Shown: positions 1 through 42,611 of the stretch, piece after piece
Layout: every line of letters begins with the position of its first letter
How positions within the stretch are numbered: the stretch's first letter is position 1
NCBI GenBank assembly: GCA_005883775.1
Contig: VBEU01000049.1
Coordinates: 1-42,611, forward strand
From: Chloroflexota bacterium
Lineage (GTDB): Bacteria > Chloroflexota > Limnocylindria > P2-11E
Direction: 5' to 3'
DNA: 42,611 nucleotides
Made by a program: the position numbers and the translations under genes
Notes under the pieces: generated by a model
Told to the model about the DNA's origin: nothing
The model's input: only the letters and a program-made list of their open reading frames with translations
Databases searched by the model: none

Positions 1-928
1 AATAGGCCACGAGCTTCTTCAGGTCCTTCTGAACTGCCGAGACGATCGCCCCGTACAGGATCGCGATCACCGACAGGACGATGAGGACCGGGAGCCACGC
101 CTGGACGCCGATCGGGAAGAGCGGAAGCCCGAAGCGGAGGAAGCCATAGCCGCCGGCCTTGAGGAGAACGCCCGCGAGGACGATCGATCCGGCCGTAGGT
201 GCCTCGACGTGCGCGTCGGGCAGCCAGGTGTGGAACGGGACCATCGGCATCTTGATCGCGAAGGCGAGCGCGAAGGCGAGGAAGACCCAGAACTGGAAAT
301 CCGCCGGAAAGCGGCCGCGCAGCTCGATCAGCTCCGGCAGCGAGAGCGTCCGCGAGCCGGACGCGTCCGCTGACTGGAGATATACCGCGACGATGCCCAC
401 GAGCATCAGCAGCGAGCCCGCGAGCGTGAAGATCACGAACTTGAGCGTTGCGTAGATCCGCCGCGGTCCGCCCCAGATCCCGATGATCAGGTACATCGGT
501 ACGAGCATCAGCTCGAAGAAGATGTAGAAGAGGAACAGGTCGAGCGCGATGAACACGCCGACCATGCCGACCTCGAGCAGCAGGAACGCGGTCATGTATT
601 CAACGATTCGCGTCTTGATGGCACCGCCGCTCGAATACAGGACCGCGATGAAGGTGAGGAGCGTTGTCATCGGCACAAGAAAGATGGAGATGCCGTCGAC
701 CCCGACGAGATAGCTGATGCCGAGGCTCGGCAACCATTCGAGCCGCTCGACGAGCTGAAAGCCGGCCTCGATATGGAACTGGGTGACCATCCACAACGAG
801 ACGACGAGCTCGACGAAGGTGGTCGTGATGGCGACTTGTTTCGCGGCGCGCTCGTCGCGGCGGAACAGGAACAGCGGGATCAGCCCGGCGATCGGGATGA
901 CCACGAGGAGCGAGAGGACGTTCGTCAT
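1..928 (-). CDS. nuoM: NADH-quinone oxidoreductase subunit M, N-terminal part (3' end runs off the window)
   Basis: Manual minus-strand translation from ATG at 926-928: MTNVLSLLVVIPIAG...FYIFFELMLVPMYLIIGIWGGPRR...MPMVPFHTWLPDAHVEAPTAGSIVLAGVLLKAGGYGFLRF, which are typical NuoM/ND4 motifs. ATGA overlap with the nuoL stop. Absent from the ORF track because it is open at the window edge. Confidence 0.9.
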   Translation of the reverse strand, partial: MTNVLSLLVVIPIAGLIPLFLFRRDERAAKQVAITTTFVELVVSLWMVTQFHIEAGFQLVERLEWLPSLGISYLVGVDGISIFLVPMTTLLTFIAVLYSSGGAIKTRIVEYMTAFLLLEVGMVGVFIALDLFLFYIFFELMLVPMYLIIGIWGGPRRIYATLKFVIFTLAGSLLMLVGIVAVYLQSADASGSRTLSLPELIELRGRFPADFQFWVFLAFALAFAIKMPMVPFHTWLPDAHVEAPTAGSIVLAGVLLKAGGYGFLRFGLPLFPIGVQAWLPVLIVLSVIAILYGAIVSAVQKDLKKLVAY

Positions 929-2835
929 CGGCCCAGGATCCCCGCGGCATATCCGCCGTACGCGACGAGAATGAGGAGAAGTCCGGCGACGATCGTGAGG
1001 GCGTAGTTGCCGACGACGCCGGTCTGGGCACGCCGCAAGCCCTGGCCGCCCATCGCGAGCGCCCAACCGAGCCGATTGGCCAGGCCGTCGATGATGTGGA
1101 TGTCGAACGCCCACGCCGCCCCCGCGAATGCGCGGGCCGCCTCGACGAAACGGTGGTCGTAGAGCTCGTCGACGTAGTACTTGTTCACGAGGACTCGATA
1201 AAGCGGGCCCGCCGCGCGCGTCAGAGCTGCGGGATCGGGGCGATGACGGACGTACATCGAAAGACCGATCGCGATCCCGATGGCTCCCGCCACCACGGAA
1301 ACAACGGCGAGAGCGACGATGGTGGCAAGCTCGGGCGTCCGTTCGGCCACACCGGCCGCCTCGACCACCGGAGCCAGGAACCGATGAACAAACCCCTGCT
1401 CAGGTGGAAAGCCGATGACGATCCCGAGGACGGCCGAGCCGACGGCGAGCGCCATCAACGGAAGCGTCATCACCCGCGGGGACTCGTGCGCGTGGTCGAA
1501 GAGATGGTGATCGCGCGGCTCACCGTAGAACGTCATCCAGAGCGCTCGCGTCACGTAGAACGCGGTGAGCACCGCGGTCAGGATCCCGATCGCGTAGAGG
1601 ATGAGCTGCCCGTTTACGAACGCGGCGCCGAGTATCTCGTCCTTGGACCAGAATCCTGCGAGCGGCGGGAGCGCGGCAAGCGCGCCCCCGGCGACGAGCA
1701 TGGTCCAGAACGTCACCGGCATCTTCCGGCGTAGGCCGCCCATCTTGCGCATGTCCTGCTCGCCGCCCAGGCCGTGGATCACCGAGCCCGAGCCAAGGAA
1801 GAGGAGCGCCTTGAAGAAGGCGTGTGTCGCGAGGTGGAAGATCGCCGCGGCCGGCGCGCCAACGCCGAGCGCGAGGAACATGTAGCCGAGCTGGCTCACG
1901 GTCGAGTACGCCATCACCCGTTTGATGTCGAACTGCACGAGGGCGATGGTCGCCGCGAAGATCGCGGTGATCGCTCCAACGATGCCGACGACCTGAAGCG
2001 ATGGCCCGGCCGCCTCGAAGAGGGGCATGGATCGAGCGACCAGGTACACGCCCGATGTGACCATCGTCGCGGCATGGATGAGCGCCGATACCGGGGTCGG
2101 ACCCTCCATCGCGTCCGGCAGCCACGAGTACAGCGGAAGCTGCGCCGACTTACCGGTCGCCCCGAAGAAGAGGGCGACGCAGATGAGAGTGAGGGTATCC
2201 CGCGGCATCGCGCTCGCCTGGAGCCGGTTGAACACGTCGAGGAAGTTCATCGAACCGAAGGCCAGGAAGATCGTGATGATCCCGATCGTGTAGCCCCAGT
2301 CCCCGATGCGGTTCATCACGAACGCCTTCTTCGCCGCGTAATAGGGCGCCGGGCGCTCGAACCAAAAGCCGATGAGCAGGTAGCTGCAGAGGCCGACGCC
2401 CTCCCAGCCCACGAACATCAGCAGGTAGTTGTCTGCCATCACGAGGATCAACATCGCGAAGACGAAGAGCGAGAGCCACGTGAAGAACCGATAGAACCCG
2501 GCGTCGTGCGCCATGTAGCCGTTCGAGTACACGAAGATCAGGAACGAGACGACCGTGACGACGAGAAGCATCGTCGACGAGAGGGGGTCGACCAGCGCGG
2601 AGACGTTGATGGAGAAATCGCCCACAGCGATCCAGCGGTACAGCGGGACGACGACGGTCTGCGTCTTTCCGCCAAGCACCTCGAGGAAGACGCCGATCGA
2701 AACGAGCGCGGAGAGGCCGACCGCGACCGAGGCGATGACACCGGTGAGACGCCCCAGCCACCGGCGCCCGAAGAGACCGTTCACGAGGAAAGCCGCGAGC
2801 GGGAACGCCGGGATGAGCCACACGAGCGAGATCAC
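925..2835 (-). CDS. nuoL: NADH-quinone oxidoreductase subunit L
   Basis: 636-aa polytopic ORF. It has the NuoL/ND5 hallmarks (WEGVGLCSYLLIGFW, KSAQLPLYSWLPDAMEGPTPVSALIHAATMV) and lies between nuoK and nuoM. Confidence 0.95.
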   Translation of the reverse strand: MISLVWLIPAFPLAAFLVNGLFGRRWLGRLTGVIASVAVGLSALVSIGVFLEVLGGKTQTVVVPLYRWIAVGDFSINVSALVDPLSSTMLLVVTVVSFLIFVYSNGYMAHDAGFYRFFTWLSLFVFAMLILVMADNYLLMFVGWEGVGLCSYLLIGFWFERPAPYYAAKKAFVMNRIGDWGYTIGIITIFLAFGSMNFLDVFNRLQASAMPRDTLTLICVALFFGATGKSAQLPLYSWLPDAMEGPTPVSALIHAATMVTSGVYLVARSMPLFEAAGPSLQVVGIVGAITAIFAATIALVQFDIKRVMAYSTVSQLGYMFLALGVGAPAAAIFHLATHAFFKALLFLGSGSVIHGLGGEQDMRKMGGLRRKMPVTFWTMLVAGGALAALPPLAGFWSKDEILGAAFVNGQLILYAIGILTAVLTAFYVTRALWMTFYGEPRDHHLFDHAHESPRVMTLPLMALAVGSAVLGIVIGFPPEQGFVHRFLAPVVEAAGVAERTPELATIVALAVVSVVAGAIGIAIGLSMYVRHRPDPAALTRAAGPLYRVLVNKYYVDELYDHRFVEAARAFAGAAWAFDIHIIDGLANRLGWALAMGGQGLRRAQTGVVGNYALTIVAGLLLILVAYGGYAAGILGR

Positions 2836-2839
2836 TCCG

Positions 2840-3151
2840 TTATCCCCTCATCTGATGGATCTCGTCCACGTCCACCACCGGCCGGTTGCGATAGGCCGAC
2901 AGGATGATTCCCAGCCCGACGGCGACTTCAGCCGCCGCGATCACGAAAACGAAGATGACGAAGACGCTTCCGCGCTCGTCGATCGAGCCGTACTTGCGAG
3001 AGAAGGCGACGAGCGCGAGGTTCGCCGCGTTGAGCATGAGCTCGACGCACATGAGGATCACCACCGCGTTGCGGCGGACAAGCACCCCTGCGCAGCCGAT
3101 GAAGAAGAGGGCCGCAGAGACGACGATGTACGCGCCAAGCGGGACGGTCAC
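2840..3151 (-). CDS. nuoK: NADH-quinone oxidoreductase subunit K
   Basis: 103-aa, three-TM protein (LMCVELMLNAANLALVAF...AAAEVAVGLGIIL), typical NuoK/ND4L. Its position between nuoJ and nuoL supports the call. Confidence 0.9.
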   Translation of the reverse strand: MTVPLGAYIVVSAALFFIGCAGVLVRRNAVVILMCVELMLNAANLALVAFSRKYGSIDERGSVFVIFVFVIAAAEVAVGLGIILSAYRNRPVVDVDEIHQMRG

Positions 3152-3726
3152 CGGCGCCGCCGCAGCGCGGCTTCCTCCGGATCCTCGCGTTTGGTCAGCA
3201 CTATCGCGCCAACCATCGCCGCGAGGAGGAGCACCGACGCGATCTCGAACGGGAACGCGAAGTCGGTGAACACGCTCGTCGCGAGCGCGACCAGATCGCC
3301 GCCGCCGGGCCGCGACGTCGCGCTCGTGAAGGAGAGCCCGATGATCGCCACCGGGATCGCGACCGCGGCGACGAACACCGCCGCGAGCGGCGTCTGCCGC
3401 TGGAAGAACAGCGCCCGAGGGCGGTCGCCGAACTTCGTGAACATGACTCCATAGAGGATGAGCACGGTGATCGCGCCGACGTAGATCAGCACCTGGAAGA
3501 GGGCGATCGTTTCGGCCCCGAGCAGCACGAACATCCCGGCCATGCAGAGGAATGTGAAGGCCATGAGCAGAGCTGCCGCGGTGATCCGGCTCAGCATCAC
3601 GACCGCCACACCGCCGGCGATCACCCCGATCGACAGAAGGGCGAAGATCACCGGCTCGACGAAGTCGAACGTCACTAGAGCGTCAGCTGGCTGCGCGGAC
3701 CGCCGGCGCCGTCGCGGCGCGGGCAC
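3148..3726 (-). CDS. nuoJ: NADH-quinone oxidoreductase subunit J (true start more likely GTG at 3675)
   Basis: NuoJ-like TM protein (VIFALLSIGVIAGGVAVVM...LFQVLIYVGAITVLILYGVMF). The longest ORF overlaps nuoH by 44 nt. An in-frame GTG at 3673-3675 lies 8 nt after the nuoH stop and removes an Arg-rich extension. Confidence 0.85.
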   Translation of the reverse strand: MPAPRRRRRSAQPADALVTFDFVEPVIFALLSIGVIAGGVAVVMLSRITAAALLMAFTFLCMAGMFVLLGAETIALFQVLIYVGAITVLILYGVMFTKFGDRPRALFFQRQTPLAAVFVAAVAIPVAIIGLSFTSATSRPGGGDLVALATSVFTDFAFPFEIASVLLLAAMVGAIVLTKREDPEEAALRRRR

Positions 3727-4834
3727 GTGCGCGCAAGGTCCGAAGGCGCCGCCGCTGGACGAACGGGATGCCTGCGACGAAGACGACGAGGAGCAGCCAG
3801 CTCGCGACGGCGATCGGGACCTTCGTTGTCGGGAACGCGAGCGCGAGGACGGCGACGACGACGATGTTCAGGAGTGCCATCGGAATGAGGCCCTTCCAGC
3901 AGAAGCTCATGAGCTGGTCGATCCGGAGCCGCGGCAATGTCGCCCGGATCCACATCATGACGACGATGAAGGCGTAGACCTTGAGCGTGAACCAGAGGAC
4001 CCCGAGGAGTGGGATCGCTTCGACGCCGGGTCCCTGCCAGCCGCCGAACCACAGCGTGGTCACGATCGCGCAGACCACCGTCACGTTGCCGTACTCGGAG
4101 AGCGCCAGCATCGTTCCCCATCGCATACCGGAGTACTCCGTGAGCCAGCCGGCGACGAGCTCGGACTCGGCCTCGGGAAGATCGAACGGGGTGCGGTTGG
4201 TCTCGGCGAGCGCGGCGATGAAGTAGATCACGAACGAGAACGGCAGGATGAGCACGTTCACGAGGGGCCCCGCCTGCGAGCGCGTGATGTCGATCATCGA
4301 GAGGGAACCTACGACGAGTGCCACGGACACGAGCGCGAGGATCTGCGGGATCTCGTACGAGATGAGCTGACCGGCCGAGCGGAGACCGCCAACGAGGGCG
4401 TATTTGTTGTTCGATGCCCATCCGGCGATGACGATGCCAAGCACGGTCATCGACCCGAGTGTCGTCAGATAAAGCAAGCCGACGTTGAGGTTCGCGCCGA
4501 CGATGTCCTGGGCGAATGGCAGCACCACCCACGACGCGAGCATCGGGCAGAACACGAGCGCCGGGGCCGCCACGAAGAACCAGCCGTCGGTCGCCTGCGC
4601 GCGAACGTCCTCCTTGGAGATCAGCTTCAGAGCGTCGGCGAAGGTCTGCAGGAGGCCGAACGGTCCCACGTGATAGGGGCCGAGGCGATCCTGGATGATC
4701 GCCTGGATCTTTCGCTCGAGATAGATCTGCAGGAGCGCCCCGTTGAGCACGAGGAAGAGCGCGAGGCCAACAGCTATGACGAGGCGAAGCGGCGCCCAGA
4801 TCAGCGGATCGATGCCGAATGGTCCGACGGGCAT
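3683..4834 (-). CDS. nuoH: NADH-quinone oxidoreductase subunit H
   Basis: 383-aa ORF with NuoH/ND1 motifs (LERKIQAIIQDRLGPYHVGPFGLLQTFADALKL, EYSGMRWG, PRLRIDQLM). Confidence 0.95.
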   Translation of the reverse strand: MPVGPFGIDPLIWAPLRLVIAVGLALFLVLNGALLQIYLERKIQAIIQDRLGPYHVGPFGLLQTFADALKLISKEDVRAQATDGWFFVAAPALVFCPMLASWVVLPFAQDIVGANLNVGLLYLTTLGSMTVLGIVIAGWASNNKYALVGGLRSAGQLISYEIPQILALVSVALVVGSLSMIDITRSQAGPLVNVLILPFSFVIYFIAALAETNRTPFDLPEAESELVAGWLTEYSGMRWGTMLALSEYGNVTVVCAIVTTLWFGGWQGPGVEAIPLLGVLWFTLKVYAFIVVMMWIRATLPRLRIDQLMSFCWKGLIPMALLNIVVVAVLALAFPTTKVPIAVASWLLLVVFVAGIPFVQRRRLRTLRARARAATAPAVRAAS

Positions 4835-4837
4835 GAT

Positions 4838-5347
4838 CTATCCGCCCCGTGCGTCGCTGCGCGGCGGGAGGAACGACTTGCGCAGGGGATGTCCGGGGAA
4901 GCTCTCCTCGAGAAAGATCCGGCGAAGATCGGGATGTCCGTCGAACTCGATCCCGAACATGTCGTATGTCTCGCGCTCGCACCAGTTCGCGCCCTCCCAG
5001 ACGGCGACGAGCGTGGGAATGTGAGGGTCCAGCTCCGTGCACGAGGACCGCAGCATCACCGAGACCTTTGTGCCGGTGCCGCGGACGAAGGTGACGGAGC
5101 GCAACTCGACGCCGGTATCGACGCCGGCGTTGACGGAATAGAGATCACACAGAGTACGCGGGTCGTCGCGCACGAAGGTCGCGACCTCGACCAGTCGCTC
5201 GCGGTCGACGTCGAGGACCAGCATGTCGTGCAATGTCGAGACGCGAGCCTTATCGCCGAGCTGAGACGCGACGTAGGACCGCAGGCCGGCAAGATCGATC
5301 GTGGAACGTGGTGCGCTCAATACCAATTGAGAGCGTCCTTCTTCCAC
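4838..5347 (-). CDS. nuoC: NADH-quinone oxidoreductase subunit C (30-kDa subunit)
   Basis: Carries the NuoC signature ANWCERETYDMFGIEFDGHPDLRRIFLEESFPGHPLRK. The longest ORF overlaps the nuoA 3' end by 31 nt. An in-frame TTG at 5320, overlapping the nuoA stop, is an alternative start. Confidence 0.88.
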   Translation of the reverse strand: MEEGRSQLVLSAPRSTIDLAGLRSYVASQLGDKARVSTLHDMLVLDVDRERLVEVATFVRDDPRTLCDLYSVNAGVDTGVELRSVTFVRGTGTKVSVMLRSSCTELDPHIPTLVAVWEGANWCERETYDMFGIEFDGHPDLRRIFLEESFPGHPLRKSFLPPRSDARGG

Positions 5348-5682
5348 GCGTAATAGAGTCCGACGACGAGGATCGCGATGAACACGATCACTTCGATGAG
5401 CCCCGTGACGCCGAGCGCTCTAAAGAGCACGGCCCACGGAAAGAGGAAGATCACTTCGACATCGAAGACGACGAAGAGGAGCGCGAACACGTAGAAGTGC
5501 GTCGGGTAGCGTCCCCAGGCTTGGCCGATCGGCTCTTCTCCCGATTCATAGGTCCGCAGCTTTTCTTTCGTAGCCTTGCGTGGAGCAACGAGGCGAGCGA
5601 GCGTTAGGAGGACAGTCACGAAGATCGCCCCGACCACGAAGAACGCGAAGACGTAAACGTACGAAAGGCTGTAGTCGGGCAC
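5317..5682 (-). CDS. nuoA: NADH-quinone oxidoreductase subunit A
   Basis: 121-aa, three-TM protein with the NuoA/ND3 motif YESGEEPIG...FYVFALLFVVFDVEVIFLFPW. It is the first gene of the minus-strand cluster. Confidence 0.9.
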   Translation of the reverse strand: MPDYSLSYVYVFAFFVVGAIFVTVLLTLARLVAPRKATKEKLRTYESGEEPIGQAWGRYPTHFYVFALLFVVFDVEVIFLFPWAVLFRALGVTGLIEVIVFIAILVVGLYYAWKKDALNWY

Positions 5683-5776
5683 CGAATGAAGCCTACGTAG
5701 GGGTACTCACCCGAGCAAACCGGGGCCGACACCGGATTTCCACCACGACCTCGCTTGGTGCTACCACGTTGCTCGG

Positions 5777-5806
5777 TTGACACATCTGTTGGACCGGGGT
5801 TACGGT
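5777..5806 (+). promoter_or_regulatory. Candidate sigma70-type promoter (TTGACA-18 nt-TACGGT) for the LysM/M23 gene
   Basis: Perfect -35 hexamer TTGACA at 5777-5782, with a TAnnnT-type hexamer TACGGT at 5801-5806. It would give a leader of about 220 nt. This is a sequence match only. Confidence 0.3.
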
Positions 5807-6036
5807 GCAGATCTCCCGACACGTCAGTACGCAATTCGTACATGAGCGCGGTCGGAAGGTCGGCCGAAGTGGGCTGACGTGGTGAGGGAACGACATAGAT
5901 CGGCCGAAGGTGGCCGCATTTAGAAGGATGAGAGGGATCGCCGGGGTTGGGACAACAGAGCCGACGTTCGCAGGCCACACCTAACCCGAAACGGTTCCTT
6001 CAGCGGCACGCACGGCTCCTCTCTCGGGGAGCGTCG

Positions 6037-7230
6037 ATGCTCGCCGCGCGAACGAGGCACCTCTCATTCGTCGCGCTCGAGGAAAGCAGCAGCTATCTCG
6101 CGAGCATGGTCGGCGTCCGCGGCCTTCGGCTCGCGCTCAACACCTCCGTGGCGGTGCTCGTCCTGTCGCTTCCTTTCGCGGCAACGGCGGCGTCGCGCGC
6201 GAACACGCTTGCTCCGACCGTTGCGGCGACGAATGCGACCACGAGTGATGCGTCGCGCGCCCAGCCGGTCGCACGCGGCGGGTCGATCGCGAGCAGCCGC
6301 AATCCAATGACCGTGTCCGCCGAAGGCACGCGCCCGACGCAGGAGGTCACGATCCACGACGGCGACACGCTCGCGACCATGGCGAACTACTACGACGTTT
6401 CGGTCGAAGCGATCGCATATGCGAACGGTCTGAGCGATGCGCGCGCACTGCAGATGGGTCAGAAGCTTGTGATCCCACCCGCCGAAGGCGCGCTCCCGAC
6501 GCAGGAGGTCACGATCCACGACGGCGACACGCTCGCGACCATGGCGAACTACTACGACGTTTCGGTCGAAGCGATCGCATATGCGAACGGTCTGAGCGAT
6601 GCGCGCGCACTGCGGATGGGTCAGAAGCTTGTGATCCCACCCGCCGAAGGCGCGCTCTACACCGTGAAGGACGGGGACACCATCGATTCGATCGCCGGCA
6701 ATTTCAGAGTGGACCCGACGGTCATCCTCACGTTCAACCGCTGCTACTTCGAGCCCGAGCGCTGCGCGGCCGGCCAGAAGATCTTCGTGCGCGGCGCCGA
6801 GCTCCCGGCGCTGCTCGAGCCCGACCGACCCGCCCGCGATGTGTTCGCCGCGGCACCTCAGGTCGCTCAGCAGCCGCGAAATGGCCGCCTCTCGTGGCCG
6901 GTCGGCGGCGTGATCACGCAGCTCTTCTGGTGGGGTCACACGGGCGTGGACGTCGCGGCTCCGTACGGCACAGGCCTCGGCGCCGGCGATGACGGCGTCG
7001 TCACGGCAACCGGCTGGGTCGCGGTCGGCGGATTGCGGGTGTGCGTGCAGCACGCCGGCGATCTGACCGTCTGCTACTACCACACGAGTGCCGTATATGT
7101 GAGCGTTGGCCAGCAGGTCGCCCGTGGCCAGATCATCGCGGCGATCGGGCTGACCGGCGTCACCACCGGGCCACACGTCCACTGGGAGTGCAAGCTCGGC
7201 GGACAGTTCGTGAGCTGCCTCAGCCTCTAG
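6037..7230 (+). CDS. Secreted LysM-repeat (x3) M23-family metallopeptidase (peptidoglycan hydrolase)
   Basis: Same frame as ORF 5947-7230. ATG at 6037 has a GGGGAG RBS 6 nt upstream; ATG at 6106 is an alternative. Signal-like segment LRLALNTSVAVLVLSLPFAATAASRA. Three LysM units (HDGDTLATMANYYDVSVEAIAYANGL... twice, then VKDGDTIDSIAGNF...). C-terminal M23 motifs GHTGVD and GPHVHWE. Confidence 0.85.
   Translation: MLAARTRHLSFVALEESSSYLASMVGVRGLRLALNTSVAVLVLSLPFAATAASRANTLAPTVAATNATTSDASRAQPVARGGSIASSRNPMTVSAEGTRPTQEVTIHDGDTLATMANYYDVSVEAIAYANGLSDARALQMGQKLVIPPAEGALPTQEVTIHDGDTLATMANYYDVSVEAIAYANGLSDARALRMGQKLVIPPAEGALYTVKDGDTIDSIAGNFRVDPTVILTFNRCYFEPERCAAGQKIFVRGAELPALLEPDRPARDVFAAAPQVAQQPRNGRLSWPVGGVITQLFWWGHTGVDVAAPYGTGLGAGDDGVVTATGWVAVGGLRVCVQHAGDLTVCYYHTSAVYVSVGQQVARGQIIAAIGLTGVTTGPHVHWECKLGGQFVSCLSL
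6334..6657 (+). repeat. Two tandem 162-bp (54-codon) copies of a LysM-encoding unit, 161/162 identical
   Basis: Copy 1 is 6334-6495 and copy 2 is 6496-6657. Base-by-base comparison shows one difference (A6452 vs G6614, Gln to Arg). The 15 nt before copy 1 (gccgaaggcacgcgc) resemble the unit end (gccgaaggcgcgctc). Confidence 0.95.
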
Positions 7231-7281
7231 CCCTGTAGCGCGAACCCCCGCGTCTGGGGCGGCCCACCTATTCTCCGAGAT

Positions 7282-8514
7282 ATGTTCAGCGCGGTTCACA
7301 GCGATCGTTCGGGAAGCCTGGTGATCGCGACCGATTACACAGCAGCGATGTCCGACGGCTCGTCGATCGGTCCGCTCGGGCACGCTGTTCGACTTCCCGC
7401 CGGGACCGACGTCGTCCCACTCCCGGGCCGAACCGGGATCGGCCTGGACCGATCAGGACGTGCCCGCGACCTCGGCGCGGGTCGCTTCGGCGTGGCGGCG
7501 ATCGTCCCCATCGGCTACCTCCGCATCGGTCTTCCGGCGTATGAGGAGGACCCCGTCGCCCCACCTTTGAAGCCGCGCGGGTACGCGGCCGTCGGGGCCG
7601 ACGCCGATGGCGAGCTCGTCGTCGCGGCCATCGCACTCGATACCGAAGCTGGTGGCGTCGACGGCAGAGCCGCACTCGACCTGGGCGGCCGGATCACGGC
7701 AATGCAACGCGAGCATCCTTCGAATCGCCTGCTGCGCCAGCTCGCGCGCTGCGCGAAGGATTACCGCTGCCGCGCCGCCGCGAACGCGTTCCTCGGTCGT
7801 CATGACTGCGCGCTGCCGGTCGGAGCCCCAAACAACGAGCGACCCGCCGAGGTCTTGGTCTTGCGCGACGATGCCGACGCCTCGCCGACCGAGCCAGCGG
7901 CCTTCAAGCCAACGCCGGAGGAGATCGCCGACGCGGCGTCGCGTCACCTCGACGGCGGCGGCATGGCCGTTGTGTTCGGGCGCGCGTGCGAAGGCGAGCC
8001 GCTCCTCGCCGTTCGTGTCGTCGAAGCCGCGATCGTCGCGATCCGGGAGCGCACGCGGCTCGGGACGATCCATCTCGAAACCAATGGCTCCGCGCCGATC
8101 GCGCTGCGGAGGCTCTGCGACGCGGGCCTCGATTCGGTGGCGGTCCGCCTGGCTTCCGCGCGGGCCGAAACGTACGAAGCCATCCACCGGCCCGACGGCT
8201 TCCGTTTCGCGGATGTCCGGGCTTCGATCGCGAACGCGATCGGAGCGAAGATCGCCGTCGCGCTTCGCGTGCTCGCCCTACCGGGTCTCACCGATCGAGC
8301 GCGAGAGCTCGACGCGCTGCTCGGCCTGGCCGCGGATCTTCCCGTCGGAAGCTCGCTCGTCCTCAGCGATCTGTCCGCCGATCCGCAGCGCGCGCTCCGC
8401 AGCGCGGGAAGCGCGGAGGCCGCTCTGGGGATGGAGCGGATGCTCGACCGCCTGCGCACGGATGCGGCGCATCTTCGGATCGTCGCGCTTCCGCGGCCGC
8501 TCGTTCGCCTTTAG
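7282..8514 (+). CDS. Hypothetical protein; C-terminal half is radical-SAM/TIM-barrel-like but lacks a canonical CxxxCxxC
   Basis: 410-aa ORF immediately upstream of obg. Motifs resemble the radical SAM core (VVFGRACEGEPLL like GGEPLL; IHLETNGS like xTNG). The Cys residues are spaced C-x6-C-x13-C (CAKDYRCRAAANAFLGRHDC). I do not recognise the N-terminal ~150 aa. The start is uncertain because the RBS is weak. Confidence 0.6.
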   Translation: MFSAVHSDRSGSLVIATDYTAAMSDGSSIGPLGHAVRLPAGTDVVPLPGRTGIGLDRSGRARDLGAGRFGVAAIVPIGYLRIGLPAYEEDPVAPPLKPRGYAAVGADADGELVVAAIALDTEAGGVDGRAALDLGGRITAMQREHPSNRLLRQLARCAKDYRCRAAANAFLGRHDCALPVGAPNNERPAEVLVLRDDADASPTEPAAFKPTPEEIADAASRHLDGGGMAVVFGRACEGEPLLAVRVVEAAIVAIRERTRLGTIHLETNGSAPIALRRLCDAGLDSVAVRLASARAETYEAIHRPDGFRFADVRASIANAIGAKIAVALRVLALPGLTDRARELDALLGLAADLPVGSSLVLSDLSADPQRALRSAGSAEAALGMERMLDRLRTDAAHLRIVALPRPLVRL

Positions 8515-8517
8515 CCG

Positions 8518-9792
8518 GTGTTCATCGATCGCGCGCGCCTGGTGGTTCGGGGAGGCGACGGCGGCCGAGGCGTCATCTCATTCAGACGGGAGGCGCACGT
8601 TCCGCGGGGCGGCCCCGACGGCGGTGACGGCGGCAAAGGTGGGGACGTCATCTTGCGCGTCGACGCACAGCTCGGGACGCTGACCGACTTTCGCTTCACC
8701 AAGCAGATCGATGCGGACGCCGGCCGGCCCGGGAGCGGCCGCAACAGCAGTGGACGGTCGGGCGCGGATCGGATCTTGAGCGTTCCGCCGGGAACGCTGG
8801 TGATCGATCGTGCGACAAAAGAGACCGTCGCCGATCTGACCGCGCCCGGCGAGGAGCTCGTCGTTGCGCGCGGCGGGTCAGGCGGAAAAGGCAACGCCCG
8901 TTTTGCGACGAGCACGCGGCGCGCGCCGCGCATCGCCGAAGACGGAGGCAAGGGCGAGCAGAGGGAGATTGACCTCGAGCTCAAGCTCCTCGCCGACGTC
9001 GGCCTCGCCGGTCTGCCGAATGCGGGAAAGTCCACGCTCCTCGCGGCTCTCACCAGCGCTCGACCGAAGATCGCGGACTATCCGTTCACGACGCTCGTTC
9101 CGAATCTGGGCGTCGCGCGGCTCGACGATCGCGAGCTCGTCGTCGCCGACATCCCCGGGCTCATCGAGGGGGCGAGCCGCGGTCTCGGCCTCGGCGAGGA
9201 GTTCCTGCGGCATGTCGAGCGCACGCGGCTTCTCGTTCACGTGGTCGACGCATCGCGACCCGATCCGCTCCAGGACATCGCGACCATCGACGCCGAGCTC
9301 AAGAGCTACGGGCGCGGCCTGGCTCTGCGTCCGCAGCTCGTCGCGCTGAACAAGATCGATCTTCCCGAGGCGCGCGAGGCGGCGCCGCGCATCGCGCGCG
9401 CGCTCTCCGACCGCGGCATCGCGAGCCTCGCGATATCGGCCGCGGCGCATCAGGGCACCGACGACCTCCTTCGGCAGATCTTCGATCGGTGCCCGCCGCG
9501 GGAAGCGGCGAGCGCCGCGGCTCCGCGCGAGCGCCGCATCGCCTTCGCCGGCGGAGGTCGCGACTGGCAGGTCAAACGCGAAGGCGAGGCCTTCCGCATC
9601 GAGGGCGATCGCATGGAGCGCCTTGCCTCGGGCATCGACTGGGGATCACCCGATGCGGCCGCTTACTTCCAGCGCCAGCTGATCCGGACGGGGATCGAAC
9701 GCGAGCTCCGCGCGCTCGGGGCCAAGGAGGGCGACACCGTGCGGATCGGCGGGCTCGAGATGGAGTGGAGCGAAGGGGGGCAGGACGAGTGA
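8518..9792 (+). CDS. obg: GTPase Obg/CgtA
   Basis: GTG start. Gly-rich Obg fold (FIDRARLVVRGGDGGRGVISFRREAHVPRGGPDGGDGGKGGDV). G motifs GLPNAGKST, DIPGLIEGA and NKID. C-terminal OCT-like domain. Confidence 0.95.
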   Translation: MFIDRARLVVRGGDGGRGVISFRREAHVPRGGPDGGDGGKGGDVILRVDAQLGTLTDFRFTKQIDADAGRPGSGRNSSGRSGADRILSVPPGTLVIDRATKETVADLTAPGEELVVARGGSGGKGNARFATSTRRAPRIAEDGGKGEQREIDLELKLLADVGLAGLPNAGKSTLLAALTSARPKIADYPFTTLVPNLGVARLDDRELVVADIPGLIEGASRGLGLGEEFLRHVERTRLLVHVVDASRPDPLQDIATIDAELKSYGRGLALRPQLVALNKIDLPEAREAAPRIARALSDRGIASLAISAAAHQGTDDLLRQIFDRCPPREAASAAAPRERRIAFAGGGRDWQVKREGEAFRIEGDRMERLASGIDWGSPDAAAYFQRQLIRTGIERELRALGAKEGDTVRIGGLEMEWSEGGQDE

Positions 9793-10343
9793 GCAGCGTT
9801 GGCGTTTTCGGCGGCACGTTCGATCCGGTGCACGTCGGGCATCTCGCTATCGCGAACGCGGCGCTCGACGAGCTCGGACTCGCGCGCGTCTACTTCGTTC
9901 CGGCGCGCCGCTCTCCGTTGAAGCAGGATGGGCCGATCGCCGGTCCCGAGGATCGCCTCGCGATGCTGACCGCCGCGACCGCGGGCGAACCGCGCTTTCG
10001 CGTATCGGGCATCGAGCTGGATCGGAAGGGACCGTCCTTCACGGTCGACACGCTCGAAGCGCTGCGCGGAGAGGGCGAGCTTTTCCTGATCCTCGGCAGC
10101 GACGCATATGCCGATTTCGAAAGATGGCGCGAGCCCGCGCGGATCCGCAGCCTCGCCACCATCGTGCTCGCGGCACGGCCTGGCGCACCGAATGCACCCA
10201 GCGGCGTACGCATGCTGGACTCGCCGCTCATGGACATCAGCTCGCGTGAGCTGCGGGCGAGGGCCGCGCGCGGCAGGTCGCTGCGCTACCTTGTCCCGGA
10301 CGAAGTACTGCGCTACATCGAGGAGCACGGCCTGTACCGATGA
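9789..10343 (+). CDS. nadD: Nicotinate-nucleotide adenylyltransferase
   Basis: GTG at 9789 overlaps the obg stop (GTGA). N-terminus VGVFGGTFDPVHVGHL (the (H/T)xGH nucleotidyltransferase motif), plus SSRELR near the C-terminus. The ORF-track entry 9489-10343 is the same frame with a spurious 5' extension. Confidence 0.9.
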   Translation: MSSVGVFGGTFDPVHVGHLAIANAALDELGLARVYFVPARRSPLKQDGPIAGPEDRLAMLTAATAGEPRFRVSGIELDRKGPSFTVDTLEALRGEGELFLILGSDAYADFERWREPARIRSLATIVLAARPGAPNAPSGVRMLDSPLMDISSRELRARAARGRSLRYLVPDEVLRYIEEHGLYR

Positions 10344-10693
10344 CGGACATCTCGCCCAGAGCCATGGCGGACGTCGTGGTCGATGCCGCGGGCGATAAGA
10401 AGGCCGAGGACATCCTTGTCCTGAACGTGTCCGAGCTCACGACCATCGCCGACCTCTTTGTCATCTGCACCGGACGCGGTGAGCGTCAGGTGCAGGCGAT
10501 CGCGGACGCCGTCCGGGAAAAAGCGATCGAGGCGGGCCGCAAACCGATCGGCGTCGAAGGCTACAGCTCGGGTCGCTGGGTCCTGATCGACCTCGGTGAC
10601 GTCGTGGTGCACGCGTTCGTTCCTGAAGAGCGGCAGCTGTATCGCCTCGAGCGCCTGTGGGGAGATGCTCCGGTCGTCCTGCGGATCGCGTAG
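10340..10693 (+). CDS. rsfS: Ribosome silencing factor RsfS (iojap family)
   Basis: 117 aa with KKAEDILVLNVSELTTIADLFVICTG...RWVLIDLGDVVVHAF. The conserved nadD-rsfS synteny and the ATGA overlap with nadD support the call. Confidence 0.9.
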   Translation: MTDISPRAMADVVVDAAGDKKAEDILVLNVSELTTIADLFVICTGRGERQVQAIADAVREKAIEAGRKPIGVEGYSSGRWVLIDLGDVVVHAFVPEERQLYRLERLWGDAPVVLRIA

Positions 10694-10761
10694 CGAGCCC
10701 GCGTTCGTCGGGTAGTAGCGACCGGCGGCGCGACCGCGTATCGTTTTTGTTCACCGCTCGC

Positions 10762-10834
10762 GGGGCTGTAGCTCAGCTGGGAGAGCGCATGAATCGCACT
10801 CATGAGGTCAGGGGTTCGATCCCCCTCAGCTCCA
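10762..10834 (+). tRNA. tRNA-Ala (anticodon CGC)
   Basis: Hand-folded cloverleaf: acceptor GGGGCUG/CAGCUCC with G3:U70, D arm GCUC-AGCUGGGA-GAGC, anticodon arm CAUGA-AUCGCAC-UCAUG, T arm AGGGG-UUCGAUC-CCCCU, and discriminator A. CCA is not fully encoded. Confidence 0.9.
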
Positions 10835-10835
10835 C
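10799..10835 (+). repeat. Direct repeat copy 1 (3' half of tRNA-Ala(CGC)), candidate att site
   Basis: ctcatgaggtcaggggttcgatccccctcaGctccac matches 12796-12832 at 36/37 positions. Confidence 0.85.
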
Positions 10836-10913
10836 CGAACTCGCCTAAAGCCGCACGATTCAGGCGGTCGCCGGCGGCGGGCAAAATGAACGCGCTGGGT
10901 TGCGGTTGGCTCC

Positions 10914-11279
10914 CTATGGCGAGACGACAAGCCGCCCGATCGCGACGAAGACAAGGGCTGCGAGGAGAAGGAGATTTGCGCTCGCGTTTCGGGGCTCGTG
11001 ACGTGACCTGTGGAAAAGGAATGCCAGCAATTGGATGAGCCCAAGGCCGAAGGCGGCGAGCGGGGTGAGCTGCAACGCGACGTGGACAAGCCCAGGCAGT
11101 ACGAGACCGATCGCACCTAGGATCTCCGCCGCGCTGATGAAGAGCAACAGCGAGCGAGGCACCGCCGCGACCCATGCCATCCGCTTCTTCGCGAAGTCGT
11201 AACTGACGGCGCGCGTGACGGCGGCGGGAACGAGAATCAGGACGAGCGACGCCTGCAGGGCCCAGAGAACAGGGTTCAA
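10914..11279 (-). CDS. DoxX-like small membrane protein
   Basis: 121 aa with four predicted TM segments and a DoxX-like pattern (LLLFISAAEILGAIGLVLPG...LIQLLAFLFH). Confidence 0.7.
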   Translation of the reverse strand: MNPVLWALQASLVLILVPAAVTRAVSYDFAKKRMAWVAAVPRSLLLFISAAEILGAIGLVLPGLVHVALQLTPLAAFGLGLIQLLAFLFHRSRHEPRNASANLLLLAALVFVAIGRLVVSP

Positions 11280-11480
11280 GCCTCCGACCAGCCCAGACCC
11301 CGGAAGTCAAGCGCGACGGAGCTTCCGCGCAAATCAAGGATGAAGTCGCGGAAGATGAACGACCACTGTCCCACCGGTTGCTCCTCGCCTGACGTTTCTC
11401 GAGGAGAGACTGTCCTCATCGGCTCGCGGTGGCTTCCTGGAGACCATGTAGGCCGAGATCACGGAAAGCCTTCAGCCGAG

Positions 11481-12533
11481 CTAGGCGATCCCCTGTCGAA
11501 GAGCAAAGGCGGTGGCATCGGCCCGCCCGCGAGCGTCGATCTTCCGATAAAGATTCGCGACGTGACGTTCCACCGTGTTGACGGACAACGTGAGGCGATG
11601 GGCGATCTCGGCATTCGTCTCGCCTTGCGCGATGAGGCGGAGGACATCAAGCTCACGCGTGGTGAGTCCATGCGCGTTCCGCGTCGGTGGCGCCGGCGAC
11701 CTTTTGGGCCCACCGTCCGGACGGCCTTCGATAACGAAGCCGGTGATCGCGCGGACGACCTCGTCGGTGTTCTCGAAGAACAAGGCCGGCGAGCTTCCGG
11801 CAAGCAGGCGGAGATGACCATTCGGCAGCGCCGCGGCGAGCTCCTCCGAGACCGCTCGCGGGATCTGCTCGATGTCGGCGCGGTGAAGGACGAGCGTCGG
11901 CGCCATCACCGCGGCCAGATCGCCTGAGACGTCGATCGCGCTCGCCGCCTGGAACGTCGCGCGAGCCACCGCGGGCGTCGTGGCGTTCCGGAACGAATCT
12001 GCGGCGAGACGGCCAGCCTCGCCGACCGACCAGCCCATCCAGGCGTGGGCCGCGGAGTCGACGAAGACGCTCCAGTCGCGTTCGATGAGGCTCAGCAATG
12101 CCTGTGTCTCGGGAGCGCTCATCGCGAGCCACCCACGAGACGACCCGCCGAACAACACGAGGCAACTGACTCGCTCGGGATGGAGCGCTGCGTACGCGAT
12201 GGCGTGGGTGCACGAGTTGTAAAAGCCGAGGAGTGCGAAGCGCTCGATGCCTGCCTGGCCGACGACGGCATCGAGATCGCGCAGCATCGCCTCGAGCGAC
12301 AGGTCAGAGACGTCGCGTTGTGAGTGTCCGGTCCCTCGGCCGTCGTATTGGACGATCTGGAGCCGCACCGCAAGGCGCTCATAGACACCACGGAGGATCG
12401 GGATCCGCCACTCTTCGAGGAAGTTGCTGAACGGCACGCCGGGCAGGAGGACGAGCGTGGGTCCCGCGCCGACGACCGTGTACGCGATAGTCACAGCGTC
12501 GGTCGTCCGCGCGTAGAAAACATGCGGTTCCAT
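11481..12533 (-). CDS. Alpha/beta-hydrolase-fold domain fused to a LuxR-type HTH transcriptional regulator
   Basis: N-terminal ~270 aa is alpha/beta-hydrolase-like (TLVLLPGVPFSN..., HPERVSCLVLFGG). The C-terminus is a LuxR/GerE HTH (LTTRELDVLRLIAQGETNAEIAHRLTLSVNTVERHVANLYRKI). Confidence 0.85.
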   Translation of the reverse strand: MEPHVFYARTTDAVTIAYTVVGAGPTLVLLPGVPFSNFLEEWRIPILRGVYERLAVRLQIVQYDGRGTGHSQRDVSDLSLEAMLRDLDAVVGQAGIERFALLGFYNSCTHAIAYAALHPERVSCLVLFGGSSRGWLAMSAPETQALLSLIERDWSVFVDSAAHAWMGWSVGEAGRLAADSFRNATTPAVARATFQAASAIDVSGDLAAVMAPTLVLHRADIEQIPRAVSEELAAALPNGHLRLLAGSSPALFFENTDEVVRAITGFVIEGRPDGGPKRSPAPPTRNAHGLTTRELDVLRLIAQGETNAEIAHRLTLSVNTVERHVANLYRKIDARGRADATAFALRQGIA

Positions 12534-12795
12534 GCGACTTCCCTGCGACCGATCGTATCCCTAGAAATGGGCGCCGGAACGCCCGAACCGCGAGTTTCTG
12601 AGCGGACGGGCAGCCTCGAACTGCAGCCCGGCGGCTTGCGAAACCGATGGTCCGCGTTGACCCCGGATCGCGTTCTGGCCGTTTCGACGACGAGCTCGCA
12701 TGACTCGCGAGTCTGAGGAGCAGAGCACCCACCTCTGTCTCATTCCACTGGTGTTTCCTGCGTGGCCCCGTCAGAATTCAGTCTTGTGAGTCCTG

Positions 12796-12832
12796 CTCAT
12801 GAGGTCAGGGGTTCGATCCCCCTCAGGTCCAC
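12796..12832 (+). repeat. Direct repeat copy 2: orphan 3' half of tRNA-Ala
   Basis: ctcatgaggtcaggggttcgatccccctcaGgtccac. No matching 5' acceptor strand (GGACCTG) or D arm lies upstream, so this is not a complete tRNA. Confidence 0.85.
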
Positions 12833-12884
12833 AAAATCTGGGATTGCGCCGGTGGGAGCTTGCTCGCACCGGCGGCCGACGTAG

Positions 12885-13007
12885 ATGGACCGCTTCACGC
12901 AGAACGATCCCGAGCGTCAGGCGAACATCGCCTTCATCCTGATCTTTCTTGGCATCGTCGCGGTTGGCGCTCTGACCATCTGGCTCTTCTACGGTGCGTC
13001 CTTCTAG
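12885..13007 (+). CDS. Possible 40-aa single-TM small protein
   Basis: Manual translation: MDRFTQNDPERQANIAFILIFLGIVAVGALTIWLFYGASF. It is below the ORF-track size cutoff. I recognise no homology and there is no clear RBS. Confidence 0.2.
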   Translation: MDRFTQNDPERQANIAFILIFLGIVAVGALTIWLFYGASF

Positions 13008-13205
13008 GCGCTGCACTCAAGAGAGCCCCCGCTCGTTCCGCGCACGACCCAAGATCGCGCTTCCGGAAGCAATAACCGACTGCTGACGCCTGTTCGCTAG
13101 CACGATCTGCGAACGATTCCGTACGAAGCGCTGACAAGCGCACGACGACTCCGTTATCAAGGTCGTCATCACGCAGTTGCACAACCGTTACTCAAGGGAG
13201 TCCCG

Positions 13206-13967
13206 ATGCCTCGCCGTGCGCTGACCCTCTTGCTCGCTGTTTGGGCGCTCGGACTCTCGTTCTCCTCCGCCTCTTCAGCCGCAACGCGCATAGACCGCGG
13301 CGCTCTGAGTCTCAGCACTCAAAGCGATCTCATCGCGCTGGTGAATGCGTATCGCGTCAATAACGGTCTGCAAGTCGTGTACGCCAGCGGCGCGCTGACC
13401 GCCGCCGCCGCGTGGATGGCCGGCGATATGGCGGCAAAGAACTACATCGCCCACGTCTCCACGGATGGACGATCGCCGACGCAGCGCATGTCGGCATTCG
13501 GCTATCCCGCCACGTCGATGTACACGGGTGAGGACCTCGGCGCGGGGTACGCGACCGCCGGAGCCGTGCTTGCGGGATGGCAGACGAGCGCCGCGCACAA
13601 CGCGGTCCTCCTGAATCCGAACTACAACGCCGTCGGCATCGGTCTCGTGTACAACGCGAGCTCCACGTACAAGTGGTACTGGGCCGCCGACTTTGGCGGA
13701 CCGGGTGGGACCGTGAAGGTCGCCGTTCCACCGCCGCCGCCACCGCTGCCGGCACGGGCGTCCGTCGCGCAGGCGGCTCCGACCAGAGCGGAACCGGTCG
13801 CCGAACGCGCAGCCCCCGCGCCCCGCGGCGAAGCCGCGCAGCCCGCTCAAGAAACGACCGATCCCGAAGCCGAAGCGCACGCTGCCCGGGTCGCGTTCCT
13901 GGATGCGATCGGCGAGCGCCGGATCATGCATCTCTTTGCGGTGCTCCAGCGCATGGGCGCCATCTAG
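13206..13967 (+). CDS. Secreted CAP/SCP (YkwD-like) domain protein with a Pro/Ala-rich C-terminal region
   Basis: Signal peptide MPRRALTLLLAVWALGLSFSSASSAA. CAP-domain pattern (LVNAYRVNNGL..., IAHVSTDGRSPTQR, GWQTSAAHNAVLLNPNYNAVGIG). GGGAG RBS before the ATG. Confidence 0.8.
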   Translation: MPRRALTLLLAVWALGLSFSSASSAATRIDRGALSLSTQSDLIALVNAYRVNNGLQVVYASGALTAAAAWMAGDMAAKNYIAHVSTDGRSPTQRMSAFGYPATSMYTGEDLGAGYATAGAVLAGWQTSAAHNAVLLNPNYNAVGIGLVYNASSTYKWYWAADFGGPGGTVKVAVPPPPPPLPARASVAQAAPTRAEPVAERAAPAPRGEAAQPAQETTDPEAEAHAARVAFLDAIGERRIMHLFAVLQRMGAI

Positions 13968-14005
13968 CCGCCTACCATCCTCCTGACAAGGGGGAGTCAA
14001 CGACC

Positions 14006-15445
14006 ATGGCGACGCCCACACTCCAGAATTACATCGACGGCCGCTGGCTCGACGCCTCGGGCGGTGAGACGTTCGAGAACACGAACCCCGCGACCGGAGA
14101 GCTCATCGCCAACGTGGCGAAATCGACGGTAACCGACGTCGACCGGGCGGTGGATGCCGCGCGGCGCGCTCTCGACGGTTGGCGGCTCTACCCCGCCCCG
14201 AAACGTGGCGAGATCCTCTATCGAGCGGGCGAGATCATGCTGACGCGGAAGGACGACCTCGCTCGGGAGATGACTCGCGAGATGGGCAAGGTCCTCGCCG
14301 AAGCCCGCGGCGATGTCCAAGAGGGCATCGATATGACTTACTACATCGCGGGCGAGGGGCGCCGCCAGTTCGGCGATGTCGTTCCCGCGGAGCTCCCGAA
14401 CAAATGGGCGATGAGCATGCGGCATCCGGTGGGGGTGGTTGCCGCGATCACCCCGTGGAATTTCCCGTTCGCGATTCCGACCTGGAAGCTGATGCCCGCC
14501 CTCATCCTCGGCAACACCATCGTGTTCAAGCCGGCCTCGTACACACCCCTCCTTGCGGTGCGTCTCGTCGAGATACTGGAGGAAGCCGGGCTGCCGAAAG
14601 GCGTCATCAACCTGGTGCTCGGCTCCGGAGGAGAGCTTGGAGACCACCTCGTTTCGCACCCCGGTGTGGACCTCATCTCGTTCACCGGCTCGTCCGACAC
14701 CGGATCCCACATCAGCGAGATCGGTGGTCGGCTTTTGAAGCGCGTGTCGTGCGAGCTCGGCGGAAAGAACGCGTCCGGTCAGCGCTGCACCGCTGCGTCG
14801 CGCGTCATCGCGCACAAAAGCGTGGCCAAGGATCTCGTCGACAAGCTCGTCGGCCGCGCCAAGAAGCTGCGCCTCGGTAATGGGCTCGAGGCATCGACCG
14901 ACGTCGGGCCGGTCGTCTCGGCGTCGCAGCTCGAGCGCGTCCACTCCTTCATCCCGGTCGCCGAGAAAGAAGGGGCCACGATCGCGGCCGGCGGCCACGT
15001 CTCGACGGATGGGGCGCTCGCGAAGGGGTTCTTCCACGAGCCCACGGTCCTCGTCGACGTGAAGCCGAACATGCGCGTGGCACAGGAAGAGATCTTCGGC
15101 CCGGTCACGGCGGTCATCGAGGTCTCGAGCGTCGATGAGGCGATCAAGGCTGTGAACTCCACGAAGTACGGTCTTTCGAGCTCGATCTACACGCGGAACG
15201 TCAACAACGCATTCCGCTTCATGCGCGACGCCGAGACGGGAATCGTGTACGTCAACGCGGGCACGATCGGCGCCGAGATCCAGCTCCCGTTCGGCGGCAT
15301 GAAGGCGACCGGTAACGGTCATCGGGAGGCGGGCCGCGCGGCGCTGGACGTCTACTCGGAGTGGAAGTCGATCTACGTCGACTACTCGGGGAAGCTCCAA
15401 CGGGCGCAGATCGACACATCTGAGGGCACGAAGATCGCGCCTTAG
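14006..15445 (+). CDS. Aldehyde dehydrogenase family protein (apparent internal in-frame deletion)
   Basis: ATG at 14006 has an AAGGGGGAG RBS. MATPTLQNYIDGRWLD...NPATGE, ITPWNFP, FTGSSDTG, ELGGKN, GQRCTA and EEIFGPV are ALDH (PF00171) hallmarks. ORF-track entry 13577-15445 is the same frame with a spurious 5' extension. Confidence 0.9.
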   Translation: MATPTLQNYIDGRWLDASGGETFENTNPATGELIANVAKSTVTDVDRAVDAARRALDGWRLYPAPKRGEILYRAGEIMLTRKDDLAREMTREMGKVLAEARGDVQEGIDMTYYIAGEGRRQFGDVVPAELPNKWAMSMRHPVGVVAAITPWNFPFAIPTWKLMPALILGNTIVFKPASYTPLLAVRLVEILEEAGLPKGVINLVLGSGGELGDHLVSHPGVDLISFTGSSDTGSHISEIGGRLLKRVSCELGGKNASGQRCTAASRVIAHKSVAKDLVDKLVGRAKKLRLGNGLEASTDVGPVVSASQLERVHSFIPVAEKEGATIAAGGHVSTDGALAKGFFHEPTVLVDVKPNMRVAQEEIFGPVTAVIEVSSVDEAIKAVNSTKYGLSSSIYTRNVNNAFRFMRDAETGIVYVNAGTIGAEIQLPFGGMKATGNGHREAGRAALDVYSEWKSIYVDYSGKLQRAQIDTSEGTKIAP

Positions 15446-16566
15446 CCGCGCGGGTCCGATGGCGGCTCGGCGGGAAGCGTGAAGCGGATGTCGGTGCCTT
15501 TGCCGAGAACGCTTTTTGCTCCGATCGCACCGCCGTGGGCCTCGACAAGCTGTTTCGCGATTGCAAGGCCGAGTCCAGCGCCACGAGACTCGGGGGACTT
15601 GTAGAACCGGTCGAAGATCCGGTCGACCCGGTCCGGCGCGATGCCGGCGCCCGTGTCACGCACCTCGATCGCGACGGACGCGGCCTCCGCGCTCGCCTCG
15701 ACGCTCACGCGGCCGCCACGCGGTGTGTAGCGGATCGCGTTCGCGATCAAGTTCGCGAGGATCTCGCGCGCGCGTACCGGATCGGCATCGACCTGGGATA
15801 GACCGCTCGGCACCGCTGCATCGATCAACACGCCCGCCGGCTCGGCCTGTGAGGCGAATGAGTCGACGGTCTCGCGCACGAGCACGCCGACGTCGACGGG
15901 TTCGCGGTGGAGCGCGAGCGCGCCGGACTCCGCCAGCGAAAGCGTGCGGAGATCCTCCACGAGTCGCGAAAGGATCTTCGTCTCGTCCAGGATCGCTTCC
16001 AGATGAGCCTCGTCCGCCGGGTGCACACCGTCGACGAGCGCCTCCAGATTCCCCTGCACGACCGAGAGAGGCGTGCGCAGCTCGTGGCTCACGTCGGCAA
16101 GAAGCCGCCGGCGCTGCTCCTCTCCGGCCTCGAGCCGGCTCGTCATGGCGTTGAACGCGCGCGCGAGAGCGCGTGCTTCACGGGATCCTCGCTCGCGCAC
16201 TCGGGTCGAGAGGTCGCCGTCGGCGACGTGGCCCACCGCCTCGATCACGTCTCCGAGCGGAGCGGCGAGCCGACGAAGCGATCTCGCCGCCAGCAAGAAG
16301 CCGTACAACACCACGAGCAGCCCCACGCCGCGCGCGACATTGCCCACCGTGTCGGGCGATCCGAGCGCGGTGGCGAGCGTCCAGAAGAGGACCGTCGCCC
16401 CGACCACCGAGAAGACCGCGGCCGCGACGAAGAACATCGCCATGCGCCGCATGAAGCCTCCCCGCCCCCAGGCCGGCCCGGCCCAGCCACGTCGCGGCGG
16501 GAACGGCTCGTTCTCCGGCCACCACGGCGGCCGCCGACGCGAGGAGTCCCACCGTCCGCCGCTCAC
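15442..16566 (-). CDS. Two-component sensor histidine kinase (2 TM, HAMP, HisKA, HATPase_c)
   Basis: H-box ADVSHELRTPLS, N-box LANAIRYT, G-boxes DTGAGI and GAGLGLAI. 4-nt overlap with the upstream response regulator gene. Confidence 0.9.
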   Translation of the reverse strand: MSGGRWDSSRRRPPWWPENEPFPPRRGWAGPAWGRGGFMRRMAMFFVAAAVFSVVGATVLFWTLATALGSPDTVGNVARGVGLLVVLYGFLLAARSLRRLAAPLGDVIEAVGHVADGDLSTRVRERGSREARALARAFNAMTSRLEAGEEQRRRLLADVSHELRTPLSVVQGNLEALVDGVHPADEAHLEAILDETKILSRLVEDLRTLSLAESGALALHREPVDVGVLVRETVDSFASQAEPAGVLIDAAVPSGLSQVDADPVRAREILANLIANAIRYTPRGGRVSVEASAEAASVAIEVRDTGAGIAPDRVDRIFDRFYKSPESRGAGLGLAIAKQLVEAHGGAIGAKSVLGKGTDIRFTLPAEPPSDPRG

Positions 16567-17249
16567 TCGTCCAGATCCGCGAAGCGGTAGCCGACCCCGT
16601 AGACCGTAAGCAGATAGCGCGGTCGCGCGGGATCCGACTCCAGCTTGTGCCGGATGTTCTTGACGTGCGCGTCGATCGCGCGCTCGTACGATTCGAACGC
16701 CACGCCGTGCACGGCATCGAGGAGCTGCGCCCGCGTGAAGACCCGACCCGGTTCGCCCGCCATCGTGGCCACGAGCTGGAACTCCGTCGGCGTCAGCTCG
16801 ACGACGCGGTCGCCGACCGTCGCGCGCATCCGTGGCATATCGAGCGTGAGATCTCCGACACGAACGATCTCGGTGTCGGCTCGCGGACGCTCGGTGCGGC
16901 GAAGCACTGCGCGCACGCGGGCCACGAGCTCCTTCGGGCTGAACGGCTTCGTGACGTAATCGTCCGCGCCTATCTCGAGGCCCACGAGCTTGTCGGACTC
17001 TTCGCTGCGGCCGGTGAGCATCACGATCGGAACGTTCGATTCCCGGCGGAGCGTGCGCGCGACGTCGAGACCGTCGAGCTCGGGCAAGCCCAGATCGAGC
17101 ACGACCAGGTCGGGCTTCTGCGCCCGGGCGGTGGCCAGCGCGGCTTCTCCGTCGTGCGCCACGACGACCGCGAATCCCGCGTGCTCGAGATAGTCGCGCG
17201 CGAGCTGCACGATCTTCGGCTCGTCGTCGACGACCATGACCTTCCTCAT
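16563..17249 (-). CDS. OmpR/PhoB-family response regulator
   Basis: Receiver domain (MVVDDEPKI...DLVVLDLGLPELDG...TGRSEESDK) plus a winged-helix output domain (LTPTEFQLV...YLLTVYGVGYRF). Confidence 0.95.
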   Translation of the reverse strand: MRKVMVVDDEPKIVQLARDYLEHAGFAVVVAHDGEAALATARAQKPDLVVLDLGLPELDGLDVARTLRRESNVPIVMLTGRSEESDKLVGLEIGADDYVTKPFSPKELVARVRAVLRRTERPRADTEIVRVGDLTLDMPRMRATVGDRVVELTPTEFQLVATMAGEPGRVFTRAQLLDAVHGVAFESYERAIDAHVKNIRHKLESDPARPRYLLTVYGVGYRFADLDE

Positions 17250-17276
17250 CGCCGACCGAATCCTAGATAGGCCAAA

Positions 17277-17300
17277 GACGCCGGACCTGCGTCCGGCGTC
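17277..17300 (-). terminator. Hairpin (10-bp stem, 4-nt loop) followed by UUU, between the small membrane-protein gene and the response regulator gene
   Basis: Minus-strand RNA is GACGCCGGAC-GCAG-GUCCGGCGUC-UUUGG. The stem is perfect but the U tract is short, so this may be a partial terminator or attenuator. Confidence 0.45.
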
Positions 17301-17317
17301 CCACTGGCTCCGCGCGT

Positions 17318-17674
17318 CTACCGACCGCTGGGCGGAGGCGATGTCGTACCGGTGTCCTTGGGCTTCTCACCGTGCATCTCCTTGTGCAGCTCCTCCAGCC
17401 GCTCCCGCGGACTCTGGTAGTAGCCGCCGCCCCATCCGCCGCCGTAGCGCCGTCCCCATCCCCCGAACGCGCCGCGGATCAGGGCGAAGACAAGGAAGAT
17501 GAAGAGAAGCGGAAAGAGGAACCCGAACCCTCCGAAGAAGAAGGGGTGGTAGTAGAGGGCCGGAGCGACCGCGGTACCGGTCGTCGCAAGCCCCTGGGCG
17601 ACCCCCAGCTGATATGCGCCGATGCCGACGATCGCAGCGATCGCGAGCGTCACGATGATCCCGAAGCCTCGCAT
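17318..17674 (-). CDS. Small two-TM membrane protein with a Gly/Trp/Tyr-rich tail (hypothetical)
   Basis: 118 aa. AAAGGAG RBS before the ATG. TM1 IIVTLAIAAIVGIGAY, TM2 FGFLFPLLFIFLVFALI, then GGWGRRYGGGWGGGYY. It is the first gene upstream of the two-component pair. Confidence 0.6.
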   Translation of the reverse strand: MRGFGIIVTLAIAAIVGIGAYQLGVAQGLATTGTAVAPALYYHPFFFGGFGFLFPLLFIFLVFALIRGAFGGWGRRYGGGWGGGYYQSPRERLEELHKEMHGEKPKDTGTTSPPPSGR

Positions 17675-17761
17675 TGGTGTCTCCTTTTTGACGATGGCGT
17701 CGAGGAGAAGGGTCCCGCGGAGTGATGAACTGGCTATGAAGGAGCCGCGGAGAGTCGGATT

Positions 17762-18310
17762 TCAGCGCAGGACGCTATCGAGCCAGCGCGCGGCCGCCGC
17801 GACCGCTTCCGGCTCGCGGGCCCCGAAATCGTGGCCGGCTCCGGCGATGCGGACGAGGTCGATCCGCGGATTGTTCGCCGCAAGGCGCTCGAGGATCGCA
17901 AAAGGCCCGAGCTCGTCTGTGTCGCCCTGCACGACGAGCGTCGGGCACACCGTCGCCGCGAGCGCGGCCTCGTCGCGCGGCCGGGGACGCCTCGGTGGGG
18001 CGATCGGGTGGCCGAGGATCACGAGCGCGTCGGGTGGCTCTCGCTCGGCGAGGAATGCCGCGATACGGCCGCCGAACGAGCGGCCGACGAGAGCGACCCG
18101 CTCGTGGCCTTCGGCGCGTAGCGCGTCACGCGCAGTGCGAAGGTCCGCCATCTCCGAGACGTAATCCTTGCTCGGCCGCGACCCGCGGGTGCGAAAGGTG
18201 ATCGCCCGCGGCTCGATGCCAAAGCTCTCGAGAGCGGACGTGAGTGCCCGGAGGATCGGCTGCTCCGCGGTGCCGCCGTAGCCCGGGGCAAGGACCGCCG
18301 CTCGTTTCAA
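17762..18310 (-). CDS. Small alpha/beta hydrolase (dienelactone-hydrolase-like)
   Basis: 182 aa. Nucleophile elbow GRSFGG, plus a C-terminal Asp/His region (QGDTDELG, GAGHDF). The TTG start overlaps the ligD stop (TTGA). Confidence 0.7.
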   Translation of the reverse strand: MKRAAVLAPGYGGTAEQPILRALTSALESFGIEPRAITFRTRGSRPSKDYVSEMADLRTARDALRAEGHERVALVGRSFGGRIAAFLAEREPPDALVILGHPIAPPRRPRPRDEAALAATVCPTLVVQGDTDELGPFAILERLAANNPRIDLVRIAGAGHDFGAREPEAVAAAARWLDSVLR

Positions 18311-20700
18311 GCCGGCGGCTTCGGCAGCTTCTGCGCGAGGGCGAGCGATGGGCTCAACAGGTCGCCGACCGCATCGAGGCGAGCCGACATGTTGATCATC
18401 GTGAATGCGTCGGGCCGGCCGAGCGAGGCGATCTCCTCCCAGCGAAGCGGTGCCGAGACCGGGGCGCGCCGGATCGGACGAACGCTGTAGGGACCTGCCG
18501 TCGACTTCGCGCGCGTGTTCTGCAGGTAATCGATGTAGATCCCCCGCCGCTTCGCCTTACTGAACTCGAGCGTGACGAGCTTCGGCAGCCTCTCCCGTGC
18601 GAGCTGGCCTACGCGAAGCGCGAACGCGCGGCTTTCTTCGAAGCTGTACCGGCGAGCGATCGGGACCAGCACATGGATCCCGCGAGACCCCGTCGTCTTT
18701 GGGAAGCCGATCAGGCCGAGGTCGTCGAGGACAGCCTTGACAACGTGTGCGACCTCCTTCACGTCGTCCCAGGTCGCACCCTCCGCCGGATCGAGGTCGA
18801 TCATGACGTTGTCGGGTTTTTCCGGATCGTCGACACGCGCGAGCCGGGGATGGATCTCGATCGCGGTGTAGTTCGCCATCCATACAAGGGTCGCCATGTC
18901 GTTGGCGAGGACGTACGCGTTCTCCGGCTCGAGTGGATCCGTCCAGCTCTTGATCCACTCGGGCGTGAAGCCGGGCTTGTTCTTTTGATAGAAGTGGGTG
19001 CCGTGGATGCCGTCGGGAAACGGCTTCAGCGTGAGCGGCCGGTCGCGAAGCCAGGGCACCAGGTACGGCGAGACCTCGGTGTAGTACCGGACGAGATCTG
19101 CCTTGGTGTAACCATCCTCGGGGAAGAGGACCTTCTCGAGGTTCGTCAGCTTGATGCGTTTGCCCTCGACCTCCAGAACCGACGGGACGCGTGCACCCTG
19201 GTCGCCGTTGTCCGACGGAGCGCGGGCCGTCGTCGCCGCGCGCTTGGCGGCCTCCTGCGCCTTTCTCGCCGACTCGCGCCGCTCCTCACCCGTCGCATCA
19301 CGCGGATCGACGTCCTGGCGAAGGCCGCGATAGGTCGGATGCCGGAGCGTGCCGTCGCGCGTGATCTCCGCATACTCGACCTCGCAGACGAGCTCGGGCA
19401 GGCACCATCGCGCCGGCTGATTCGTCCTCGGCTTCGTCGCGAACGGCGACGTCGGTGACTCGTGCTCCTCCAGGATCCGCAAAAGATCGCGAAGCGTTCG
19501 CTCGTCGAATCCGGTGCCAACGTGCCCCACCGGCTGGAGCTTGCCATCGCGATACACGCCGAGCAGGAGCGCGCCGAGCGTCTTGGTGCGACCGCCCTGG
19601 CCCGCCGTCCATCCGCCGACCACGCACTCCATCGTGCGGAACGCCTTGATCTTCACCCACGCCGGCGAGCGCGCGCCCGGTAGATACATCGAGTCGAGGC
19701 GTTTCGCGACGATCCCTTCGATGCCCTGCTCGCGCGCCGCTTCGAAGAGCGCAACGCCGGTGCCGGGGAATCCCTCGCTGCGCCGGATCGAGCCCATCGG
19801 GGTGAGAGCCTCGTCGAGCCGCCGCAGACGCTCGCGCAGGGGCTTTCGCGTGAGGTCTTCACCGTCGGCATAGAGGATGTCGAAGACCTCGTAGATGACC
19901 GGCGTGGACCGGCGCAGCTTGCGCACGGTGCTCTCGTCGCTCACGTGCATGCGCGGCTGCAGGCGCTGGAAGCTCGGGACACCCTTCTCGTCCAGCGCGA
20001 CGACCTCGCCGTCGAGGATGGCGTGGTAGGCGCCGGTCAATGCCTCCGCGACCTGCGTGGCCTCCGGATACTGCTTGGTGCAGTCGAGGAGATTCCGCGT
20101 TTGGAGACGCACCTCACCGCCGTCGACGAAGGCGATCGTGCGGACACCGTCCCACTTCGGTTCATAAGTGAAGTCCGGCGAGTCGAATGGCTCCTCCGCC
20201 GCGGACGCGAGCATCGGCTCGATCTTTGAGAGAAGCGGATCGTTCTTCGGCGGAGTGCCGTGCTTGATCATCAGCCAGTCGCGGCCCTCGTTCTGCTTCG
20301 TCTGCACGATGACCCATTCGCCGTCCAGACGCGTGCCCTTCATCTTTATCTTCAGCTCGTTCGGCTTTTCCTCGATGAGCTCGTATGTGCCGGTGTCCCA
20401 GATCGTCATCGAGCCCGCGCCGTAACCATCGGGGATCACGCCGTGGAACGTCAGGTACTCGATCGGATGGTCCTCGGTGTGGACCGCGAGCCGCCGCTTT
20501 CCCGCCTCGAGGGGCGGGCCATTCGGGACGGCCCACGATGCGAGGATGCCGCGCATCTCGAGGCGAACATCCCAGTGAAGCCGTGTCGCGTGGTGCCGAT
20601 GCACGACGTAGCGGCGCGTCTCCTGGCCCTTCGGCTGTTTGCCTTTGGGTTCAGGACTACGGCCGAAGTCGCGTTTGCGCTGGTACTCGGTGAGGCTCAA
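18307..20700 (-). CDS. ligD: Multidomain NHEJ DNA ligase D (phosphoesterase-ligase-polymerase order)
   Basis: N-terminal PE domain (YVVHRHHATRLHWDVRLEMRGILASWAVPNGPP). ATP-ligase motif I EPKWDGVR. C-terminal primase-polymerase domain (KLTNLEKVLFPEDGYTKADLVRYY...KTTGSRGIHVLVP). TTG start at 20700. Confidence 0.95.
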   Translation of the reverse strand: MSLTEYQRKRDFGRSPEPKGKQPKGQETRRYVVHRHHATRLHWDVRLEMRGILASWAVPNGPPLEAGKRRLAVHTEDHPIEYLTFHGVIPDGYGAGSMTIWDTGTYELIEEKPNELKIKMKGTRLDGEWVIVQTKQNEGRDWLMIKHGTPPKNDPLLSKIEPMLASAAEEPFDSPDFTYEPKWDGVRTIAFVDGGEVRLQTRNLLDCTKQYPEATQVAEALTGAYHAILDGEVVALDEKGVPSFQRLQPRMHVSDESTVRKLRRSTPVIYEVFDILYADGEDLTRKPLRERLRRLDEALTPMGSIRRSEGFPGTGVALFEAAREQGIEGIVAKRLDSMYLPGARSPAWVKIKAFRTMECVVGGWTAGQGGRTKTLGALLLGVYRDGKLQPVGHVGTGFDERTLRDLLRILEEHESPTSPFATKPRTNQPARWCLPELVCEVEYAEITRDGTLRHPTYRGLRQDVDPRDATGEERRESARKAQEAAKRAATTARAPSDNGDQGARVPSVLEVEGKRIKLTNLEKVLFPEDGYTKADLVRYYTEVSPYLVPWLRDRPLTLKPFPDGIHGTHFYQKNKPGFTPEWIKSWTDPLEPENAYVLANDMATLVWMANYTAIEIHPRLARVDDPEKPDNVMIDLDPAEGATWDDVKEVAHVVKAVLDDLGLIGFPKTTGSRGIHVLVPIARRYSFEESRAFALRVGQLARERLPKLVTLEFSKAKRRGIYIDYLQNTRAKSTAGPYSVRPIRRAPVSAPLRWEEIASLGRPDAFTMINMSARLDAVGDLLSPSLALAQKLPKPPA

Positions 20701-20735
20701 TCTGTGGCCTTCGCCATTGTCGGGGAGGTCGCATC

Positions 20736-22367
20736 GTGACGTCCGCGCCGTTCTCGTCGCTCGTCAAGGACTACCTCGATGAGCGCTACGAGGAATCGCC
20801 GACCTGGGCCAGCATGCTCGGCCTCACCGCCTACGACGAGCGGTCGGAGGACCTCTCGGCGGAAGCGTTCCGCCGTCGCGAGGCCGCCGTTCGCGATTGG
20901 ACCAAGCGTCTGGCCGCGATTCCCGACGATGGCCTCAGCCCGGACGAACGCATCGACCGCGACGTGATCCTGGCGTCCCTGCGTGGCCGGGAGCTCACCC
21001 AGCCGCGTCTCGAGTGGAAACGTCAGCCAAATACCTATCTGAATCCCTCGCTCGGCGGAGTCTTCACTCTCTTCCTGCACCGTCTGCGGCCGGAGCGCGA
21101 CCTGGCCGAGGCGGCGCGCGCTCGTCTCCTCGGCGTCACGCGGCAGGTCGCCGACGGCAAAGCGAACCTGGATTTCGCGCTCGTACCGCGTATCTACGTG
21201 GACCGCGCGATTGGACAGGCGAAGGCCGCCGCCCGCTACGCGCTCGAGCTCGTGCCGCAGGAGGTGAAGGATCCGACGCTCCGGCAGAAGGTTGCAGAGG
21301 CGGGCGCGACGGCAGCGGGGTCGTTCGAAGACTTTGCCGCGTTTCTCGAGACGAACAAGGCGCGCGCCGCCGGGGACTATGCCATCGGCGAGGAGCTCTA
21401 CACGGCACTCCTGCGCGAGAAGGAGCTCCTTCCGTACGGCGTCCGCGAGCTTCAGGCTCGCGGACGCGAGCAATATGACCTGCTCTCGAACGAGGCGAAC
21501 AGGATCGCCGGTCAGATAGACGGAGGCGGCACGTGGACCGAGGTCTGCGAGCGCCTGAACCGGGTGCACGCGCCGACACCCGACGCGATGCGGGCTGAGT
21601 ACGAGGAGTGGACCGAACGCGCGCGCTCCTTTCTCGCGGACACCGGCCTCGTCACGCTTCCCCCGGGCGAGCGCTGCACGGTCGAACCGTCACCTCACTA
21701 CCAGCGTCCGATCCAGGCGGTCGCGAGCTACAACCAGCCGCCCGCGTTCAGCGATTCGCTGCACGGCCACTTCTTCGTGCCCTACCCGCCCGACGGAACA
21801 CCACCCGACGAGGTGCAGAAGCGCCTCGAGGGCAACTGCAGTGCGGGCATCCCCACGACGGCGGTCCACGAGGCCTACCCGGGACACCACTGGCACCTCG
21901 TGATGGCGAAGCAGAACCGCTCGTCAATTCGCCGGACGCACTTCACTTCATATTTCGCCGAAGGCTGGGGTCTCTACGCGGAGCGCGTCATGCGCGAGCA
22001 AGGCTTCTTCTCCGATCCCCGACACCTTTTGTTCCAGTACGAGGCGACGCTGTTTCGCGCCGCGCGCATCGTCGTGGACACCGCGCTGCACATGAACGAG
22101 ATGACCTTCGACGAGGCCGTTGATTTCATGGTCAAGAACGGGAACCTCACACCGCCGAACGCGAAGGCCGAGGTCGGACGGTACTGCTCGTGGCCGACGC
22201 AGGCGTCGAGCTACCTGACCGGGATGCTTGAGATCATCGACATCCGCACGCGATGGCTCGCCAAGCGCGGGTCGGCGGACCGCGGTGCGCTCCGCGCATT
22301 CCACGACGCGATCACGTCGACCGGCTCGATCCCGACCTCACTCGCGGAGCGGGCGATCGCGAGCTAA
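20736..22367 (+). CDS. DUF885-family protein (putative metallopeptidase-like)
   Basis: 543 aa. GTG start with a GGGGAGG RBS. Carries the DUF885-type motif HEAYPGHHWH and a pattern of conserved helical repeats. Confidence 0.7.
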   Translation: MTSAPFSSLVKDYLDERYEESPTWASMLGLTAYDERSEDLSAEAFRRREAAVRDWTKRLAAIPDDGLSPDERIDRDVILASLRGRELTQPRLEWKRQPNTYLNPSLGGVFTLFLHRLRPERDLAEAARARLLGVTRQVADGKANLDFALVPRIYVDRAIGQAKAAARYALELVPQEVKDPTLRQKVAEAGATAAGSFEDFAAFLETNKARAAGDYAIGEELYTALLREKELLPYGVRELQARGREQYDLLSNEANRIAGQIDGGGTWTEVCERLNRVHAPTPDAMRAEYEEWTERARSFLADTGLVTLPPGERCTVEPSPHYQRPIQAVASYNQPPAFSDSLHGHFFVPYPPDGTPPDEVQKRLEGNCSAGIPTTAVHEAYPGHHWHLVMAKQNRSSIRRTHFTSYFAEGWGLYAERVMREQGFFSDPRHLLFQYEATLFRAARIVVDTALHMNEMTFDEAVDFMVKNGNLTPPNAKAEVGRYCSWPTQASSYLTGMLEIIDIRTRWLAKRGSADRGALRAFHDAITSTGSIPTSLAERAIAS

Positions 22368-22371
22368 CGAC

Positions 22372-22794
22372 GTGGATCTTCCGCTCTGGGCCCAGATCCT
22401 TCTCGTCCTTATCGTGGTCTGGATCGTCGTCGCCGTGGCACTCGTCATCGCCGGTCGCGTCCTCCTCGCGCGCGAGCTCGCGCTCGTCCTTCCGAATCTC
22501 GTACGTCTCTTCACCGGCCTGCTTCGCGACGGGCGCGTCCCGATCCGCGCGAAGATCGTGCTTGGACTCGCTACTCTCTGGCTCGGGTCGCCGATCGACC
22601 TCATCCCCGACTTCGTGCCGATCGCCGGGCAGTTCGACGATGCGATCGTCGCCGCCCTCGCCCTTCGCTTCGTCCTTCGCACGACTGACGGCGTGGTCGT
22701 CCGTGAACACTGGCATGGGGACCCCGCCACGCTCGAACGGCTGCTTCGGATCGTCTCCTGGGGCGGCCGTGGCGCCCCGCGTGCGCTTCCTTGA
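22372..22794 (+). CDS. DUF1232 (YkvA-like) membrane protein
   Basis: In-frame GTG at 22372, 2 nt after the DUF885 stop. It has TM segments and the DUF1232 motif SPIDLIPDFVPIAGQFDDAIV. The longer track ORF (22228-) overlaps the DUF885 3' end. Confidence 0.65.
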   Translation: MDLPLWAQILLVLIVVWIVVAVALVIAGRVLLARELALVLPNLVRLFTGLLRDGRVPIRAKIVLGLATLWLGSPIDLIPDFVPIAGQFDDAIVAALALRFVLRTTDGVVVREHWHGDPATLERLLRIVSWGGRGAPRALP

Positions 22795-22809
22795 CCTAGC
22801 CGTTACGAT

Positions 22810-22827
22810 CGCGCGGCTAGCCGCGCG
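22810..22827. promoter_or_regulatory. Perfect 18-bp palindrome CGCGCGGCTAGCCGCGCG, 35 bp upstream of ku (candidate operator)
   Basis: The 9+9 inverted repeat was read directly. It sits in the 67-bp DUF1232-ku spacer and has no U tract after it. Confidence 0.35.
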
Positions 22828-22861
22828 GAAAAAGCAAAGCGGCTCACGAGGTGATTGGGGA

Positions 22862-23704
22862 ATGCCACGATCGATTTGGAAAGGCGTCATGAGCTTCGGG
22901 ATGGTCGCCATCCCGGTGCGCCTGTATCTCGCGACCGAGAGCTCCAGCAAGGTGTCGTTCAATCTTCTTTGCCCGGAGCACCGGAGCCGCATCAAGAACA
23001 AAAGGTGGTGCGTCGAGGGCGATCACGAGGTTGCGTGGGGCGACGTCGTGCGCGGATACGAATACGAGAAGGGCAACTACGTCGAGCTCACCGACGAGGA
23101 TCTCGAGAAGCTTCCCCTTCGCTCGAGCAAGGCCATCGATATCACCGGATTCATCAAGGATGAGGAGCTCCCCGGCGCGCTCTATTACCAGTCGGCCTAC
23201 TACCTCGAACCGGAGAAATCGGCGGAGAAACCGTACGCCCTCCTGAACAAGACGCTCGAGAAGACCGGACGCGTCGCCATCGCGAAGTTCGCGCTGCGCG
23301 ACCGCGAACGTCTTGTCTCGGTGCGTCCACTCGACGGGGCGCTCCTCATGAACACGCTCCACTGGCCGGACGAGATCCGATCGACGGAGGACCTCGATGT
23401 GCCGGAGGACGTGAAGGTCTCGCCGGCCGAGCTCAAGATGGCCGAGAACCTCGTCGGCATGATGGCGAGCGAGTTCGAGCCGTCCGAGTACAAGGACGAG
23501 TACAAGCAGGCGGTCCTGAAGCTGGTCGAGGCGAAGGTCCAGAAGAAAGAGGTCATCGAGGCACCCGAGCCCGAGGCGGAGACCACGGTGGTCGATCTCA
23601 TGTCGGCTCTCAAGGCCTCGGTCGAGAAGGCCAAGAAAGGCGAGGCCAAGACAAAGCGCGCAGCGGCGTCATCCTCGCGGACCGCGCGCAAAAAGGCTTC
23701 TTAG
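22862..23704 (+). CDS. ku: NHEJ DNA end-binding protein Ku
   Basis: ATG at 22862 with a GAGGTG RBS. MPRSIWKGVMSFGMVAIPVRLY is the canonical bacterial Ku N-terminus. It has a Lys-rich C-terminal tail. Track ORF 22253-23704 is the same frame over-extended. Confidence 0.95.
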   Translation: MPRSIWKGVMSFGMVAIPVRLYLATESSSKVSFNLLCPEHRSRIKNKRWCVEGDHEVAWGDVVRGYEYEKGNYVELTDEDLEKLPLRSSKAIDITGFIKDEELPGALYYQSAYYLEPEKSAEKPYALLNKTLEKTGRVAIAKFALRDRERLVSVRPLDGALLMNTLHWPDEIRSTEDLDVPEDVKVSPAELKMAENLVGMMASEFEPSEYKDEYKQAVLKLVEAKVQKKEVIEAPEPEAETTVVDLMSALKASVEKAKKGEAKTKRAAASSSRTARKKAS

Positions 23705-23721
23705 GACCGTATCCTCGGCAG

Positions 23722-24798
23722 GTGCCGTCGCACCAAGCAGAGCGACCGGAGGGCGCCGCTCATCCGACCCTGATCGATGTCGCCGAGGCGACGAGCGCGC
23801 TCCCACGGGCGATCATCCCGATGCGCCCACGCTTGGCGGCGCGAGCCTTCAACTCGCCCGAGTACGTCTTCGAGCTGAAGTGGGACGGGATCCGAGCTCT
23901 CGCGGCACGTGACGGGAACGGACTTCGCGTGACGGATCGCGCCGGCGGCGATCTGCTTGGGGCGGTGCCCGAGCTGCAGGACCTGCGCCTGCCGGAAGGC
24001 ATGGTCGTCGACGGCGAGATCGTCGTCTGCGATTCGCGCGGCCGTCCGAGCTACGACCTCCTCGCCGGACGGCTCGGTCCCAAAGCCGCGAAGCGTGGCC
24101 GTGGCCCGATCTTCGTGGCGTTCGACCTCGTGTACGCGGAGGGCCGCCCGCTCATCTCGCGGCCACTGGCGGAGCGCCGTGCTCGCCTGCTCGGCGCGGG
24201 CATCGGCTCGCGCATCCTCGCGGTGCCGGAGCACCTGGACGACGACGGCGAGCCCTTCCTCGAAGTGGTAGCGGAGTACGGGCTCGAGGGCATCGTCGCG
24301 AAGAGGCGGGACGGACGGTACGTGCCGGGCACGCGAACCTCCGACTGGCTCAAGTGTCACGTTACGCCGCGCGCCGACGTCGTCGTCGGCGGACTCGTCG
24401 TCGACGAACAGCGGGGCGCACGGACGCTGCTCTGCGGCGTGCGCACCGACGACGGTGCGATCGTTTTTGCGGGCGACGCCTACGTGCCGCCCTTCCTTGG
24501 CGAATGGCTCGATGTGGCGACCCGTGATTTTGCGGCCATCGCCTCGCCATTCGCGACGCCGGTCGCCTTGCGCGATGGCATTCGCTTCCTGCGTCCGCGT
24601 TTGGTCGCCATCGTCGAGCACGCCGGACTCGAGAACGGAGAGCTGCGCGACGCGCGATTCCGCGGTCTGCGACTCGACGGACACCTGGATGATTGCCGCC
24701 GTGACGAGCCGGTGGAGGTCCCGTCCTACCCGCCACACACGACACGAGATCGGCCCCGACTCATCGTTTTGAACAGCCTTCCCTTCCCCGTCTCATAA
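23722..24798 (+). CDS. Stand-alone ATP-dependent DNA ligase (LigC/LigD ligase-domain-only type)
   Basis: Motif I ELKWDGIR. Also has FDLVYAEG, EGIVAKR and a KxK-type region (DWLKCH). No PE or Pol domains. The start is uncertain: GTG at 23722 or ATG at 23821. Confidence 0.85.
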   Translation: MPSHQAERPEGAAHPTLIDVAEATSALPRAIIPMRPRLAARAFNSPEYVFELKWDGIRALAARDGNGLRVTDRAGGDLLGAVPELQDLRLPEGMVVDGEIVVCDSRGRPSYDLLAGRLGPKAAKRGRGPIFVAFDLVYAEGRPLISRPLAERRARLLGAGIGSRILAVPEHLDDDGEPFLEVVAEYGLEGIVAKRRDGRYVPGTRTSDWLKCHVTPRADVVVGGLVVDEQRGARTLLCGVRTDDGAIVFAGDAYVPPFLGEWLDVATRDFAAIASPFATPVALRDGIRFLRPRLVAIVEHAGLENGELRDARFRGLRLDGHLDDCRRDEPVEVPSYPPHTTRDRPRLIVLNSLPFPVS

Positions 24799-24886
24799 AG
24801 CCTGCAGTGCTCGGGGCTAACGCCCTGCGCTCCGCTGCTCGTAGTGCTCATGGCTAACGCCCCTGCGCTCTGCTCCTTCGGAGTAG

Positions 24887-27332
<2,446 letters not shown>

Positions 27333-27336
<4 letters not shown>

Positions 27337-28412
27337 CGGCGGGGTGCTTCGACGAGCAGCATGTCGCGGAGGTCCGCGTTCGCCACGCCACAGAGATCGA
27401 GCACGCAGAGTGTCAGAGCTGCGACGTCTGATTCCGCGCGTCCCGTCTTGATGACCTGGTCGGTCGCGTAGATCGTCTCGTACGCGCGAACGACGTCCGC
27501 GCGCGTCACGCGGCGCGCGAAAGCGGTGGCCCGCTGGATCGCATACGGACTCGAGCGAATTGCCTTGGCCATCCGCTCGGCATCGGCGCTCGACCGCATC
27601 GCCGAAGCGAACAGAAGCACTCGAAATTGCCACAGCAGCAAAGCGAGGATCTGCTGGACCGCGTTGCCGTCGGCGAGAAGCCGTTCGAGCGTGGCAACGG
27701 CGGTACGAGAGTCTTTGCGGACGACCGCCTGGGTCAGTTCGAACACGTCCGCTTCGATCGCGCCGCTCACGAGGGTCCGCACGTCTTGTGCGGTCACCGT
27801 CGCCTGATTTGTGTACGCCCCGAGTTTCTTTATCTCCTGCTCGATGCGCTCCGTGTCACCGCCCACAGCCGAGGCGAGCGTGCCCACCGCGTCTGGCTGG
27901 AGCTTGACTCCGTGCAGGCGCGCGCGAGCCGAGATCCAACCCGGCACGTCGACCGGCCCGAGCCGCTCGATGCGCTCGACGGATCCCCCCGCCGCCTCGA
28001 CGGCCTCGAGCAGATTCGTGGCAGGAGCGTTCGGCGCTTTCGCACGTTGACCACTCCGTCGCGCCCGTCCGGCCGGCAGACGTTCGACGGAAACGAGAAC
28101 GAGCGCGGCCTCGCGCGGGAAGGATGCGATCAGGTCGAGCTCCCCGAGCGCCTCAGCGTGGTCGACGATGACGACGCGCGGCTCGTCGAGGACATCGAAC
28201 AGGCCCTGTGCCTGGCCCGACAGCATGATCGCGCCGGGTGTGTCGAGGCGAGCGTCATGACGGGTGACCCCGAGCAAGGTGCCGAGATGCGGCTCGGCCA
28301 ATGTGGAGAGATCGGTCGCTCCCGTGGGCGCGCCTGAAAGGAGCGCCGCCACGAGCTCACCCAGCCGGAGGCGCGTGCGGAAGGAATCCTCCCCGTGGAG
28401 GAGGAAGACCAT
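27333..28412 (-). CDS. holA: DNA polymerase III delta subunit
   Basis: Start taken at the internal ATG at 28412 (MVFLLHGEDSF...). It has delta-subunit length and a helical C-terminal pattern, and the classical comEC-holA synteny. Identity rests partly on context. Confidence 0.75.
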
Positions 28413-30377
28413 TCGCGTGGATACGGACGACAAGCTGGGCGTTGCCACTCTGATCGAGCTCCACCGTGCCGTCGCGGTCGGTGCGGTATGTGGGCACGCG
28501 GCCGAGAGCCGCGAGCGTCTCGGCGGTGGGATGACCATACCGGTTCTGAGCGCCGACCGAGATCACGGCAGCGCTCGGTCGGATCGCATCGACAAGTGGG
28601 ACCGCGTACGCGCTCGCGGCGCCGTGGTGCGGCGGGACGTACACGCGCGTGGCGAGAGAGTTCGGGCTTAACAGAAGATCGGCCTGCGCCTGCTCGGTCG
28701 CATCACCCATGAAGAGCATGGAAAACGAGCCCCGCTCGAGGCGCAGCACGAGCGATGGGACATCGACTCGCGGATCGCCGTTCGGCGCGAGGATCGCGAG
28801 CGTCGCATCGCCGATATGCATCCGCATCCCGGCGGCGACGGCACGCCTCGGCACGTGCGCACGCCGGATGCGGTCGTTCCAAGCGGTGGCGACCGCGCCA
28901 GGGTTCAAGCCGACCGGTTCGATCGCGAGACCCACCTCGTACCGTTCGAGCACGCCAATGAGACCGTCGGCATGATCGGCGTGTGCGTGGGTGAGCGCGA
29001 CCACATCGATTCGGCGTGTCCACGGTGGCAGGCTCGCGCCGAGCTCGGCGAGAAGACGCGAAGGGTCCGGCCCTCCGTCGATGAGGACCGTTCGACCGTC
29101 GAACTCGACGAGGAACGCGTCGCCCTGGCCGATATCCAGCGCACGCACACGGATCCCGGACGGCGGTGGCCATGTCGCGCTCCTAGGCGAACGCTCGGAC
29201 GACGCGGGAGTCGGACCCTCCCGCCGATGGCTCGTGCGAGCCGTGAGGCGGCCGCCGGGCCGAAGAAGAGCGCCAGTCCGACCGCCGCACCGTAGCCGAG
29301 GCCGGCGACCGGACCATCGGGAACGGCGAGCGACGCAAGGGGCAAGCTCGCGGAGGTCTCGACGACCAGCCGCAGCAGGAACGCGAGAGCGTACGCGAGA
29401 AGGGCAGGCAGCTGCGCGAGCTCGCCGGACACCATGCCGAGCCCGGCGGTGGCAGCCCCGGCCAACATGAGGGGCGGAAACAGCGGCACGGCCAGGAGGT
29501 TCGCGAGCGGCGATACCAGCGACACCCGACCGAACACCGCGGCGATGATCGGAATGGTGGGCAGCGTGGCCGCGAGCGTGGTCGCGAGGCCCGGGCGGAT
29601 CGCCGCCGGCAGAAACGCGAGCCGCTCTGAGATCGGGTCGCCGAGGTACAGAAGGCCGGCGGTCGCGGTCGCCGACAGAAGGAACCCAACGTCGCCGATC
29701 GCTGATGCATCGATGCTGACCATCGTGGCCACTGCCAGCGCGAGCGCATTGTCGGTGGCGGGACGCCGCCCGAACGCGAGCCCGAGGGACGCGACGACCG
29801 CCATCACCGCCGCGCGCGCCACGCTGGGTGCGAGCCCGACGAGGACGCTGTACGCGAGCACGCACGCGACGGTCATCCCCGCGGTGATCGCCGGGCGCAC
29901 GCGGCCGCGCGCGAGGAGCGCGACCGCCGTGGCGACGAGCGTCATGTTGAAGCCGGATATGGCGAGCAGATGGGAGGTACCGCTGCGGGCAAAAGCACTG
30001 GCGAGGTCGGCGTCGACGCCAGCGCGCTCGCCGAGGACGATTCCCCGAACGATGCCGCCCTCCGGCTCGGGGATGAGGCGGCGAAGCGGCTCAGCGAGAC
30101 CCTCGCGCAGCCCGTCGAGTGGACCGGCGTGACGCAGATCGAACCCGGGAAGAGGTCCAAGAAGTGTCGCCACGCCGGAGATCGAGGCGACGAGCGCGGC
30201 GGCGCACCAGCACAGCCGGCGCGCGCGATCTGCGCTCGCGACTGCCAGCGTCGCGAAGACAAGGGCCAGCACCAGCGCGAGCCCGACCCCCGCGAGCGGC
30301 GCCATCTGGACCGCGAGCGCGATCAGGACCGCGCCCGCTGCCGCGGGAAGAAGCGGCGCCCGAAGGACTGACGTCAC
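28357..30377 (-). pseudogene. comEC: ComEC/Rec2 DNA internalization channel, split over two reading frames (frameshift near 29170-29260)
   Basis: The frame of ORF 28905-30377 encodes the TM competence domain (SGTSHLLAISGFNM...). The frame of ORF 28357-29865 encodes the metallo-beta-lactamase domain from VRALDIGQGDAFLV...ALTHAHADHADG onward. The two halves are offset by one nucleotide. Confidence 0.8.
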
Positions 30378-30928
30378 CGGACGGCGACCATGTCCTTTAT
30401 GTCCGCGAAAACTCGTGCGGTAACGAGACCCCGTGTCTGCAGCTCCTCGACGCGCCCGAAGGGATGGCTGCCGCGCGAGCGGACGATCCGCGCCGCAGTC
30501 GTCGGCCCGATGCCGGGGAGCGCTTCGAGCTCCGCGGCGGTCGCGCGGTTCACATCGATCTTGAGCTGTGCGTCGCTCCCTGCGCTACCCGAGGGGACCG
30601 TCTCACCCGGACGCGGTACGTAGATGCGCTGGCCGTCATGGATCGGCGCCGCCTTGTTGAGCGCGTCGAGGTCGGCTTCGCCGGTCATCCCACCCGCCGC
30701 GAGGAGGGCGTCCACAGTCCGCGAGCCCGCTGGAAGCCGGTACACCCCCGGACGCGCTATCGCCCCCGTGACGTCCACGACGATCAGCGGCTCGGGCGAG
30801 CGGGTCGGTGCCGGCGTCTCGTCGACGATCGCCACGGCTTGACCATCGCCGCCGTGAAGCCGCGCCGCGGTAAGAAGGACGACCGACAGGATCGCGATCG
30901 CAAGGAGGATTAGGACCGGTCTGCGCAC
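30374..30928 (-). CDS. comEA: ComEA DNA receptor (SLBB + helix-hairpin-helix)
   Basis: GTG start, N-terminal TM segment, SLBB-like VDVTGAIARPGVYRLPAGSRTVDAL, and the HhH motif VNRATAAELEALPGIGPTTAARIV. 4-nt overlap with comEC. Confidence 0.9.
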   Translation of the reverse strand: MRRPVLILLAIAILSVVLLTAARLHGGDGQAVAIVDETPAPTRSPEPLIVVDVTGAIARPGVYRLPAGSRTVDALLAAGGMTGEADLDALNKAAPIHDGQRIYVPRPGETVPSGSAGSDAQLKIDVNRATAAELEALPGIGPTTAARIVRSRGSHPFGRVEELQTRGLVTARVFADIKDMVAVR

Positions 30929-30981
30929 TCACGCAGGGTGAGCGGCACGAGTCGTCGTGCATAGGCCTGCAATGCATCAGT

Positions 30982-31005
30982 GCTGTCGTCATTTCTGACG
31001 ACAGC
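30982..31005 (-). terminator. Hairpin with a 10-bp stem and GAAA tetraloop just after the 135-aa ORF (no U tract)
   Basis: Minus-strand RNA is GCUGUCGUCA-GAAA-UGACGACAGC, 7 nt after the stop codon. It could be a terminator, or a stabiliser or processing element. Confidence 0.4.
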
Positions 31006-31011
31006 CCGTCG

Positions 31012-31419
31012 TCAATTCGTGCGCCGGCCCTGTTGCTGCTGCTGCATCTGAACGATCGCGACGGGCAGGCCCCCGATGGAGCTGCCGTCGACCTCAAGGT
31101 CGAACTTGTGCGTCCCGTAGCTGGTGAAGCTCATGTTGTTCAGCTCGACGATGACGTTCACGTCCTGTCCGGCGACGGCGTGCACCGAGATCTCGGGCGG
31201 ATTCGGCATCGCCTGCTGCCCGTCCGGCCGCAGCAGGCGCACCTTGACGGTGTGTGCGCCAACCTCGAGCCCGAGGATCGCCACGACGAACATCCGGGGA
31301 TGCTGCGCCGGTAGCCCGCTGACCGAGATATTGCGGAAGATCCCCATCAGGCTGACCTTCCCATCCTGTCCGACGAGGGCGTGGTCGCACAAGGCGGCGA
31401 GCCGGATCTCGGCGGTCAC
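31012..31419 (-). CDS. Hypothetical 135-aa cytoplasmic protein, translationally coupled to leuS
   Basis: The GTG start overlaps the leuS stop (GTGA). No TM segment or signal peptide. Predicted beta-rich, with a Gln-rich tail (MQQQQQGRR). I recognise no family with confidence. Confidence 0.6.
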   Translation of the reverse strand: MTAEIRLAALCDHALVGQDGKVSLMGIFRNISVSGLPAQHPRMFVVAILGLEVGAHTVKVRLLRPDGQQAMPNPPEISVHAVAGQDVNVIVELNNMSFTSYGTHKFDLEVDGSSIGGLPVAIVQMQQQQQGRRTN

Positions 31420-33854
31420 GAGGGCCGCCGCGTGACGAAGTTCACCAGGCGGTCGGGCACAAAGATCGTTCGCCCGGGCTCGCGGCCGTCGAGTGCCGCC
31501 TTCACCTTCGGGCTCGCCATCGCAAGCTTCTCGGCGGCCGCTTGCGAGATGCCGGCCGGGGCGGTGATGCGGTCACGCAGCTTTCCATCGATCTGGATGA
31601 CGATCGTGACCTCGCCCGGGGCCGCGATCGCTGGATCGAACACCGGCCAGGTCTGTCGATGGATCGAGCCGCGCCCGCCGCGGCGCTCCCAGAGCTCCTC
31701 AGTCATGTACGGGGCGAAGGGCGCGAGCAGCAGAAGCAGCGTCGCCACGCCCTCGTCGCGGCTCGGACCGGTCGCGCGCTGCAGCGCGTTCGACAGCTCC
31801 ATCATCGCGGCGACCGCGGTATTGAACGAATAGGTCTGCAGGTCTTCGGTGACCTTCGCGATCGTTCGGTGAACCACCCGGTCGATATCGGGATCTCCGG
31901 GGCCCGCCGGCTGAGCCTCGGACTGGGCCATCTCCCAGACTCTGCGCAGGAAGCGATGCACGCCCTCGATACCGGAGGCGTCCCAATCGGCGCCGTCCAC
32001 CCAGGGACCCATGAACATCATGAATAGGCGCAGCGTGTCGGCGCCGTACTTCTCGACATACACGTCGGGGGTCTCGACGTTCCCGCGCGACTTCGACATC
32101 TTGCGGCCCTTGAACACGATCGTGCCCTGATAGCGGAAGCGCAGCGCCGGCTCGTCGAACCACAGCTCCCCCATATCTCGGAGCGCCTTGGCCATGAAGC
32201 GCATGTAGAGAAGGTGCAGGATCGCGTGCTCCACACCGCCGGTGTATTGCTGCACCGGCAGCCATTTCCTTCCGAGCTCCTCGTTCATGAACGCCTCGTC
32301 GTGCTTGGGGTCGACGTAGCGGTACATGTACCAGGAGGAATCCACGAACGTGTCCATCGTGTCGGTATCGCGGCGCGCCGATCCCCCGCACTTCGGACAT
32401 GTCGCGTTCACAAACGACGCGACGTGGCTCAAGGGCGAGCCGCCCCGTCCGGTGAATTCGACGTCGCGCGGCAGCACCACCGGGAGCTGCTCGTAAGGTA
32501 CCGGGACCGCGCCACAGCGTTCGCAGTGCACGATCGGGATCGGCGTGCCCCAGTAGCGCTGGCGAGAGATCAGCCAGTCATGGAGCCGGTAGGTGACCGA
32601 GGGCCCGCCGATGCCACGCTTCTTCGCTTCGGCGCCGACCGCGGCTTTCCCCATCTCGCTGCGCATGCCAGTGAACGGGCCGCTCCGCACCATGACGCCC
32701 TCGCCGACGTACGGCGCCTCGAGCGCCGAGTGCTCGGCGCCGTCGGGGCTGATCACCTCGCGAATCTCCAGTCGGTGTTTCTTCGCGAAGGCGAAATCGC
32801 GCTCGTCGTGACCGGGCACCGCCATGATCGCGCCCGAGCCGTAGGTGGCGAGCACGTAGTCGGCGATCCAGATCGGAATCCGCTCCCCGGTGAATACGTT
32901 CCGCGCGAACGCGCCGGTGTCGACACCGGTCTTCTCACGCTCCGCCGCGGCACGCTCGATATCCGCCATGTTGCGAGCGTGCTGGACGTATCGCTCGACC
33001 TCGGCGCGGCGTTTCGGCGTCGCGATCTTCGCGATGAGCGGATGCTCCGGCGCCAGCACCATGAATGTGGCGCCGCAGATCGTGTCCGGCCGCGTCGTAA
33101 AGAAGCGGATCTCCTCGCCGGGGTGCCCTTCGACCGGGAACGCGATCTCGGCCCCCTCGGACCGGCCGATCCAGTTCGTCTGTAAAACACGTACGCGCTC
33201 CGGCCAGTCCAGACCGTCGAAGCGCAGCAGCTCGTCCGCGTACTTGGTGATCCGGTAGAACCACTGCGTCATCTGCCGCTTCACGACTGGCGTGTCGCAA
33301 CGCTCGCACCGGCCGTTGATCACCTGCTCGTTGGCCAGTACCGTCTCGTCGCGCGGACACCAGTTGACGGGGGCGTCGGCGCGGTAGGCGAGCCCTTTCT
33401 CGTAGAGCTTCAGGAACATCCACTGATTCCAGCGGTAGTACTCCGGGTAACAGGTCACGACCTCGCGCCGCCAGTCGATCGCGGCGCCCATCCGATTGAA
33501 TTGCTCGCGCATGTGCGCCATGTTCTTTTCGGTCCATACCGCCGGATGGAGCTTTCGGTCGATCGCCGCGTTTTCGGCGTTGATCCCGAAAGCGTCAAAA
33601 CCCATCGGAAAGAGGACGTTGTGACCGCGCATGCGCAGGAAACGCGCGGCGGCATCCGGCGGCGCGAAGGCGTACCAGTGCCCCACGTGGATCTCGCCCG
33701 AGGGGTACGGGAACATCGTCAGGAAGTAGAAGTTCGGCTTATCCGAAACGTCCGGCGTGCTGTGGAGGCCGGACGAGGCCCAGCGCTCGCGCCACTTCTC
33801 TTCGATGGCGGCAGGCGTGTAGCGATCGATCTTCTTTTCCACTTCGCTCGTCAA
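31416..33854 (-). CDS. leuS: Leucyl-tRNA synthetase
   Basis: 812 aa. HIGH motif (PYPSGEIHVGHW), KMSKS motif (KMSKSRGN) and a CP1 editing domain. TTG start with an AGGAGG RBS 6 nt upstream. Confidence 0.97.
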   Translation of the reverse strand: MTSEVEKKIDRYTPAAIEEKWRERWASSGLHSTPDVSDKPNFYFLTMFPYPSGEIHVGHWYAFAPPDAAARFLRMRGHNVLFPMGFDAFGINAENAAIDRKLHPAVWTEKNMAHMREQFNRMGAAIDWRREVVTCYPEYYRWNQWMFLKLYEKGLAYRADAPVNWCPRDETVLANEQVINGRCERCDTPVVKRQMTQWFYRITKYADELLRFDGLDWPERVRVLQTNWIGRSEGAEIAFPVEGHPGEEIRFFTTRPDTICGATFMVLAPEHPLIAKIATPKRRAEVERYVQHARNMADIERAAAEREKTGVDTGAFARNVFTGERIPIWIADYVLATYGSGAIMAVPGHDERDFAFAKKHRLEIREVISPDGAEHSALEAPYVGEGVMVRSGPFTGMRSEMGKAAVGAEAKKRGIGGPSVTYRLHDWLISRQRYWGTPIPIVHCERCGAVPVPYEQLPVVLPRDVEFTGRGGSPLSHVASFVNATCPKCGGSARRDTDTMDTFVDSSWYMYRYVDPKHDEAFMNEELGRKWLPVQQYTGGVEHAILHLLYMRFMAKALRDMGELWFDEPALRFRYQGTIVFKGRKMSKSRGNVETPDVYVEKYGADTLRLFMMFMGPWVDGADWDASGIEGVHRFLRRVWEMAQSEAQPAGPGDPDIDRVVHRTIAKVTEDLQTYSFNTAVAAMMELSNALQRATGPSRDEGVATLLLLLAPFAPYMTEELWERRGGRGSIHRQTWPVFDPAIAAPGEVTIVIQIDGKLRDRITAPAGISQAAAEKLAMASPKVKAALDGREPGRTIFVPDRLVNFVTRRPS

Positions 33855-33875
33855 CTCGACCTCCTTTCAGCAAAC

Positions 33876-33908
33876 AAAAAAAGTCTTCCATCCAAGGGGA
33901 CGAAAGAC
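33876..33908 (-). terminator. Intrinsic terminator of the leuS T-box expression platform
   Basis: GUCUUUCGUCC-CCUU-GGAUGGAAGAC (33883-33908) followed by UUUUUUU (33876-33882). Its 5' arm overlaps the antiterminator 3' strand. Confidence 0.85.
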
Positions 33909-33946
33909 CTCCGCGGTACCACCCCAATTGAGAGCCGGTGTCCTAG

Positions 33947-34018
33947 TGGAGCTGGCGGGATTCGAACCCGCGACCCCCACACTGCCAGTGTGATGCGCTC
34001 CCACTGCGCCACAGCCCC
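33947..34018 (-). tRNA. tRNA-Ala (anticodon GGC), located inside the T-box leader
   Basis: Fold: GGGGCUG-UG-GCGC-AGUGGGA-GCGC-A-UCACA-CUGGCAG-UGUGG-GGGUC-GCGGG-UUCGAAU-CCCGC-CAGCUCC-A. It has G3:U70, U8, A14, G18G19, G15:C48, U33 and A37. CCA is not encoded. Confidence 0.9.
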
Positions 34019-34212
34019 GATGCTCTCCGCTCGAGCACGCTGATAACGGGCGTGACCCCGGCGAGGGCTAGCCGCCTAGCGGTTCGCACCCGCGGCTCCC
34101 GGGCGAGTTCCGCGCTCCTGCGACGCCGGCTTGCACCTGCCGCCGGCTCTCTTTTGTCGAGGAATTTCGCGTACTGCTCCCGTTCGTGGCCGTTGGCTCA
34201 AAAGTATACGGA

Positions 34213-35373
34213 CTAAGGCCCCTCAGGCTCGCGCCGCATCGACACCGATTGCAAGACGCCGAGCGCGAAGCAGACCGAGACGAGCGAGCTGCCGCCGTGC
34301 GAGATGAACGGAAGAGGGATACCGGTCACCGGCATGAGCGAGATGGCCATGCCGACATTCACCAGGATCTGGAAGACAAGCATGGTCGCCACGCCGCCAC
34401 CGATCAGCATCCCGAAGGGGTCCTTCGCGCGGAGCGCAACGCGGAGCGCTGCGACGAGCAGCACGATGTAGAGCGCGAAGAGAATGACCGCGCCGGCGAA
34501 GCCCAAGTCCTCGGCGAGGCCGGAGAACACGAAATCGGATTCGGCGATCGGTAGATAGCCGAGCGGCGACTGCGTCCCGGCGGTGAGGCCTTTGCCGGTG
34601 GCACCCCCCGATCCGACCGCGATGAGCGACTGGATAATGTTCCAGCCCGCGCCCTGCGGATCGGAGTACGGATCGAGGAACGCGGAGAGCCGCGCGCGCT
34701 GGTAGTCCTTGAGGAGCGCCCAGACAAGGGGGAACGACGCGGCGGCGATCGCGACGAGCGCCACGAGCTGCCAGATCCGTGCACCGGCGAGGAACGCGAT
34801 GCCGAAGAAGATCGCGATGAACACAAGACTCGTGCCCAGGTCCGGCTGCCGGTAGACGAGCAACACAGCGGGGGCGAGCAACGCAAGCCCGACCAACATC
34901 GTGAGCGGGGACCCAATCGATGCGCGCCGGTCGGCGAAGAATTTCGCGAGCACGATGATCATCAGGACCTTCGCGACCTCGCTGAACTGGAACGAGAGGC
35001 CTCCGATGTTGACCGAGCGCTGCGCGCCGAGGCTCGAACTGCCGATCGCGAGCACCACCGAGAGGAGCCCCAGCGTGAAGACGTACAGCAGCGGAGCGAA
35101 CGCGCCCAGCCAGGCGTAGTCGAAGAGCGCGATCGCGGCCATCGCGGCCATACCGACTGCGGCCCAGATCGCGCCGCGGATCACGAACTGCATGGGATCG
35201 CCCGTGAACGTCCGCGTTTCGGCGGTCGTCGAGTACGTCATCACGAGGCCGTACCCGATGAGCAACAGGGTCACGATGAGCAGGATCGGGTCGATCTGGG
35301 TCCAGCGGCGCGGAGCCGGCCGGTCATGCAGCGGGGTCGCGGGACGCGGCAAGGCCATTGCTCGGACGCTCAT
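34213..35373 (-). CDS. rodA: SEDS-family peptidoglycan glycosyltransferase RodA
   Basis: The ATG at 35373 overlaps the mrdA stop (ATGA). It has FtsW/RodA motifs (SEVAKVLMIIVLA, PESDFVFS-like IAESDFVFSGLAEDLGF, GIPLPFISHGGSS). Called rodA because of the adjacent mrdA/mreD. Track ORF 34213-35904 is over-extended. Confidence 0.9.
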   Translation of the reverse strand: MSVRAMALPRPATPLHDRPAPRRWTQIDPILLIVTLLLIGYGLVMTYSTTAETRTFTGDPMQFVIRGAIWAAVGMAAMAAIALFDYAWLGAFAPLLYVFTLGLLSVVLAIGSSSLGAQRSVNIGGLSFQFSEVAKVLMIIVLAKFFADRRASIGSPLTMLVGLALLAPAVLLVYRQPDLGTSLVFIAIFFGIAFLAGARIWQLVALVAIAAASFPLVWALLKDYQRARLSAFLDPYSDPQGAGWNIIQSLIAVGSGGATGKGLTAGTQSPLGYLPIAESDFVFSGLAEDLGFAGAVILFALYIVLLVAALRVALRAKDPFGMLIGGGVATMLVFQILVNVGMAISLMPVTGIPLPFISHGGSSLVSVCFALGVLQSVSMRREPEGP

Positions 35374-37244
35374 TTGTTCGGCCCGAGGTATTGCTCGAGG
35401 ATCCGCTGGGTCATCCCGACGGCCGGGTTCAGACAAAGCTCGCAGAGCGATTTCGAAGAGTCGTACGTGAAGATCGCCATGGCGATCTGCGCGGTGGGGT
35501 CCGTGTTGTCTGCCTGCGGGACGAACGAGACGAACCAGTTGTGGAACCCGAGCTTGTTGCGACCGGCGCTGTCCTTGCCGGCCGAGGCGCCGAACTCCGC
35601 GGTGCCGGTCTTGCCGGCGATCGGGATCTTCAGGTTCGGCATGTAGGCGTGACCGATCGTCACCACGCGCCGCGCCGCCTCGCGGATGAGGCGGAGGTTT
35701 TCCTGGGTCATGTCGAGCTTCTGCGACGTCCACTGTGGAATCGGCAGGGTCTTGCCTGCCGCGTCGGTCACCTGCTTTAGAAGATGCGGCTGCCAGAGCG
35801 TGCCACCGTTCGCGACAGAGGCGTACGCGTTCAGAAGCTGCAGGGGGGTGACTGCGACGAAGCCCTGCCCGATCGCCTCCTGATACGTATTGCCGATCGT
35901 CCATGGTTCATCGAAGGTCGCGATCTTCCACTGCGGGTCGGGCATGATTCCGCCATCCTCGCCCGGGAGGTCGATCCCGGTCGGTGCGCCGAACCCGAGC
36001 ATGCGAGCGTACTTCGCGATCGCGTCGGGACCTACCCCGTGAACATTCGGCGCAAAGGGAGTCCCGGCAGCCAACGTGTAGAAGTAGATGTCGCTCGAGT
36101 GCGCGAACCCGTGGACGAAATCGAGCGACCCGTGGGCTCGCCAATCGTAGAACGTCGTGCCCGAAACGCTGAACGAGCTTGCGGACACGTTGACTACGGT
36201 GTCCCTCGTCGCGGTGCCCGCGGACAACGCAGAGAGCCCGGTGACCATCTTGAAGGTCGAGCCCGCCGGGTAGCGGTCACCGATGGCCTTGTTCACGAGC
36301 GGATGGCGGTCGTCTGCGTTCAGTGCGGCGAGCTCCGCGGTGCTGATGCCGCGCGCGAACATGTTGTTGTCGTATCCGGGGATGGACACCATCGCCAGGA
36401 TCTCGCCGTTCTGTGGATTGATCGCGACGCCGACCGCTTGCGTGAACTTGTCCTCGTCGACGCCCTTGCGGAGCTCGGCATCGAGGAGCTTCTGCAAACG
36501 GTCGTCGATAGTCAGCGAAACGGTGTTGCCGACGGTCGCCCGCTGGAGCGCGAGCGTCTTGATCTCGCGCTGAGCGGCGTCCCGCTCAATCTCGCGCCAG
36601 CCGTACGTCCCGCGAAGAAACTGCTCGTAGACGTCTTCTATCCCGGTACGTCCGACGTCATCGTCAGGGAGATAGCCACTGTCCTTAAGCTTCGCGAGCT
36701 CCTGTTCGGTAATCGGGCCGGTGTAGCCGATCACCGGCGCGTACAGCGTGCCGTCGACATAGAAGCGAATGCTCTCCGGGTCGACCCGGACACCGGGGAA
36801 GAGCTCGGCGCGCTCCGTCACCACGAGGGCGATCTCGCGAGGCACCGGCGTCTTGGAGATGCGCACCGGCTCGTACGGATTGCGAATTCGCTGTGCGCGG
36901 ATGACATCGCCGATCGCATCGCTCGGGAGATCGAGGAGCGCGGCGAGCCGCTGCGAGAGCTCGTCTTCGCGCGTGCGTGAAAGGTCGACGGGGATCACGC
37001 TGATCGCAAATCCCGGGATGTTGCGCGCCAGGACGTACCCGTTGCGGTCGACGATCCCACCGCGCTCGGCGGGTACCGGCAACCGCACGATGCGGTTCTG
37101 CTCGGACAGCTGGTGGTAATAGTCCCCACGGACGATCTCGAGGTCGTAGAGCCGCGCCGTGAGGGTCGAGAAGATCACGACGATAGCTACGCCGAAGGCG
37201 ATGAAGCGCCGGACCGATACAAAGGCCCGCGACGGCTGTCTCAC
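35370..37244 (-). CDS. mrdA: Penicillin-binding protein 2 (elongasome transpeptidase)
   Basis: The GTG at 37244 overlaps the mreD stop (GTGA), with a TAGGAG RBS. It has an N-terminal TM segment, a PBP dimerisation domain (RGGIVDRNGYVLA) and transpeptidase motifs STFK (GSTFKMV), SSD-type (HSSD) and KTGT (GKTGTAE). Confidence 0.9.
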   Translation of the reverse strand: MRQPSRAFVSVRRFIAFGVAIVVIFSTLTARLYDLEIVRGDYYHQLSEQNRIVRLPVPAERGGIVDRNGYVLARNIPGFAISVIPVDLSRTREDELSQRLAALLDLPSDAIGDVIRAQRIRNPYEPVRISKTPVPREIALVVTERAELFPGVRVDPESIRFYVDGTLYAPVIGYTGPITEQELAKLKDSGYLPDDDVGRTGIEDVYEQFLRGTYGWREIERDAAQREIKTLALQRATVGNTVSLTIDDRLQKLLDAELRKGVDEDKFTQAVGVAINPQNGEILAMVSIPGYDNNMFARGISTAELAALNADDRHPLVNKAIGDRYPAGSTFKMVTGLSALSAGTATRDTVVNVSASSFSVSGTTFYDWRAHGSLDFVHGFAHSSDIYFYTLAAGTPFAPNVHGVGPDAIAKYARMLGFGAPTGIDLPGEDGGIMPDPQWKIATFDEPWTIGNTYQEAIGQGFVAVTPLQLLNAYASVANGGTLWQPHLLKQVTDAAGKTLPIPQWTSQKLDMTQENLRLIREAARRVVTIGHAYMPNLKIPIAGKTGTAEFGASAGKDSAGRNKLGFHNWFVSFVPQADNTDPTAQIAMAIFTYDSSKSLCELCLNPAVGMTQRILEQYLGPNK

Positions 37245-37750
37245 CAGACTCCTAACGCCCCCTGCTTCTCGGTGGCGCGGCGGAGAAGTCGCGCAACGGG
37301 ATATATCGCGAGCGCCAGCAGCCCGGTGTAGAGGGCACTCGCCACCGCTGTCCCCGCTGCGAGCGGTGCTGAGGAGATGCCCGCCCCGGTGACCGCGAGG
37401 ATGCCGACGTAGATGAGGCCTGCTGCCAACGCGGCCAGGCCGACAAGAACCGCCCCTGGGAGGATCGGCGTGGGACGTCCGGGACCGCCTTCGCGAAGGC
37501 CCACCGCGGCCACGGGCGGTAGTGACGCGAGCGCGAACGCGCCCAGGGGCCCTCCTGAGATCAGATCCGAGACGACTCCACCGAGGAAAGCCCACCACAC
37601 TCCCTCGCGCGCGCCGGCCGCGATCGACCACGAGGCAGCCACCAATATCGGTAGCGACGGACGAGCGCCGCCCACGGCGATGAGCGGCGCAACGGTTCCC
37701 TGGAGAAGAGCGGCCGCGAGCGGGATCAGGACGCCGAGAACAAAACGCAT
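37241..37750 (-). CDS. mreD: Rod shape-determining protein MreD
   Basis: ATG at 37750 with an AAGGGGGA RBS. 169-aa polytopic membrane protein directly upstream of mrdA-rodA. It has the MreD-like size and hydrophobic pattern. The call rests largely on synteny. Confidence 0.7.
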   Translation of the reverse strand: MRFVLGVLIPLAAALLQGTVAPLIAVGGARPSLPILVAASWSIAAGAREGVWWAFLGGVVSDLISGGPLGAFALASLPPVAAVGLREGGPGRPTPILPGAVLVGLAALAAGLIYVGILAVTGAGISSAPLAAGTAVASALYTGLLALAIYPVARLLRRATEKQGALGVW

Positions 37751-37805
37751 CGTTCCCCCTTCGCGGGACCACGTCGCGGTGGACACGCCTTCGTTCGCTG
37801 TCCGC

Positions 37806-38939
37806 TCAGGAGTGCGCGCGCCGCCCCAGCGCGCGGGCCGGCGCTGTGGGCGTGGGATGCTGGACCTCGAGCTCCTGTTCGAGCTGCGGGAACGGATCCT
37901 CGTCGCGGAGCTTTGCGCCAACGTAGATCAGGACCAGCCGGAGCGTCGCGGCGACGGGCACCGCGATGAGGACGCCGAGCAGACCGTACAACGCGCCACC
38001 GGTCAGCAGCGAAAAGATCACGACGGCGGGATGTAGCTTAACGATCCGGCCTATGACCAGCGGGATCACGAAGTAGTCCTCCGAGTGCCGAAGAACCGTG
38101 TACATCGCCGCGACGATCGCGACGTACCAGATTTGCGAGAGGCCCCAGGGCGCCGGGTGCCCCAGAGCGACGAGGCAGGCAATGGCGCCCGCCGTGATCG
38201 GCCCAACGATCGGGATCACTTCAAGCACGCCTGTCATGAGCGCCAGCAGCAACGCGAAAGGCAGTTGCAGGATCGACAGGCCCACAAACGTTACGGTCGA
38301 CATCACACCGATGAGGAACATCTGCCCTCGCACGTAGCGGCCGAGGAGCGTGTTCACCTGCGCAAAGAGTGGAATGAGTTCATTGCGCTGGCTCGCCGGA
38401 AGAATGCGGCGGAACCACTGAAAGAGACGTGGGGCGTCACGCAGAAGGAAGAACGTCGCGATGAGGAAGACCAGAAGCTCGAGCAGGAAGTGACCGAAGC
38501 CGACTATGAATGGGACCGCGCCGCGAGCAACCATCTGGGTGAGGTCGCCGATTCCTCCAACGTTGGCGATCAGCGCATCCAGGTCTTCGAGTCCGACCTG
38601 GTCGGCGGTCTCGGCAAGGGTGTTCTGCGCATTGGCGACGAGGGTTGGCAGTGTGCGTTGGAGCTCGCGCACCTGATCGATCGCCAGCGGGACCAGAAGC
38701 CGGCCGCCCCCAATTATGGCTGCGAGGAGCCCGAGGAACACGATCGCGGCCGCTGCGGTCCGGGGAAGGGAAAGACGGCGCTCGAGGAGAGCGACCACTG
38801 GGAGAAGCACGTACGCCAACACGCCCGCCCAGACAAATGGCCGCACGATGTCTCCGGCGCGATAGACGATGTAGAGCGCAGCGAGCGCGAATAGAGCGAC
38901 GACGACGCGCTTGGTCGTACTGCTCCAACGGGCTCCCAT
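37806..38939 (-). CDS. AI-2E family transporter (PerM/YhhT, UPF0118)
   Basis: 377 aa with about 8 TM segments. It has the AI-2E pattern (VIPIVGPITAGAIA, ...LVIGRIVKLHPAVVIFSLLTGGALYGLLGVLIAVPVAA). Confidence 0.85.
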   Translation of the reverse strand: MGARWSSTTKRVVVALFALAALYIVYRAGDIVRPFVWAGVLAYVLLPVVALLERRLSLPRTAAAAIVFLGLLAAIIGGGRLLVPLAIDQVRELQRTLPTLVANAQNTLAETADQVGLEDLDALIANVGGIGDLTQMVARGAVPFIVGFGHFLLELLVFLIATFFLLRDAPRLFQWFRRILPASQRNELIPLFAQVNTLLGRYVRGQMFLIGVMSTVTFVGLSILQLPFALLLALMTGVLEVIPIVGPITAGAIACLVALGHPAPWGLSQIWYVAIVAAMYTVLRHSEDYFVIPLVIGRIVKLHPAVVIFSLLTGGALYGLLGVLIAVPVAATLRLVLIYVGAKLRDEDPFPQLEQELEVQHPTPTAPARALGRRAHS

Positions 38940-39142
38940 GGCTGTCGCTGGATTATCAGCCCGCCCGGAGGGTTGGTGGGGTCCGATCGGTCGCTACCTC
39001 GCTATCTAAAATGGTTGCAGAGGGACCGCCGGGGAGTCGTGACGAAACCCAATTGCCATGTGGTCGCAGGGCCCCTCCTCGGCTAGAATGGAGGGCACGA
39101 ACACTCCCCTCCGGCCCCCAGTTTTACCCAGTTTCCTCAGGA

Positions 39143-39158
39143 TGTTTCACGTGTGACA
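39143..39158. promoter_or_regulatory. parS-like site TGTTTCACGTGTGACA (14/16 match to TGTTNCACGTGAAACA)
   Basis: Read directly, ending 11 nt upstream of the parA ATG. The left half-site is perfect and the right half-site has 2 mismatches. Confidence 0.5.
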
Positions 39159-39169
39159 AGGCCGACCGG

Positions 39170-39960
39170 ATGACGGTTCTTGTCGTGAGCAATCAAAAGG
39201 GCGGAGTCGGAAAAACGACCACAGCAATCAGCCTTGGAGCTGCCCTCGTCGAACAGGGTGAGAGGGTCCTAATCGTCGATTTGGATCCTCAAGCGAACGC
39301 CACAAGCGGGCTCGGAGTTAGCAAGGCCCCGCCGAATCGTGTTTACGGCCTCATTTTGAAGGAGCGACCAATAGAGGACTCGATCGTGCCAACTGGGCTG
39401 AGGGGCCTCGACATCGTCCCCTCCGGTCCTGATATGGCCGGAGCCGAGGTCGAGCTCGTCCCGCTGATGGCGCGCGAATATCGCCTTCGCACCGCTCTGC
39501 GGGCGGCGCGAAACTACGACACGGTACTGGTCGACTGCCCGCCGTCGCTTGGGCTTTTGACGGTCAACGCCCTTGCTGCTGGAGACGCCGTCATCATCCC
39601 CGTGCAGTGCGAGTATTACGCGCTCGAGGGTCTCGCGCAGTTGCTCTCGACCATCGAAGCGGTCCGCGCTCGCCTTAACAATCACTTGGAGATTCTGGCG
39701 ATCGTCTTGACGATGGAGGATCGGCGCAATCGACTCTCCCTCCAGGTAATCGATGAGGTCCGCAGGCACTTTCCCAGCCTTGTAGCTGACGCCCGAATCC
39801 CTCGGGCCGTTCGACTCGCGGAGGCGCCCAGCCATGGTCTTCCAATCTCGATCTACGACCGCCGATCCGCAGCTGCGCAGGCCTACGACGACCTGGCGCG
39901 TGAGGTCTCGGCGCGGCTCCGGGCCCGCGCGCCGATCGCTCTCGGTGGAGCGATCGCCTG

Positions 39961-39961
<1 letters not shown>
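39170..39961 (+). CDS. parA: Chromosome partitioning ATPase ParA/Soj
   Basis: The ATG at 39170 gives MTVLVVSNQKGGVGKTTTAISL (deviant Walker A), then VDLDPQANAT and DCPPSLG. The track ORF from 38645 is over-extended. Confidence 0.95.

Positions 39962-42611
<2,650 letters not shown>

Follow-up and report, generated by a model that had tools for sequence, protein, structure and literature searches.

The main finding of this study is that the leuS leader in the window analysed here, a stretch of 42,611 nucleotides from a Chloroflexota bacterium (GenBank assembly GCA_005883775.1, contig VBEU01000049.1), is a complete T-box leader on the minus strand whose Stem III is interrupted by a tRNA-Ala(GGC) gene, and that tRNA genes are nested in leuS T-box leaders in ~60 Chloroflexota genomes. 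The T-box riboswitch is a textbook example of an RNA that reads another RNA, with structure and kinetics known in detail, and to our knowledge every described T-box is a pure regulatory leader. Judging from sequence comparisons, we consider it very probable that this leader is a working, transcription-terminating leucine T-box, that the tRNA-Ala(GGC) in the apical loop of its Stem III is a genuine gene, and that both are served by a single promoter. The first-pass annotation of this DNA, which proposed a leucine-specific (CUC) T-box for leuS with the tRNA at the tip of Stem III, is supported by our analysis and strengthened by comparative data. It also knew of no T-box with an embedded tRNA gene, and our search of the full-text literature likewise found no description of one.

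The covariance model of the T-box family (Rfam RF00230) aligns the leader as one full-length T-box at 34196-33893 (-), with 94.7 bits against a curated gathering cutoff (GA) of 93, E=1.1e-19 and a complete match to model positions 1-219. Relative to the model there is only one large insertion, of 84 nt, and it lies in the loop of Stem III. This bears out the earlier reading of the sequences on either side of the tRNA as halves of a single T-box, and each of the elements listed in that reading was found at the minus-strand position assigned to it. In the Rfam alignment, Stem I (34095-34190) comprises the GA/K-turn region (34188-34177, read from the sequence), the specifier loop (AGUA ... GAA-CUC-G), the AG bulge AGAGAG (34152-34147) and the distal loop GGCAGGUGCAA (34141-34131), the latter two aligning to the T-box model. 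The triplet at the model specifier position is CUC (34105-34107), followed by the conserved purine G; this is a leucine codon, in agreement with the downstream gene. The next segment (34044-34094) holds Stem II (34092-34062) and Stem IIA with the F-box CCGUUA (34049-34044), and is followed at 34022-34032 by GAGCG and the 5' strand of Stem III, GAGAGC (34027-34022). On the other side of the tRNA, positions 33928-33946 consist of an 11-nt tRNA trailer (CUAGGACACCG), the Stem III 3' strand GCUCUC (33935-33930) and an AA flank (33929-33928). Taken with both flanks, GAGCG-GAGAGC...GCUCUC-AA corresponds to the discriminator motif known from T-boxes, 5'-RRRxG-Stem III-AA-3' (PMC7778990, PMC11404447). 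The T-box sequence and antiterminator helices occupy 33896-33925, the T-box sequence itself being GGGGUGGUACCGCGG (33925-33911) with its UGGU bulge at 33921-33918. The antiterminator 3' strand is shared with the 5' arm of an intrinsic terminator identified by a terminator scan and a minimum free energy (MFE) fold at 33876-33910 (hairpin 33910-33881, U7 33882-33876). The first-pass annotation was right about the competing stem and the U7 tract but not about the stem length, which it gave as 11 bp and which amounts to 13-15 pairs when G-U pairs are counted. The ribosome-binding site AGGAGG (33865-33860) and leuS follow (31416-33865 (-), TTG start at 33854). The 812-aa translation contains the HVGH and KMSKS motifs, and Pfam recognizes in it the LeuRS editing domain, tRNA-synt_1 and Anticodon_1. 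Exact-match look-ups of this protein, with either L or M as its first residue, returned no recorded sequence.

The nested gene (33947-34018 (-), 72 nt, anticodon at 33986-33984) was proposed from the sequence to be a tRNA-Ala(GGC), and two finders accept it as such: the Rfam tRNA model (RF00005) scores 66 bits at 34018-33947 (GA 29, E=2.6e-12), and ARAGORN calls tRNA-Ala(GGC) at 33946-34018. Reading of the sequence agrees with the earlier description of its identity and tertiary positions, since U8, A14, G15:C48, G18G19, U33 and A37 are canonical and the AlaRS identity elements G3:U70 and A73 are present. Only 3-nt and 11-nt linkers separate the tRNA from the Stem III strands, the complementary hexamers that had been noted as its flanks and whose positions were as described. 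Matches to tmRNA on this gene in Rfam are clan cross-matches to the alanine acceptor arm. Sensing in cis, in which the A73-CCA end of the nested tRNA would itself pair with the UGGU bulge, was considered and rejected: CCA is not encoded after the tRNA, where the sequence is CUA instead, the anticodon GGC mismatches the CUC specifier, and a T-box requires a free, unextended tRNA 3' end.

The nesting is not a peculiarity of one contig. The comparison with related leuS leaders that the first-pass annotation called for found it identically placed upstream of leuS in 56 species-representative genomes from Candidatus Limnocylindria and a second lineage, and at all six Ktedonobacteria loci examined, including the cultured Reticulibacter mediterranei (GCA_016587455.1, BNJK01000001.1, positions 2498407-2505878). 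In the 56 species-level genomes, tRNA-Ala(GGC) lies ~130 nt 3' of the AG bulge and 14-131 nt 5' of the T-box sequence; the tRNA trailer ranges in other species from ~8 to ~130 nt, and Rfam identifies no known RNA family in the extra inserts that follow the tRNA in these relatives. T-box matches spanning the tRNA were also obtained at L058, L059, L127, L002, L005, L019, L010 and L048, and further ones at L015, L042, L201 and L202-L206. Many relatives with the same nesting score 46-92.6 bits with RF00230, which is under the GA of 93. Of 58 related leaders, 47 have a terminator hairpin with a U-run, and by this criterion most nested leaders appear to be transcriptional; ~10 lack the U-run and are translational in appearance.

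Structural evidence comes from covariation. MFE folds of the whole leader and of the Stem III-tRNA module gave neither a T-box nor a cloverleaf (z-scores of -1.5 and -0.7, not significant). Single-sequence folds of an RNA with 68% GC are uninformative, and we therefore relied on an alignment of 55 Limnocylindria-type leaders. In this alignment, 95.2% of paired cells are complementary, a value that shuffling lowers to 87.6% and sliding of the partners to 41-48%, and 32 pairs show changes on both sides, a number reached by none of 500 shuffles. Stem III (helix 8), which closes around the tRNA, has both-side changes in five of its six pairs and 97.7% of its cells paired; the two flanking hexamers thus covary across the tRNA. 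Helices 1-5 of Stem I covary as well, and helices 6-7 (Stem II/IIA) show covariation at 93-95% pairing. In the tRNA, all four stems (acceptor, D, anticodon and T) are 100% paired, each with at least one pair changed on both sides, and G3:U70 is found in 55/55 leaders. The antiterminator helices 14-15 are also 100% paired, with GC-to-AU covariation in 18 sequences. Across the 55 leaders, the specifier C112 T113 C114, the T-box segment GGTGGTACC and GGUGGUACC are invariant, and AGAGAG and GGUG vary little or not at all. In Ktedonobacteria, the tRNA is flanked by 15-25-bp helices whose sequence varies by species. An unconstrained duplex search for Stem III was informative for this group only, as it returned spurious GC-rich pairings at high-GC loci (the window, L020 and L025).

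A putative -10 hexamer for the whole leader, TATACT (34203-34208 (-)), precedes the start of the Rfam T-box match by 7 nt and is near-invariant in the ~50 related leaders that have it, in differing upstream contexts (the end of rodA, the start of a divergent gene, and others). A consensus promoter scan of the window found no full -35/-10 site and no recognizable -35, and the Ktedonobacteria counterparts have a canonical TTGCCA/TTGCAA-17-TATAGT at the same place upstream of the leader.

These features suggest how the leader might operate. From the one promoter (-10 TATACT, 34208-34203), transcription would proceed through Stem I, Stem II, IIA/B, the 5' strand of Stem III and the tRNA, and then through the 3' strand of Stem III, the T-box bulge/antiterminator, the terminator and leuS. 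The nested tRNA would fold alone, bringing its own 5' and 3' ends together, so that the 6-bp Stem III could close beneath it; since sensing would use no part of Stem III beyond its base and the purine flanks, riboswitch geometry would be kept. Discriminator function has been reported to depend on the Stem III termini alone (PMC11404447), and T-box leaders to tolerate large insertions (PMC7913692). A tRNA-Leu(GAG) would be captured by Stem I through CUC and the elbow platform. If uncharged, its A73-CCA end would pair with UGGU, the antiterminator would hold and leuS would be transcribed; if charged, the terminator would form. The charging of tRNA-Leu would set read-through only: as the tRNA is transcribed before either outcome, a pre-tRNA-Ala would arise from every initiation. 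Its 5' end would be cut by RNase P and its 3' end finished by RNase Z, or by exonucleases and the CCA-adding enzyme. This cutting, which would follow the decision made during transcription, would detach Stem I from the expression platform and leave a leuS mRNA with a new start just before the terminator hairpin. We infer the co-transcription from a single promoter, the processing steps and their timing; a pre-tRNA-Ala per leader transcript, the severing of Stem I by RNase P/Z and a longer decision window would all follow from the architecture and the conserved -10. Cleavage of T-box leaders by RNases has been described in other species (PMC7913692, PMC8096251). Several observations count against this mechanism, among them the lack of a recognizable -35 in the window. 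Most of the tRNA 5' leader is sequestered by Stem III, and pairing of the leader can slow RNase P (PMC9433436). In the translational-looking leaders, moreover, excision of the tRNA would destroy a post-transcriptional switch.

A different arrangement, which we regard as rather doubtful, would make the nesting part of the control logic. Stem III would gate nuclease access to the tRNA, with the state of the helix set by locking of the discriminator with uncharged tRNA-Leu; charging of tRNA-Leu would then govern how tRNA-Ala(GGC) matures, which 5' end the leuS mRNA carries and how stable that mRNA is, and cutting by RNase P/Z would in turn reset the switch or put an end to it. The gate of Ktedonobacteria would be the 15-25-bp extension of Stem III, resembling an rRNA-type processing stalk. 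If true, such gating would explain how the translational-looking leaders can work, and, if these genomes had no tRNA-Ala(GGC) other than the nested one, a riboswitch leader would be the only source of an essential tRNA.

Four rival explanations were weighed. The tRNA could come mainly from its own internal promoter, in transcripts without Stem I, so that two overlapping but independent transcription units share DNA and not RNA. In R. mediterranei there is indeed an extra promoter-like site within the leader (TTGCCG-17-TACAAT, 45 nt upstream of the nested tRNA), and relatives without a T-box have a -10 box 10-16 nt upstream of the tRNA. However, the R. mediterranei site is absent from the other Ktedonobacteria locus scanned (L127) and from Limnocylindria, and no TAnnnT is conserved between Stem I and the tRNA across the 55 Limnocylindria-type leaders, in which that region is constrained by the IIA/B pseudoknot and RRRxG. 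What is conserved is the -10 upstream of Stem I, and even if an internal promoter existed, the tRNA would remain part of any transcript begun at the upstream one. We therefore find two separate units unlikely. A further possibility is that the insert, although shaped like a tRNA, serves the riboswitch as a structural or regulatory module that recruits RNase P or AlaRS, or docks on the Stem I platform, while the tRNA-Ala(GGC) working in decoding is encoded elsewhere. In its favour, a tRNA nested in a large structured RNA has been suggested for GOLLD RNA, with inhibited maturation proposed (PMC12990946). We judge this explanation to be very unlikely, as the anticodon GGC, G3:U70, A73 and all the tertiary positions are kept across every lineage, and an intact anticodon loop would be superfluous in a mere scaffold. 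Moreover, the orthologous tRNA stands alone upstream of leuS, with its own -10, in relatives without a T-box (L067-L080), and it survives at the same locus in L054, where the T-box has decayed.

The T-box might alternatively be a dead relic, split by insertion of the tRNA gene, with leuS no longer regulated by tRNA-Leu. The Rfam score barely above threshold in the window and below it in many relatives, and the lost T-box sequence of L054, could be read in this way. The low scores are nevertheless accounted for by the insertion penalty. None of the functional motifs varies, and compensatory changes have preserved all helices, among them Stem III across the tRNA, the antiterminator and the terminator, while LeuS identity falls to ~50%. 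A relic would be expected to decay, as is visible in L054, which makes this explanation highly improbable. An assembly or binning artefact joining a tRNA to a T-box leader, a general risk in metagenome assemblies and one made more tangible by several clearly wrong MAG labels, merits almost no credence. The same junctions recur in ~60 independent assemblies from different studies, among them the 8.9-Mb contig of a cultured strain and contigs of >1 Mb, and this recurrence refutes the chimeric junction that the first-pass annotation had named as a concern. We retain the reading of a working leucine T-box that carries a genuine tRNA-Ala(GGC) in the loop of Stem III.

This reading has several implications. 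The leader in the window would also carry a housekeeping gene, and terminated transcripts otherwise "wasted" would become productive. An intact leader is needed for sensing whereas a cut leader is needed for release of the tRNA, so the two needs would be separated in time. Enzymes of tRNA processing would have to cut through a riboswitch, which makes the timing of decision versus processing directly testable, and the presence of the same layout in the cultured R. mediterranei opens it to experimental study. The three Chloroflexota lineages also constitute a natural experiment, in which the apex of Stem III tolerates inserts of 85 to ~200 nt. Since most nested T-boxes fall below the Rfam cutoff owing to the insertion penalty, standard annotation would miss them, and genome annotations and T-box databases probably lack them. 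Whether other tRNAs are nested in this way was addressed by a metagenome scan for T-box sequences with a non-A73 bulge that are preceded, at a distance of 24-54 nt, by the T-loop of any tRNA, T-boxes with UGGU being left out. At least 120 stretches were returned, and a real tRNA was present in six among the matches listed. Five of the six are chance juxtapositions without a Stem I, such as tRNA-Trp-secE, and no other combination of nested tRNA and gene was found among the listed matches to non-A73 bulges; the scan thus gives no evidence for such combinations. The remaining tRNA (L127) is again a tRNA-Ala(GGC) with leuS.

Comparison with known systems highlights similarities and differences. 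The canonical T-boxes of aminoacyl-tRNA synthetase genes (RF00230; B. subtilis tyrS, glyQS and leuS) have the same modules in the same order as the window: a specifier Stem I with AG bulge and distal loop, Stem II and the IIA/B F-box, an RRRxG/AA Stem III, a UGGN antiterminator bulge, a competing terminator and a cognate synthetase gene downstream. The difference lies in the Stem III apical loop, which is ~5 nt in the Rfam consensus but here holds a complete 72-nt tRNA gene of another identity (Ala) with its two linkers, and in relatives contains up to ~130 further nucleotides. The E. coli thrU-tyrU-glyT-thrT-tufB operon is a tRNA-mRNA operon, from which the tRNA is released by RNase P and 3' processing. 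As in the window, the tRNA lies upstream of a translation-related gene both in this operon and at the T-box-less tRNA-Ala(GGC)-leuS loci of Chloroflexota (L067-L080); in these, however, it occupies a plain spacer, whereas in the window it lies within the fold of a riboswitch sensing another tRNA. The Staphylococcus aureus met leader also tolerates a large insertion, of 150 nt and three stem-loops, between its decoding and discriminator parts, and RNase III cleavage releases that leader from the mRNA and sets mRNA decay (PMC7913692). Unlike the insertion in the window, that of the met leader encodes no known RNA gene, and its cleavage occurs in the terminator helix (PMC7913692). For the B. subtilis thrS leader, an endonucleolytic cut just upstream of the terminator parts the sensing domain from the mRNA, as we propose here (Condon et al. 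1996, cited in PMC8096251). Unlike the processing proposed for the window, that cut is made by RNase Y/J at a single-stranded site, involves no tRNA gene and releases no useful RNA. GOLLD RNA is similar to the leader described here in being a larger non-coding RNA with a structure of its own that contains a bona fide tRNA sequence (PMC12990946). However, GOLLD, a large multimeric RNA whose function is unknown, is not a cis-regulatory switch, and its tRNA lies in a single-stranded junction, whereas the tRNA in the window caps a helix (PMC12990946).

The leuS leader in the window, on the minus strand, is a leucine-specific T-box with a tRNA-Ala(GGC) gene nested between the two strands of its Stem III. 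RF00230, the Rfam T-box model, matches 34196-33893 (-) across model positions 1-219, with 94.7 bits (E=1.1e-19) for a gathering score of 93. Both halves thus align as one T-box, and the description in the first-pass annotation proves accurate. This single full-length alignment takes in all modules: a GA/K-turn region, a specifier loop with AGUA and GAA-CUC-G as its two sides, the AG bulge AGAGAG and distal loop GGCAGGUGCAA, Stems II and IIA, the latter holding the F-box CCGUUA, and the antiterminator, in which the T-box sequence GGGGUGGUACCGCGG presents its UGGU bulge. It departs strongly from the model at one point only, where the Stem III loop holds 84 inserted nucleotides. The complementary hexamers reported around the tRNA are indeed there, as a 6-bp Stem III (GAGAGC, 34027-34022, and GCUCUC, 33935-33930, both on the minus strand) bracketed by GAGCG (5') and AA (3')—the 5'-RRRxG-Stem III-AA-3' discriminator motif of T-boxes (PMC7778990, PMC11404447). 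The claimed terminator, a hairpin with U7 at 33910-33876 (-), overlaps the antiterminator 3' strand, and the RBS AGGAGG and TTG start (33854, minus strand) belong to leuS, encoding an 812-aa LeuRS with HVGH and KMSKS motifs and the LeuRS editing domain. The insert scores 66 bits with the Rfam tRNA model (34018-33947, minus strand), ARAGORN identifies it as tRNA-Ala(GGC), and direct reading verifies G3:U70, A73 and the canonical U8, A14, G15:C48, G18G19, U33 and A37. At the level of sequence and structure, the element passes all membership tests for the T-box family and tRNA-Ala. A second alanine tRNA in the window, a stand-alone tRNA-Ala(CGC) at 10762-10836 (+) with 63.5 bits, lies 23 kb off on the opposite strand.

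What appears to be new is the nesting. In agreement with the first-pass annotation, full-text searches, in a collection that lacks many subscription papers, turned up no account of a tRNA gene lying within a T-box or another riboswitch. The near cases are GOLLD RNA, in which a tRNA is embedded (PMC12990946), and the Staphylococcus aureus met leader, a T-box with an insertion made of L I-III, elements that according to the authors are absent from all other T-boxes analysed so far (PMC7913692). The T-boxes of most Limnocylindria loci with longer inserts, and of all six Ktedonobacteria loci except L127 (from a metagenome pattern scan), lie under the Rfam gathering threshold. Pipelines using this threshold miss them because their scores, 46-92.6 bits, fall short, which probably explains why the nesting has escaped notice.

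The arrangement recurs widely. Searching the LeuRS protein against one genome per GTDB species returned 80 loci with 92-51% identity, mostly labelled Candidatus Limnocylindria or Chloroflexota, which assigns the window to the class Limnocylindria. In 68 of these loci, ARAGORN identified a tRNA-Ala(GGC) in the 700 nt preceding leuS; of the other 12, 5 have a truncated upstream flank. Orthologous leaders carry the same insertion in 56 loci, in which Stem I motifs are followed by the tRNA and, 14-131 nt further downstream, by the T-box sequence. When nested loci were submitted to Rfam without the gathering cut-off, a full-length T-box aligned across the tRNA in every one, with a match split in two in L009; scores include 96.7 (L002), 96.5 (L058), 93.9 (L059), 88.5 (L005), 78.3 (L019), 67 (L010), 66 (L048), 64.8 (L015) and 63 bits (L042). 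L058-L060 form a second nested lineage, whose LeuRS is only ~55% identical, and L127 represents a third (T-box of 98 bits, tRNA in Stem III), with a LeuRS ~50-53% identical to all others and close homologues named Ktedonobacteraceae. Five more Ktedonobacteria loci were retrieved, including that of the cultured Reticulibacter mediterranei, and all share the order tRNA-Ala(CGC), promoter, T-box carrying tRNA-Ala(GGC) within Stem III, leuS. Misassembly as the source of the nesting is ruled out by this recurrence, which extends to the 8.9-Mb R. mediterranei contig. Because the insertion point is identical in all three nested lineages, one ancient origin with later losses would be the simplest history, the comparison being unpolarised. 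In one MAG (locus L064), a weak T-box with a nested tRNA (1254-1540, 46 bits) lies 1.4 kb upstream of leuS, and a GNAT-like and a SAM-methyltransferase-like ORF occupy 1551-2974 between them. Contigs of four loci (L001, L006, L044 and L051) carry a leuS with 69-92% identity to that of Limnocylindria, yet their MAGs are labelled Bathyarchaeia, Udaeobacter, Thermoanaerobaculia and Saccharimonadales; these public MAGs were probably contaminated during binning.

Each partner is also found without the other. The leuS of L056 (Dehalococcoidia) has a strong T-box (115 bits) in which no tRNA was found; its Stem III (UCCCCGG/CCGGGGA, ~2830-2905) has a loop of ~50 nt by eye, with no tRNA-like features, and leuS leaders of Chloroflexota may more generally have large Stem III loops. 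In 12 loci within L067-L080, from a further Chloroflexota lineage (LeuRS ~52% identical), the same tRNA-Ala(GGC) lies directly upstream of leuS with a -10 box 10-16 nt ahead, and no T-box was found upstream of leuS. L054 has an intact tRNA-Ala(GGC) upstream of leuS and a degenerate T-box sequence, and an Rfam search did not recognise its leader as a T-box; the lineage seems to be in the course of losing the riboswitch yet retaining the tRNA. The nested tRNA is an ordinary gene. Its CCA is not encoded in the window, whereas some relatives encode it completely and many in part.

The nested arrangement is real, conserved and under selection. We aligned 55 nested leaders and counted pairs against a structure combining the Rfam T-box with the tRNA cloverleaf. 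Paired cells amount to 95.2%; shuffling the columns gives 87.6%, and displacing the partners by 1-3 columns gives 41-48%. The structure was derived from the first sequence, which inflates percentages paired and leaves counts of both-sided changes uninflated. Such changes occur in 32 pairs, a number reached by 0 of 500 shuffles. Stem III is 97.7% paired, with both-sided changes in five of six pairs (variants include GAGAGC/GCUCUC, GAGACGC/GCGUCUC, GAUAGG/CCUAUC and AAGAGC/GCUCUU). Pairing is complete (100%) in each of the four tRNA stems, which also show compensatory changes, and 55/55 leaders have G3:U70. The antiterminator likewise pairs at 100%, with 18 sequences showing a switch from GC to AU, and neither the specifier CUC nor GGUGGUACC varies. 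In Ktedonobacteria, the tRNA flanks make 15-25-bp helices whose sequences are wholly different between species.

A putative -10 hexamer, TATACT (34208-34203, minus strand), lies 7 nt upstream of the Rfam T-box start. It is identical in nearly all of the ~50 leaders having the hexamer and is preceded by at least three unrelated contexts (the rodA end in the window, the start of a divergent gene, others), and the 55-leader alignment has no conserved TAnnnT hexamer between Stem I and the tRNA. From this promoter evidence we infer that leader and tRNA would share one transcript. A canonical promoter, TTGCCA/TTGCAA-17-TATAGT, occupies the equivalent position in Ktedonobacteria leaders. The R. mediterranei leader (L201) also contains a promoter-like TTGCCG-17-TACAAT (2173-2201), which precedes the nested tRNA by 45 nt, overlapping the F-box/pseudoknot region, an internal site not found in L127. 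A tRNA-Ala(CGC) precedes the leader by ~60-120 nt in 6/6 Ktedonobacteria loci (L201 1881-1955, L127 4047-4119 on the minus strand, L202 425-500, L203 627-700, L204 524-600, L206 609-682), with its own promoter-like site in both loci scanned (L201, L127); the T-box 5' domain therefore takes up the interval that separates two alanine tRNA genes. The window genes at 28357-37772 (-) are PBP2, RodA/FtsW, the T-box with its tRNA, leuS, DUF6941, ComEA-like and ComEC-like (metallo-beta-lactamase domain), and the leuS stop and DUF6941 start share 4 nt (31416-31419), which suggests translational coupling.

The functional consequences of nesting are read here from architecture. Only the base and purine flanks of Stem III contact the tRNA-antiterminator duplex (PMC7778990, PMC11404447), so its apex points away and can hold cargo, for which a tRNA is ideal because its acceptor stem unites both ends. 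The riboswitch would be expected to operate as usual: Stem I would bind tRNA-Leu(GAG), UGGU would probe the A73-CCA end, and terminator versus antiterminator would set leuS transcription. Since the nested tRNA lies upstream of the terminator, each initiation would yield a pre-tRNA-Ala independently of the riboswitch decision. If RNase P and RNase Z, or else exonucleases together with CCA addition, excised the tRNA, the remaining products would be a Stem I-Stem II fragment and a leuS mRNA starting just upstream of the terminator hairpin. T-box leaders are cut internally in Bacillus subtilis thrS (PMC8096251) and cut in the S. aureus met leader, which also holds a 150-nt insertion (PMC7913692). 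A terminator hairpin and U-run occur within the 100 nt checked after the T-box sequence in 47 of 58 leaders. About 10 nested-tRNA leaders (including L029, L032, L036, L040, L042, L044, L045 and L047) have no U-run; their antiterminator-competing helix ends in or beside the GGAGG Shine-Dalgarno, which they appear to sequester as translational T-boxes. There, excision would conflict with the switch, because a translational switch needs an intact leader. Moreover, the greater part of the tRNA's 5' leader is paired in Stem III, and RNase P can be inhibited by pairing of the leader (PMC9433436). In some species an additional 70-115 nt separate the nested tRNA from the 3' strand of Stem III (L002, L005, L010, L012, L019 and L022, columns ~374-500 of the leader alignment; also L009, L015 and L048). 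One insert type reads GAGGACGAG...CAGGAAGCCGCAGCUUCCUG...GAGGACGAG followed by a second hairpin, and the other begins with a perfect 10-12-bp hairpin; neither matched a family in Rfam, and these inserts may act as processing signals or represent small mobile hairpins.
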